A DNA stretch of 44,072 nt from an uncultured Verrucomicrobiota bacterium (GTDB lineage Bacteria > Verrucomicrobiota > Kiritimatiellia > JAAZAB01), in assembly GCA_964418925.1 (NCBI GenBank), contig CAYQNY010000002.1, positions 1-44,072 on the forward strand, written 5' to 3'. Shown piece after piece: positions 1-44,072 of the stretch. The translations under genes were made by a program, and so were the position numbers. The notes beneath the pieces are model-generated. The model did not search any database. It was not told the DNA's origin and worked only from the letters and a program-made list of their open reading frames with translations. The stretch's first letter is position 1. Every line of letters starts with the position of its first letter.

Positions 1-1
1 G

Positions 2-475
2 CAACTGGCTACCCGCCGCTGGAAGCGTCCCCTTTACCTGGCTACCGCGGAAGTGAAGGATGAGGAAATGGCCCAACGGGTTCAGGCGCACCGCCAGGCG
101 CGCGGCGCGCGCTGGTGGTGTGTCGAGGAACCGCTGGATATTGCCAATGTAATCACCAACAGCACGGCTGATACCGACGGTATCCTGGTGGACTGCCTGA
201 CACTCTGGCTTTCCAATGTTCTCCTGCAGGAAGGCGAGGATACCTATAAGAAACGCCGACAGGCCCTGCTGGACGCAGTGCGGAATATCCACCGGAACCT
301 GATCCTGGTCGGCAATGAAGTCGGCATGGGTATTGTTCCCGAGCATGAGTTGGGCCGGAAATTCCGGGACCTGGCCGGCTGGCTCCATCAGGACCTGGCG
401 GTCGCCATGGACACTGTTGTTCTGGTTGTCGCCGGCCTGCCGCTGGCGTTGAAAGGAACTTTGCCGAAGTGCTAA
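2..475 (+). CDS. cobU: adenosylcobinamide kinase / adenosylcobinamide-phosphate guanylyltransferase (CobU/CobP), 5'-truncated by window edge
   Basis: The reading frame is open from nt 2 (QLATRRWKRPLYLATAEVKDEEM...) into ORF 53..475. The C-terminal two-thirds of the CobU family is recognisable ('ILVDCLTLWLSN', 'LVGNEVGMGIVPE', 'GRKFRDLAGWLHQ'). The P-loop N-terminus lies upstream of the window. cobT and cobS follow. Confidence 0.85.
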   Translation, partial: QLATRRWKRPLYLATAEVKDEEMAQRVQAHRQARGARWWCVEEPLDIANVITNSTADTDGILVDCLTLWLSNVLLQEGEDTYKKRRQALLDAVRNIHRNLILVGNEVGMGIVPEHELGRKFRDLAGWLHQDLAVAMDTVVLVVAGLPLALKGTLPKC

Positions 476-567
476 GAATGTCCGGTGTAAGCGGTCGGTT
501 GGGTTTATGCGATATCTTAATGTGGGAGCCGCTTTAATGCGGCGATTATTGAAATGGTTTATAGTAA

Positions 568-819
568 ATGTACCCCCATTCTTCCAATTTGCGTTTACAT
601 CGTGTGAAAGACATTCCGTCAACCTTTTTTATTACCAAATGTGTATGGCCTCGTATTCCTGTACTCAATCCAGATTTACGATCTATGGTCTGCCGTGCTT
701 TTCTTTTCTCAGCAGAAAGTCAGCGAATTGTTTTACGGGCTTTCGTAGTCATGCCCGATCACTGGCATATGCTCATGGGATTGCTCCATGATTGGACATT
801 GCCGCTCGAAAAAGATTAA
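568..819 (+). pseudogene. truncated RAYT-like / IS200-like HUH tyrosine transposase relic (N-terminal ~83 aa only)
   Basis: Carries the 'STFFITKCVWPR' first-strand motif and the 'VVMPDHWHMLMG' HUH motif typical of Y1 transposases/RAYTs. The ORF stops about 20 aa after the HUH, so the Tyr-bearing C-terminal half is absent. No continuation exists in other frames before cobT. The segment is visibly AT-richer than the flanking cob genes. GC hairpins flank it at 528..543, 833..849 and 864..879. Confidence 0.55.
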
Positions 820-906
820 AATATACATCGCGACCCCGCTTTGCGGGGTAAACATAAAGCTTGCCATGCTTCAGCATGGTCGCTCCCACATTACATAAGG
901 AAAACC

Positions 907-1971
907 ATGAAACATCATGATTTGTTCAATCAGACGATTCAAGCCATCCACCCCATCTCCCCCGCCTGGATCGATAAGGCTTTTCAGCGCCTGGATTCGC
1001 TGACCAAGCCCCGGCGCAGTCTGGGATACCTGGAGGACATAGCGGCGCGGATGGCGGCTATTCTTCAACAGGAGCGGCCCCGCATTGCACGCAAACGCGT
1101 GTTTGTGTTTGTCGGCGACCATAAAGTGGTGGAGGAAGGTGTAAGCGCATACCCCTCGGCAGTTACCACCTTGATGGTAAAAAATTTCCTGGCCGGAGGC
1201 GCCGCCATCAATGTGCTGGCTAAACAGGCCGGAGCCAGGATTGAAGTAATCGACATTGGCATGGCGGAAGATCTGGGCCGTGTGAAGGGATTACAAAGGC
1301 ATAATATCAAGCGGGGCGCCGACAATATTGCCCGAGGTCCGGCCATGACTGTCAAAGAAACTTTAAGAGCTATTGCGGTGGGCATTAGACGGGCTAACAA
1401 GGCGGCGGATCGCAAGGTTACTTTGATGGCCACCGGTGAGATGGGGATCGGCAACACCACGCCGGCGGCGGCTCTCTTTTCCGTCTGGTTGAACCTGCCG
1501 GCCGATCAGACCGTTGGCGCCGGCACAGGGCTTGATCCCCAGGGTGTCAGCAAAAAGGTCCGGGTGGTGGAAACCGCCATCGCAGAGAATCGTTCCCGCT
1601 GTGCGGACGCCCTCAACACGCTGGCAGCCCTGGGCGGCTTGGAAATCGCCGGGATTTGCGGTCTATGCCTTGGCGCCGCCGCCCGCGCCCGGCCGGTGGT
1701 GGTGGACGGATTCATTTCCAGCGCCGGCGCCCTGGCCGCGATGCGGATCTGTCCGGCGGTCAAGGACTACCTTTTTTTCGCCCACATGAGCGCCGAAACC
1801 GGTCATCATAAATTTTTTGAGCAGGAAAAGCTCCGGCCGGTGGTGGATCTTGGCATGCGTTTGGGCGAAGGCACCGGCGCGGCTATAGCCATGCAAATTA
1901 TCGAGGATGCCGTCGCCATCTATAATGACATGGCAACATTCGCCAACGCGGGTATCACGCCCGGCGCGTGA
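907..1971 (+). CDS. cobT: nicotinate-nucleotide--dimethylbenzimidazole phosphoribosyltransferase
   Basis: ATG at 907 is preceded by 'aaggaaaacc'; the track ORF begins at an upstream TTG at 841. Length is 354 aa. CobT-family motifs are present: 'GEMGIGNTTPAAAL', 'GAGTGLD', 'DLGMRLGEGTGAA'. Confidence 0.9.
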   Translation: MKHHDLFNQTIQAIHPISPAWIDKAFQRLDSLTKPRRSLGYLEDIAARMAAILQQERPRIARKRVFVFVGDHKVVEEGVSAYPSAVTTLMVKNFLAGGAAINVLAKQAGARIEVIDIGMAEDLGRVKGLQRHNIKRGADNIARGPAMTVKETLRAIAVGIRRANKAADRKVTLMATGEMGIGNTTPAAALFSVWLNLPADQTVGAGTGLDPQGVSKKVRVVETAIAENRSRCADALNTLAALGGLEIAGICGLCLGAAARARPVVVDGFISSAGALAAMRICPAVKDYLFFAHMSAETGHHKFFEQEKLRPVVDLGMRLGEGTGAAIAMQIIEDAVAIYNDMATFANAGITPGA

Positions 1972-2036
1972 CAGGACAGTAACCAGTAAGCAGTTAACGA
2001 AGAACAACGAACCAAGCACCTGGAACATCATTGATT

Positions 2037-2807
2037 ATGTTTTTCGACGGATTCATCACGGCGTTCAAGACACTCACCATTGTCCCCCTGCCGGGCAAGG
2101 AATCAGGACCGATCGCCAATTCCCTGTATTACTTCCCGCTGGTCGGAGCGTTGATCGGCGGGGTGGTGACGCTGGCAGCCTGGCTGATCGGCGATCTCCT
2201 CGCATGGACAATGGGCGCCGGTATCGTCGGCATCGTGATCGCCACCTGGATCACGGGCGGCCTGCATCTTGACGGCTTGGGCGATGTTGCTGACGCCTAT
2301 AGTCCCGGCCGGACGCGGAATCGCATGCTCGAAATCATGAAGGACCCTCACATGGGGGCCTTCGGTGTGACCGGGATTGTCTGCGTTCTGCTGGTGAAGA
2401 CCATCGCCCTGGCACACCTGGTCCAGCTGGGCCAATGGGTCTGGATTCCAATACCCTTTATCCTCTCACGGACGATCATGGTTCTGCCGGCCGTGCTACT
2501 TCCTTATGCCCGGCTGGAAGGCGGCACCGCCGAAATGTTTGTTAACAACGCCCGAGCGTCTCATTTGATTGTAGCCGGACTCCTGGCCCTGGGATGCTGC
2601 GCCCTGTTGACCGGAATCGCCGGCGGGATAATTTTTGCCTTCGCGCTCATTATAGGCTACGGATTAGTCCGCTGGATGAAGCATATTTTCGGTGGTGTGA
2701 CCGGTGACCTGTTGGGAATGTCCAATGAGATGATCGAAACTATTCTGCTTTTTGCGTTGGCGGCTGGCAGGCCGTATTTGGATGCTATCCATGCATGCAT
2801 GTTCTGA
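2037..2807 (+). CDS. cobS: adenosylcobinamide-GDP ribazoletransferase (cobalamin synthase)
   Basis: ATG at 2037, with TTG at 2031 as an alternative start. Polytopic membrane protein with 'LTIVPLP', 'YFPLVGALIGG' and 'GGLHLDGLGDVADA', characteristic of CobS. Confidence 0.9.
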   Translation: MFFDGFITAFKTLTIVPLPGKESGPIANSLYYFPLVGALIGGVVTLAAWLIGDLLAWTMGAGIVGIVIATWITGGLHLDGLGDVADAYSPGRTRNRMLEIMKDPHMGAFGVTGIVCVLLVKTIALAHLVQLGQWVWIPIPFILSRTIMVLPAVLLPYARLEGGTAEMFVNNARASHLIVAGLLALGCCALLTGIAGGIIFAFALIIGYGLVRWMKHIFGGVTGDLLGMSNEMIETILLFALAAGRPYLDAIHACMF

Positions 2808-2848
2808 CAGTCATTCATCCAGGCTCCCGATCCCAATCGATGGCAACT

Positions 2849-2900
2849 GCCGTTCTGGCGAACGGCCTGCCTTCGCTCGGATAGCTTCGGCGGGCAGGCC
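2849..2900. repeat. REP-like GC hairpins in the cobS-btuF spacer
   Basis: Hairpin 1 is 'gccgttc-tggc-gaacggc' (2849..2866). Hairpin 2 pairs 'ggcctgcc' with 'ggcaggcc' (2864..2900). The same gccgttc/gaacggc stem recurs in the element at 20566..20646. Confidence 0.45.
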
Positions 2901-2943
2901 CCTACATAATACATACCGTGAAAATAAAGAATGTAACGGTAGG

Positions 2944-3981
2944 CTGATTCCGCCCAAGGACGGACAAGCCCGCCGCTGGCGGAAATTTCTCCTGCATTGC
3001 GAATGGATACATATCGCTGGTCTGGCTTGCCTGTGCTTGCTCACGGGATGTTATCGCGCGCCGGAACCGGTTCCCGGCTCCACCGGAGACCACGCGCCAC
3101 GCGTGGTCTCCCTGGCGCCCAGTCTGACGGAAATCATCTGCGCCCTTGGCGCGGAACAACAGCTCATCGGCCGTACCAGCGCCTGCGATTATCCGCCGGA
3201 TAAGATCAAGGCTATTCCTGTGATCGGCGGATTTGGCGCGCCGTCCCTGGATCTTCTGCTGAAAATCCAACCGACGCTGGTTTTGGACGTGGATTTGCGG
3301 GATGCATCCGTGGGCAAAATGATTGATCAAATCGGTCTGCAACATCAGCGGATTGCCTGCTCAACCGTGGACGATATTCCCCGGGCCATTACCCAGGTCG
3401 GACATCTTTTGCATGCCACAGCGTCAGCCTGTGCCCTGGCCGATCCGATTTGTCGCCGTATCGTTGCTCTGCGCCGGGAAGCGGAACGCCGCCAAGCTTC
3501 CGGTCAGCCACTGCCGTCCATTTTCGTTGAAATCTGGGACAGCCCGCTGACTACGGTTGGCAAAGACTCTTTTATTTCCGACCTGATTTCCCTGGCCGGC
3601 GGCCGCAACCTCGGCGATGAAGTCGCGCATAAAGATTACTTTTCGGTTTCATCTGAATGGGTGATTGCCCGGGACCCGGACGTGATTTTATGCCTCTATA
3701 TGACCAAGAACAGAGAAACCAGAGGTTTACCCGCCGTAGCCAGGCCTGCCCAACGAAGCCTTGGCGAAGTTGGGAGCGAAGGGACGGCGAGGGCGGATTC
3801 ACAATTGACCGCGGCTTGGAGCCGGGTGGCGGCGCGAACGGGTTGGGTGGGAATCAAGGCGGTGAAAAATCATCGCGTTTACGGCGAACTGGATGATAGC
3901 GTGATCCTGCGGCCGGGTCCCCGGATTCTGGAAGGCATTGAAGCACTGCGGCAGTGCATCCTTCTGCCGGCTGGAACCTAA
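2944..3981 (+). CDS. btuF: periplasmic cobalamin/siderophore-type substrate-binding lipoprotein (BtuF-like); start codon uncertain
   Basis: PBP family motifs are present: 'RVVSLAPSLTEIICALG', 'IGRTSACDYP', 'LKIQPTLVL', 'DPDVIL', 'AVKNHRVY'. A lipobox 'LLTGC' places the Cys at 3049. There is no in-frame ATG between 2791 and the lipobox, so a non-ATG start (CTG 2944, ATT 2947 or CTG 2992) is inferred. The end coordinate is firm. Confidence 0.75.
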   Translation: MIPPKDGQARRWRKFLLHCEWIHIAGLACLCLLTGCYRAPEPVPGSTGDHAPRVVSLAPSLTEIICALGAEQQLIGRTSACDYPPDKIKAIPVIGGFGAPSLDLLLKIQPTLVLDVDLRDASVGKMIDQIGLQHQRIACSTVDDIPRAITQVGHLLHATASACALADPICRRIVALRREAERRQASGQPLPSIFVEIWDSPLTTVGKDSFISDLISLAGGRNLGDEVAHKDYFSVSSEWVIARDPDVILCLYMTKNRETRGLPAVARPAQRSLGEVGSEGTARADSQLTAAWSRVAARTGWVGIKAVKNHRVYGELDDSVILRPGPRILEGIEALRQCILLPAGT

Positions 3982-4042
3982 GAACACTTACCCCCTGCCG
4001 ACTTGTACCCAGAGGAATGCCATCGCATCCAGAAATGCCATC

Positions 4043-4067
4043 CCCCTGTCGGCTTGTCCGGCAGGGG
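4043..4067. terminator. 10-bp-stem hairpin between convergent btuF and the tandem HUH gene
   Basis: 'cccctgtcgg-cttgt-ccggcagggg', with one G-T pair. No U-tract on either side. A 14/16 direct copy of its left arm sits at 3991..4006. It could be a terminator or a subterminal IS-type hairpin. Confidence 0.3.
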
Positions 4068-4068
4068 A

Positions 4069-4980
4069 TCATGACTGTCTGGCAATACGCCGGATGACCT
4101 CCAGATTATACTCACTGAACGTCCCCGCATAATACCCGTCCTGCCATGCCCGACACCCTGCCGCCCGCGCCAGCCCGTTCTGAAACGCCAGCGCAATATC
4201 TTCCGGCGACCGCTCGATATTACCACGCAGAGCCATGTGCACATGATCCGGCATCACGGACAAGGCCACAATCCGGTGTCCGTTCTCTACAGCCACTCCC
4301 AGGGCCGCATCTCGTAACGAGCCCAGCCGCTCGGGATTCGTGATGCGAAATCGGTTGGCAACCACCAGCACTAGATGCAAATTATACCAGTACCGGCCGC
4401 TATTGGACTCCGCGGGCTCGGCCAAGAGCGTGGCATCGCGCACCACGGTAAATTGCCGCATGATCTCCCGAAAACGCGGATCGGCGAAGTCCTCCTTGCC
4501 GACCTGCCCGTGGATATAATTTCCGACTACATCGTCGGTGTTCTCGCCAAGACTGCGGAATGCCACTTTGCGGCTGAACTTAACCGGCACGTCTTTCTTC
4601 CGGAGCGCATATTGCAGTCGCCCTTTAACCCGCATGCAGAAAAACACTGGGCTGATTTGCGGCGTGACGCTGAAAAGAAGCTGAACCTTCTCTGCTGTGG
4701 CGTGGAATGTTAGCAGGTTCAGGCCGTCCGGCTTCCAAATGGGCGCGGTCGCGCGGGCAACGGCCACGGTCTGCGGCGAGAGTCGCGTGTCTTGGGTCGG
4801 CCAGCCGGTCCAGTCGTAGTGGAGGGTGTATGTAGGGTGGACGTTATGGCTGGTGTATCGCTCCGGCCGGACAAGCCGGCCGGGCGCGTTGCTCGGTGGG
4901 TCTGCTCGACCGGGTATGTTCTCCGGCGGGCTTGCCCCGCCGGGAACGAAGATTATTCTCCGACTATCACGCTTGGACAT
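4069..4980 (-). CDS. tandem (two-domain) IS200/IS605-type HUH-Y1 transposase-like protein
   Basis: Half 1 (aa ~48-160): 'YTLHYDWTGW', 'AEKVQLLFSV', 'RVKGRLQYALRK', 'FRSLGENTDDVVGNYIHGQ'. Half 2 (aa ~196-303): 'YWYNLHLVLVV', 'SVMPDHVHMALRG', 'AWQDGYYAGTFSEYNLEVIRRIARQS'. Both follow the TnpA(IS200) order of motifs. The gene lies antisense between btuF and btuC. Confidence 0.6.
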   Translation of the reverse strand: MSKRDSRRIIFVPGGASPPENIPGRADPPSNAPGRLVRPERYTSHNVHPTYTLHYDWTGWPTQDTRLSPQTVAVARATAPIWKPDGLNLLTFHATAEKVQLLFSVTPQISPVFFCMRVKGRLQYALRKKDVPVKFSRKVAFRSLGENTDDVVGNYIHGQVGKEDFADPRFREIMRQFTVVRDATLLAEPAESNSGRYWYNLHLVLVVANRFRITNPERLGSLRDAALGVAVENGHRIVALSVMPDHVHMALRGNIERSPEDIALAFQNGLARAAGCRAWQDGYYAGTFSEYNLEVIRRIARQS

Positions 4981-5200
4981 GTTTTCAGGCCTCTTGCTTG
5001 CTGCTCACCCTTTACCGCGCCGCCCATTATGCGTTCCTTCCGGCACAATATCAATGCCTCTCCCCGGCCATACCTAAGATTGAGGCAAAAGGCGCTTGAT
5101 TTATTGATTGTATATAAGGTTGATCTCACTATGCTTACTGGTGTTTGGGTGCTATTCAGGTATAAATTTCCGAAGGGAAGCTGCCTTGGGACGGCGAGGG

Positions 5201-6184
5201 ATGATGGAATTACGAATGAAACGATCCGTCATAGTGTGGTGGCTGTTCCTGCTGTCGCCCCTGGTCCTGGGCGCCTGCGTCCTGGCAGGCGCGACAGGCA
5301 TCAGCGGCTTGGACTGGCACACGGCGACGGGACGCGCGATCTTCTGGCTGAGGGTTCACCGGGTGGCCGCAGGATTCGTGATCGGAGCGGGGCTTTCCTG
5401 TTCCGGCGTCGTTCTGCAGGCGCTGTTGCGCAACCCGTTGGCCGATCCGTATATTCTGGGCGTGAGCAGTGGCGCCGGACTGGGCGCCGCCCTGGTCATC
5501 GTGTCGGGCTTTGCCGTCGCCGGCCTGCTGCCCGTCAGCGCGTTTCTCGCCGCGATCCTCACGCTGAGCGTAGTGATTCTCCTGGCGCGCAACGGTGGTG
5601 CTCCGTCGATTTACGGTCTCCTGCTCAGCGGGGTCATCGTCAGTTCGATGTGCTCGAGCATGCTGATGCTGATTATTTCCCTGGCGTCGGCGGAAGGTCT
5701 GCACAGTATTACCTGGTGGATGCTCGGGAATCTGCAGATCGTTTCCTCGTCCCTGCTGATGATCAGCGGAACGCTGATTATTCTGGGAGCGCTCGGAATC
5801 TGGGGGCTGGCCCGCAATCTCAACGCGCTGACCCTGGGCCGCGAGATGGCGCATCACCTCGGCATCCGCACGGGCGTTGCCGTTACCCTGGCCCTGGCCC
5901 TGGCTACCCTGACGACGGCCGCCTCGGTGGGGCTGGCGGGACTGATCGGTTTTGTCGGCCTGATTGTCCCGCATCTCATGCGCAGTCTGGTGGGACCTGA
6001 TCACCGCCGGCTGGTCCCCGCGGCGGCCCTCGCCGGCGGTTGGTTCCTGGCCCTGTGCGATGCGCTGGCCCGCACGGCTCTCGCCCCGGTTGAGATTCCA
6101 GTGGGTGTAATCACCGCTTTGATCGGCGGCCCCTTTTTTCTTATCCTGCTCCGGCGCCGGCGTAAACACGGGTGGGTGGAATGA
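5201..6184 (+). CDS. btuC: FecCD-family ABC permease (BtuC-like)
   Basis: ATG at 5201 follows 'ggcgaggg'. Multi-TM protein with 'LGVSSGAGLGAAL', 'TLGREMAHHLGI', 'GLIGFVGLIVPHLMR' and 'GGPFFLILLRRR'. Confidence 0.87.
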   Translation: MMELRMKRSVIVWWLFLLSPLVLGACVLAGATGISGLDWHTATGRAIFWLRVHRVAAGFVIGAGLSCSGVVLQALLRNPLADPYILGVSSGAGLGAALVIVSGFAVAGLLPVSAFLAAILTLSVVILLARNGGAPSIYGLLLSGVIVSSMCSSMLMLIISLASAEGLHSITWWMLGNLQIVSSSLLMISGTLIILGALGIWGLARNLNALTLGREMAHHLGIRTGVAVTLALALATLTTAASVGLAGLIGFVGLIVPHLMRSLVGPDHRRLVPAAALAGGWFLALCDALARTALAPVEIPVGVITALIGGPFFLILLRRRRKHGWVE

Positions 6185-7467
6185 ACCAGGCTTTTGCATT
6201 GGAACAGGTATCGGCCGGCTATCAGCGGACCCCTATTTTCCGGAATCTGCAACTGGCGGTGACTGAAGGCGAAATGGTGGCGTTGCTCGGTCCCAACGGC
6301 GCCGGCAAGTCCACCTTGTTACGCGTGCTCACCGGCCTGCTGACGCCGACGGCCGGCACTATCCGCCTGTTTGGCCAGGATGTGAATAAACTGCGCGCCG
6401 CGGAGCGCGCCCGGCTCATCGCCGTGGTGCCGCAGGAACTAAAAACCCCGATGGCCTATACCGTCGCGGAACTGGTGCTGATGGGGCGCACCGCCCTGTT
6501 GAATCCCTGGCGTCAGCCCTCTGCCGTCGATAGCCAGGTGGTGGAACGCGCCATGGTCTACACGGATGTGAGCGATCTCAGCAACCGTTCCCTGGACGCG
6601 CTCAGCGGCGGGGAAAAACAGCGGGCCGTCATTGCCATGGCCCTGGCCCAGGAACCCCGCATAATAGTGATGGACGAACCCACCACGCATCTTGATTTGA
6701 ACCACTCGCTTGAAATCATGCAAATCATCGAGCGCCTGAACCGGGAACAGGGCGTGACAGTTATGATGACCAGCCATGATCTGAACATGGCGGCCGAGTT
6801 CTGTCAGCGACTGATCCTGCTGGACCAGGGACAGGTGGTGGCCGACGGCACGCCCGAGGCCGTGCTGAAGGAGGAGATTTTGCGGGAGGTGTATCACTGC
6901 GACCTGCGCGTCCGGAAAGACACGCCAACCGGCGCGCTGTTTGTGGCGCCCGCCCGCCGCCCGCCACTGCCCCGGCCGGCGACTGCCATGCGGGTGCACG
7001 TCATTGCCGGCGGCGGCAGTGGCGGGGAGCTGCTGCGCCAACTGGCCCTGTGCGGCTATCGCGTCACTTGCGGTGTGCTGAATCAAATGGATTCCGATGC
7101 CCGGGCGGCAGAAGCCCTGGGCATGGTGCAAATCATGGAAAAACCGTTTTCTCCTATTGGCCCCGAGGCGTTGAGCCAGGCCAAACATCTGGCAACGGAC
7201 GCTGCGGCGGTCATTCTCTGTGAAGTGCCGTTTGGTCCCGGCAATCTCATCAACCTGGAAATCGCCGAGGACGCGCTCCAAAAGGGTATTCCCGTGCTGA
7301 TCAACGATCGCAACCTGGAAAAACGGGATTATACAGCAGGCCAGAACGTCGTCGCCAGGATCCGGCAGTTAATTCAATCCGGCGCCATCTGCTGGCGCCA
7401 GGGCAACGTAGCCCTCACTGCCCTGGCCCGCTTATCCGGCAGTGCCCCCCGGCAATCATCGCCATAA
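6181..7467 (+). CDS. btuD: ABC transporter ATPase (BtuD/FepC-like) fused to a ~160-aa C-terminal domain of unknown function
   Basis: ATG at 6181 overlaps the btuC stop (ATGA). Motifs: Walker A 'GPNGAGKST', signature 'LSGGEKQR', Walker B 'IIVMDEPTTHLD', H-loop 'TSHD'. After a Pro-rich linker ('RRPPLPRPA') an extra alpha/beta-looking domain starts at 'MRVHVIAGGGSGGELL' (nt 6988). Confidence 0.85.
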   Translation: MNQAFALEQVSAGYQRTPIFRNLQLAVTEGEMVALLGPNGAGKSTLLRVLTGLLTPTAGTIRLFGQDVNKLRAAERARLIAVVPQELKTPMAYTVAELVLMGRTALLNPWRQPSAVDSQVVERAMVYTDVSDLSNRSLDALSGGEKQRAVIAMALAQEPRIIVMDEPTTHLDLNHSLEIMQIIERLNREQGVTVMMTSHDLNMAAEFCQRLILLDQGQVVADGTPEAVLKEEILREVYHCDLRVRKDTPTGALFVAPARRPPLPRPATAMRVHVIAGGGSGGELLRQLALCGYRVTCGVLNQMDSDARAAEALGMVQIMEKPFSPIGPEALSQAKHLATDAAAVILCEVPFGPGNLINLEIAEDALQKGIPVLINDRNLEKRDYTAGQNVVARIRQLIQSGAICWRQGNVALTALARLSGSAPRQSSP

Positions 7468-7486
7468 GGAATTTTTTGTCCCTAAC

Positions 7487-7737
7487 GAGACTGTCGAAAA
7501 ATATGCCCAAGAACGGCCACGACAGAGCCCTTCGACAGGCTCAGGGCCTTGAGCAAAGTCGAAACGGCGTGGCCCTCCAAAATACATGTAAAACAGGCAT
7601 TATTATAATGAAGGGACGCGTCCCGCCCAACGCGGGACAAGCTTTGTTTACCACGCGTTTCGCGTGGTCGCGTGCTACTCTGCGAAGTAAAGCCTTTGCT
7701 ATGCAGCACAAGTCTGGATGGGTTATTCGACAGTCTC
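7487..7737. repeat. ~250-bp composite palindromic element bounded by perfect 12-bp inverted repeats
   Basis: 'gagactgtcgaa' (7487..7498) is the reverse complement of 'ttcgacagtctc' (7726..7737). The interior carries a REP-like unit 'ttcgacaggctcagggccttgagcaaagtcgaaacggc' (7531..7568). It also has hairpins 'gtcccgc-ccaac-gcgggac' (7620..7638) and 'accacgcg-ttt-cgcgtggt' (7650..7668). Located between convergent btuD and epmA. Confidence 0.45.
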
Positions 7738-7833
7738 AAAGAAACGCTTCGCAGGCTTAATATCCGGTTCGCTGAACTCGACAACCAGATCAACATCGCT
7801 TGTTGGGTTGCGGGCAACAACCAACCTTAAGTA

Positions 7834-8772
7834 CTACCGGAACGGCAGGACCTCATCCAACGAGCCGGCGCCGGCCAGGAGCATGACCAGCCGGTCCACG
7901 CCCAAGGCAATACCCGCCGCGGGCGGCATCCCTGCCTCCAGGGCGGCAAGAAAATCCTCATCCAGCGGATAGACCGGTTGGCCCAGCGCCCGGCGCTCGG
8001 CGGCGCAGGCTTCGAACCGCGCGCGCTGTTCCACCGGATCGGTCAGCTCGCTGAACGCGTTGGCCAGCTCCAGGCCGTCGATATAGAGTTCCCAGCGTTC
8101 GGCTACCTGAGGATTGTCCGGCTTGCGGCGGGCCAGGGCAGCAGCGGCCGCCGGGTAATCCATCAGCACCACCGGATGCTCCAGCGCAAGGCGCGGCTCA
8201 ACCTTGTTGACCAGGTCCAAATCGAATCGTTCGGCATCGAACGCCGTCACCGGATCCCATCCGGCCAAGGAGGTAAACGCTTCCGCCACCGTAAATATAT
8301 CCCAGACCGGCATTAACTCCACCTGCGCGCGCCGTATTTTTCCGCCAGGGGCGGATCCGCTCAGGCTTGACAGCCACGTTCGCCCGATGGCGGCCTCGGC
8401 CACCGCGGCGATCAGAGCCTTGGCATCCGCCAGCATCGTCAGGTAATCGGCGTTGGCACGATACCATTCCAGCAGGGTGAATTCCGGATGATGCCGGTCG
8501 CCCCGCTCGTGCTGACGAAAACAAGGTCCTATCTGAAACACGCGTTCACAGCCAGCCGCCAGCAGACGCTTCATGTGCAGTTCGGGCGACGTCCGGAGAT
8601 AGGCGTCACCGGCCGGGATGGCGTCAATATGCAGTTCCATGGCTGGCGCCGGAATGCACACCGGGGTCTCGATTTCCAGGAAATCACGATCGTAAAAAAA
8701 CCGGCGGATGGCCCGCAGAATGGCGGCGCGGAGCTCTAATACCGGCTTGAAAGTTGTCAGGGGCATGGGCAT
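7834..8772 (-). CDS. epmA: elongation factor P--(R)-beta-lysine ligase (PoxA/GenX, truncated LysRS paralogue)
   Basis: 312 aa. Class-II aaRS core without an anticodon-binding domain: 'FLEIETP', 'YLRTSPELHMKRLLAAG', 'FQIGPCFRQHERGDRHHPEFTLLEWY', 'GIALGVDRLVML'. Confidence 0.8.
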   Translation of the reverse strand: MPMPLTTFKPVLELRAAILRAIRRFFYDRDFLEIETPVCIPAPAMELHIDAIPAGDAYLRTSPELHMKRLLAAGCERVFQIGPCFRQHERGDRHHPEFTLLEWYRANADYLTMLADAKALIAAVAEAAIGRTWLSSLSGSAPGGKIRRAQVELMPVWDIFTVAEAFTSLAGWDPVTAFDAERFDLDLVNKVEPRLALEHPVVLMDYPAAAAALARRKPDNPQVAERWELYIDGLELANAFSELTDPVEQRARFEACAAERRALGQPVYPLDEDFLAALEAGMPPAAGIALGVDRLVMLLAGAGSLDEVLPFR

Positions 8773-9108
8773 AAATTACGGATTAACATCCGGCAATCTC
8801 GCTTAACGTAGCCTGCGGCCACAACGAAAACTTTTACCCGCGAAACCCGCGCAATAACATTACAATAAAGCATGGAACAATGGCATTTTTGCCCGCACTT
8901 TCGCGCCGGTCCCGCCATAACCCTGAGCGACGGCGGATGTTTCGTGGGCTGAATTCCGCTTTACAGGTTAGCTCCTAAGACTTTAATTGTTTGGGTTCAT
9001 GCCTGATGCAGACCCGCCTCTGGCGGGAAAGGAGTCAAACAAATCCGACTGAGTATTGCAAGCTATACGTGTTGCGGGTGTTCGGTGTTCAGTTACATTG
9101 AGCGTCGC

Positions 9109-9837
9109 TCAATTTTTCGGCGGATGGTCTGCCACCAGCTGGTTGACATACGTAAGCGATGCAAAGGTGCCGGCGTCACTCCACCAGCCTTTCATCATGT
9201 CGAATTTCATTGCACCCAGGCGGATATAGGTGTTGTTGACATCGGTGATTTCCAATTCGCCGCGGCCGCTGGGCTTGCAGGTTCGGATGATATCAAAGAC
9301 CCGGGCATCATAGAAATAAATACCGGTCACGGCGATACGTGATTTCGGATGGGCCGGTTTTTCCTCAATGGACACCACCCGGTCGCCCGCTACTTCGGCC
9401 ACGCCAAAGCGCTCCGGATCGCTGACCTCTTTGCCCACAATACGGGCGCCCTGTTCCTGGGCCCGGAAGGCGTCGGCATAAGGTTGCAGCGGATCCTCAA
9501 AGATATTGTCGCCGAGAATGACGGCCACGGGATCACTATGGCAGAAATTTTCAGCCATGCTCAGCGCCTGGGCAATGCCTCCGGCCTCATCCTGGACCTT
9601 GTACGTGAACCGGCATCCGAATTCACGCCCTGATCCAAGCAGATTCACCATGTCGCCCATGTGATCGGTGCCGGTAACCACGAGAATTTCATCAATCCCG
9701 GCGCCGGTCAATTTGGCGATCGGATGAAAAATCATCGGTTTCTGCCCGATGGGCAGTAAATGCTTATTGGTGACCTTGGTCAGCGGCATCAGCCGCGACC
9801 CGGTTCCACCGGCGAGAACTATGCCTTTCAAATTCAT
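9109..9837 (-). CDS. sugar-phosphate nucleotidyltransferase (short RmlA/glucose-1-phosphate thymidylyltransferase-like)
   Basis: Start taken at 'MNLKGIVLAGGTGSRLMPLT' (ATG at 9837); the signature G-x-G-T-R-L loop sits at the N-terminus. 'EKPAHPKSRIAVTGIYFYD' and 'GELEITDV' are typical. The upstream 45 codons of the track ORF look non-coding. Confidence 0.8.
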   Translation of the reverse strand: MNLKGIVLAGGTGSRLMPLTKVTNKHLLPIGQKPMIFHPIAKLTGAGIDEILVVTGTDHMGDMVNLLGSGREFGCRFTYKVQDEAGGIAQALSMAENFCHSDPVAVILGDNIFEDPLQPYADAFRAQEQGARIVGKEVSDPERFGVAEVAGDRVVSIEEKPAHPKSRIAVTGIYFYDARVFDIIRTCKPSGRGELEITDVNNTYIRLGAMKFDMMKGWWSDAGTFASLTYVNQLVADHPPKN

Positions 9838-9959
9838 AAGCCGATATTGTAAACCAACCGAAAAGCAAAAGGAATATTTTTTTTCTGAATTTTCCCTTGA
9901 CTCCTGCGGGGCATCATGAAACACTGCCTGCCATATTTGTTCCTTGAGAATTCGAGTAT

Positions 9960-10135
9960 GTGTGGAAGGCAAACGGAAGTCTGTGAAAAACAGACGCGGT
10001 TGCGCCGCTGTAACCGGATGCCACTTGCTTCAAAGCAAGTGGCGTGCAAAAACTCACTAGCCACTGATCGCGGATGCGGTCGGGAAGGCAAGCGAGCAGG
10101 ATGGAATCCGGGAGCCAGAAGACGTTGCCCTTCGC
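9960..10135 (+). promoter_or_regulatory. cobalamin (B12) riboswitch aptamer
   Basis: Core 'GGAAGUCUGUGAAAAACAGACGCGGUUGCGCCGCUGUAACC' matches the conserved GGGAA..GGUGAAA..GC.G..CGCCACUGUAA core. 'GCCACUG....GGGAAGGC' is present. A B12-box-like 'AGCCAGAAGACGUUGCC' lies at 10113..10129. Situated upstream of B12-uptake genes. Confidence 0.8.
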
Positions 10136-10208
10136 ACTCATCGCGAAAATGCCGGGTGGCATTTTCACTCTTTCGCCGGTAAGGAGGATGAGGGGTCCGT
10201 ATTGTATT

Positions 10209-10257
10209 CAAAGCCTTCAGGTTCCTTGGGTGGGAGTCTGAAGGCTTTTTTGTTTTG
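10209..10257 (+). terminator. intrinsic terminator (riboswitch expression platform)
   Basis: Stem 'aaagccttcag' pairs with 'ctgaaggcttt' and is followed by 'tttttgtttt'. A 9-bp hairpin 'gaaaatgcc-gggt-ggcattttc' at 10145..10166 lies between the B12 box and this terminator. Confidence 0.75.
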
Positions 10258-10284
10258 TATAAACGGCTATACGGGCATGTTCGT

Positions 10285-10623
10285 ATGCTCAAAATTCTTA
10301 TATTCGGTTGCCTTTCCATAAGCATTTGTTCGCGTGTTCTCGCAGAGGCCGCAGTTCCCGGACGAATTGTATGCCTTGCGCCCAGCTATACTGAAACTCT
10401 GATTGAACTGGGATTACAAGACAAGATCGTGGGCGTGGTGACTTCTTCCGATTATCTGGAGGAAGTAAAGCACGCGGAACGGGTTGGCTTGTGGATCAAG
10501 CCCAATATTGAAAAAATTATTGCGCTTAAACCGGATATTGTCCTCGCCACCGCCTTGGCTGGGCAACAATCCATCGTCAAGACCGACCGTGTCCACGACG
10601 ACATAGGCGCTGAATCTGTTTAG
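10285..10623 (+). pseudogene. N-terminal fragment (~112 aa) of a BtuF-like periplasmic binding protein
   Basis: A signal-like 'MLKILIFGCLSISICSRVLA' is followed by 'RIVCLAPSYTETLIELG', 'KIVGV' and 'LKPDIVLA'. The ORF ends after about 120 aa, whereas the paralogue in this window (2944..3981) is ~345 aa. A 17-bp imperfect hairpin at 10624..10659 follows the stop. Confidence 0.55.
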
Positions 10624-10696
10624 CCTGGCTTATTCACGACTTGTCGCGAATAATCCAGGTTAGGAGTTAAATTATATAAGGAAAAGGAAGCGTTTC

Positions 10697-12607
10697 ATGA
10701 AACTGAGAATGCCAATAATGACGGTGGCGATTAGTATTATGATGGTATTAGTAGTTTTACAAAACAATTCAGCGGAAGAGTCAAATGCGGTGAAAGAGGA
10801 ATCCAAACCGTCCGCGCCGGTTGTCACGCAGGCGGTTTCCGAAGCCGACACCATTGTTGTGACCGCGACCAGAATTCCTCAATCCATCCGGGATGTCGGC
10901 GTAAGCGTTTCGGTGGTCTCGAGAGAAAGAATTGAAGAGTTGAACGCGCAAAACGTTGGCGAGGTTTTGAAGGAAGTCACCGACGCGCGAGTGAAGAGTT
11001 ATGGCTCCATGGGAGCGGGGAGTGATATAACCCTGCGCGGTTCCACCGCCAAGCAGGTCCTGGTTATGGTGGATGGCAGGCCGGTTAATCTTTCCTCCCT
11101 GGGGATGGCCGATCTTTCCATGTACCCGGTTGATCAGATTGAAAGGATAGAGGTAATCAGGGGACCGGCCTCCGTTCTTTACGGCGCCGGCGCCATGGCC
11201 GGAGTAGTCAATATTATCACCCGCGACCCGCCGGAAAAACTTCAGACGGATTTGTCGGCCTCGTATGGCACTAAAAATACGCGCATTATTCAATTGGATA
11301 ACGGGGCACGAATAGGCGATCTCGGCTACCTGATCACGGCCAGTCAGAATGCATCCGACGGATGGAGAGAAAACAGCGCTTGCGACGGCTATCATGTTTT
11401 CGGGAAGTTGGATTATGATATGACTCAGGAATCGCGGCTAACGCTGAACTCAGGATTTTCGCGGCAGAACAAGGGCGTTCCCGGTTCCACCAGCTGGCAG
11501 ACGCCCAATGCCAAGCAGTATGACCGGCAGTACTGGGTTGACCTCACCCATAAATACGAGTTTGAAACAAAAACATGGCTCACCAGCAAGGCTTTCCTGA
11601 ATCAAAACTGGCAGGAATATAAGGACCCGGACAGTTTTACCGACGACATCAGCCGGAACCAGAAAGCGGGATTGGATATCCAGCAGACTTTGCCGTTGGG
11701 CGAAAAACAGTTACTTCTGGGAGGAATTTACCTTGAAAATGATTATGTGAACATTAAAGACGCCCAAGATGTTTCCCGGATCGGGGGCAATCGCGATCTC
11801 TTCACCGGCGCGGTTTTCCTGCAGGACGAAATCTCGTTTCTGGAACGGTTTATCGTGACGCCCGGACTGCGCTGCGATATTCAGTCAAAGTGGGGGGCCG
11901 AACTCAGTCCAAAGATCAGCGGCCTTTACAAGATTACGGATATAACCAGACTGAAAGCCTCGATCGGCCGCGGATTCAGGGCGCCGACGGTTGACGATCT
12001 CTACTGGCGGGATGACTATTCCGAGGGGAACCCGGATTTAAAGCCGGAGGAATCCTTCAGTTACGATGCCGGAATTCAACAACAGTTGGGAGAGAAAAGC
12101 ATGTTGCAGATCTCCCTGTTCCAAAGCCATATGAAAAACCTGATCGCCTGGTTTGATGACGGTACAGGCATATACAAGGCACAAAATGTCAACGATGCCT
12201 TCCTGCAGGGTGTGGAAATGGAGTTTACCGCGCAACTCACTACAGGAATCTCCGGCGCTGTGAATTACACGCTGCTTGACGCGCAGGACACAAGCGGCGC
12301 CTATGAGGACAAGACCCTGACTTACCGGCCGAAGAACCAAGTGGGATGCCGGTTGGGATATCAAAGCACCTGGGGGTTGAAATTGAATGTGAATGCCGAG
12401 TACACCGATTCGGTTTACATTGACCGGGACAATACGAAAGAATTGGGCGGCTTTATGACCCTGGGTGCCTACGCGGAACAAATCGTAGTCAAGGATGTGA
12501 AGATTTTTGCCCGCGGTGACAATCTTCTTGATAAGCAATATCAGCTGATCAACGGCTATCCCATGCCGGGCTTAAGCGTTATGGGCGGCGTAAAGGCAAC
12601 GTTTTAA
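10697..12607 (+). CDS. btuB: TonB-dependent outer-membrane receptor (BtuB-like)
   Basis: Signal peptide present. TonB box 'DTIVVTATR'. Plug motifs 'VSVVSRERIEE' and 'ITLRGSTAKQVLVMVDGRPVN'. C-terminal '...GGVKATF' ends in an aromatic residue. 636 aa. Lies directly downstream of the B12 riboswitch. Confidence 0.88.
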   Translation: MKLRMPIMTVAISIMMVLVVLQNNSAEESNAVKEESKPSAPVVTQAVSEADTIVVTATRIPQSIRDVGVSVSVVSRERIEELNAQNVGEVLKEVTDARVKSYGSMGAGSDITLRGSTAKQVLVMVDGRPVNLSSLGMADLSMYPVDQIERIEVIRGPASVLYGAGAMAGVVNIITRDPPEKLQTDLSASYGTKNTRIIQLDNGARIGDLGYLITASQNASDGWRENSACDGYHVFGKLDYDMTQESRLTLNSGFSRQNKGVPGSTSWQTPNAKQYDRQYWVDLTHKYEFETKTWLTSKAFLNQNWQEYKDPDSFTDDISRNQKAGLDIQQTLPLGEKQLLLGGIYLENDYVNIKDAQDVSRIGGNRDLFTGAVFLQDEISFLERFIVTPGLRCDIQSKWGAELSPKISGLYKITDITRLKASIGRGFRAPTVDDLYWRDDYSEGNPDLKPEESFSYDAGIQQQLGEKSMLQISLFQSHMKNLIAWFDDGTGIYKAQNVNDAFLQGVEMEFTAQLTTGISGAVNYTLLDAQDTSGAYEDKTLTYRPKNQVGCRLGYQSTWGLKLNVNAEYTDSVYIDRDNTKELGGFMTLGAYAEQIVVKDVKIFARGDNLLDKQYQLINGYPMPGLSVMGGVKATF

Positions 12608-12801
12608 TGACAATGGAAATGAAGAACAGGTTGGCGCGTTGGACCGTGGAGGAATTTGTGCTGTTGGGAAGGATTCCATATTATGGAAGGTTCCGATTCC
12701 TCGAAACAAAAAATGACCTGCAAATCGCCCGCGACGTGCTGGCAATTTCAGAAGCAGCGTGGGAAAACAGCGGCCGGCTTACTGTCCCCATCAATTCTTA
12801 A
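12607..12801 (+). pseudogene. internal fragment of a BtuD/FepC-type ABC ATPase
   Basis: 'WTVEEFVLLGRIPYYGRFRFLETKNDLQIARDVL' corresponds to the segment between Walker A and the signature motif of iron/B12 ABC ATPases. Walker A, signature and Walker B are all absent. Confidence 0.45.
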
Positions 12802-12861
12802 AAAGTGATATGAAGCGCATAGCCGAGTTGGTAAAATCAGCATAACGGAAGGATTACAGGA

Positions 12862-13557
12862 ATGACCGGTAAAGCCAATCCGGTGCCACAGAAAAATACC
12901 CGTTTTTTCAGTTCGTGGAGCGGCGGCAAAGACTCGTGTCTCGCGTTGCACCGCGCCTTCACGGCCGGCGCAAAGCCGGCATATCTGCTGACCATCCTCG
13001 GCGAGGATGGAATACGGTCCAGATCGCATGGTTTGAGAAGAGATGTTCTGGAAGCGCAGGCATCGGCCATGGGAATACCTTTGCTCATCAGGTGTGCCGC
13101 CTGGGCGGAATATGAATCCGTCTTTGTTGATGCGTTGCATGCAATCCGTAAAGAAGGTGTCAAATCGGGGGTATTCGGGGACATTGATTTTCTACCCCAT
13201 CTGGAATGGGATAAAAACGTGTGCGCGCAAGCCAACATGACCCCGTACCTGCCGCTGTGGGAATGCGCCCGACTGGAGCTACTGCATGAATTTCTGTCGC
13301 TCGGTTATCAAGCCGTGATTGTGAGCGTGAAGGAGGACAAGCTGGGCAAGGAATTCCTCGGCAGAACTATCGACCGGGAAGTTGTCAATGAATTCCAGAA
13401 AACAGGGATCGATCCGTGCGGGGAAAACGGCGAGTATCATACCCTGGTCGTGGATGGCCCGCTATTTGCCAAAGGTATTGAAATCCTGGAAAGTGAACCC
13501 GTGTTGAGAGAAGGCTTCTGGAAATCCTGGGTGCTGGATATCAAACACTACCGATAA
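12862..13557 (+). CDS. DUF71/COG2102 PP-loop ATP pyrophosphatase (Dph6/MJ0570-like), B12-cluster-associated
   Basis: PP-loop 'SWSGGKDS' near the N-terminus. 'GVFGDID', 'PLW' and 'CGENGEYHTLVVDGPLF' follow the family layout. 231 aa. RBS 'aagga' upstream. Confidence 0.8.
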   Translation: MTGKANPVPQKNTRFFSSWSGGKDSCLALHRAFTAGAKPAYLLTILGEDGIRSRSHGLRRDVLEAQASAMGIPLLIRCAAWAEYESVFVDALHAIRKEGVKSGVFGDIDFLPHLEWDKNVCAQANMTPYLPLWECARLELLHEFLSLGYQAVIVSVKEDKLGKEFLGRTIDREVVNEFQKTGIDPCGENGEYHTLVVDGPLFAKGIEILESEPVLREGFWKSWVLDIKHYR

Positions 13558-13634
13558 GATGAAAACGTTGACCGGATATTGATCTTCAGCCTGAATATCC
13601 TGTAAATTATCGCGGGTAAAGATAAGGATTGGTT

Positions 13635-15227
13635 ATGACACCGAGCACGATTTCTCATGCGCCCCCCGGTAATCCGGTTGTCAGGAACACAGGCCATTTA
13701 CGGCCGGCCGGCCGGAAGACACCAGCCATCATGGTCGTGGGGACCATGTCCAACTCCGGCAAGAGTGTTGTAACCGCCGCGCTCTGCCGTTATTTCACGC
13801 AAAAAGGTTATCATCCCGCGCCGTTCAAGGCCCAGAATATGTCGCTTAACTCGTTTGTCACCCGGGAAGGCGGTGAAATGGGCCGGGCTCAGGTTGTCCA
13901 GGCTCAGGCGGCCGGCATTGAGCCCCATACCGACATGAACCCGGTCCTGCTCAAACCCATGGGTGAATCCGGATGTCAAGTCATCCTGAATGGCCGGTCT
14001 ATTGGCAATGTGCCAGCCCGGGATTATTACGCTATGAAAGTCCGCATGCAGACCGCCGCGCAGGAAGCCTATGACCGCCTCGCGGCCCGGCATGACCTGA
14101 TCATCCTGGAGGGCGCGGGCAGTCCGGCCGAAATTAATCTGCAGGCCGAGGACTTTGTCAACATGGCCATGGCGGAATATGCCGGCGCGGCCGCGCTGCT
14201 GGTGGCCGATATTGACCGCGGCGGCGTGTTTGCCGGCATCTACGGAACTGTTTCCCTGCTGCCTGAAAAACACCGCCGGCTGGTCGCCGGCATCATCATC
14301 AATAAGTTCCGGGGGGATAAATCCCTGCTTGATCCCGGGTTGCGTCAGATTGAACACCTGACCGGAATTCCGGTGCTGGGCGTGTTGCCGTATATCCAAA
14401 ACCTGGCCATTGACGACGAGGATTCCCTGGGACTCAATACGCGTCAACATGGTAAAGGAACTATCCTCGACATCGTCGTGATTCGCCTGCCGAGAATCAG
14501 CAATTTCACCGACTTCCTGCCATTGGAAAATACTCCCGGCCTACGGGTTCGATATATCAGCGCGGTCCGCGACCTGGGTACTCCGGATCTGATCATCATT
14601 CCCGGCACCAAAAACACCCGGGGCGACTTGCGTTTTTTGACCGGCAACGGCTGGGCCGCTGCCCTGCAAAAGGCCACGCACCGCTCGATTCCCATTTTCG
14701 GAATCTGTGGCGGCTACCAGATGCTGGGAAAGTGCGTCACGGATCCCACCGGTATTGAAGGCGTCAAGGGAGCCGAGCCCGGACTAAATCTTCTGCCCCT
14801 GACAACCGTGCTTGAAGATAAAAAACAACTGGCACAGGTTGCGGGACAAACAACCGTGGACCTTCCTTTTGCCGTAGCCGGCACCCCCTTTGACGGCTAC
14901 GAAATCCATGCCGGCCGCACAACCGCGACGGCTCCCATCCGACACCCGCTGGTGATCACGCAACGTCTGGCGGAAAGAACTAATGATTCTGAAGGCGCCA
15001 TTGCCGACAATGGACTCATCTTCGGATGCTATATTCACGGTCTGTTTGACAATAACAGCCTGCGAACCCAATTGATCAGCTGGCTATGTGAACGCAAGGG
15101 ATTATCCTGGCAAACGGCTCCACACCAAAATACCAGCGGTGAGGCCGTCGACCGCCTGGTGGCCTTGCTCGAACAACACATCGCCATGAAACCCATTGAT
15201 CGCTTAGTCAAATTAAATCATTGCTAG
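13635..15227 (+). CDS. cobQ: cobyric acid synthase
   Basis: ATG at 13635 follows 'aaggat'. Motifs: 'VVGTMSNSGKS', 'FKAQNMSLNS', 'MNPVLLKP'. The C-terminal GATase domain has 'GICGGYQMLG' and 'YIHGLF'. Confidence 0.92.
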   Translation: MTPSTISHAPPGNPVVRNTGHLRPAGRKTPAIMVVGTMSNSGKSVVTAALCRYFTQKGYHPAPFKAQNMSLNSFVTREGGEMGRAQVVQAQAAGIEPHTDMNPVLLKPMGESGCQVILNGRSIGNVPARDYYAMKVRMQTAAQEAYDRLAARHDLIILEGAGSPAEINLQAEDFVNMAMAEYAGAAALLVADIDRGGVFAGIYGTVSLLPEKHRRLVAGIIINKFRGDKSLLDPGLRQIEHLTGIPVLGVLPYIQNLAIDDEDSLGLNTRQHGKGTILDIVVIRLPRISNFTDFLPLENTPGLRVRYISAVRDLGTPDLIIIPGTKNTRGDLRFLTGNGWAAALQKATHRSIPIFGICGGYQMLGKCVTDPTGIEGVKGAEPGLNLLPLTTVLEDKKQLAQVAGQTTVDLPFAVAGTPFDGYEIHAGRTTATAPIRHPLVITQRLAERTNDSEGAIADNGLIFGCYIHGLFDNNSLRTQLISWLCERKGLSWQTAPHQNTSGEAVDRLVALLEQHIAMKPIDRLVKLNHC

Positions 15228-15310
15228 GAACGTTGTTTTCTGCGATGTATTTGGGCCGGCCGGAGCATGAATGCCGCCGGATATGACCATAAAATTCCTG
15301 TACTTGAATT

Positions 15311-15976
15311 ATGTGTGCTCATTTTCAAAACCGCCCATCAGTCCACGGATTTTTCCAGAAGTTCATGGCTTCTCTGCTGCTGCATGGAAGCATCCTGTTC
15401 TGCATGGCCTGCCTGTGGTCCGGCCATGCGACCACGATGATTCCCGTGTTTCAGTCGGGCGAATTCTCCCTGGAGTTGGGACTGGCTTACCTGCCGCCGG
15501 CGTCCGTCACGGCCAAGTCCGCGCCCCTGCCCGTTGATCCCCCGGTTGAAGACGTCGCAAAAGACCCGGAGGAAACCGCAACACCTATCGAGGACACGGC
15601 CGAGGAGCAAGAACCCGACAGCCTGCAACTTGCCTCCATTAGGCACCCGCCGCCGGCTCCAATCATCGCTCCGTCGATTGCCGGCACGGCAACCCCGGGC
15701 ATACCCAACGCGCCTCAGATGAAATCCCGGATCCGCCCGATCTATCCGCCGGGGGCACGGTTACGGGGCGAAGAAGGCAGTGTCACCGTGCGCGCCACCG
15801 TAAACTCTTCAGGAAAAACCCAATCCGCTGAAGTGCTTCGCTCCAGCGGGTTCCCGGCCCTGGATAAGGCGGCGGTCAACGCTGTGCGCCGGGCGCGGTT
15901 CATCCCAGCCCAAAAGGATCGGCTGGCTGTCAAATCCCAGACCATCCTGGCATTTCGTTTCACGCTCGTGGACTGA
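15311..15976 (+). CDS. tonB: energy transducer TonB
   Basis: TM helix with an S-x3-H motif ('ASLLLHGS'). Pro/Glu-rich spacer. C-terminal TonB domain 'RPIYPPGARLRGEEGSVTVRATVNSSGK...VLRSSGFPALDKAAVNAVRRARF'. The start could instead be ATG at 15365. Confidence 0.8.
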   Translation: MCAHFQNRPSVHGFFQKFMASLLLHGSILFCMACLWSGHATTMIPVFQSGEFSLELGLAYLPPASVTAKSAPLPVDPPVEDVAKDPEETATPIEDTAEEQEPDSLQLASIRHPPPAPIIAPSIAGTATPGIPNAPQMKSRIRPIYPPGARLRGEEGSVTVRATVNSSGKTQSAEVLRSSGFPALDKAAVNAVRRARFIPAQKDRLAVKSQTILAFRFTLVD

Positions 15977-16104
15977 TGAGCCCGCAACGCTTCAATATTG
16001 TATTTCCTGTTCCAAGGGTTTATCCTTTTATTCTTGTTGCGAGATTTATGTGGCAAAAAGAGTTTTGAAACTGGATCACAAACTATAAATAACGACTGGA
16101 TTTT

Positions 16105-16737
16105 ATGATGATTGTGGTGATTTACACCGGCTGGGGACTGCTGGCCTACCTGTTGGGGGCCATCCCCTGCGGTTACCTGATTGCGCGTATTAACGGCATT
16201 GATATCCGGACTGTGGGCAGCGGAAATATTGGAGCCACCAATGTTTTCCGGTCAGTGGGCAAGGGCTGGGGCGTGCTGACGTTTATTTGCGACGCCCTCA
16301 AGGGGTTTACCCCCGCCTGGCTTTTTCCCTGGCTTTCCGAGCGGCTGTTCACTTATCCCGCCGGCCCCGCGTTGGCCGTGTGTTGCGCCTGCCTGGCAAT
16401 CGCGGGACATAATTGGCCGGTTTATCTCGGCTTCAAAGGCGGCAAAGGCATTGCCACCAGCCTGGGCGCTCTGATCGGGATCGCTCCCGCCGCCGCGGGA
16501 GTTGGCCTGCTGTGCTGGATTGTTATCTTCGCGGCGACGCGCTATGTTTCCGTGGCATCCATCATGGCCGCCGGCAGTGTCGGGATTGCCGCTTGGTTTT
16601 TGTACCTGCGTTCCGGCATTCTGATTCCCAGCGCGCTTTCCCTGTTATGTGCCATAGCCGTCTGGCGGCACAAGGCTAATATCCAGCGGCTGGGCAATGG
16701 CACGGAACCCCGGTTCCAGTTTAAAAAAACATTGTAG
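16105..16737 (+). CDS. plsY: glycerol-3-phosphate acyltransferase PlsY
   Basis: 'GYLIARINGIDIRTVGSGNIGATNVFR', 'DALKG' and 'GFKGGKGIAT' motifs. Multi-TM protein of 210 aa. Confidence 0.9.
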   Translation: MMIVVIYTGWGLLAYLLGAIPCGYLIARINGIDIRTVGSGNIGATNVFRSVGKGWGVLTFICDALKGFTPAWLFPWLSERLFTYPAGPALAVCCACLAIAGHNWPVYLGFKGGKGIATSLGALIGIAPAAAGVGLLCWIVIFAATRYVSVASIMAAGSVGIAAWFLYLRSGILIPSALSLLCAIAVWRHKANIQRLGNGTEPRFQFKKTL

Positions 16738-16827
16738 CCGCGGATTGATACGGATAAAACACTGCAAGTTCTTTTTTGTGGTGTTCTGTTCTGCCATCCG
16801 TGATAATCCGGGTTTATCCGTGGCTGA

Positions 16828-17835
16828 ATGAATCTTACTATGAATCATGTTACCATACTGGGCGATGGGGGCTGGGGCACAGCCCTTGGGCTGAGCCTGA
16901 TCCGCCAGGGCTGTCAAGTCCGCATCTGGGGCCCTTTGCCCGATACGATTGATCGCATCCAGCGGGAGCATGAAAACGTTCTCTACCTGCCGGGCATCCG
17001 GCTTCCGGAAACTCTGCTCTGGACGGCGGATCGGGCCCAAGCCGTGGATCAAGCTGAGCTTATCATCTTGGCCATTCCCTCGAAATACTTCGGCGACGTG
17101 CTGAAGTCCTTCACCAACCTGATTCCGGCATCCTGCCCCGTTGTCAGCGTCAGCAAGGGGCTGGACACCACCACGCACCGACGGCTGACGGATGTGGCGG
17201 CCGAACTGCTGAATGTGCCGACGCTGGCCGTGCTTTCCGGGCCCAGTCATGCCGAGGAAGTAGCCCGGGGTGTGCCGACAGCCGTGGTGCTGGCCTGCAA
17301 GGATTCAGCCGCGGCTCAAGCGCTTCAGCAGGCTTTAATGACTCCTCGTTTCCGAATCTATACCTCGGATGATGTTGCCGGCGTGGAACTGGGCGGCGCG
17401 CTGAAGAATGTCATTGCCTTGGCAGTCGGCGCCAGCGACGGTCTTGGCTTCGGCGATAATACCCGCGCGGCGCTGATCACCCGGGGCCTGTCGGAAATCA
17501 CCCGTCTGGGATGCGCTCTGGGCGCGCGTACGGATACTTTCGCCGGTTTGAGCGGCATGGGCGATCTGATTGCCACCTGCACCAGCCGCTGGAGTCGCAA
17601 CCGGGCCGTCGGCGAGCGGTTGGGCCGCGGCGAGTCCATTGACAAGATCATCAACAGCATGCAGCAGGTGGCCGAAGGCATTACCACCTGCGGTATCGCC
17701 CGGACCCTGGCCCGGGAATACGGGATCAGCGTCCCCATTACCGAGGAAGTGTACGCGTTGATCCACGACGGCAAAAATCCGCAACAGGCAGTGCAAGCGC
17801 TCCTGGGCCGGAACGCCCGCCCGGAGAGGGATTGA
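16828..17835 (+). CDS. gpsA: NAD(P)H-dependent glycerol-3-phosphate dehydrogenase
   Basis: Rossmann motif 'ILGDGGWGTALG'. Also 'SKG', 'GGALKNVIALAVG' and 'GMGDLIATCTS'. Adjacent to plsY. Confidence 0.92.
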   Translation: MNLTMNHVTILGDGGWGTALGLSLIRQGCQVRIWGPLPDTIDRIQREHENVLYLPGIRLPETLLWTADRAQAVDQAELIILAIPSKYFGDVLKSFTNLIPASCPVVSVSKGLDTTTHRRLTDVAAELLNVPTLAVLSGPSHAEEVARGVPTAVVLACKDSAAAQALQQALMTPRFRIYTSDDVAGVELGGALKNVIALAVGASDGLGFGDNTRAALITRGLSEITRLGCALGARTDTFAGLSGMGDLIATCTSRWSRNRAVGERLGRGESIDKIINSMQQVAEGITTCGIARTLAREYGISVPITEEVYALIHDGKNPQQAVQALLGRNARPERD

Positions 17836-18013
17836 TCACCACCGCGCTGTCCAACTGTTGAAGTCCATGCCCTACCGTAATTTCCTGAGCGGCGAATGGA
17901 TTAGCTGGGAGCCTTATGCAACGCACCTGCCGTGGGAACTGGAAACAATGAAGGGATACGAAAGGGAGGAATAGTTTCCTGTTCGTTGTTTTTCGTTCTT
18001 GGTTGGTTGACCG

Positions 18014-18841
18014 TCATGGAATCGGCGGCCCGATCACGACGCGGAAACCGATAGATGCATTATCCCATTCGGGCGCGGCGGCGGCCCGATGGGCTATTCT
18101 CAGCGCACTTTCTCTCTCGTTGTTCCACGCGCCGCCGCGGATAACCCGCGTTTCTTTTTTTGTATCAAACCAGTCCCCGCACCATTCCCAGACATTGCCG
18201 CTGACGCCATAAAGTCCCCACGCGTTCACGCCACTGTTCGTAATCGGGCAGGAAACGATATAGCCGTCATTATGACCGCGAATGAACTGTTCCTTCTGGC
18301 ACAGTGAGTAAAGCAGTCCGGACCCCTCAACGCCGCGATAGTTGCAGGTATCCGGCGGAGGCCACTGATTGCCCCAGGGATACGTGCGCTGATCGCCACA
18401 ACGCGCCAGGGTTGTCCATTCCCTTTCAGTGGGTAATCGAAAGACAACATCCGTCGGAATCTGGGAGCCGTAGCGCCGGTTTAACCAGCCGCAATAATTA
18501 TTGGCCTCCTCCCAGGACACATTGACAACCGGCTGAACATCCTCGTCAAAATCGCGCTCAATCACATTGGTGCTGTCATGACTGGTATCATAACGCCGGA
18601 ACTGTCCATTGCTCACCTCGTACTTGCCCACCAACATTTTCATAGGCGCAACCCAGACAAAGTCCAGGCTCTCGTCACGGCCCAGATCAATCGTGAAAGG
18701 GCGGCCCGGCTGAGCCGGTTCCTGGACCACCGGCGCCCGCGGATTCCGATCCGGATCGCGATCTTTACGCTCTTCAGCGATCAGCCCCTGGATGGCGACG
18801 CCGAGAACCAGCACCGCGATCAGCTGATGGTATAAACGCAT
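18014..18841 (-). CDS. formylglycine-generating-enzyme family protein (SUMF1/EgtB/PvdO-type domain), exported
   Basis: N-terminal signal/anchor. Motifs: 'PVVNVSWEEANNYCGWL', 'RLPTEREW', 'YPWGN', 'NAWGLYGVSGNVWEWCGDWF', 'RVIRGGAW'. Confidence 0.8.
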   Translation of the reverse strand: MRLYHQLIAVLVLGVAIQGLIAEERKDRDPDRNPRAPVVQEPAQPGRPFTIDLGRDESLDFVWVAPMKMLVGKYEVSNGQFRRYDTSHDSTNVIERDFDEDVQPVVNVSWEEANNYCGWLNRRYGSQIPTDVVFRLPTEREWTTLARCGDQRTYPWGNQWPPPDTCNYRGVEGSGLLYSLCQKEQFIRGHNDGYIVSCPITNSGVNAWGLYGVSGNVWEWCGDWFDTKKETRVIRGGAWNNERESALRIAHRAAAAPEWDNASIGFRVVIGPPIP

Positions 18842-19024
18842 GACCTTCTGCTCCTGTCCTTTATCTCATTGTACCCCAGTAAGGATACCCATGGATCGGG
18901 GCATGTTCAAGACAAAACCATCAACTTAACAAAAAGAGATAGGAAAATGTGGATAATGATGGTAAAAAAGCGGCCATCGACACTAGGCAGACAAGTGGTG
19001 AAACTGACCGACACACATTGGATT

Positions 19025-19074
19025 GCCACGTCGCCAGGCAAGTGGCCACTTGGCGCCAAAGGCGCCGACGTGGC
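19025..19074. repeat. 50-nt three-way-junction palindromic element upstream of tRNA-Leu
   Basis: Closing stem 'gccacgtcg' (19025..19033) pairs with 'cgacgtggc' (19066..19074). It encloses the palindromes 'caagtggccacttg' and 'gcgcc-aaa-ggcgc'. Confidence 0.4.
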
Positions 19075-19092
19075 GGCCAGGGGCCGCGCGAC

Positions 19093-19174
19093 GCTCCCGT
19101 GGCGGAATTGGCAGACGCGCATGGCTTAGGACCATGTCTCTCACGAGGTGAAGGTTCGAGTCCTTTCGGGAGCA
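19093..19174 (+). tRNA. tRNA-Leu (anticodon UAG)
   Basis: 82 nt. Acceptor GCTCCCG pairs with CGGGAGC. D-arm 'GGCGGAATTGGCAGACGCG', as in bacterial tRNA-Leu. Anticodon stem CATGG/CCATG with loop CTTAGGA. Long variable arm. T-arm GAAGG-TTCGAGT-CCTTT. Discriminator A. The CCA end is not fully encoded (CCT follows). Confidence 0.9.
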
Positions 19175-19180
19175 CCTTTG

Positions 19181-19223
19181 GTAAGCTGACGACTCCGATG
19201 AGCAATCGGGGTTGTCAGCTTAC
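19181..19223. terminator. perfect 10-bp-stem hairpin between tRNA-Leu and the convergent NDK-like gene
   Basis: 'gtaagctgac' pairs with 'gtcagcttac', with a nested ccgat/atcgg stem. It overlaps the stop codon of the minus-strand gene. No clear U-tract. Confidence 0.35.
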
Positions 19224-20392
19224 TACCCGTAATACTTGCGGATCCAGGGACTAACCAGGTCTTCTTCGACCTTGATGATGGCAATTTCGCGCTCGGCGCT
19301 CTCAACGGAATCGGAGGCATGGGCCGCGTTAACCATGATGTCACTGCCAAATTCACGCCGGACGGAGCCAAGTTGCGCCTTCTTGGGATCGGTGGATCCA
19401 AGCAGTTTACGGATCTTTTCAATGGCATTCACGCCGCCATAAATCATGGTCAGGCATTTATGACAGCCATCCCTGGTTCTATCCTCTTGCGCACAATTGG
19501 GGGGATAAAAACCGGTCATGAATTGGATAATCTGGTTAAACTGCTCGTTGCCCAGCAAAGGTCCCAGGTGTTCCGTGAGCAGGTTCTTGACATCCCCTGA
19601 AATTTTCATATTGAATTCCGTCTCCAGCGCCTTGACGGCCCGTTCACCGACCTGGTTTTTTACTTTTTCACAAAGCACCTGACGAACCGGCTGGTAAAAC
19701 TCTTCCGCCTGCACCACACTCATGCAGTGAACTTTAGCCGCTATAATACGCAGTCCGGAACGCGACAGCAGATCAATAATGTTGCCCGGCCGGGCTGTCG
19801 GAAACCGGAAATTATCCGGCTTGATGATAACAAGGGTCCGCTGCCAGCCCGGCTCCGTCATACAAATATCCACGGTGTTCTGAAGCAAGCCGCCATCCGC
19901 CAGCGAATAGCGGCCCCACAGTTTGAGTGTCGCCGCGGTCTCTTCCTTGTCGGTGCCGATCAGCACCGCCGGCTCAAAGTACTGAACATGGCCGTGCTTA
20001 TCCATAACGTAATCCCCGAACGTGTCGCGAATGGTTTCACCGCCACCCATGACCACCGCGCCGGCCACCTCGCGCACTTTCTCAATGGCATTTTCACCTT
20101 CCAGGAGCATCATGAAGACCCGCCGCGGCCGCCCGGTAGCCGGGTCAGGCGCATACGCCTTCATCACGTAATCCACCACGACCTGGCGCTCTTTCAATTC
20201 ATGGGCGCCGCCCTTCCGGATCAACTGCGCATATTCCTCCACCAGCTTGCGGCTGGGGGCAAACATTCGCGTCGCCACCAGGTCCAACCCAGTGCGGCTC
20301 ATGAAACGGCCGATTACACCGCCAGTTCTGGACTTGGCAATCGTGTACGGATTGATTAAAACAAAGGCCAGTTCGTTGGTTGTGTCAGTCAT
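19223..20392 (-). CDS. two-domain nucleoside-diphosphate-kinase-like protein (degenerate N-terminal NDK fold plus catalytic C-terminal NDK with insertion)
   Basis: The C-terminal half has 'RTLVIIKPDNF', 'GSTDPKKAQLGSVRREFG' and 'NAAHASDSVESAEREI' (NDK active-site His context). The N-terminal half has 'LAFVLINPYTIAKSRTGGVIGRF' and 'LEGENAIEKVREVAG' but no His motif. 389 aa, against ~140-150 aa for canonical Ndk. Confidence 0.7.
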   Translation of the reverse strand: MTDTTNELAFVLINPYTIAKSRTGGVIGRFMSRTGLDLVATRMFAPSRKLVEEYAQLIRKGGAHELKERQVVVDYVMKAYAPDPATGRPRRVFMMLLEGENAIEKVREVAGAVVMGGGETIRDTFGDYVMDKHGHVQYFEPAVLIGTDKEETAATLKLWGRYSLADGGLLQNTVDICMTEPGWQRTLVIIKPDNFRFPTARPGNIIDLLSRSGLRIIAAKVHCMSVVQAEEFYQPVRQVLCEKVKNQVGERAVKALETEFNMKISGDVKNLLTEHLGPLLGNEQFNQIIQFMTGFYPPNCAQEDRTRDGCHKCLTMIYGGVNAIEKIRKLLGSTDPKKAQLGSVRREFGSDIMVNAAHASDSVESAEREIAIIKVEEDLVSPWIRKYYG

Positions 20393-20565
20393 AAATCATT
20401 TAACCTGCTGAATTCATTACCATTAAGGCATAAAGAATAGTAGCAGTTGTTCGCTTACCTTGGTAGTTTAATGCTAAGGAATTTTAAAACATTGCAGTTC
20501 TCGATGCCATAAGCGGCATCTCGAACCGCCGCTACACTATCCAATCCCATGACATTGGTTGTGTA

Positions 20566-20646
20566 GGGGCCGTTCGACTTGTCCCGCCAAAGGCGGGATA
20601 GAACGGCAGTTGCCCCGATCAGGGTCGGGGCCTAATTTAATGCCCC
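20566..20646. repeat. structured palindromic (REP-like) element
   Basis: The outer stem pairs ggggc with gcccc. It encloses [gccgttc..(tcccgcc-aaa-ggcggga)..gaacggc] and [gccccga-tcaggg-tcggggc]. The CCCGCC-N3-5-GGCGGG hairpin type also occurs at 7620..7638 and 9013..9027. Confidence 0.45.
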
Positions 20647-20720
20647 AAAGGACTGTATTATACCTTTTAACAAAGGATATTAAGAATGACCGTTTTTAAG
20701 CAAGCAAATTGTGAGGAAAA

Positions 20721-22016
20721 ATGCCGGCGCCCATACCCATGCATGCTGTCCGCAAGCAGGCCGAGATAGGCCCTGACCTGATTCGCGCCATGGAAATATC
20801 CGTGGCCCAAGGACATCCCCTGGATCAGCAATTGGCCCGTTATTATCGGCAACACAGAGAATTCGGCTCGCGGGATCGGCGTTTCTTCTCAGCCCTGGCC
20901 TTTGCCTGGTTCCGCTGGCGGGGCTGGCTGCCGACGATGCCGTCACAGCCGGACGCGTTGAATTATGTGTTAGCCTGGCTCCTTGACGCGCCGGAAAGGC
21001 ATCCGGCTATTGAATGGCTGGCAAGTCAATTACCGCCATTCCTCATTTCCCCTCATCCCCTTGGTAACATGCCGGTAAAGGAAAAGGCCCGGATAATGGG
21101 TCAATGGCTTCAACGGCCGCCGCCGGAACTGGATGCCCTGGTCCCGGCCTGGTTCGCCGACGCTTTGTTCTATCCATCCGGCGCGGATAGGACTGCGCAT
21201 CAACATTGCTGTCTGCAAGCGCTCCAGGTCCGTCCACCGACCTGGCTGAGAATCAGGACCGGACATGAACGCGCTATGCTGGAATTCCTGCAACACCAAA
21301 ACATGCCCGCGACACCTCACCCCCGTCGGCTCCAGGCAGTCAGTTTGCCTGGGGGCCATAACCTTGAAAACCTGAAAACAATGGCGGATGTCGAAATTCA
21401 GGATTTGGCCTCGCAAGGCGTCGGATTGGTCTGCGCGCCCGGCGCCGGGGAATCCTGGTGGGATGCCTGTGCCGGGTCCGGCGGTAAAAGTTTTCACCTG
21501 GCCGATCTTATGCAGGCAACGGGATCCATCATGGCAACCGATACCCGGCCCGGCATCCTCAAGGAATGCCGGCGCCGGCTGATTCGGACTCGCCTGCATA
21601 CCATTACACTCCGAAACTGGAACGGGACTGCCGCCACTGCGCCGGATCGCCTCTTCAATGGCGTCCTCGTGGACGCTCCCTGCTCCGGCCTCGGCACCTG
21701 GCATCGGAACCCCGACGCCCGCTGGCGTATTGCTCCGGATGCCGTCCCCCGCTATACCGCGCTGCAATCCGAGCTCCTGAAAATATGCGCGGATCGAGTT
21801 CATTCCGGCGGACGGCTGGTCTATGCCGTCTGTACGCTGACCGGCGCCGAAACTGTCGGGGTCATCGAAAGCTTCCTGGCCGGGCGCCGGGACTTCAGCC
21901 TGGAATCGACGCCCCATCCGCTCACGGGAGAAGCCACGGTCGGCCTGATATGGATCTGGCCTTGGGAGGGCAACTGCAATGGCATGTTCATCGCCCGGAT
22001 GAAGAAAAACGGCTAA
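20721..22016 (+). CDS. rsmB: rRNA (cytosine-C5)-methyltransferase, RsmB/Sun family
   Basis: NusB-like N-terminal region. SAM-binding 'DACAGSGGKS'. Catalytic 'VLVDAPCSGLGTWHRNPD' and 'LVYAVCTL' (the two conserved Cys motifs). Confidence 0.78.
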   Translation: MPAPIPMHAVRKQAEIGPDLIRAMEISVAQGHPLDQQLARYYRQHREFGSRDRRFFSALAFAWFRWRGWLPTMPSQPDALNYVLAWLLDAPERHPAIEWLASQLPPFLISPHPLGNMPVKEKARIMGQWLQRPPPELDALVPAWFADALFYPSGADRTAHQHCCLQALQVRPPTWLRIRTGHERAMLEFLQHQNMPATPHPRRLQAVSLPGGHNLENLKTMADVEIQDLASQGVGLVCAPGAGESWWDACAGSGGKSFHLADLMQATGSIMATDTRPGILKECRRRLIRTRLHTITLRNWNGTAATAPDRLFNGVLVDAPCSGLGTWHRNPDARWRIAPDAVPRYTALQSELLKICADRVHSGGRLVYAVCTLTGAETVGVIESFLAGRRDFSLESTPHPLTGEATVGLIWIWPWEGNCNGMFIARMKKNG

Positions 22017-22106
22017 TATTGAAAATTAACTGAGAGAAAGTAGCGAGGCCGGGGTCAAATCGCCCTTATCCGTTGTGAGATTAAAAAAGCGGCGTGAAGC
22101 CAAAAC

Positions 22107-23246
22107 TCAATAATTTTTCATCCGTTGCCGGGTCCAGCGAACGACATCGTCCTGCATCCGTTTCGAGGCCTCGTCGCTTTCCGTATTGATGATCATGGCT
22201 AGGCCTCGCGGGTCCAGGTGGTTGATGAAATATTCCACCTCATTTGCTTCCACACAGCTTATGAAGAGTTTTTTCCCCGCCCGCTGGATTTTCTGCATCA
22301 TTGCGCATTGACCGGTAAATGGCCCGGAATTGGGATCGTGGCCTAACTGGATAAAGTCCAGATTCTCCAAGGTCAAGAGGGCGTCGAGGTGAAATGCGGC
22401 TCCATCGTGCCAGTGCAGGACCGGCCGTTGTGTCTGCCGACATAACAACCGCTGGGCGGGCAGAAACACCTCCGCATAGCGCCGAGGGTCAATAATAATG
22501 GACATATCGTCAGACGTGTCAACCAGTGGGCCGTCGTTCCAGATGGGAAACCAATTGGCCATGCCGTCGTTGTAGCGGCCCACGAGGGCAAAGACTTCCG
22601 GGAAGATTTGCAAATACTCTTCCGTCAGCCGGATCGCCAAGTCCCGCATCTTATCCGGCTGATCCACCGTGGCCATGATGAAATTCTCTGTGCCCATGCA
22701 GGTGGAAATCCAGTCACACGGCCCACCACCGGCGTTGGAGAGTGATAGTATCTCGACGCCCCGGCATTTTTCGGCCAAGTAGGCCAGGGTTTCCCGGTGA
22801 ATTTTCCAGTAGGGATTCGTGTCCGGGTCGAAGTGTATCTTCTCGGCCTCGTCCAGGCTCGAAATGATCGGATCGAACCAGACGCTATCTTCGCCGAAGT
22901 GCGGTTTGGCCCCACAAAACAAAGTAAAAAGCCCTGCACCGTAGTTGGCGAACGTGTATTGAAATAAATCGGCATGCCAATTCCAGTGTCCCTTGGTCAG
23001 CCAGGTGACGTACTCGTAATATTTTTCCGGATTCAGATATTTTTCCGGCGTGGCCTCGAGCATCCAGGGCTGCGGCGCAACGGGATGGGGTTTTGGATTT
23101 TGAATCTGCACGATTGGTGAATCATCTATCACCTGCCGGTTCCAGAAGGCAAGGTAACGGTTCCGCAATTTCGGCCAATCGGGAATTTTATCGTAGGTAA
23201 AGGCAGTCGTCATGGTTGATTGTTGCCAGGTTACCGGGCCATGCAT
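22107..23246 (-). CDS. conserved-looking cytoplasmic hypothetical protein, probably co-transcribed with the upstream GH2 gene
   Basis: 379-aa ORF with balanced composition and no signal peptide. I cannot assign a family; a TIM-barrel/URO-D-like fold is only a guess. The start is either 23246 (overlapping the GH2 stop) or ATG at 23213. Confidence 0.5.
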   Translation of the reverse strand: MHGPVTWQQSTMTTAFTYDKIPDWPKLRNRYLAFWNRQVIDDSPIVQIQNPKPHPVAPQPWMLEATPEKYLNPEKYYEYVTWLTKGHWNWHADLFQYTFANYGAGLFTLFCGAKPHFGEDSVWFDPIISSLDEAEKIHFDPDTNPYWKIHRETLAYLAEKCRGVEILSLSNAGGGPCDWISTCMGTENFIMATVDQPDKMRDLAIRLTEEYLQIFPEVFALVGRYNDGMANWFPIWNDGPLVDTSDDMSIIIDPRRYAEVFLPAQRLLCRQTQRPVLHWHDGAAFHLDALLTLENLDFIQLGHDPNSGPFTGQCAMMQKIQRAGKKLFISCVEANEVEYFINHLDPRGLAMIINTESDEASKRMQDDVVRWTRQRMKNY

Positions 23247-25564
23247 TGAATATGGGCTGTAGCGGGCGCTAAACCCGGTGATTCCACCCCGACCTCGATT
23301 GCGCCGGGTTGCGGAAGGCTCTGGACAATAGCCAAGCCATAGCCATTGAACACCTTGATACAGGCGCCTTTTTCAGATTCATGACTGCCGGGATTACCCG
23401 CAGACAGACCGATCAAGCGCCCGGCGCCTTTAACGCTGACCGTAATCGCGTGATCCGCCAGCGGTGCCACAGTGCCGTCGGCATCGTGAATGCTGACGGT
23501 AATAAAAGACACATCCTCACCATCGGCCGTGAGCTGGGAACGGTCCGGGGCCAGCCGTATACTCGTGGCAGCGCCGGCGGTTTTAATCTCCTGCCAGCAC
23601 ACCAGCCGGCCGGCGACCCGGCCTTCAGCCCGCACTAATCCCGGCCCATACGGCACCTGCCAGTACAAATGAGGCCAGGCGGCACGATACTGAAGAAAAT
23701 GCGGAATCCCTTGCTGCGGCTTGCCGTTCAAAAACAAGTCAACGGTATCGCAGTTGCTGTAACACCAAATATCTATCGGCTGACCCTCCTTGCCCGGCCA
23801 GGTCCAATGCGGAAAGAGATGCAACATCGGTTTAGCGGTCCATTCCTTTTGATAGAAATAATAAACATCTTTGGGAAACCGACAAATATCGAGCGCGCCA
23901 AACTGGCTGGTCACTATCGGCCAGCCGCTGGTCTCGCCGCGATATTCGATCGCCGACCACATAATGCCGCCCGCCAGCCAGGGCCGGCCGGCAATATGCC
24001 GCCAGTCTTTTTCATGCCCCAGGCAAAGGTCATAGCTGCTGCATAAATGGCCGCCCCGCTTCATCACCCGTCCGTCGCCGAAAGTCTCGAGCTCGTCAGT
24101 GACGACTTGGCTTTCCTGATAGACGCCGCGGGCGCCACGGCCGGATGAAAACTCGCTGATCAGTATTTTGCGGTTGGGAAACATCAAATGATCGCGGTCA
24201 TCAATACCTATGCCGCCGCCATTATAGCCCACCACGTCGGTTATCAGCGCAAACCCGTTGCCATTAGCGTCGGCATTACCTTCCAGGGCCACGGCGGTCG
24301 GCCGGCTGGGATCCAGCGCTTTGGTATCGGCATGCAGTTGCTTGAGGTATTGCGTCAATTGTCCATCCGGACTGCCGGCGGTGTTGGCCAGCGACCAGAG
24401 AATAATACAGGGGTGATTCCGGTCGCGGCGAATCAGCGCTTTGAGATTTTCCCGTGCGCCGGTCTGCACATCAAGGTAACGGGTCTCGGCCCAGAACAAC
24501 ATGCCCAACCGGTCGCACGCGTCCATGAGCGCGGGCGCGGCGGCATTATGGCTGGACCGGATGATATTACTGCCCATCGCTTTCAACACTTCCACGTTTT
24601 TTTCATGGGCCCGATCCGGCAGCGCCACTCCCAGGCCGCCGTAATCATGATGCAGGCACCCGCCGCGCAATTGCAGGGGTTTGCCGTTGAGGAGGAACCC
24701 CTGGTCGGAGGTGAACTCAAACCAGCGCGCGCCAAAGCGCGTTTCCCGGGAATCGCAGGCGCCGTCGGGCGTTGTCACCTCGGTGCGCAGGCGATACAGA
24801 TGAGGATCATCCGGCGACCACAAATGCGGCTGTATCAATTCGATTTCCTGGATATAGTCCTGCTGCTGGTTGGCATCAAGTCGTCCCCCGGTTTCCATCT
24901 CAACCAGGCGATTGCCGGCCTGATCATAAATACTGTTGCGGACCAGGAATTCTTGCCGGCCCGGGTGACTGTTCACAACCGCGACCCGGGTCTGAACCGT
25001 GGCTGAAGAGTAATTGACCTGCGGGGTGGTAATGGCAATGCCCCATGGCATAATGTGCAATGGCGGCGCAGCCATCAGCCAGACGTGACGATAAATGCCG
25101 GCGCCTTCGTACCACCAGCCTTCCGTTTCCCGGGCGTCAACGCGAACAGCCAGGCAGTTGGGCTGGACGCTGAAATCGAGGTGTGGTGTCAGATCATAAA
25201 CCACCCCGGTATAGCCGCTCGCATGCCGGCCGACTTGCCGGCCGTTAAGCCAAACCGTACTGTTGCGGAAAACGCCTTCAAATTCCAGATAAACGCGCTG
25301 GCCGGCATAGTCCGCTCCGCAAGTCAGTTCTTTCCGATACCAACCGACACCTCTAGGAAGATAACCGTCGGCCCGTCCCTCAAGATGATTGGCCACGTAC
25401 ACCCCTTGACGATAATGGTCAGGACTAAATGGACCTTCAATACTCCAGTCATGAGGCAGGTTCACCAGACGCCAGCCGCTGGCGTCAAATTCCCGCGCTT
25501 CGGCAGCGGTAACGTCGCCTAGTTGAAAGCGCCAATCGACATCGATCTTACGGCGCATGTTCAT
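23231..25564 (-). CDS. glycoside hydrolase family 2 protein (beta-galactosidase/beta-glucuronidase-like)
   Basis: GH2 layout: sugar-binding N-terminus 'WRFQLGD..W..VNLPHDW', 'FEGVFRNSTVWLNG', TIM-barrel 'RSSHN', 'DRNHPCIILWSLANT', and nucleophile region 'ILISEFSSG'. No signal peptide. Confidence 0.85.
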   Translation of the reverse strand: MNMRRKIDVDWRFQLGDVTAAEAREFDASGWRLVNLPHDWSIEGPFSPDHYRQGVYVANHLEGRADGYLPRGVGWYRKELTCGADYAGQRVYLEFEGVFRNSTVWLNGRQVGRHASGYTGVVYDLTPHLDFSVQPNCLAVRVDARETEGWWYEGAGIYRHVWLMAAPPLHIMPWGIAITTPQVNYSSATVQTRVAVVNSHPGRQEFLVRNSIYDQAGNRLVEMETGGRLDANQQQDYIQEIELIQPHLWSPDDPHLYRLRTEVTTPDGACDSRETRFGARWFEFTSDQGFLLNGKPLQLRGGCLHHDYGGLGVALPDRAHEKNVEVLKAMGSNIIRSSHNAAAPALMDACDRLGMLFWAETRYLDVQTGARENLKALIRRDRNHPCIILWSLANTAGSPDGQLTQYLKQLHADTKALDPSRPTAVALEGNADANGNGFALITDVVGYNGGGIGIDDRDHLMFPNRKILISEFSSGRGARGVYQESQVVTDELETFGDGRVMKRGGHLCSSYDLCLGHEKDWRHIAGRPWLAGGIMWSAIEYRGETSGWPIVTSQFGALDICRFPKDVYYFYQKEWTAKPMLHLFPHWTWPGKEGQPIDIWCYSNCDTVDLFLNGKPQQGIPHFLQYRAAWPHLYWQVPYGPGLVRAEGRVAGRLVCWQEIKTAGAATSIRLAPDRSQLTADGEDVSFITVSIHDADGTVAPLADHAITVSVKGAGRLIGLSAGNPGSHESEKGACIKVFNGYGLAIVQSLPQPGAIEVGVESPGLAPATAHIQCMAR

Positions 25565-25696
25565 GGATTCCTCCTGGGATTTTTATTTTATGATGGAAAA
25601 ATGTCCCGTATAACGAAAATCAGTTAACGCGGCAGTGTCATCTTGTCTGTTATAGTGGTGATATTGTGTCTGTTCATCAAAACTTTGGTGGCCGCG

Positions 25697-26560
25697 TTAA
25701 GCCAGTGTCGAACCGCGCCAGTGAAGTTTCTGGCGCAGGACGGCAAAGTAGCTGTAATGCGGCAGATGAATGAACCGCGCCTGGCGCGCACTGCGGCGGA
25801 CTTCAATCCGATCGCCGGGGCGCAGCGGCTCGCCGACCTGCCCATCCACTGACAATAATAAGTCCCCCGCACTTTTGGCGACCACGACGGTAATACGTTT
25901 CCCGTCCGGGATCACCAACGGCCGCGTACTCAGGGTATGCGGACAAATCAGGTTGACGATCAGCGACCGGCTTTCGGGGAGCAGAATCGGTCCCCCCGCC
26001 GACAGCGAATGGCCCGTGCTACCTGTCGGCGTAGAAATAATCAGGCCGTCGGCCATATAGGAGGAGACTTCCTCGTCGTTCACCAGAAGATTCAGCGTGA
26101 TAATCCGGGATGAGGCGCCGCGGTTAATGACGACGTCATTCAACGCCCGATAGCGGCTGATTATTTTGGACGATCGGCGGACGAGACAATCAGCCAGCGT
26201 TCGCCGGATGGTGGTGAAGCGTCCCCGGACCAGGCAGTCCAGGGCGTGGTCCAGGTCCTGCTGGGCAACGCTGGTCAGGAATCCCAGACTGCCCAGGTTG
26301 ACGCCCAGGACGGGAATGTCCCGGCCCTGCAGGAGACGGATCGCGCTTAACATCGTACCGTCACCGCCGAGAACCAGCAAAAAATCAATACGCCGGATCA
26401 GTTCCTTCGGTGTCACGCTTGCCGCGCGCGGCAGGAAAGACACCGCGGGTTCCGTGACCATCAGGCGCAGGCCATGCTTGCCGGTCCTGTCATTCAGATG
26501 CCGCAGAATCCGGGGCGCCGAGGGTTTGTTGCAGTTGGCGAATATGCCAATGGTCTTCAT
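25697..26560 (-). CDS. nadK: NAD+ kinase
   Basis: 'LVLGGDGTML', 'PVLGVNLGSLGFLT' and 'ALNDVVI' motifs. 287 aa. Confidence 0.9.
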   Translation of the reverse strand: MKTIGIFANCNKPSAPRILRHLNDRTGKHGLRLMVTEPAVSFLPRAASVTPKELIRRIDFLLVLGGDGTMLSAIRLLQGRDIPVLGVNLGSLGFLTSVAQQDLDHALDCLVRGRFTTIRRTLADCLVRRSSKIISRYRALNDVVINRGASSRIITLNLLVNDEEVSSYMADGLIISTPTGSTGHSLSAGGPILLPESRSLIVNLICPHTLSTRPLVIPDGKRITVVVAKSAGDLLLSVDGQVGEPLRPGDRIEVRRSARQARFIHLPHYSYFAVLRQKLHWRGSTLA

Positions 26561-27309
26561 GATACTTCCCAGTATGCCAGGTATTCCACATTACCGGCCG
26601 GACCCTTCAGCGGGGATTCGCAGATGCCCAGCCATTTCAGGTCTAGTTCGTTTTCCCCGCAGCGGCGGATACGTTCAACCGCTCTCTGCCGCGCCTCGGG
26701 ATCGCGCACCACGCCGCCCCGACAGACTTCCCGGCGCTCAGCCTCAAATTGCGGCTTGATCAGCGTGAGCATGCAAGCCCCGGAATGCAGGATATCTTTA
26801 ACCGCGGGCATGACCTTTGTCAAAGAGATAAACGCCACGTCCATCACGGCAAACTCCACCGGCTCCGGGATATCTTCAGGACGCAGATAGCGGGCATTGA
26901 CCTTATCCATGATCACAACGCGGGAATCGTTGCGGAGTTTCCAATGCAATTGGCCGGTACCCACGTCAACGGCATAGACCCTGGCGGCGCCGTGCTGCAG
27001 GAGACAATCCGTGAACCCGCCGGTGGAGGCGCCCACGTCAAGGCAGACCAGTCCGCTGACATCCGGGTGGAAGACCTGCAAGGCATGTTCCAGTTTTTCA
27101 CCGCCGCGGCCGACAAACCGCGCTCCGGCCTTGACGGTTACCTCGGCATCCGGCGGTATACGCCGCCCGGGTTTGTCGGCAATCCGGCCGTTGACACGCA
27201 CCCTGCCGGCCAGAATCAGGCCTTGTGCCTTTTCCCGGCTTTCCGCCTGGGCATGCGCGACCAGAAGCTGATCCAGCCGTTGAGAGGTTGAGGCCATGGG
27301 ATGTGTCAA
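26557..27309 (-). CDS. tlyA: TlyA-family rRNA (cytidine-2'-O)-methyltransferase
   Basis: S4-like N-terminus 'RLDQLLV..RVRVNG'. 'FVGRGGEKLEHAL'. FtsJ-type 'CLDVGASTGGFTDCLLQHGAARVYAVDVG'. 4-nt overlap with nadK. Confidence 0.88.
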   Translation of the reverse strand: MTHPMASTSQRLDQLLVAHAQAESREKAQGLILAGRVRVNGRIADKPGRRIPPDAEVTVKAGARFVGRGGEKLEHALQVFHPDVSGLVCLDVGASTGGFTDCLLQHGAARVYAVDVGTGQLHWKLRNDSRVVIMDKVNARYLRPEDIPEPVEFAVMDVAFISLTKVMPAVKDILHSGACMLTLIKPQFEAERREVCRGGVVRDPEARQRAVERIRRCGENELDLKWLGICESPLKGPAGNVEYLAYWEVS

Positions 27310-27479
27310 TCCGGTCTTCTACAGTTATTAGCCTAAGATTAGCGTATTTTTGCGCCAAGACGAGCATTTTGATCGAGCAATCGAAAACAATAGACCTATA
27401 GCACGGAGGGACAAAATCAAAAAAGTTGTTGATATTATAATCGCATAATATAATATACCTTCGTTTTATAAGCAATACT

Positions 27480-28280
27480 ATGAAAACAGCTAATTCCAAG
27501 ATACGCGTCCAATGCCTGGATAGAACCATGGACATCCTGGAGATATTGGCCCGGAAAACCGAGATGGGGGTCACGGAAATTGCGCATGCATTGGGCTTAC
27601 ATGTGGCCACAATTCATAATATCCTCATGACGCTGGCCTCGCGTCACTACCTGTTGAACGTGAACGGGCGCTATCGCCTGGGGCCTGGCCTGGCTTTTCT
27701 GGCGTCCAGTTGGAATCCGGTGCTTGCATTGCCGTCTCTGGCACAGCCCAAACTGGAAGACATAACCCGCCGCACCCGGGATGCGACCGTGGCTACCGCG
27801 CTCATGGGAAACCGGGCAGTCATCTTAGCGAAAACTACGGGATTGGACGATGTTACCGTCCAGTGTCCACAACAGATATGGCCGTTTCCAATGCAATTGG
27901 CTACCGGTCGTTTATTGGTAGCCTTCCTTCCGGAAACACATTGGGCAATATATATTAATCTACATATCAAAAAAAATCCGGACAGCGGGGAGGAAAGCAA
28001 ATGGATTGAGAAGCACTGGCAGGATGAATTGCGCCACATCCGCAAGCAGGGTATTTGTATCCTGCGACGGGCTGGTACTCAGGCAGTGGCTATAGGGGTG
28101 CCGATATACGGGCCGGGTGGCAATGTGCTGGCCGCGCTGGGTGTTTCATGTCCCCAATTCCGTTCAACAAGTACTCATCATTTGAGCATGCAGACGGCTG
28201 TCACGGATATGGCTCGTCAACTTTCGGAGGAACTTGGTTATCAGCGGCCTGCATCCAAACGTAACACGACTCGGAAGTAA
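27480..28280 (+). CDS. IclR-family transcriptional regulator
   Basis: N-terminal wHTH 'LDRTMDILEILA....GVTEIAHALGLHVATIHNILMTL'. C-terminal effector domain of typical size. 266 aa. Confidence 0.82.
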   Translation: MKTANSKIRVQCLDRTMDILEILARKTEMGVTEIAHALGLHVATIHNILMTLASRHYLLNVNGRYRLGPGLAFLASSWNPVLALPSLAQPKLEDITRRTRDATVATALMGNRAVILAKTTGLDDVTVQCPQQIWPFPMQLATGRLLVAFLPETHWAIYINLHIKKNPDSGEESKWIEKHWQDELRHIRKQGICILRRAGTQAVAIGVPIYGPGGNVLAALGVSCPQFRSTSTHHLSMQTAVTDMARQLSEELGYQRPASKRNTTRK

Positions 28281-28292
28281 TATAACGGGCAA

Positions 28293-28423
28293 TAGACTTC
28301 TGCGAAATGGTCTAAAACCACGCCCACTCAGTGAGTGGGCCTACAAAAAACAAGGAATTTGTAGGCCGCGTGACCACGCCGGATGCGTGGCAAGCTCCAC
28401 GCGGCGCATTTCGCAGAACTCTA
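28293..28423. mobile_element. 131-bp MITE-like element, copy 1 (17-bp terminal inverted repeats, cloverleaf-like internal hairpins)
   Basis: Left end 'tagacttctgcgaaatg' (28293..28309) pairs with right end 'catttcgcagaactcta' (28407..28423), 16/17. Internal hairpins lie at 28322..28340, 28340..28365 and 28366..28404. About 96% identical to 43236..43366. Flanked by 'aacgggcaa'/'aacgggcca'. Confidence 0.7.
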
Positions 28424-28448
28424 AACGGGCCAGCAAAAGGAGATATGG

Positions 28449-28870
28449 ATGTTGTCAGCAGAACAAGTCAAAAAATATGCGCGGATAAGCGGCGCGGATA
28501 TGGTTGGGATTGCCTCCCTGGACCGGTTTGAGGGAGTGCCAAAGGAAATGGATCCCCGGCAGATTTTTCCGGACGCCCAGGCGGTGATTGTTTTAGCCAG
28601 CCGTATCCGCCGCGGACAATTTCGCGCAATGGAGGAGGGCTCTCTCTGGCAGACCCCCCCAGGTGGCTTACGGATTTTGATAAAATCGTGCGTTATATTG
28701 AAAGTCAGGGCTACGAGTGCGTACCTTATGCGCCGCTCGACGCGCTCCGCATGCCCCGGCGTCCGGTACGCGCCGGACTCTGCGCGCCCAACGCCGTTCG
28801 GCTTTCGCTTGAGTTCGCCGCCATGTCCGCGGGCCTTGGTGAAATCGGGTATCAGGGCATTATTTTATGA
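28449..28870 (+). pseudogene. frameshifted and 3'-truncated remnant of an Fe-S oxidoreductase-like gene (QueG/reductive-dehalogenase-type N-terminal region)
   Basis: Frame A reads 'LSAEQVKKYARISGADMVGIASLDRFEGVPKEMDPRQIFPDAQAVIVLASR...EEGSLWQTP'. It continues in another frame as '..WLTDFDKIVRYIESQGYECVPYAP...AAMSAGLGEIGYQGIIL*'. The switch occurs at a C7 run (28654..28660). The ORF ends where dxs ends, before any Cys-cluster region. Confidence 0.5.
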
Positions 28871-30725
28871 CGTCACCAATTCGTTCGGCAATAGCCGTTG
28901 CGGTCAATCCGCAACGTTCGCACAGGACATCGAACGCGCCCTGGGGAATGAATTGATCGGGCCAGCCGAACCGCAGAAATGTTCCCGGGAAATGGAGGTC
29001 TGCCAGGACTTCACCGACGGCGGATCCGAATCCGCCGGCGATCATCCCGTTTTCAATGGTGACAATAATCCGGGCTACGGCGGCGTGGGTCTGCAAAAGT
29101 TCCTTATCCAGGGGAGTAATGAACCTTGGATTGATGATGCCCGCCTTCAGCCCGGCCGCCTCCAGCCGGTCGGCAATATCTTGGGCCAGGGGAATCATGT
29201 CGCCCAGCGCCCAGATCTGAATTTCCCGGCCGGTGCGGAGAACCTCGGCATGGCCGCAAGGCAATAACGTGAACGTTTCCGGCAGGGGAACGCCCGGGCC
29301 ACAGCCACGCGGGTAGCGAATCATGACCGGCCGGTTCCATTGAGTCGCCGAATAGATCATATTGGCCAGTTCAGCCTCGTCTTTCGGTTGGAGCATGACC
29401 AGATGGGGCACAGTCCGGAACAGGGCGATATCAAATACCCCGTGATGCGTGGGCCCGTCATCGCCAACTACACCGGCCCGGTCGATACAGAAAATTACCG
29501 GCAGCCGTTGCAGACAGACATCGTGAATCACGTAATCTACAACGCGCTGAGCGAAGGTGGAGTACATGGCCACAACCGGCAATAATCGTGCGGAAGCCAA
29601 TCCGGCGGCAAAGATGACCGCGTGTTCCTCGGCAATGCCAACGTCAAAGAACCGGGCCGGGAACTCCCGGGAAAATTCAGATAGCCCGGTTCCCGCGGCC
29701 ATGGCCGCGGTGATGGCAACGATGCGGTCGTTCGCCCGGGCCAAGCGCTGCAAAGTGCCGCTAAACACAGCGGAATACTTAAGAGTTTTTACGGTGGCCA
29801 GGGGCCGGCCGGTTTCATATTCGAACGCGCCGGTGCCGTGCCATACTTCCGGCTCTTCTTCGGCAAACGGATACCCTTTGCCTTTCTGGGTGGATACGTG
29901 CAACAGAATCGGCTCGTCCGCGCGTCGGGCAATTTCAAGGGCTGCAATCAGCGTGTGCATGTTATGGCCGTCAATTGGACCAATATACCGCAGTCCGAAT
30001 TCCTCAAAAAACACGCTGCGCAGGAACAGACTTTTAACCGCTTCCTCTATCCGGAAATAAATGTTCCGCAGCCAGGTCAACCGCAAACGGTCCTTGGCGA
30101 ACCGTTCCACGGAACTTTTCCACCGGTTATACCGGGGATGCGCCAGCAGTTCTCCCAGAGTGCGGGCCACGGAGCCTACGTTGGCGGCAATGGACATTTC
30201 ATTGTCGTTCAAAATCACAATGAGACGGCGGGTGGTGAAAGCCAGGTTATTCAGGGCCTCGAACGAACTGCCGCACCCCAGGGCGCCATCGCCCACGACG
30301 GCGACAATATGCTCATCCCCTTGCCGGCGGTCGCGCGCCACGGCCATGCCGAGCGCCGCGGAAAGCGCTGTGCCGGCATGCCCGGCGCCGAACGCGTCAT
30401 AAGGACTTTCAGATCTCAGCAGAAATCCCGAAATGCCGTTGGTTTGTCGCAGGGTATGAAAAACCGACCGGCGGTTGGTTAGAATCTTATAGGTGTAGGT
30501 CTGATGGCTGACATCCCAGATCAGCTTGTCGGCCGGCGGCGCGAACACTTTGAGCAGGGCGATGGTAAGTTCGACCGTGCCCAGGTTGGCCGCCAGATGA
30601 CCGCCCGTCATGCTGGTGGTCTTGATGATCAGGGCGCGACACTCTTCTGCCAGACGGGTCATCTCGTCCAGCGTCAGAACTTTTACATCGCCGGGGCCGT
30701 TGATGTTGTCCAGGATTGTTGTCAT
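28860..30725 (-). CDS. dxs: 1-deoxy-D-xylulose-5-phosphate synthase
   Basis: 621 aa. Motifs: 'GGHLAANLGTVELT', 'WDVSHQTY', 'VVGDGALGCG', 'NDNEMSI', 'DVGIAEEHAV', 'DRAGVVGDDGPTHHG'. Confidence 0.95.
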   Translation of the reverse strand: MTTILDNINGPGDVKVLTLDEMTRLAEECRALIIKTTSMTGGHLAANLGTVELTIALLKVFAPPADKLIWDVSHQTYTYKILTNRRSVFHTLRQTNGISGFLLRSESPYDAFGAGHAGTALSAALGMAVARDRRQGDEHIVAVVGDGALGCGSSFEALNNLAFTTRRLIVILNDNEMSIAANVGSVARTLGELLAHPRYNRWKSSVERFAKDRLRLTWLRNIYFRIEEAVKSLFLRSVFFEEFGLRYIGPIDGHNMHTLIAALEIARRADEPILLHVSTQKGKGYPFAEEEPEVWHGTGAFEYETGRPLATVKTLKYSAVFSGTLQRLARANDRIVAITAAMAAGTGLSEFSREFPARFFDVGIAEEHAVIFAAGLASARLLPVVAMYSTFAQRVVDYVIHDVCLQRLPVIFCIDRAGVVGDDGPTHHGVFDIALFRTVPHLVMLQPKDEAELANMIYSATQWNRPVMIRYPRGCGPGVPLPETFTLLPCGHAEVLRTGREIQIWALGDMIPLAQDIADRLEAAGLKAGIINPRFITPLDKELLQTHAAVARIIVTIENGMIAGGFGSAVGEVLADLHFPGTFLRFGWPDQFIPQGAFDVLCERCGLTATAIAERIGDVIK

Positions 30726-30830
30726 AAAAATTAAAATATTAGCCGCATGGCCGCGGAGAACACAGACGAAAACATTTTTTCAATGGCACGGACTCTGGAT
30801 CCTCTGTTAATCCGTGGCCCAAGTTTGGCA

Positions 30831-31112
30831 TCAGCTTTTATCCGGTTCCTTGTCTTGCTCCGGAGCATTATCAGCCGGCACCTGGAACGGTGCGGAGGTC
30901 GTTGCTCCGTTTTTCTTAACCAGTATCTCGATTTTGTGCTCCACCTCGTTCAATGTTTCCGTGCATAACTTGACGAGCGTCATGCCCTCTTCAAAATGCT
31001 TCATCATTTTATCGAGACTCAGAGTGTCACTTTCCATTGCCTGCACGATCGTTTCCAGACGTTCCAGCGCTTTTTCAAAGTTTGGTCGTTTTTCCGTGGT
31101 TTTCATGGTCAC
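30831..31112 (-). CDS. xseB: exodeoxyribonuclease VII small subunit
   Basis: 'NFEKALERLETIVQAMESDTLSLDKMMKHFEEGMTLVKLCTETLNEVEHKI' is the XseB coiled-coil signature. An acidic or low-complexity tail follows. Confidence 0.85.
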   Translation of the reverse strand: MTMKTTEKRPNFEKALERLETIVQAMESDTLSLDKMMKHFEEGMTLVKLCTETLNEVEHKIEILVKKNGATTSAPFQVPADNAPEQDKEPDKS

Positions 31113-31223
31113 TCCATAACAATAGCATTACGCGCGCTTAATGTTGCTTCGGGCTATACGGTAGCATCACAGCGAAACAATAACACGATTATTCGCGCCC
31201 CGCGGCCGGTCTATCCGCCTATC

Positions 31224-32516
31224 TTACCATTGAATCACGTAAAAAATATCCCGGCTGATGACGCGCGCTTCCTTTTGCGTCAGCCAACGTTCGACGAAAT
31301 CCGGACCCCATGAATCAGAAATGGCGATTTCCTTCGTATCCGGGTTGTAGCCGATAATCATACACATGTGCCCCCGTGTTTTATCGGGCCGCAGCCGGCC
31401 AGCCTTGTGTTCCCAGGTTTTGACTTGCTCCTTCCAGTTATCCCCGGTTGCGGCCTGACGAGTCCGGGCGCGTTCCGTCAATTCCTGGTGATAAAACTCC
31501 TGGTCAGCGAGGATGCACCACATAACCGGAATCCCTTTGTTTATCCATTTGGCGACATTCCGGGTATTGAACGGTCGAGTAAACGCTTTGATGTTGCGAT
31601 GATATTTGTGCGCCAGTTGCGACACGCCGGCCGCCATAGCGCTCGCCTGGGTGCCGCCGCCCGCCTGGGTTTCGCCGGCCAGCGCCAGCACGTACATATC
31701 CGCCGGAATACCGACATATCGCAAATATCGCTCCCATGTGGCCGGGACGCAATAACCTTTATTGCCCTGCCACACCATTGGAATATCGGTGATGATCACA
31801 TCGCCGTTAGCACGCGTACTAACTCGTTTCGCCAGGATCTGACGAAAATCCTTGTCATTCACACGTTGCCTCATGCCGTCCACATCAGCTAGTTCCACCG
31901 GGATGATCTGAATCCGAATATACTCGCCCCGCGGGGCGGACAACAGGATCGCATGACTGTTCCAATCCCAACGGTTTACTTGCTCTTTGGTTTTTGCCCC
32001 ACGGCCAATTTGATCTTGCGCCGCTTTACCCAGAGCCTGCTGTAATCGGGACTTAATGACGGCAGTATCATTCTTTATCGCCTTGGCATAATTCTTCAGC
32101 GACTGCCGGGCCGCCTTGATGCTTTGTTTATCCTTTGTATTTGTCCCGATCTGCTGAATGGAGTCCCCTTTATTGGCAAAAACCAGTGATAATCCCGACA
32201 CCTTGTCCGGATCGGCATACAGTGCAATGGAAAACGGCCGGGCTTCCAGAACGCGGTAGTCCGCGTCGGGATAATACCGATAGCTGGCTTCGTAGGAGGT
32301 CCGAGACTCTTCCGGCCAGCGCAACCGTTGGGCTGTTTCGTGCGCGTCGTCATCCCAGAGAGCTTCGTCCTGCCAGAGTTCCAAGCCCAACAGGGCATTC
32401 ATTTCCCGGTATGTTGCCGGCGACGGAATGTCTTGTGTCTTTGTGGGTGCTTGCGCCGGCATTGTGCCAGCCAGCAGTATGCCGCCTATCCCTGTCAGCA
32501 TAAGGCGTATGAACAT
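31224..32516 (-). CDS. secreted protein with C-terminal papain-like (C39-like) cysteine-peptidase-type motifs; function unknown
   Basis: Signal peptide 'MFIRLMLTGIGGILLAGTMPAQA'. The C-terminal region has 'QGNKGYCVPATWERYLRY' (candidate Gln/Cys) and 'RGHMCMIIGYN....IAISDSWG' (candidate His/Asp). Confidence 0.4.
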   Translation of the reverse strand: MFIRLMLTGIGGILLAGTMPAQAPTKTQDIPSPATYREMNALLGLELWQDEALWDDDAHETAQRLRWPEESRTSYEASYRYYPDADYRVLEARPFSIALYADPDKVSGLSLVFANKGDSIQQIGTNTKDKQSIKAARQSLKNYAKAIKNDTAVIKSRLQQALGKAAQDQIGRGAKTKEQVNRWDWNSHAILLSAPRGEYIRIQIIPVELADVDGMRQRVNDKDFRQILAKRVSTRANGDVIITDIPMVWQGNKGYCVPATWERYLRYVGIPADMYVLALAGETQAGGGTQASAMAAGVSQLAHKYHRNIKAFTRPFNTRNVAKWINKGIPVMWCILADQEFYHQELTERARTRQAATGDNWKEQVKTWEHKAGRLRPDKTRGHMCMIIGYNPDTKEIAISDSWGPDFVERWLTQKEARVISRDIFYVIQW

Positions 32517-32534
32517 AACATCCTCCCAAGGCGG

Positions 32535-33830
32535 TTATAAAGATGGTTCCGGCTTCCGTGGATGTTTCACCACCATGGACTTTACCGTGCCGCGGGCAAG
32601 ACGGGTCAGCAGGAGGTTGCCTTCGTGCGCGTCGTCCGGCGCGCGAAGAATCCGACCGTCCGGCCCATAAGTAATGCTATACCCTCTGTCCAGAACCGCA
32701 AGCGGGTTTATATTGTTGAGCAGGAGGGTCAGCCGTTTCAGGTCCAGCGCGCGCAGATTCTGCCAGGCCCGCATTTGACGGACAAGTCTCAGATTCAAAT
32801 CGTCCGTCCGTTGCTGGCGTTCGCGCAGGAGCGTGACCAGGTCGCGGCGCATCTGCCGGTCCAGACGATCTATCCGATCCCGGTAACGCTGGGCCAGGCA
32901 GGCGGGTTCTCGAAAGACATGGCTCCGGCTGACCGCCAGGAGCCTGTGTTTCCGGCCAAGAAATTGCTGTTGCAGACTTCTAGTCAACCGGCGCGCGGTT
33001 GCCTCCAGTTGACCGGCGAACTCAGCCTTTTCCCGCACCACCAGCTCAGCGGCCGCCGATGGTGTGGGGGCCCGCAGATCGGCGACGAAATCACTGATCG
33101 TGAAATCAATTTCATGACCCACGGCGGAAATAACCGGAATGGTCGAGCGCGCAATCGCTCGGGCCACGCTTTCTTCGTTGAAGCACCAGAGGTCTTCCAG
33201 ACTGCCGCCGCCCCGTCCGACAATCAGCACATCCAAATCGCCCCGGGCATTCAGATCGTCCAGGGCGGTCGTGATATCCATTGCCGCGCCGGCGCCCTGG
33301 ACCCGCACCGGCGCCAATATGACATGCAGGTTGTAAAAACGCCGTGCCAGAATGTTAAGGATATCACGGAGTGCGGCACCGGTGGGTGAGGTTATGATGC
33401 CAATATAGCGGGGCAGTAGCGGGAGCGTCTTTTTCCGGGCCGGGTCAAACAAACCTTCCGCCGCGAGTTTCTGTTTCAAGGTTTCAAAGGCCGCCTGCAG
33501 GGCGCCTTGCCCGCTCAGTTCCATTTGCCGGACAATGATCTGGTACCGGCCGCTTTTTTCATACACGCTGACCTGGCCGCATACCCGGACCATCATGCCA
33601 TCAGCCGGCTGAAAGCGCAAATCCCGCTGGCTGCCGCGGAACATGACGGCGGCAATCTGCGCGCTTTTATCCTTGAGCGTGAAATAACAATGGCCGGAAA
33701 CCGGCTTGCGGAAATTGGAGAGTTCCCCCTCGATCCAGATATCACCGACCTCATCTTCCAGAATCGTCTTGATAAGGCGCGTAATTTCCGCCACCCGGTA
33801 GATTTTTTGCTGGGGCATTGGAGATGACAT
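32535..33830 (-). CDS. xseA: exodeoxyribonuclease VII large subunit
   Basis: OB-fold N-terminus 'IWIEGELSNFRKPVSGHCYFTLKD'. 'IGIITSPTGAALRDIL', 'GRGGGSLEDLWCFN' and 'ISAVGHEIDFTISDFVAD' are present. ATG at 33830 is preferred; 33863 and 33818 are alternatives. Confidence 0.9.
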   Translation of the reverse strand: MSSPMPQQKIYRVAEITRLIKTILEDEVGDIWIEGELSNFRKPVSGHCYFTLKDKSAQIAAVMFRGSQRDLRFQPADGMMVRVCGQVSVYEKSGRYQIIVRQMELSGQGALQAAFETLKQKLAAEGLFDPARKKTLPLLPRYIGIITSPTGAALRDILNILARRFYNLHVILAPVRVQGAGAAMDITTALDDLNARGDLDVLIVGRGGGSLEDLWCFNEESVARAIARSTIPVISAVGHEIDFTISDFVADLRAPTPSAAAELVVREKAEFAGQLEATARRLTRSLQQQFLGRKHRLLAVSRSHVFREPACLAQRYRDRIDRLDRQMRRDLVTLLRERQQRTDDLNLRLVRQMRAWQNLRALDLKRLTLLLNNINPLAVLDRGYSITYGPDGRILRAPDDAHEGNLLLTRLARGTVKSMVVKHPRKPEPSL

Positions 33831-33950
33831 AATCAACGTTGAACCATCCCGGAACGAAGACACACCACAAGCAATCCTTCACACCATAATATCCATTGCA
33901 TATGCCTTCAACATAAGCATCCTGCAGCTGGAACCGGGCAAGTCACCGCT

Positions 33951-35504
33951 TCAGCGGGCGTATTCGATACAGCGTTTTTCGCGAATTACGGTCACCTTGA
34001 CCTGGCCGGGGTACTGGAGTTCCTGCTCGATTTTCTTGCTGATGTCCCGTGCCAGGTGCATGGCGCCGGCATCATCCACCTTGTTTGGCTGAACGATGAC
34101 CCGTACCTCGCGCCCGGCCTGGATGACATAGCTTTTTTCCACGCCGCTGAATCCGCCGGTAATCGCTTCCAGCTTTTCCAGGCGCTTGACATAGATGGCG
34201 CTGGTCTCGGAGCGGGCTCCGGGGCGGGACGCTGAGATGGCGTCGCCGGCCGCCGTAAGTGTCGCGTAAATGCTTTCCGGTTCCACGTCCGCGTGATGGG
34301 CGGCCACGGCGTTGAGTAGAATCTGTGTTTCACCCTGGCGCCGGAGAAAATCAGCGCCGATGACAGCATGACTGCCTTCCACCTCGCTGTCGAGCGCCTT
34401 ACCGATATCGTGGAACAGGCCGATCCGTTTGGCCAGCATGATATCCAGCCCCAGTTCGCCCGCCATGATGCCCATCAGTTGGGCCACTTCAATGGAATGC
34501 ATCAGCACATTCTGGGCGAAACTGTTGCGGTACTTCAGCCGCCCCAGAGTCCGCACCATCTCCGGCTCCACGCCCTGCAAGCCGACGGCGTAAATGGCTT
34601 CCTCACCGGCCGCCCGGATGATTTCATTCATTTCCTCCTTGACCTTGGCCACAACTTCCTCAATTCGGGCTGGATGTATGCGGCCGTCCACGATAAGACG
34701 TTCCAGCGTCTGCTTGGCAATTTCGCGGCGCATAGGGTCAAACGCGGAGATAACGACAGCTTCCGGCGTGTCGTCTACCAGCAGGTCCACGCCGGTGGCG
34801 GCTTCGAGGGCACGGATATTGCGACCCTCCCGCCCGATGATACGCCCTTTCATGTCATCGTTGGGCAGGGCGATGGTACTGGTCATCATTTCGCTGACAT
34901 GGCCGGATGAGAAACGCTGGATGGCTTGGGCCACAATTTTTCTGGATTCACGTTCAGCGTTTTCCTTGGCTTCCTCCTGCAAGCGCCGGATCAGCATGCC
35001 GGTCTCGCCCTGCACTTCCTCCTTGATCTGTGTTATCAGGGCCTGGCGCGCTTCATCGAGGGTCAAACCAGCTATCCGCTGGAGTTTTTCCCGTTCCGTC
35101 TTGATCAGGGTATTATATTCATTCTGCTGTTGTGTGAGCGCGGTTTCCTTCTTTTCAACTTCCGCCAGCTTCTGTTCGATCGCCAGCGTTTTCTTATCGA
35201 TCATCGTCACCTTGCGATCGAGATTTAACTCGCGTTCCGCCATGCGCTTTTCCAGCGCCGCTATTTCCTGGCGCCGGGTCTTGATACTGCTCTCAAACGC
35301 TTCCCGCGCCTTGAGGACCTCGGTTTTGGCCTGAATCCCCGCTTCCTTGCGGATGGTGTCCGCTTCGCGCCGCGCTTCCTTGCTGAGCCGCTTGACTTCC
35401 TGCTCGCCGGATCTGACTTCATAACGGCCAATAATCAGACGAATATAATAACCCAGTCCTGCCGCCAACAGGACGACACATGTGCCAATCCACCATTGCA
35501 ACAT
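33951..35504 (-). CDS. rny: ribonuclease Y
   Basis: N-terminal TM helix, then a long coiled coil. KH domain 'KGRIIGREGRNIRALE'. HD domain 'HSIEVAQLMG...GLFHDIGKA'. 517 aa. Confidence 0.92.
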   Translation of the reverse strand: MLQWWIGTCVVLLAAGLGYYIRLIIGRYEVRSGEQEVKRLSKEARREADTIRKEAGIQAKTEVLKAREAFESSIKTRRQEIAALEKRMAERELNLDRKVTMIDKKTLAIEQKLAEVEKKETALTQQQNEYNTLIKTEREKLQRIAGLTLDEARQALITQIKEEVQGETGMLIRRLQEEAKENAERESRKIVAQAIQRFSSGHVSEMMTSTIALPNDDMKGRIIGREGRNIRALEAATGVDLLVDDTPEAVVISAFDPMRREIAKQTLERLIVDGRIHPARIEEVVAKVKEEMNEIIRAAGEEAIYAVGLQGVEPEMVRTLGRLKYRNSFAQNVLMHSIEVAQLMGIMAGELGLDIMLAKRIGLFHDIGKALDSEVEGSHAVIGADFLRRQGETQILLNAVAAHHADVEPESIYATLTAAGDAISASRPGARSETSAIYVKRLEKLEAITGGFSGVEKSYVIQAGREVRVIVQPNKVDDAGAMHLARDISKKIEQELQYPGQVKVTVIREKRCIEYAR

Positions 35505-35576
35505 AGTTTCCTCCTCCGGATCGGAGTCCGGTTCCGAATAGTTCTTGTTATGATGTTCTTTTATCCTGAATTATCT

Positions 35577-35860
35577 GCCACCAAGTCTCCAAGGCACTAA
35601 GAAAAATAAACAATAAAAACTTGAGTCGGTCTAACCTGACCTATTCATGAAGATTTTAATTCTTCATGAATAGGTCACCCAAAGGGCCGTTTCGACAATG
35701 CTCAAGGCCCTGAGCGAAGCCGAACGGGCAAGCCTGCGATTTTTGCAGGCGCGTCGAAATTTCAAAGCCATTGGCTTTGAAATGCTTATAAATGAAAATA
35801 TAATTTTCATGCATAATGCAGGCTAATAAAGAATCCTTTGTGCCTCGGTGTCTTAGTGGC
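35577..35860. repeat. ~285-bp repeat-rich intergenic block bounded by 25-bp imperfect inverted repeats
   Basis: 'gccaccaagtctccaaggcactaag' (35577..35601) matches the reverse complement of 35836..35860 at 20/25. The interior holds a REP-like unit (35686..35724) that is the reverse complement of the unit at 7531..7568, plus the 17-bp palindrome listed separately. Confidence 0.45.
35637..35677. repeat. perfect 17-bp inverted repeat with 7-nt spacer (AT-rich)
   Basis: 'tgacctattcatgaaga-ttttaat-tcttcatgaataggtca'. Lies between the 5-FCL stop and the rny start on the minus strand. It may be a terminator or an operator. Confidence 0.5.
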
Positions 35861-35870
35861 TATTTCTTTT

Positions 35871-36440
35871 CTACCGGCAGCGGATGACGGCATATTCCGT
35901 CACGATGATGTCCATGCCGATATCGTGTGCCAATGTCGGCACGTGATCCCGTATTTGAAACACAAAGGCCAGTCCGACCTTTAAAGCCGTACGCAGAGCC
36001 GCGCGCGCCAGCAGCCTGTCATAATGGCCTCCGCCATGCCCGATGCGTCCTCCGTGCGAATCAAAGGCTAACCCCGGCGTAATAACAATATCCACAACCC
36101 CTGGTCGGTTCCAATCCGGTTGTTCCGGTTCCGGGATATGATGCCGGCCTGTGGTCAGCGCATCCGCGCGTGCGAGCCGGGTCCACTCATAGCGTTCGCG
36201 TGTCGGACGAAAAGCCGGCACCCAAACCTGTTTGCCGGCCTGTCGGCAGTCGTCAATAATCCATCCGGTTTGAACTTCTGTCGGCGCGGCCAGGTAACAA
36301 CAGATCAGCCGCGCGGTGCTCCATTCATCCAACGCCAGGAGCCGTTGTTGAATCCGGTCGCTCCTTGGCCGGACCCAGTTGGGCGTCAGTTCCTGCCGCT
36401 GGTCATGGATGTGCCGGCGGATATCCGTTTTGGTCGTCAT
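35871..36440 (-). CDS. 5-formyltetrahydrofolate cyclo-ligase
   Basis: 189 aa. 'KTDIRRHIHDQRQ', 'ICCYLAAPTEVQT' and 'VITPGLAFDSHGGRIGHGGGHYDR' are typical of the MTHFS family. Confidence 0.8.
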   Translation of the reverse strand: MTTKTDIRRHIHDQRQELTPNWVRPRSDRIQQRLLALDEWSTARLICCYLAAPTEVQTGWIIDDCRQAGKQVWVPAFRPTRERYEWTRLARADALTTGRHHIPEPEQPDWNRPGVVDIVITPGLAFDSHGGRIGHGGGHYDRLLARAALRTALKVGLAFVFQIRDHVPTLAHDIGMDIIVTEYAVIRCR

Positions 36441-36470
36441 GGTTGTTGATCTCTTGTTGTTTTATCCTGA

Positions 36471-37847
36471 TTATTCTGTCTTTTTCTCTTCATCCTGCTT
36501 CCCGCTTGTTTCTTTGCGCTTTGCCGCTTTCCGCTGGGCCTGTTTGATCTTGGCCCATTGCACCAGACGCTGTTGCAGCACTGCTTCATAGCCTTCCCGG
36601 GTTGGTTCATAATAAACCGCCGAGGTGGGGATGTATTCCTGGTCCACGACATGGCCTTCAAAATCATGGGCATATTGATATCCTTTGTGCGCCAAACGCT
36701 CTGCGCCGCGATAACCGGTGCCGCGCAAGGGTTTGGGTACCGGCAGTACGCGGCCGTTCTTGACGTCATGCAGAGCTTTTTCGATTGCCAGGTAGGCGGC
36801 ATTGCTTTTCGGCGCGCAAGCCAGGTATGTTGTGGCTTGGGATAAAATGATGCGGGCTTCCGGCATGCCGACGAAGTCCACGGCATCCTTGGCCGCCGCA
36901 GCCACCAACAAACCGCGTGGGTCGGCATTGCCGATATCCTCAGACGCCAGGATAATCAAGCGCCGGGCGATGAACCGGGGATCTTCACCCGCGTAAAGCA
37001 TTTTAGCCAGCCAGTACACAGCTGCGTGGGGATCGGAACCGCGCACGCTTTTAATGAACGCGGAAATTGTGTCGTAATGCCCATCGTCGTCGCGGTCGTA
37101 AACAACGGCCTTTTTCTGAATGGAGTCTTCCGCAATCTCGCGGGTAATATGGAGGCGGCCCTGGGCGTTGGGCGGCGTGGTCAACACTGCAATTTCCAGC
37201 GCGTTCAGTGCGCGCCGGGCATCGCCCTCACAGGTCCGGGCCAGGTGGGCCAGCGCCACGTCATCGGCATCCACCGGGAAAGCCGCCAGGCCGCGCGTAT
37301 CGGTCAGGGCGCGGTGCAGGAGACGGATGATGTCGTCTTCCGCAATAGGGTCCAGCTCGAAAATCTGGGAGCGGGATGTCAGGGGGCTGTTAACAAAGAA
37401 AAACGGGTTGTGGGTCGTGGCGCCAATGAGCGTGACCGAACCGTTTTCAACATAAGGCAGCAGGATGTCCTGCTGTGATTTATTGAAATGATGAATTTCG
37501 TCAATGAACAGAATGGTTTCAACATCTTCACGCCGGCGGCGTTCATAAGCGGCTTGCAGAAGATCGCGTAGGATGGCGACATTGGCAACCACACCGCTGA
37601 TACGCTCAAATCTGCGGCGGGTCACCCGGGCAATGACTTCGGCCAGCGAAGTTTTGCCGCATCCCGGCGGACCGTAGAGAATGAGACTGCCGAGCCGGTC
37701 CGATTCGATTGCGCGCCGCAGTAGTTTTTCGGGAGCCAGCAGAGAATCCTGGCCGACAATTTCTTCCAGCGATTGGGGGCGCATCCTTGCCGCCAGAGGC
37801 TGTTGACGGATATCATGATCCGGCTTTGACTCATCAAACAGGTCCAT
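36471..37847 (-). CDS. rarA: replication-associated recombination protein A (AAA+ ATPase)
   Basis: Walker A 'LILYGPPGCGKTSLA'. Walker B 'ILFIDEIHHFNKSQQD'. 'GATTHNPFF' and the MgsA C-terminal 'HYDTISAFIKSVRGSDPHAAVYWLAKML' are present. A Lys/Glu-rich tail follows. Confidence 0.92.
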   Translation of the reverse strand: MDLFDESKPDHDIRQQPLAARMRPQSLEEIVGQDSLLAPEKLLRRAIESDRLGSLILYGPPGCGKTSLAEVIARVTRRRFERISGVVANVAILRDLLQAAYERRRREDVETILFIDEIHHFNKSQQDILLPYVENGSVTLIGATTHNPFFFVNSPLTSRSQIFELDPIAEDDIIRLLHRALTDTRGLAAFPVDADDVALAHLARTCEGDARRALNALEIAVLTTPPNAQGRLHITREIAEDSIQKKAVVYDRDDDGHYDTISAFIKSVRGSDPHAAVYWLAKMLYAGEDPRFIARRLIILASEDIGNADPRGLLVAAAAKDAVDFVGMPEARIILSQATTYLACAPKSNAAYLAIEKALHDVKNGRVLPVPKPLRGTGYRGAERLAHKGYQYAHDFEGHVVDQEYIPTSAVYYEPTREGYEAVLQQRLVQWAKIKQAQRKAAKRKETSGKQDEEKKTE

Positions 37848-38349
37848 GAATTTTCCCCGAAAAAAGAATACCCCACCCGGTCGTGACGGTTCCCGTTTCT
37901 GTTCCGATTGAACAACGTGGGTGCTCTAACCAATGGGTTCCAAGTCCCTGAACGGGCATAAGGGTGCCATTGGGGTTCGAGCTCCCTATCAGACTTATTA
38001 ATGGGTCAGAAAATAGGCCCGAAACCACGCGCCAGGCAGGGTATTCAGAGAGTGCAAAATGAAATTCAACGAGGGAAAATCATTTCGACCAAATGTTGTG
38101 AAAGAACAATTACGATTCCTTGTAGAAATTTATTGCCGCCAACCTGTGACCGTCAGCCAACCATACCTCATCACGGCAATGACAGCGTATCGTCAATCGC
38201 TGATCGGCGTTCACCCGGACCTGAGCCGGGAGGTAATGACAACCACAAACCGCTAAACCATCAAACACAGACATGTCATCCATGCCTGAAAAGAATCGCA
38301 ATTGCAACAACTTAAGACCGAACTCAATGAATTTCATTATCGTCCCTGA

Positions 38350-40953
38350 TTACCCCTCTCGAATCTCTGCCTTTAACTCATTCCGCAAACCGGTTTTAAT
38401 GGACTCATGCAGGCTATTCACCTCGTTGTCCGTCAAAGTCCGATCTGTAGCACGATATGTCAGGGAATAAGCCATGCTTTTCCAGCCCACTCCAAGTTCC
38501 ACATTTTTATATATATCAAAGAGTTGAATGTTTGTCAATTCTTTTGGCGCAATATTTTGAATCGTCCGAATGATCGTTTCATGCTTGATGCCGGCGCCGA
38601 CGCGCAGGGCGATATCCCGCGTCACGGAAGGATACACCGGAAGACGTCCTGCCGTCGGCGTATCTTCTACATATCGCAGTAGCGGCGCCAGGCGGAGTTC
38701 AAGAACCGCGACAGGTTCCAGGATACGATATTCGCGGCAAATATCGTCTATGATCAGACCCAGCACACCGCCAGCCTCGCCGTTCAAGGCGACGGCCATC
38801 AGGCGATGATCTTTGAAACAACGGCCAGGAAAATTCTCCGGCACCGGCGCCCCGGGCGCCAGCGACGATAAGGCCATGCCCGTGACAGGGTTTGATGAGG
38901 ACCATGGCAATGCCAGCGCCGCGCAGAGCGCTTCCAGAATGCCTTTCAGCCACGTAAACGCGTCGTTTTCACACCAGGGACGGTGTTTTTCAAGTCCCGG
39001 CCGGCCCACAGGACCCATAAGACCGATCACCAGCCGTTCTTCCTCATTCAGCTTGCCTGCGGCAGAGAAAAATACCCGGCCGATTTCAAAGAAGGCGGCT
39101 TCCATGATTTGCCGCGACCGGTTACGGCCCAGGGTATCCATCATCTGGGGCAACAGCCACGGCCGTAAAATTGAGTGATCGGCGCTGATGGGACGGGCCA
39201 GAACAATCCGCCGGTCAGCGGCGGCACTGTCTCCGCCGGAGGCGGATCCACCTAAGGCGGAAAAGCGGTTCAAAAGCGCCTCGCCGACAAAGCTATAATT
39301 CACGATTTCTGAGAGGCCCAGTCCAATCAGGTGCCGGCGACATTGTATGATCGCGCGGGATAACTGGTCGTCGGTCAGCCCGCCTTCGCCGTCACTTCGT
39401 TCCTGGCTACGGTGGGCCGGCCCGCCTTTATCATTGCTCCGCCCGGCGACAGACTCAAGACCCTGAACAGAACTGAAGGGTGCCTGACCATGGCGGGGTC
39501 CGTTGCCGCGGGATGGATCTCGCATTGGAATTTTGTCCAGGCCGTGCATGCGGGCGACTTCCTCGATCAGGTCGGCCTCGGTTTCCAGGTCCGGCCGGAA
39601 GGTCGGAATTTTTACGTCACAGGTCTTGCCTTTATGTTGCGTTACCGGGAGCATGAGCGATTCCAAAATGGAAGCAATGCGAGCATTGGTAATATCCACG
39701 CCCAGCAGTTGCCGGACACGGTCAAACCGGCAGGTAATGGTACGCAACTGTGGTTCAACCGGATAAGCGTCAATGACACCTTTGGCCGCCTTGGCCCCGG
39801 CCCATTGAACCATCAGGGCTGACGCGCGCCGGCTGGCCCAGTCCGCCAGGTTGATGTCCACACCGCGCTCGAACCGGTAAGAAGACTCCGTGGAAAGTCC
39901 CAGGATTTTGGAACCTTTTCGGACCACGGTGGAATTGAAGCCGGCGCTTTCCAGGAGAACCGTGCGCGTGGTGTCCAGGATACCGCTGGCCATACCGCCC
40001 ATGATCCCGGCCACGGCTACCGGAGCACGCGCGTCGGCGATGACCAGCATATCCGGCGTCAGAGCGTGTTCCGTGCCATCGAGCATGGCCATGCGCTCAC
40101 CCGATTTGGCCCGGCGTACCACGACGCGGCCTTCGTTCAACAGTGTTTGATCGAACGCGTGGAGCGGCTGACCGCATTCCAGCATGACGTAATTGGTCGC
40201 ATCCACGATGTTGTTGATCGGCCGGATGCCGGCCAGCGCCAGCCGGCGGCGGGCCAGGAAAGGGCTGGGCCTGATAGTGACATGGGACAAGATACGGGCC
40301 GTGTAACGCGGGCATCCGGACGCGTCTTCGACCTGGACGGATGTACAGGTATCAACCGCCGGACCTTCCTCCGGAAAGGAAACGGCAGGCAGTTTCAGCC
40401 GACGTCCGTAGAGCGCCGCCACTTCCCGGGCGATACCGATCATGCTCAGGCAGTCCGGCCGGTTCGGCGTTACTTCAATGGTCAGTACCGTTTCCGGCGG
40501 ACCGAGAATTTCCGTCAGGGACGTGCCGGCGGCAACGTCAGGGGGCAGAATCAGCAGGCCGGAATGGTCGTCGGAAAGCCCCAATTCGTCTTCCGCGCAC
40601 AGCATGCCTGGCGACGCTTCGCCCCGAATTTCGGCGGCCTGGATGACCGTGCCGTCGGGAAGCGCGGCACCGACTTCTGCCAGCGGGACCTTGTCGCCAA
40701 CGCTGAAATTCCGGGCGCCGCAAACCAACCGGCGGGTGTCCTTGCCGTTCGACACCTCGCAGAGCAACAGGGCTGCGGCGGTCGGGTGCGGTTGAACGCT
40801 CAATATTTCGCCGGCCACAATGCCCTTGAAGTCGGAACTGATGACATGCAGACTTTCGACCTCCAGGCCGGCGAATGTCAGGCGCTCGGCGAGCGCCGGC
40901 GGCTCGACATCCACGTCAACGTATTCTTTTAACCAGCTGAATGGGATTTTCAT
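38350..40953 (-). CDS. pheT: phenylalanine--tRNA ligase beta subunit
   Basis: N-terminus 'MKIPFSWLKEYV'. tRNA-binding domain, B3/4 'NNIVDATNYVMLECGQPLHAFD', B5 'DLIEEVARMHG', and a C-terminal FDX-ACB region. 867 aa including a low-complexity insertion (aa ~478-528). Confidence 0.92.
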   Translation of the reverse strand: MKIPFSWLKEYVDVDVEPPALAERLTFAGLEVESLHVISSDFKGIVAGEILSVQPHPTAAALLLCEVSNGKDTRRLVCGARNFSVGDKVPLAEVGAALPDGTVIQAAEIRGEASPGMLCAEDELGLSDDHSGLLILPPDVAAGTSLTEILGPPETVLTIEVTPNRPDCLSMIGIAREVAALYGRRLKLPAVSFPEEGPAVDTCTSVQVEDASGCPRYTARILSHVTIRPSPFLARRRLALAGIRPINNIVDATNYVMLECGQPLHAFDQTLLNEGRVVVRRAKSGERMAMLDGTEHALTPDMLVIADARAPVAVAGIMGGMASGILDTTRTVLLESAGFNSTVVRKGSKILGLSTESSYRFERGVDINLADWASRRASALMVQWAGAKAAKGVIDAYPVEPQLRTITCRFDRVRQLLGVDITNARIASILESLMLPVTQHKGKTCDVKIPTFRPDLETEADLIEEVARMHGLDKIPMRDPSRGNGPRHGQAPFSSVQGLESVAGRSNDKGGPAHRSQERSDGEGGLTDDQLSRAIIQCRRHLIGLGLSEIVNYSFVGEALLNRFSALGGSASGGDSAAADRRIVLARPISADHSILRPWLLPQMMDTLGRNRSRQIMEAAFFEIGRVFFSAAGKLNEEERLVIGLMGPVGRPGLEKHRPWCENDAFTWLKGILEALCAALALPWSSSNPVTGMALSSLAPGAPVPENFPGRCFKDHRLMAVALNGEAGGVLGLIIDDICREYRILEPVAVLELRLAPLLRYVEDTPTAGRLPVYPSVTRDIALRVGAGIKHETIIRTIQNIAPKELTNIQLFDIYKNVELGVGWKSMAYSLTYRATDRTLTDNEVNSLHESIKTGLRNELKAEIREG

Positions 40954-41993
40954 AACGCTAATTGCTTCAGGAACCGGATATCATTGTCATACAGCAGGCG
41001 GATGTCGTGAATGTCGTACTTGACCATGGCAATCCGCTCGACGCCCATGCCAAAAGCATAACCGGTGGTCGTTTCCGGATCGTAGCCAACCTTTTTGAAG
41101 ACCTTGGGATTCACCATGCCGGCGCCGGAGATCTCAATCCAGCCGCTGTGTTTGCAGATGCGGCATCCCTTGCCGCCGCAGACATGACAGGAAAAATCAT
41201 ATTCCACGCTCGGCTCCGTGAACGGGAAAAAGTGCGGACGGAAGCGTACTTTGACGTCCGGTCCCATCATTCGCCGGGCGAAATAGGCGATATCGCTTTT
41301 CAGGTCGGCCATGGAAACATCGCGATCCACGTAAAGACCCTCGATCTGGTGGAAGTTGGCGCTGTGCGTGGCGTCGGTCGTGTCACGCCGGTAACAACGG
41401 CCGGGGGCGATGATCCGGACGGGCGGTTGCTGCTGTTCCATGACCCGGATCTGTACCGGCGAGGTCTGAGTGCGCAGGAGCTCGCCGCTTTCCAGCCAGA
41501 ACGTGTCCTGGATGTCGCGGGAGGGATGGTCGGCGGGGGTGTTTAAGGCGTCAAAGTTGTAATACTCGGTCTCGATATCCGGGCCGTCGGCCACGGTGAA
41601 ACCCAGCGTCGCGAAAATCTGGATGGTGTCCTCGATAATCCGGTTGATGGGATGTCTACTGCCCAGGGGCCGCCACTGGCCGGGGAGCGTGTCGTCGAAA
41701 ATCTCGGCCGGACCGGCGGTACGGGCCTGCAACTCAGTGCGCCGTGATTTCAGCAGAGCGTCTAGTTCCTGCTTGAGCTCGTTGGAAATCCGGCCCATGG
41801 CCGGACGCTCGGCGGCAGACAAGCTCTTCAACCCCTTCATGATTTCCGGCAACAGGCCCTTGCGGCCCAGGTACTGGACGCGGACCTTTTCCAGCTCATC
41901 CGCATTTTTGGCCGCGCGGCCATCCTGCAGCGCCGCTTCTTTTAATGCCTGGAGATCACTGGTTTTCATGGATTCGGTTTTTTCAGTGGCCAA
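40950..41993 (-). CDS. pheS: phenylalanine--tRNA ligase alpha subunit
   Basis: 'HPINRIIE', 'HPSRDIQDTFW', 'LRTQTSPVQIR', 'GRCYRRD', 'FHQIEGL' and 'GFAFGMGVERIAM' class-II motifs. 4-nt overlap with pheT. Confidence 0.95.
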   Translation of the reverse strand: MATEKTESMKTSDLQALKEAALQDGRAAKNADELEKVRVQYLGRKGLLPEIMKGLKSLSAAERPAMGRISNELKQELDALLKSRRTELQARTAGPAEIFDDTLPGQWRPLGSRHPINRIIEDTIQIFATLGFTVADGPDIETEYYNFDALNTPADHPSRDIQDTFWLESGELLRTQTSPVQIRVMEQQQPPVRIIAPGRCYRRDTTDATHSANFHQIEGLYVDRDVSMADLKSDIAYFARRMMGPDVKVRFRPHFFPFTEPSVEYDFSCHVCGGKGCRICKHSGWIEISGAGMVNPKVFKKVGYDPETTTGYAFGMGVERIAMVKYDIHDIRLLYDNDIRFLKQLAL

Positions 41994-42063
41994 TCATTCC
42001 TTGGGTCATAAGGCTGAACATCTCATTCTGTATAATGAAAACTACTCCGCAAGTCCAGTGCAT

Positions 42064-42354
42064 TTATAACGTATTCCGTGGACCAACCTCGGCCAGAGCA
42101 TTATAAAGCAGCCTTCGGCTGTAACCAAAAAGTGTTGCTTGACGGACACAAACGTTCGTCGGCCCATCCCAACGCATTACATCGAGCACGGCTGCTTTAT
42201 CAGCAATCGCAGGAACGATTGCGAGGAGGATCGAGTCTTCCGTTGACAATGTTGACCATCTATGTCGCTTACTCCATGGAAGGGGATGGAGTCCCCAGAA
42301 ACCCACGCGCCGAGCTATCGAACGCAATGAAGAATCCATTGCCCAATGGACCAA
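42064..42354 (-). CDS. possible small Fis-type HTH protein, or relic of the C-terminus of a sigma-54 activator
   Basis: The C-terminal 45 aa 'AAVLDVMRWDGPTNVCVRQATLFGYSRRLLYNALAEVG' follow the Fis/NtrC HTH_8 pattern (..L..AL....GN...AA..LGISR.TLY.KL...G). The N-terminal 45 aa (W/R/H-rich) look non-coding. Confidence 0.3.
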   Translation of the reverse strand: MVHWAMDSSLRSIARRVGFWGLHPLPWSKRHRWSTLSTEDSILLAIVPAIADKAAVLDVMRWDGPTNVCVRQATLFGYSRRLLYNALAEVGPRNTL

Positions 42355-42457
42355 TATCCAATGGCCTCGCGCTGGAAAAAATACGTGTTTTTAGTGTTGA
42401 CGTCCGGCCATAGTGAACGTATAGTTCAAAAAGAATGAATAAAAGGTACATTCTGCC

Positions 42458-43222
42458 GTGAAGCCGGAAATCCGTCAGCAACAGCTCATGAACCGCCTGC
42501 GGGCGGTGGAGCGGGAGTGGCGCGTGGACGAACTGGCCCGCGCGCTCAAGGTCTCGCTGCTCACCATCCGCCGCGATCTGGATGTCCTGGTAAACGCCGG
42601 CGCTATCGTGCGCACCCTGGGCGGATGCATTGCCCTGAGCCGCACCCAGAACGCCGCGTACCAGAAACGGGTCGCCACCCGGTTCGATCTCAAACAGGCC
42701 ATCGGCCGCGCCGCCGCGGGCGAAGTCCACGCCGGCGATACGCTTCTGATCAGCGACGGCTCCACCACCTTCCATCTGGCATCCTGCCTGGGCGGATGCG
42801 GCCCGATCACGGTCTATACCAATTCCGTGGCTATGATCGGCGAGTTCAGCCGGTTCGACAACGTGCGCGTGTTCCTGCTGGGAGGCGAATACCACCGCGA
42901 TCTGTATTGCATGGGCGGCGGGCTCATGGCCGGCGTGCTGGAAAACGTCCGCGCCGACACCCTGTTTTTCGGGACCGATGGCGTGGATACGCGCGGACGG
43001 TGCCTGGCCGTGAACGCCGACGCGGCCCGCGACGCGCGGAACATGCTCCGGTGCGGCCGGCGGAACATTCTGCTGGCCGACGCCACGAAAGTCGGCGACC
43101 GCGTCGGCGTTGTGTTCGGCACACTGCGGGATTTCGATCTATGGATCACAACGCCGGGACTGAAACGCGAGGAAATGACCGGCTTCAAACGTCTGGTGCG
43201 GATAAAGGAAGTGTCCGTGTGA
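42458..43222 (+). CDS. DeoR/GlpR-family transcriptional regulator
   Basis: GTG start, with ATG at 42488 as an alternative. HTH 'VDELARALKVSLLTIRRDLDVL'. C-terminal sugar-phosphate-binding-type domain 'LISDGSTTF', 'VYTNS' and 'FFGTDGVD'. Confidence 0.85.
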   Translation: MKPEIRQQQLMNRLRAVEREWRVDELARALKVSLLTIRRDLDVLVNAGAIVRTLGGCIALSRTQNAAYQKRVATRFDLKQAIGRAAAGEVHAGDTLLISDGSTTFHLASCLGGCGPITVYTNSVAMIGEFSRFDNVRVFLLGGEYHRDLYCMGGGLMAGVLENVRADTLFFGTDGVDTRGRCLAVNADAARDARNMLRCGRRNILLADATKVGDRVGVVFGTLRDFDLWITTPGLKREEMTGFKRLVRIKEVSV

Positions 43223-43235
43223 CTCAAGTCCGGAT

Positions 43236-43366
43236 TAGACTTCTGCGAAATGGTCTAAAATCGCGCCCACTCGGTGAGTGGGCCTACAAAAAACAAGGAA
43301 TTTGTAGGCCGCGTGACCACGCCGGATGCGTGGCAAGCCCCACGCGGCGCATTTCGCAGAAGTCTA
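43236..43366. mobile_element. 131-bp MITE-like element, copy 2 (perfect 17-bp TIRs, perfect 12-bp flanking direct repeat)
   Basis: 'tagacttctgcgaaatg' (43236..43252) is the exact reverse complement of 43350..43366. It is flanked by 'tcaagtccggat' at 43224..43235 and 43367..43378. It starts 14 nt after the DeoR stop codon. Confidence 0.75.
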
Positions 43367-43531
43367 TCAAGTCCGGATAAATGAGGAGATCATATTATGC
43401 CTACTCGACAGACAGCGAAACGGTTCGGCGTGTTGTGCGGTCTTGGCATCCACAGCGCGCATTTCGGAGGGCGACGCGGGACTTCGCCGCAAATCATCAA
43501 TCGGAACACAGGTGCGGGAAAGAATAGTATC

Positions 43532-44072
43532 ATGCAGAGGAATGTAAAGGGAATGTTGTTTGTGGGAGCAGTGATGGGGCTGGTCGTGACGCCGCTGCGG
43601 GCCGACTTGCCGGTCAGCGGGGCGGCGTTTCATCTGGATGCCAACGATACGAACACGGTACTGCTCGACGGAAGCAGTGTCACCAACTGGCAGGATAAGG
43701 GCAGCAGCGGCCTGGATGTTACCCCGCCGATGCTGGCCGACCGGCCGACGCTGGTGTCCTGGCCCGCCAAGGCGGGTCTGTCGGCCGTCCGCTTCAACTT
43801 GGATGACCGGCTGATGAACGCAACCGACTCCCCCTTTGCGAACGCGGGTCCATGGACGGTCTTTACGGTGTTTGAGGCCCGCAAGACCGCCGGCAGCGGC
43901 GGGAACATCATGGGCGGCAGCGCGGGCGATGCCAGGGGCTTGGTGTATTGCCACAACAACGCTGTCAAAAGCTTCCGGGGAGGAACGGAATTTGCGAACT
44001 CCGGCTACAGGGACGGTCAGTACCTGGTGTACTCAGCGGTGTGGAACGGGGCCGCCAGTTCCTCGTGGATTA
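43532..44072 (+). CDS. secreted LamG/concanavalin-A-like lectin-domain protein, 3'-truncated by window edge
   Basis: Not in the ORF track because there is no stop before the window end. My translation from ATG 43532 is 'MQRNVKGMLFVGAVMGLVVTPLRADLPVSGAAFHLDANDTNTVLLDGSSVTNWQDKGSSG...PWTVFTVFEARK...'. It has a signal peptide followed by the 'W.D.SG.G......P......NG...V.F' pattern seen in LamG-type domains. The antisense ORFs here are shadows. Confidence 0.6.
   Translation, partial: MQRNVKGMLFVGAVMGLVVTPLRADLPVSGAAFHLDANDTNTVLLDGSSVTNWQDKGSSGLDVTPPMLADRPTLVSWPAKAGLSAVRFNLDDRLMNATDSPFANAGPWTVFTVFEARKTAGSGGNIMGGSAGDARGLVYCHNNAVKSFRGGTEFANSGYRDGQYLVYSAVWNGAASSSWI

Follow-up and report, generated by a model that had tools for sequence, protein, structure and literature searches.

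The window analyzed here, a stretch of 44,072 nucleotides, carries on its reverse strand (4069..4980) a gene for a protein in which two Y1_Tnp domains of the IS200 type are joined in one chain, the first retaining the catalytic tyrosine helix without an HUH motif and the second retaining a canonical HUH motif without the tyrosine. In our judgment this protein is probably a domesticated, natural single-chain pseudo-dimer of an IS200/IS605-type Y1 HUH enzyme, with a single active site and a place in a REPtron-like system. The features of the locus are as follows:

4069..4980, reverse strand: single-chain tandem Y1_Tnp protein (IS200-type HUH/Tyr), ORF of 303 aa with an ATG start
4861..4980, reverse strand: N-terminal extension (aa 1-40), predicted to be disordered and poorly conserved
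4486..4857, reverse strand: domain 1 (aa 42-165), Y1_Tnp fold, HUH lost and Tyr helix kept
4681..4692, reverse strand: degenerate HUH slot of domain 1, E97-K98-V99-Q100, with Q100 invariant
4504..4518, reverse strand: Y155-I-H-G-Q159, predicted catalytic Tyr and metal-ligand Gln on an alphaD-like helix, both invariant
4516..4518, reverse strand: Y155 codon
4399..4485, reverse strand: inter-domain linker (aa 166-194), FADPRF and FTV motifs conserved
4072..4398, reverse strand: domain 2 (aa 195-303), Y1_Tnp fold, canonical HUH, catalytic Tyr absent
4237..4245, reverse strand: HUH motif H246-V247-H248, both His invariant
4084..4086, reverse strand: I299, the catalytic-Tyr position of domain 2; a variable column, with some homologues stopping short of it
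5026..5054, reverse strand: promoter-like site TTGATA-17-CATAAT upstream of the gene, by consensus match only
4990-4995, reverse strand: AAGAGG, likely ribosome-binding site, by consensus match only
4043..4067, forward strand: REP-like hairpin CCCCTGTCGG-CTTGT-CCGGCAGGGG, right after the stop codon (ssDNA fold -10.6 kcal/mol, z -3.1)
4863..4883, reverse strand: REP-like hairpin CCGGCCGG-CTTGT-CCGGCCGG (ssDNA fold -15.1 kcal/mol, z -4.2)
4918..4954, forward strand: REP-like hairpin GTTC-t-CCGGCGGG-CTTGC-CCCGCCGG-GAAC with tail AAGATT (4949-4954), hairpin proper 4923..4943 (ssDNA fold -14.5 kcal/mol, z -4.8)
3990..4006, forward strand: remnant REP-like copy (5' arm and loop), just past the btuF stop codon
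3982..5200, no strand assigned: inserted segment of ~1.2 kb from the btuF stop to the probable btuC start, absent from close relatives

The ORF is uninterrupted and in a single frame, and the ATG at 4978-4980 is the sole in-frame ATG, GTG or TTG start upstream of the invariant Y42. Most of aa 1-40 consists of REP-like hairpins translated in frame, which yield PPEN and PGRLV peptides. The GC content of the gene (0.59-0.60) equals that of its neighbours, in line with the host-like composition claimed in a sequence-only reading of this DNA, and the coordinates given there for Y155, E97-K98-V99-Q100 and H246-V-H248 were all correct.

That reading had proposed two TnpA(IS200)-like folds, and this was borne out by profile searches and by structure prediction. 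Pfam PF01797 (Y1_Tnp; gathering score 23) matched two stretches of the whole protein with 60.6 bits, and the NCBIfam IS200 model NF033573 was passed with 57.7 bits against a cut-off of 55. When the halves were run separately against PF01797, the C-terminal half gave a clear match (45.9 bits, E 7e-12) but the N-terminal half, at 19.1 bits (E 0.0015), stayed under the gathering score. A profile built from 32 sequences of half 1 nevertheless matched ISHp608 TnpA across the whole domain (E 4e-5), aligning K98 with H64, Q100 with H66, Y155 with Y127 and Q159 with Q131 of the latter. The half 2 profile matched IS200-type TnpA (E 1e-11), with H246/H248 as the HUH motif and I299 in the tyrosine slot. 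Direct comparison of the two halves by hhalign was non-significant (E 0.07-0.7), with the register as expected; since it was unusable as proof of a duplication, the profile-to-PDB alignments were used instead. In these alignments to solved TnpA structures, the Tyr and Gln are confined to domain 1 (Y155, Q159) and the HUH motif to domain 2 (H246, H248), and there is neither a catalytic Tyr in half 2 nor a His pair in half 1, either of which would have spoken against the proposed division.

The same division holds across the family. Alignment A1 shows no variation at Y155, Q159, H246, H248 or Q100, and the catalytic set of H246, H248, Y155 and Q159 remains invariant down to ~43% identity. Of 68 intact homologues, all 68 have the tyrosine motif, Y-[IL]-x-x-Q in this family, within half 1, and 66 have HUH exclusively within half 2. 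A KGR motif (K119-G120-R121) in domain 1 is also invariant. Y155 is the only conserved Tyr in a catalytic slot; two other invariant tyrosines, Y284 and Y291, lie in a beta-strand/loop region of domain 2, off any catalytic helix. Estimates of dN/dS (half 1, 0.11-0.31; half 2, 0.08-0.15) indicated purifying selection on both halves.

The AlphaFold2 model (pLDDT 83.9, pTM 0.81) forms one compact two-module body, in which each module has the order beta-alpha-beta-beta-alpha-beta-alpha and a helix spanning residues 149-160 carries Y155 and Q159. Its best Foldseek matches were the TnpA proteins of ISDra2, IS200 and ISHp608, with a TM-score to ISDra2 TnpA of 0.78-0.82. In addition, P107 in half 1 aligns with P73 of TnpA(IS608), and half 2 retains a Thr aligned with the conserved beta5 Thr of that protein; both residues are dimer-interface determinants of TnpA(IS608) that are absent from E. 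coli TnpA(REP) (PMC3479197). Sequence and evolution thus back the proposal of a fused pseudo-heterodimer with one composite site, which would be built from H246 and H248 of domain 2 and Y155 and Q159 of domain 1.

The hairpins of this locus were more numerous than had been supposed. Only the copy at 4043..4067 had been noticed before, as a hairpin on one side of the gene, a description that has to be corrected given the copies at 4863..4883 and 4923..4943 and the remnant at 3990..4006. The copy at 4043..4067 points the opposite way from the upstream copy nearest the gene, and the last codons and stop codon of the gene overlap with the 3' tail of this hairpin. The other two complete hairpins fall within the 5' part of the ORF as annotated; that at 4863..4883 ends 2 nt ahead of the conserved core and is 100% identical in two syntenic species. 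Within the 44-kb window, hairpins of this family occur next to the tandem-Y1 gene only, with none in the other 43 kb. We considered the possibility that they are intrinsic terminators and rejected it, as they lack a T-tract and a terminator scan was blank at those positions.

A check for conserved hairpins around homologues showed that GC-rich hairpins bracket the gene on both sides. Members of the family have a GC-rich stem of 8-10 bp, whose sequence varies and covaries, and a CTTGY/CTCGY loop; a C·A or C·T mismatch close to the foot is conserved, and the tail is AAG[A/T]TT. The consensus reads cG[A/C]CCCC...GG[A/T]G...AAGWTT, from which GTAG is absent. The inner 8 stem pairs were ~99% paired, with many compensatory pair types, a percentage that is partly built in because the selection of hairpins demanded stem pairing. 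Across 82 loci from several phyla, the 250 nt on the upstream side of the gene contained 6.0 hairpins per kb and the 250 nt on its downstream side 4.7 per kb; at distances above 500 nt the density never exceeded 0.35 per kb. Individual loci have from 1 to >15 hairpins, with distal clusters at L017, L021, L022 and L035. The ratio of forward to reverse copies was 88:27 upstream and 26:66 downstream, which is a bias with exceptions, as copies of the same orientation stand on both sides in L040 and L209-L211. Conservation of the flanks and of the mismatch extends to every position class, and that of the mismatch and the AAGWTT tail to both orientations.

The hairpins are also found away from the gene. 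Exact matches were obtained in at least 120 metagenome stretches, and only 4 of 120 contain the tandem-Y1 gene, leaving 116 without it. The copies on stretches without the gene show the extended signature too. Only 35% of them lie inside long ORFs, although such ORFs cover 81% of the sequence, and they are enriched at contig ends. In the 544 kb of hairpin-selected metagenome DNA the tandem-Y1 protein was the only Y1 protein found. These dispersed copies come from metagenome contigs, and we assume that each originates from a genome with a tandem-Y1 gene at another place. The presence of hairpins on both sides of the gene, together with a REP-like family that is conserved and, on metagenome contigs, dispersed, points to a REPtron-like system and not to a lone nickase gene.

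The gene lies antisense between btuF (Peripla_BP_2) and btuC/btuD (FecCD, ABC_tran). The suggestion that it splits an otherwise contiguous B12 operon was confirmed by empty sites in two close relatives (L212 and L213), where the operon is contiguous and the btuF-btuC gap is 4-23 nt. Two sister species (L008 and L031) have the gene in this very position between btuF and btuC, with the hairpins conserved, and among the three species with an occupied site the neighbouring genes have diverged by 14-39%. The unit was therefore inserted at btuF/btuC and then retained vertically, and this one insertion at least means that it is not immobile. The BtuF C-termini and the spacers are too diverged between filled and empty sites for the insertion ends of the ~1.2-kb unit, or a target duplication, to be placed. 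An Rfam search of positions 1-12000 returned only a cobalamin riboswitch, elsewhere than at this locus.

A genome scan identified 170 relatives, about one per genome, mainly in the PVC superphylum with some in Deltaproteobacteria, in a patchy distribution. Among the top 120 homologues listed, nearly all were near-full-length, at 50-100% identity. Copy number was assessed for 80 of the 170 loci, from 77 genomes that are mostly fragmented MAGs; several near-identical copies per genome, as expected of an insertion sequence, were not the pattern in this sample, and the members of the three within-genome pairs were paralogues only 50-58% identical. No tnpB was seen in the neighbourhoods examined, where the neighbours were unrelated housekeeping genes, and none of the viral contigs scanned held a relative. 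A conserved gene neighbourhood was considered and rejected, since contexts vary between lineages outside the btuF/btuC clade. The earlier suggestion of a domesticated gene and not an ordinary insertion sequence is supported by these data and by the occupation of the same site in two other species; identical copies in high number with normal IS ends, the pattern that would have told against it, were not seen in the loci assessed. In a phmmer search of 1.84 billion representatives for a stand-alone half 1 gene, of the kind expected of a two-gene ancestor, the short matches that were examined proved to be tandem proteins, truncated or frameshifted.

We propose that the gene arose by tandem duplication and fusion of an ancestral tnpA, and that the halves then lost complementary catalytic parts. 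In the resulting enzyme, H246 and H248 would be metal ligands, Q159 the third metal ligand and Y155 the nucleophile, in a composite site assembled in "trans", as in TnpA homodimers. The second site, with K98/Q100 in the HUH slot and no Tyr partner, would be dead and presumably retained as a scaffold or DNA-binding surface. As the resident enzyme of a REPtron-like system with the flanking hairpins as its cognate repeats, the protein may bind a hairpin in single-stranded DNA, cut near it through a 5'-phosphotyrosine intermediate and have the strand resealed or transferred, handling one site at a time as has been proposed for monomeric E. coli TnpA(REP). The best reading of the protein is a role as ssDNA nuclease/strand transferase, with the hairpins as putative substrates.

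Several other explanations were weighed against this one. It is unlikely that the locus is an autonomous, still mobile IS200/IS605-like insertion sequence with a fused-dimer transposase and with the flanking hairpins as its left and right ends. Such an element would account for the ~1.2-kb insertion relative to close relatives, the varied contexts, the patchy spread over PVC phyla and some Deltaproteobacteria and the score above the cut-off of the IS200 model, but not for about one copy per genome, for paralogues so divergent or for the same site being filled in three species whose neighbouring genes have drifted this far apart. Nor does "peel and paste" of one top strand fit hairpins that are mostly on opposite strands, number from 1 to >15 and are dispersed without the gene. 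Moreover, since the protein has only one catalytic-slot Tyr, strand transfer by a two-helix swap is impossible, one Tyr and one HUH being incapable of the coordinated two-end helix swap of TnpA dimers (PMC3479197). We regard it as similarly improbable that the protein is inactive or strongly auto-inhibited and serves as a structure-specific hairpin binder, in regulation, nucleoid organisation or protection/termination at REP-like sites. E. coli TnpA(REP) itself shows auto-inhibition and weak activity (PMC3479197), the protein has already lost half of its catalytic residues and the gene behaves like a housekeeping gene, all of which would suit a binder. Against this, exactly one complete catalytic set has been kept invariant to ~43% identity while the other was lost, and an invariant nucleophile with two His and a Gln is not expected of a pure binder.

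Somewhat less probable still is that the hairpins are RNA-level or generic elements (terminators or mRNA stabilisers), or else unrelated REPs, that have simply gathered near a gene of low expression, and that the protein acts on another substrate. REPs do cluster in permissive spacers, the downstream copy directly follows the stop codon as a terminator would and the upstream copies are inside the mRNA. However, hairpin density beside the gene is at least 13-fold that beyond 500 nt in the 82 loci, no T-tract follows the hairpins, their asymmetric features (the mismatch and the AAGWTT tail) are conserved in both orientations and the sole Y1 protein found in the 544 kb of hairpin-selected DNA is the tandem-Y1 protein. 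Finally, an annotation artefact, whether read-through of two adjacent genes or a decaying pseudogene, could be suspected from the weak Pfam score of half 1 and from the truncated or frameshifted entries of some relatives in the databases. This is effectively refuted by the uninterrupted ORF, by the near-full length of nearly all of the top 120 homologues listed, by dN/dS values well below 1 in both halves and by the confident model of one compact body.

The REPtron-like reading can be placed among known systems by its likenesses and differences. The TnpA proteins of IS200/IS605 elements (ISHp608, ISDra2 and the Sulfolobus IS200) are obligate homodimeric Y1 HUH transposases, in which HUH and Tyr reside on one polypeptide of ~130-155 aa and the homodimer has two equivalent active sites. 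The tandem-Y1 protein resembles them in the fold and profile of each half, in having HUH and Y-x-x-x-Q with the Gln as predicted third metal ligand, in the predicted assembly of a site from the HUH of one subunit or domain and the Tyr of the other and, as we infer, in ssDNA hairpin substrates. It differs in that its two domains are fused, with one site predicted to be live and one dead, and in that its gene is single-copy, retained at the same site across species and without tnpB. An IS200/IS605 element is bounded by one subterminal hairpin at its left end and one at its right, both on the same (top) strand; the hairpins here, in contrast, are mostly inverted, occur in arrays and are found far from the gene as well.

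The RAYT/TnpA(REP) REPtrons, comprising the E. coli yafM type and classes 2.2-2.8 of Quentin et al. 2018 (PMC6006769), share more of its genetic behaviour. Like them, the tandem-Y1 gene is low-copy and housekeeping-like, with no sign of recent mobility and one old insertion documented, and it is flanked by apparently cognate palindromic repeats that are often inverted. Each protein likewise has one predicted active site, a locus has REPs of several subtypes and REPs lie in frame within the gene, as in subclass 2.4. REPtron repeats are also spread outside genes, in many copies, over the host genome; for the hairpins here such a spread was seen on metagenome contigs and in the distal clusters. 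The NCBIfam RAYT model NF047646, however, gave only 17.2 bits (cut-off 80), the tyrosine motif is YxxxQ and not the YxxxNP of class 2, and the hairpins lack the 5' GT[AG]G tag. Furthermore, a RAYT is a monomer with a single domain, whose own Tyr folds back, whereas the Tyr here would come from a second, degenerate domain. Class 3 TnpA(Y1) proteins, known from Planctomycetes, Acidobacteria and Proteobacteria, combine NHVH and Y-x4-Q in a single domain, at a median length of 178 aa, and the foot of their repeats reads CnGA; their flanking secondary structures are atypical and they can be high-copy, "resembling both IS and REPtrons" (PMC6006769). An IS200-like Tyr/Gln motif, flanking secondary structures and in part the same phylum are common to both, but the tandem-Y1 protein has two domains (~260 aa in total), PDHVH and Y-x3-Q, and its hairpins have a CCCC foot and a CTTGY loop. 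The CGTC-tagged REPs of Di Nocera et al. 2013, for which a dedicated transposase is not known (PMC3733652), are likewise short palindromes and occur in deep-branching phyla, Planctomycetes among them; their stems measure 8-9 bp, their loops 4-5 nt, and their unpaired tails are short. The tandem-Y1 hairpins instead have a 5' flank of cGA/C followed by the CCCC foot, not CGTC with A/T-first stems, and are clearly associated with a dedicated gene. Y2 HUH transposases (IS91, Helitron) differ in having two catalytic Tyr in one motif plus the HUH domain, compared with one (Y155) here.

Our literature search for tandem, fused or pseudo-dimeric Y1/TnpA proteins returned general classifications only, and in the papers searched we found no description of a fused Tyr-only and HUH-only architecture beside hairpin repeats. 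The best reading is that the tandem-Y1 protein is a new architectural variant of Y1 HUH enzymes, which the present labels, "transposase" and "RayT", mask together with its association with hairpins. With somewhat less confidence than for the single-chain enzyme itself, we lean towards an undescribed REPtron class in PVC bacteria (Planctomycetota, Verrucomicrobiota, Kiritimatiellia and Lentisphaerota) and some Deltaproteobacteria, whose single-chain "heterodimer" would have arisen by tandem duplication of tnpA and complementary inactivation and would mobilise or process its own hairpins, including the in-frame 5' coding copies.

If this is true, the family would represent a natural experiment on the TnpA dimer, in which one HUH motif and the Tyr/Gln helix of the partner domain were kept, and such complementary retention would offer independent support for the trans active site seen in TnpA crystals. 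It would also supply a single-chain, single-site model for how a one-site Y1 enzyme spreads REP-like repeats, a question asked of E. coli TnpA(REP), and a candidate enzyme for an abundant, hitherto unannotated hairpin family of Planctomycetota and Verrucomicrobiota genomes. Given the activity predicted here, the enzyme, which is compact and would attach covalently to ssDNA with a defined hairpin sequence, may serve as an orthogonal HUH tag. On a practical level, the hairpin repeats break metagenome assemblies and give rise to spurious low-complexity "PGRLV/PPEN" peptides in gene calls.

The tandem-Y1 gene encodes a member of the Y1_Tnp superfamily in which the catalytic motifs are divided between two domains, half 1 (residues 42-165) and half 2 (residues 195-303). 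The gene and the signals matched 5' of its ATG are as follows.

4069..4980, reverse strand, tandem-Y1 ORF, 303 aa
5054..5026, reverse strand, promoter-like site by sequence match
5' of the tandem-Y1 ATG, reverse strand, AAGAGG ribosome-binding site by sequence match

There is no other in-frame ATG, GTG or TTG between the annotated ATG and Y42, the first invariant residue. The whole protein matched Pfam Y1_Tnp in two stretches, and when the halves were searched separately, as the sequence-only reading had proposed, the C-terminal half stood on its own (45.9 bits) while the N-terminal half stayed below the gathering score (19.1 bits, E 0.0015). The NCBIfam IS200 model was narrowly passed (57.7 versus a cut-off of 55) and the RAYT model failed (17 versus 80). 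To strengthen the weak half, a profile was built from 32 homologous half-1 sequences; it matched ISHp608 TnpA over the full domain (E 4e-5), aligning K98 with H64, Q100 with H66, Y155 with Y127 (the nucleophile) and Q159 with Q131 (the metal ligand). The half-2 profile matched IS200-type TnpA (E 1e-11) with H246/H248 as the HUH motif, and the position of the catalytic Tyr is occupied by I299, in a variable column that some homologues stop short of. Both parts of the earlier claim, a Tyr without HUH in half 1 and an HUH without catalytic Tyr in half 2, are thereby borne out. A direct profile comparison of the two halves was not significant, with the register as expected. AlphaFold2, run on a 34-sequence alignment (pLDDT 83.9, pTM 0.81), gave a disordered segment (residues 1-34) followed by two beta-alpha-beta-beta-alpha-beta-alpha modules, with Y155 on helix 149-160. 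The best PDB matches in Foldseek were the TnpA proteins of ISDra2, Sulfolobus IS200 and IS608, with E. coli TnpA(REP) weaker. We infer that Y155 would reach H246/H248.

This arrangement is shared by a family. A protein search returned 971 proteins at E <= 1e-3, the best 120 of which were nearly all 250-370 aa long with coverage of at least 85%, and in the full-length alignment Y155, Q159, Q100, H246 and H248 were invariant, as were, additionally in half 1, R117, K119, G120, R121 and L122. A genome scan identified 170 relatives, and loci were fetched for the best 80, which came chiefly from Planctomycetota, Verrucomicrobiota, Kiritimatiellia and Lentisphaerota/Victivallales, with a few from MAGs labelled Deltaproteobacteria, Myxococcales or Thermodesulfobacteriota. 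YxxxQ was present in half 1 of all 68 intact genes, and HxH was limited to half 2 in 66 of them. Among these best 80, nearly every genome had one locus and three had two, with copies just 50-58% identical, rather than the many identical copies that the sequence-only reading had named as telling against it. Half 1, termed degenerate in that reading, gave dN/dS values of 0.11-0.31 against eight relatives (0.08-0.15 for half 2) and is therefore kept up by selection. Searched alone against 1.84 billion representatives, half 1 recovered just 250 clusters (50% identity); of the short matches examined, none was a stand-alone half-1 gene, all being truncated or frameshifted tandem proteins. No relatives were found on viral contigs, and the gene tables of six neighbourhoods list no tnpB or other mobile-element gene.

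The TnpA of IS200/IS605 elements is an obligate dimer in which each site combines the HUH of one subunit with the Tyr helix of the other, and strand transfer involves swapping of both Tyr helices; the monomeric E. coli TnpA(REP) has a single site, and its mode of REP movement is unresolved (PMC3479197; PMC8266576). The tandem-Y1 protein is predicted to be a covalently joined pseudo-dimer in which a single trans-type site, formed by H246/H248 and Y155/Q159, is live. The second site would be dead, its domain putatively kept as a scaffold or DNA-binding surface, a role for which we cite the KGR motif and a Pro aligned with interface residue P73, both retained in half 1, and a Thr retained in half 2 that aligns with the conserved beta5 Thr. 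Such a protein would nick ssDNA and then reseal or transfer it at cognate hairpins, one site per event, and may thus work like a RAYT on the building plan of an IS200-like dimer. Unlike IS200/IS605 insertion sequences, the tandem-Y1 system has neither both motifs on one domain, nor multiple copies, nor same-strand ends; unlike class 2 RAYTs, it lacks their sequence signature and its repeats have no GTAG tag; and it differs from class 3 TnpA(Y1) in length, motifs and repeat foot. A large TnpA(Y1) classification has no tandem class and expressly left out "unexpectedly long" proteins (PMC6006769), and the literature searched yielded no account of Y1 enzymes in fused or tandem form. The architecture and its repeat family appear to be undescribed, and are mechanistically informative, with catalysis and geometry at the level of prediction.

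The sequence-only reading had reported a hairpin on one side of the gene only, which must be corrected: hairpins of one family, three copies and a remnant, lie on both sides.

3990-4006, forward strand, hairpin remnant
4043-4067, forward strand, hairpin immediately 3' of the tandem-Y1 stop codon
4863-4883, reverse strand, hairpin ending 2 nt short of the conserved core
4923-4943, forward strand, hairpin with an AAGATT tail at 4949-4954

The three hairpins form stable ssDNA folds (z -3.1 to -4.8), and no further copies of the type occur in the 44-kb window. The two upstream hairpins are inside the annotated N-terminal extension, where they translate as 'PPEN...PGRLV'. Close relatives have one to seven in-frame 30-nt units in this extension; in many distant relatives the extension is lacking and a stop codon lies 7-10 codons ahead of Y42. 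In-frame REP insertions are known in RAYT subclass 2.4 (PMC6006769).

At 82 loci we counted hairpins whose loop is of the CT[TC]G[TC] type or complementary to it, and the search around homologues suggested by the sequence-only reading was productive, with copies concentrated beside the gene.

Hairpin density relative to the tandem-Y1 gene (82 loci)
250 nt upstream: 6.0 per kb
250 nt downstream: 4.7 per kb
More than 500 nt away: 0.35 per kb or less

Orientation was biased (forward to reverse, 88:27 upstream and 26:66 downstream). The consensus of 345 copies was 5'-cG[A/C]CCCC-N6-CTYGY-N6'-GG[A/T]G-nnn-AAG[A/T]TT, in which stem position nine is a conserved mismatch, C·A or C·T; the tail is kept in all position and orientation classes, and is therefore not a coding artefact. 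Between genomes the stems vary by compensatory changes and the loop, foot and tail are constant; the percentage of stem pairing is partly built in, since hairpins were selected for pairing. Some loci carry arrays, such as the 68-nt tandem units across ~2 kb at L035, a Planctomycetia MAG locus, where the units (1900-4000, upstream of the gene) hold one REP-like hairpin each and are nested within a 440-nt higher-order repeat. At another locus, L040, three different hairpins occur in identical order and orientation in the ~250 nt on either side of the gene, the trios forming a ~170-nt direct repeat that brackets it.

A metagenome scan with CCTGCCGGCTTGNCCGGCAGG yielded at least 120 stretches (544 kb); among the 120 listed, the tandem-Y1 gene was present in just 4 and no other Y1-type protein was found. 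The 157 gene-less copies in these stretches carried the extended signature: 92% had a G at -12, the mismatch position was T or A, and the A, G and T of the tail were present in 88-92%. They often formed 60-70-nt pairs, tandem or inverted, and 35% fell within ORFs of at least 200 aa, versus 81% of the sequence covered by such ORFs; thus, the repeats are repetitive, palindromic and mainly outside long ORFs. The second window hairpin subtype was also present in several stretches. Dispersal is seen on the metagenome stretches, and the 44 kb of the window holds gene-adjacent copies only. Since gene-less copies crowd contig ends, with a four-fold enrichment (47 versus 12 expected within 150 nt, L087-L206), we suggest that short-read assemblies of these bacteria break at hairpins of this family.

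The gene is antisense to the operon around it, with a Peripla_BP_2 gene (btuF-like; it ends at 3981) on one side and FecCD/ABC_tran genes (btuC/btuD-like) on the other; the operon also includes cobU, cobT and cobS. The GC content of the tandem-Y1 gene (0.59-0.60) equals that of the neighbouring genes; position and host-like composition are both as first described. In two other species-level MAGs (L008 and L031), a 76% identical gene has the same place and orientation, BtuF, BtuC, BtuD and CobT are 61-86% identical to those of the window, and across the three species the upstream hairpin nearest the gene shows 100% identity. In two relatives with 80-81% identical BtuC (L212 and L213), cobU-cobT-cobS-btuF-btuC-btuD are contiguous, with btuF-btuC gaps of 4 and 23 nt versus ~1.2 kb in the window, in agreement with the proposal that the gene splits a B12 operon. 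The filled site in three species and the empty site in two therefore indicate that the unit inserted once and was then inherited vertically. The L031 copy (4185-4977) is divided between two tblastn segments and contains an in-frame stop; it is either decaying or an assembly error. From the tandem-Y1 start to the probable btuC start, window 4981-5200 is a 220-nt AT-richer segment that contains the Y1-gene promoter-like site; no counterpart was found among the fetched loci, and it may also provide btuCD with a new promoter since the operon was split.

Three further features of the region are listed here.

4013-4024 and 4031-4042, forward strand, AGGAATGCCATC / AGAAATGCCATC, a short direct repeat with the hairpin remnant on one side and the downstream hairpin on the other
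6172-7467, forward strand, BtuD-like ABC ATPase, 431 aa, with a ~170-aa C-terminal extension past ABC_tran
9946-10146, forward strand, cobalamin riboswitch (RF00174, 56.4 bits), located some kb downstream from the operon for B12 salvage and uptake

The cobU-cobT spacer (476-840) is 366 nt long with a low GC of 0.446, versus just 12-45 nt in L212 and L213, and contains an 83-aa ORF (568-819, forward strand; '...RAFVVMPDHWHMLMGL...') that weakly matches the N-terminal part of Y1_Tnp, including the HUH (19.5 bits and E 0.0011 with Pfam, short of the gathering score; half-2 profile E 8e-4). This ORF is probably left over from a second, single-domain Y1/RAYT-like insertion. The C-terminal extension of BtuD matches PF27219 (MJ0874) in relatives.

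Follow-up and report, generated by a model that had tools for sequence, protein, structure and literature searches.

Dph6 (EC 6.3.1.14) converts diphthine, ATP and NH3 to diphthamide, AMP and PPi. A related subgroup of PP-loop proteins, DUF71-B12 (e.g. Pyrococcus furiosus PF0295), is set apart by the motif ENGE[F/Y]H, which replaces the Dph6 EGGE/DxE188 (PMC3541065; Biol Direct 7:32, 2012). Genes of this subgroup cluster with btuCDF (75/102) and cbiB (18/102) and are anticorrelated with CbiZ in bacteria, and the hypothesis put forward for them is a CbiZ-like role, not amidation (PMC3541065), a point that the preliminary description does not mention. The family and its B12 link have been in print since 2012 (PMC3541065). 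The preliminary description of the locus was correct in stating that a B12-salvage role had been predicted for a bacterial DUF71/COG2102 subgroup (PMC3541065) and that no biochemical function had been demonstrated: we found no biochemical study of any DUF71-B12 protein in the literature searched.

Other described systems resemble DUF71-B12 in part. CbiZ (an adenosylcobinamide/pseudo-B12 amidohydrolase) and CbiR (the cobamide phosphodiesterase of Akkermansia muciniphila) are likewise accessory corrinoid-salvage enzymes of salvagers, often beside or fused with corrinoid transport components. Unlike DUF71-B12, they are ATP-independent hydrolases with no sequence or fold relationship to it, and each co-occurs with DUF71-B12 in some genomes. 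CobQ/CbiP and CbiA/CobB perform ATP-dependent amidation of corrin carboxylates, like the reaction proposed below for DUF71-B12, but they have a MinD/ParA-type P-loop plus GATase fold, proceed through a phosphoryl intermediate instead of an adenylyl one and depend on glutamine.

The locus studied here lies in a stretch of 44,072 nucleotides (the window) from the genome of an uncultured Verrucomicrobiota bacterium, an assembly of 3.38 Mb in 311 contigs that is 92% complete. The DUF71 gene is part of a series read entirely from the plus strand, riboswitch-btuF'-btuB-btuD'-DUF71-cobQ-tonB. The members of this series and the features before it on the contig are:

2-475, plus strand, cobU, 5' end cut by the contig end (Pfam CobU)
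841-1971, plus strand, cobT (Pfam DBI_PRT)
2031-2807, plus strand, cobS (Pfam CobS)
2752-7467, plus strand, second, intact importer of the btuF-btuC-btuD type (Peripla_BP_2, FecCD, ABC_tran)
4069-4980, minus strand, IS200-like gene, antisense, interrupting the second importer region
9946-10146, plus strand, cobalamin riboswitch aptamer RF00174 (cmscan 56.4 bits against a gathering threshold of 31.5, E 1.7e-11, model 1-189 full)
10210-10248, plus strand, expression platform of the riboswitch, a predicted intrinsic terminator hairpin with a 17-pair stem and then the T-run TTTGTTTTGT (consensus scan only)
10255-10623, plus strand, btuF remnant, the N-terminal third in 122 codons (Peripla_BP_2 profile 1-65/235)
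10697-12607, plus strand, intact BtuB-type TonB-dependent corrinoid receptor (Plug and TonB_dep_Rec_b-barrel domains)
12608-12802, plus strand, 64-codon open reading frame of deletion remnants, in which the ancestral btuB/btuC TAATG junction is fused to mid-btuD
12862-13557, plus strand, DUF71-B12 PP-loop ATP pyrophosphatase gene (231 aa and stop)
13629-15227, plus strand, CobQ/CbiP cobyric acid synthase (NF001989 626 bits; TIGR00313 524 bits)
15311-15976, plus strand, TonB (TonB_C E 4e-20)

Riboswitch search, Pfam, NCBIfam and tblastn agree with the gene order and strand given in the preliminary description, and translation recovers its 231-aa reading frame with the PP-loop SWSGGKDS (residues 18-25), which matches PF01902 (Diphthami_syn_2) at E 1.6e-43. 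The best NCBIfam model for the receptor is TIGR01779 (TonB-B12), at 237 bits and under the equivalog cut-off. A terminator consensus scan detected no convincing terminator between btuB, DUF71 and cobQ. Since btuB and DUF71 are transcribed from a cobalamin riboswitch, they should be made when B12 is scarce; on sequence grounds, this B12 regulation of DUF71 is established.

The same contig carries the nucleotide-loop assembly genes cobU, cobT and cobS. The genome also encodes CbiB and CobD (contig C1), and it has at least 8 open reading frames with B12-binding domains. Profile searches of this 92% complete assembly gave no match for CbiZ (PF01955), none for CbiC and none over the cut-off for CbiA/CobB. 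By its gene content, with CobQ, CobU, CobT and CobS present, the organism salvages corrinoids, and its CobQ is an 'orphan'.

PF01902 is the sole Pfam family that the DUF71 protein matches (149 bits, profile 6-217/219), far beyond chance, and the protein shows no PF01955 (CbiZ) homology. Its top NCBIfam match is TIGR03679 (archaeal Dph6), at 107.1 bits and below the cut-off of 197.3. The second diagnostic segment, CGENGEYHTLVVDGPLF, spans residues 186-202 and contains GENGEYHT (187-194) with the subgroup motif ENGEYH (188-193), so that a His stands where Dph6 has Glu188. In an alignment of 80 homologues (41-74% identity to the window protein), the PP-loop, H56, Y84/E85, F105-G-D-I-D109, H113, W116, W133 and G187-E-x-G-E-x-H193 are invariant or nearly so; H193 is invariant and T194 is also conserved. 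The window protein keeps all 17 invariant and all near-invariant residues, so conservation of the ATP site is established along with family membership.

A maximum likelihood tree leads to the same placement. Three sampled archaeal genomes each encode two PF01902 proteins, one of the Dph6 kind (EGGEYE in L096; no motif match by regular expression in L097 and L098) and one reading E[NKT]GE[YF]H. Of the 48 rows that make up the clade of the window protein, 47 have the His-type motif, and the branch between this clade and the Dph6-type copies of these archaea has 98% SH-aLRT, in a tree that was built quickly and with few outgroup sequences. Inside the clade the window protein belongs to a well-supported group of Verrucomicrobiota/Kiritimatiellae type. 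Judged by motif and tree, the gene is an intact member of the DUF71-B12 subgroup, and together with the riboswitch and uptake context this supports the preliminary reading of a B12-associated DUF71/COG2102 PP-loop protein.

Between the window protein and the DUF71-B12 subgroup as described (PMC3541065) we see no essential difference. The PF01902 fold, SGGKDS, ENGE[F/Y]H and gene clusters that include btu transport genes and cbiB are shared, and both occur in bacteria that lack diphthamide, with CbiZ missing from the window genome as well; the local peculiarities are a degraded operon and the cobQ and tonB brought downstream of it.

Dph6 (PH1257, 2D13; PF0828, 3RK1; yeast Dph6) shares with the window protein the fold and the ATP-binding PP-loop, and presumably the adenylation chemistry. 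The window protein differs in that Glu188 of Dph6 is replaced by His and in that the EF-2-contact residues give way to the conserved W19, GDID 106-109, H113, W116 and W133; in addition, it scores below the TIGR03679 cut-off and there is no Dph2 in its genome. Profiles for Dph2 (PF01866), which matched in 4 control archaea, had no match in the 92% complete assembly, and this absence excludes a role in diphthamide synthesis. Public records of close homologues read 'diphthine--ammonia ligase', a name that does not fit these bacterial proteins and a routine mis-annotation. The AlphaFold model of the window protein (pLDDT 96.7) has as its sole close solved relatives the Dph6-type PH1257 (2D13) and PF0828 (3RK1), at TM 0.82-0.88 and 25-27% identity, and no solved structure appears to exist for the DUF71-B12 subgroup. 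The secondary-structure string of the model would place the subgroup-specific D107, D109, H113, W116 and H193 at C-terminal strand ends.

Distant fold matches to LarE and NcsA, as well as a fusion to Aminotran_5, had suggested a sulfur-transfer mechanism with a sacrificial Cys. We reject it as the general mechanism: Cys26 is near-invariant only, since many His-type proteins, the Aminotran_5 fusions among them, have Ala, Ser, Ile or Thr instead, and Cys186 is variable.

Proteins 68-77% identical to the window DUF71 are found on metagenomic and MAG contigs in an intact operon, riboswitch-btuF-AF_1314_C (221 aa)-btuB-btuC-btuD-DUF71. On its 3' side lies a convergent set, cbiB-cobD (or a cobD::cobQ fusion)-tonB, which in L085 has its own riboswitch; in L082, L084 and L085 cbiB and cobD directly adjoin the DUF71 operon. 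In L082, L084, L085, L089 and L090 the DUF71 operon follows a homologous riboswitch. A blastn map shows the window to be collinear with L085 save for three deletions:

L085 4635-6193, deletion 1, the last two-thirds of btuF, AF_1314_C and the beginning of the btuB leader
L085 8109-9398, deletion 2, btuC and btuD up to codon 95
L085 9492-9982, deletion 3, the remainder of btuD

The two genes primed in the preliminary description, btuF' and an ATPase, are accordingly what the deletions have left. The btuF remnant corresponds to residues 5-105 of the 293-aa BtuF of L085 (69% identity), and the btuD remnant at 12640-12756 to residues 96-134 of its 277-aa BtuD (74% identity; both by tblastn). The deletions spared btuB, which encodes a protein 82% identical to the L085 BtuB over 635 aa with a dN/dS of 0.13, as well as DUF71 and the 18 nt before it, the start codon and these 18 nt being collinear with L085. 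The second BtuFCD of the contig (30-43% identity to the kin BtuFCD) probably made the lost importer dispensable. A relationship between the AF_1314_C protein and the C-terminal extension of the second BtuD received no support (BLASTP E 0.059).

The loss of btuF, AF_1314_C, btuC and btuD, as well as a C-terminal stretch of about 25 residues that diverges from the kin, could be taken to mean that DUF71 is a relic, the last survivor of a decaying operon. The gene does not look like one. It has a dN/dS of 0.23-0.27 against four kin and is under purifying selection (about 0.25); all the invariant and near-invariant family residues are kept; a 99% identical protein (P0002) is on record from other samples; and the deletions leave the gene and its ribosome-binding region exactly intact. 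As the deletions hit the importer genes yet spared btuB and DUF71, the enzyme is worth keeping without its cognate BtuFCD.

The kin also show which neighbours are constant. Two genomes of the same family carry DUF71: G178 has riboswitch-tonB-DUF71 and a separate riboswitch-btuB, and G187 has riboswitch-btuF-btuB-btuC-btuD::DUF71, with BtuD and DUF71 fused into one 530-aa protein. Across the kin DUF71 is always tied to uptake genes, as btuF-btuB-btuC-btuD-DUF71, tonB-DUF71 or DUF71-btuFCD, a linkage that can be taken as established from gene order. A riboswitch precedes it here and in 6 kin or other loci and is retained in every kin variant, which again speaks against a relic. The constants are the riboswitch and the link to uptake proteins; cobQ is not among them. 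Of the neighbourhood singled out in the preliminary description, therefore, the tie of DUF71 to btuB, tonB or btuFCD is conserved and the tie to cobQ is not.

A candidate partner for DUF71 would be the CobQ encoded next to it. DUF71 could substitute for CbiA by amidating a and c, leaving the rest to the orphan CobQ and so yielding cobyric acid from salvage at the level of cobyrinic acid. In the window cobQ is adjacent and co-oriented, and the genome has CobQ with neither CbiA nor CbiC found. Fifty DUF71-B12 genomes from many other phyla, reached via their loci (the 50 on longer contigs among 80), include 18 with CobQ and without CbiA, and cobQ adjoins DUF71 in a few further loci (L002, L003, L023 and L078).

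The wider distribution of CobQ is against such a partnership. In a sample of 251 genomes of the phylum, CobQ is encoded by 58, mostly as cobD::cobQ open frames of about 860-920 aa, and CbiA by 37. DUF71 occurs in 10, several fragmentary, which is too rare for more than a descriptive comparison, and CobQ accompanies it in 2 of these 10 against 56 of the 241 genomes that lack DUF71. Twenty-one genomes have CobQ and no CbiA; 20 of them are without DUF71, and a full DUF71 is present in that of the window alone (G000). An orphan cobDQ-cbiB is documented in Akkermansia muciniphila, with DUF71 unmentioned (10.1101/2020.09.02.280537). Taken together, the 20 genomes and the Akkermansia case make orphan CobQ a common salvager trait in this phylum, independent of DUF71. 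Moreover, the nearest kin, G178 and G187, have DUF71 and lack CobQ, as do 22 of the 50 genomes of other phyla, and the window cobQ is not orthologous to that of the kin in position or sequence (43% identity to their cobD::cobQ domain, in a different gene arrangement). DUF71 and cobQ adjoin by local accident and are not conserved partners, and the joint pathway from cobyrinic acid is quite improbable. The preliminary description had argued from the position beside CobQ that DUF71 may re-amidate salvaged corrinoids. That argument fails, because kin are without the link, CobQ is not commoner where DUF71 is present and the two cobQ sequences share 43% identity; re-amidation would still be the most economical chemistry, on the other grounds given below.

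We then turn to the published hypothesis, in which DUF71-B12 replaces CbiZ: the f-side-chain amide would be broken, possibly via ATP-dependent O-adenylation, and the resulting cobyric acid re-extended by CbiB (PMC3541065). The window genome, which is without CbiZ and has cbiB and cobD on contig C1, is consistent with this, and so are the kin loci L082, L084 and L085 with cbiB and cobD beside the DUF71 operon and the bacterial anticorrelation with CbiZ (PMC3541065). Among the 50 genomes of other phyla, we found CobS in 45, CobQ in 28, strong matches to CbiB in about 28 (roughly 19-22 being without), CbiA in 10, CbiC in 8 and CbiZ in 4, counts in which absences rest on MAGs of unstated completeness, with CobS at 90% as the only control. 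The absence of CbiZ from 46 of the 50 fits a replacement, but its presence together with DUF71-B12 in the other 4 means that the rule is not strict.

A further objection comes from CbiB. CobQ and CbiB travel together, with both in 25 of the 50 genomes and neither in about 19, and the recovery of CobS in 90% makes it unlikely that incompleteness alone explains the missing CbiB. Five Omnitrophota genomes carry btuFCD-cobC-cobU-cobT-cobS-DUF71-btuB, and profile searches of them detected none of CbiB, CobQ, CbiA, CbiC and CbiZ, nor a CobD above its curated cut-off. In a genome without CbiB cobyric acid would be a dead end, and a CbiZ-like role thus cannot be the universal function. In four loci (L002, L014, L036 and L062) DUF71 adjoins a CbiR-like AP_endonuc_2 gene, that is, another initiator of remodelling, and hydrolysis by a ligase fold would be unusual (reviewer comment in PMC3541065). 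We consider replacement of CbiZ unlikely as the function of the subgroup, though it deserves more weight than the partnership with CobQ.

Ligase chemistry could alternatively be directed at the f-carboxylate. The enzyme would adenylate cobyric acid and thereby assist CbiB, or stand in for it, when the aminopropanol-phosphate linker is attached. This would be the same joining of a carboxylate and an amine, and cbiB adjoins DUF71 in the kin and in 18 of the 102 published loci (PMC3541065). A replacement of CbiB is at odds with the co-occurrence of the two in 28 of the 50 genomes, and the CbiB-less Omnitrophota, being also without CobD over the curated cut-off, make no linker. To our knowledge, de novo corrinoid producers generally do without DUF71, which counts against such a function too. 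Of the explanations weighed here we hold this one to be the least probable, and very improbable in itself.

Fusion proteins bear on the substrate. The His-type DUF71 domain is found fused to BtuD, to CobT and, in two clusters with 31 and 25 members, to a C-terminal BtuF-like Peripla_BP_2 domain; given the C-terminal position of the latter, these proteins lack an N-terminal signal peptide. Of the in silico hints at a corrinoid substrate, the BtuF-like fusion is the best. Rarer fusions involve Aminotran_5, GNAT, NUDIX and methyltransferase domains. Neither a fusion nor a neighbouring partner of the glutaminase type was seen for DUF71.

A census of neighbourhoods found a recognisable corrinoid gene near 34 of 67 His-type loci and none near 33, rough figures in which insensitive home-made HMMs overstate the absences. 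Its single-linkage clusters and HMMs did not keep BtuF apart from BtuB and took CobD for CobQ, the latter because of the cobD::cobQ fusion of L085, so that neighbour counts are rough lower bounds. Eight loci without corrinoid context, where a stand-alone His-type DUF71 has unrelated neighbours, showed no riboswitch directly upstream of the gene, and the His-type clade may therefore not be monofunctional. In the Halanaerobiales loci L004, L013 and L017, gene sizes had suggested a DUF71 inside a de novo cbi operon; we dropped this reading, as the partially annotated neighbours are mainly membrane or unknown genes and cobA/btuR.

The many His-type genes of other phyla that stand alone, without riboswitch or B12 neighbours, and the rarer fusions would suit an enzyme acting on a non-corrinoid carboxylate. 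The fusions to BtuF-like, BtuD and CobT domains argue the other way, together with the retained riboswitch. That the window gene has a non-corrinoid substrate or is a relic of its operon is, all in all, improbable.

Given its context and its domain fusions, the likeliest substrate of the enzyme would be an imported corrinoid, and the chemistry of the family points to amide formation. By analogy with Dph6, ATP would adenylate a carboxyl group with release of PPi, and an amine would then displace AMP to give the amide. The likeliest reaction would be the ammonia-dependent re-amidation of a deamidated corrin side chain, a form of cofactor repair by which damaged or incomplete scavenged corrinoids would be made usable; which side chain might be targeted is a matter of speculation. 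Because DUF71-B12 is present in genomes limited to loop assembly, the reaction must work on cobinamide or complete cobamides, without re-entry at cobyric acid. We prefer re-amidation since it makes sense in every background in which the gene occurs: de novo producers, salvagers with CobQ and CbiB, and salvagers with loop assembly only. The account we favour, with somewhat less than even confidence, is accordingly that the enzyme re-amidates a deamidated side chain of cobinamide or of a complete cobamide. The fuller proposal, in which DUF71-B12 is an ATP- and ammonia-dependent repair ligase that acts during import, independently of both CobQ/CbiA and CbiZ/CbiB, is more tentative still, and we regard it as possible rather than probable. 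The exchange of the catalytic Glu188 of Dph6 for His in DUF71-B12 means that the chemistry may differ from simple amidation.

Among the enzymes of vitamin B12 scavenging whose reaction is still unsolved, DUF71-B12 is one of the more widespread. What the present analysis adds to the published family is the selective retention of btuB and DUF71 in a decaying operon, the lack of association with CobQ, the CbiB-less genomes and the fusion partners. Its occurrence, across phyla, in genomes without CbiB, CobD, CobQ and CbiZ speaks against the one function so far put forward in print and restricts the reaction to one on cobinamide or complete cobamides. If re-amidation is correct, the repair ligase would be a new and widespread step of corrinoid salvage. 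Repair would explain why DUF71 travels with BtuB, BtuFCD and TonB even in organisms that can attach only the lower ligand, and models of corrinoid availability in microbial communities would change with it.

The DUF71-B12 protein of the window departs from its kin at the C-terminus: the final ~25 codons (window 13474-13557) cannot be aligned with the kin at the DNA level and encode a different strand with a three-residue insertion, the latter common to the homologue P0075. The predicted structure is still confident over this divergent end.

DUF71 can also be part of a larger protein. The genome G187, from the same family, unites btuD and DUF71 in a single protein, P0122:

L090:7932-9698, (-) strand, btuD::DUF71 fusion P0122, 530 aa (ABC_tran and PF01902)

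Among DUF71 proteins of the His type (the ENGE[F/Y]H subgroup), P0129, P0132, P0133, P0134 and P0135 are fused. The partner joined to His-type DUF71 can be a BtuF-like Peripla_BP_2 domain (31 + 25 member sequences), CobT/DBI_PRT (28 members) or, in Peptostreptococcus, a class-V PLP enzyme (Aminotran_5).

Two further gene families are found beside DUF71:

L062:10717-11490, AP_endonuc_2 gene adjoining or near DUF71
L042:392-973, DUF6580 gene adjoining DUF71; likewise in L066 and L079
L077:10744-11340, DUF6580 gene adjoining DUF71

Genes for AP_endonuc_2 proteins (xylose-isomerase-like TIM barrels) adjoin or neighbour DUF71 in four salvage operons (L062, L002, L014 and L036); CbiR, a cobamide phosphodiesterase, belongs to that superfamily too. 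The four DUF6580-DUF71 loci, from Planctomycetota/Bacteroidota, are otherwise without recognisable B12 genes, and the DUF6580 proteins are possibly an unrecognised transporter partner.

In three kin loci, the riboswitch-controlled operon includes an AF_1314_C-family (PF27252) gene of 221 aa in the btuF/btuB interval:

L082:5227-5895, AF_1314_C-family gene
L084:5462-6127, AF_1314_C-family gene
L085:5400-6065, AF_1314_C-family gene

The protein has an N-terminal Rossmann-like VIGGGxxG motif and matches NAD_binding_7 only weakly. The gene has been deleted from the window, and tblastn found none in the window's whole genome. A Rossmann-like, Gly-rich motif opens the C-terminal extension of the window's second BtuD, and comparing that extension with the AF_1314_C protein gave no significant similarity (E 0.059).

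Window 6922-7467, C-terminal extension (~180 aa) of the second BtuD (431 aa)

Second cobalamin riboswitches are present in two kin loci, and two RNA genes of the window were called at gathering threshold:

L085:15250-15447, (-) strand, riboswitch driving tonB-cobDQ-cbiB
L089:12995-13267, (-) strand, riboswitch driving btuB alone
Window 19093-19174, (+) strand, tRNA gene
Window 37866-38045, (-) strand, 6S RNA gene

In the window, no separate riboswitch serves cobQ-tonB; for their expression these genes would need either transcription running on from btuB-DUF71 or a promoter that has gone unrecognised.

In the 251-genome phylum sample, CobQ usually lies within open frames of ~860-920 aa (cobD::cobQ-type fusions, cf. 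L085). The Nitrospiraceae MAG G271, a DUF71-B12 genome (locus L027), has a CbiA homologue in two pieces with two in-frame TGA codons (C8:357381-358719), probably a pseudogene. CbiA is absent from 21 of the 58 CobQ-positive genomes of the phylum sample; 'orphan' CobQ is therefore widespread among the corrinoid salvagers of the phylum.
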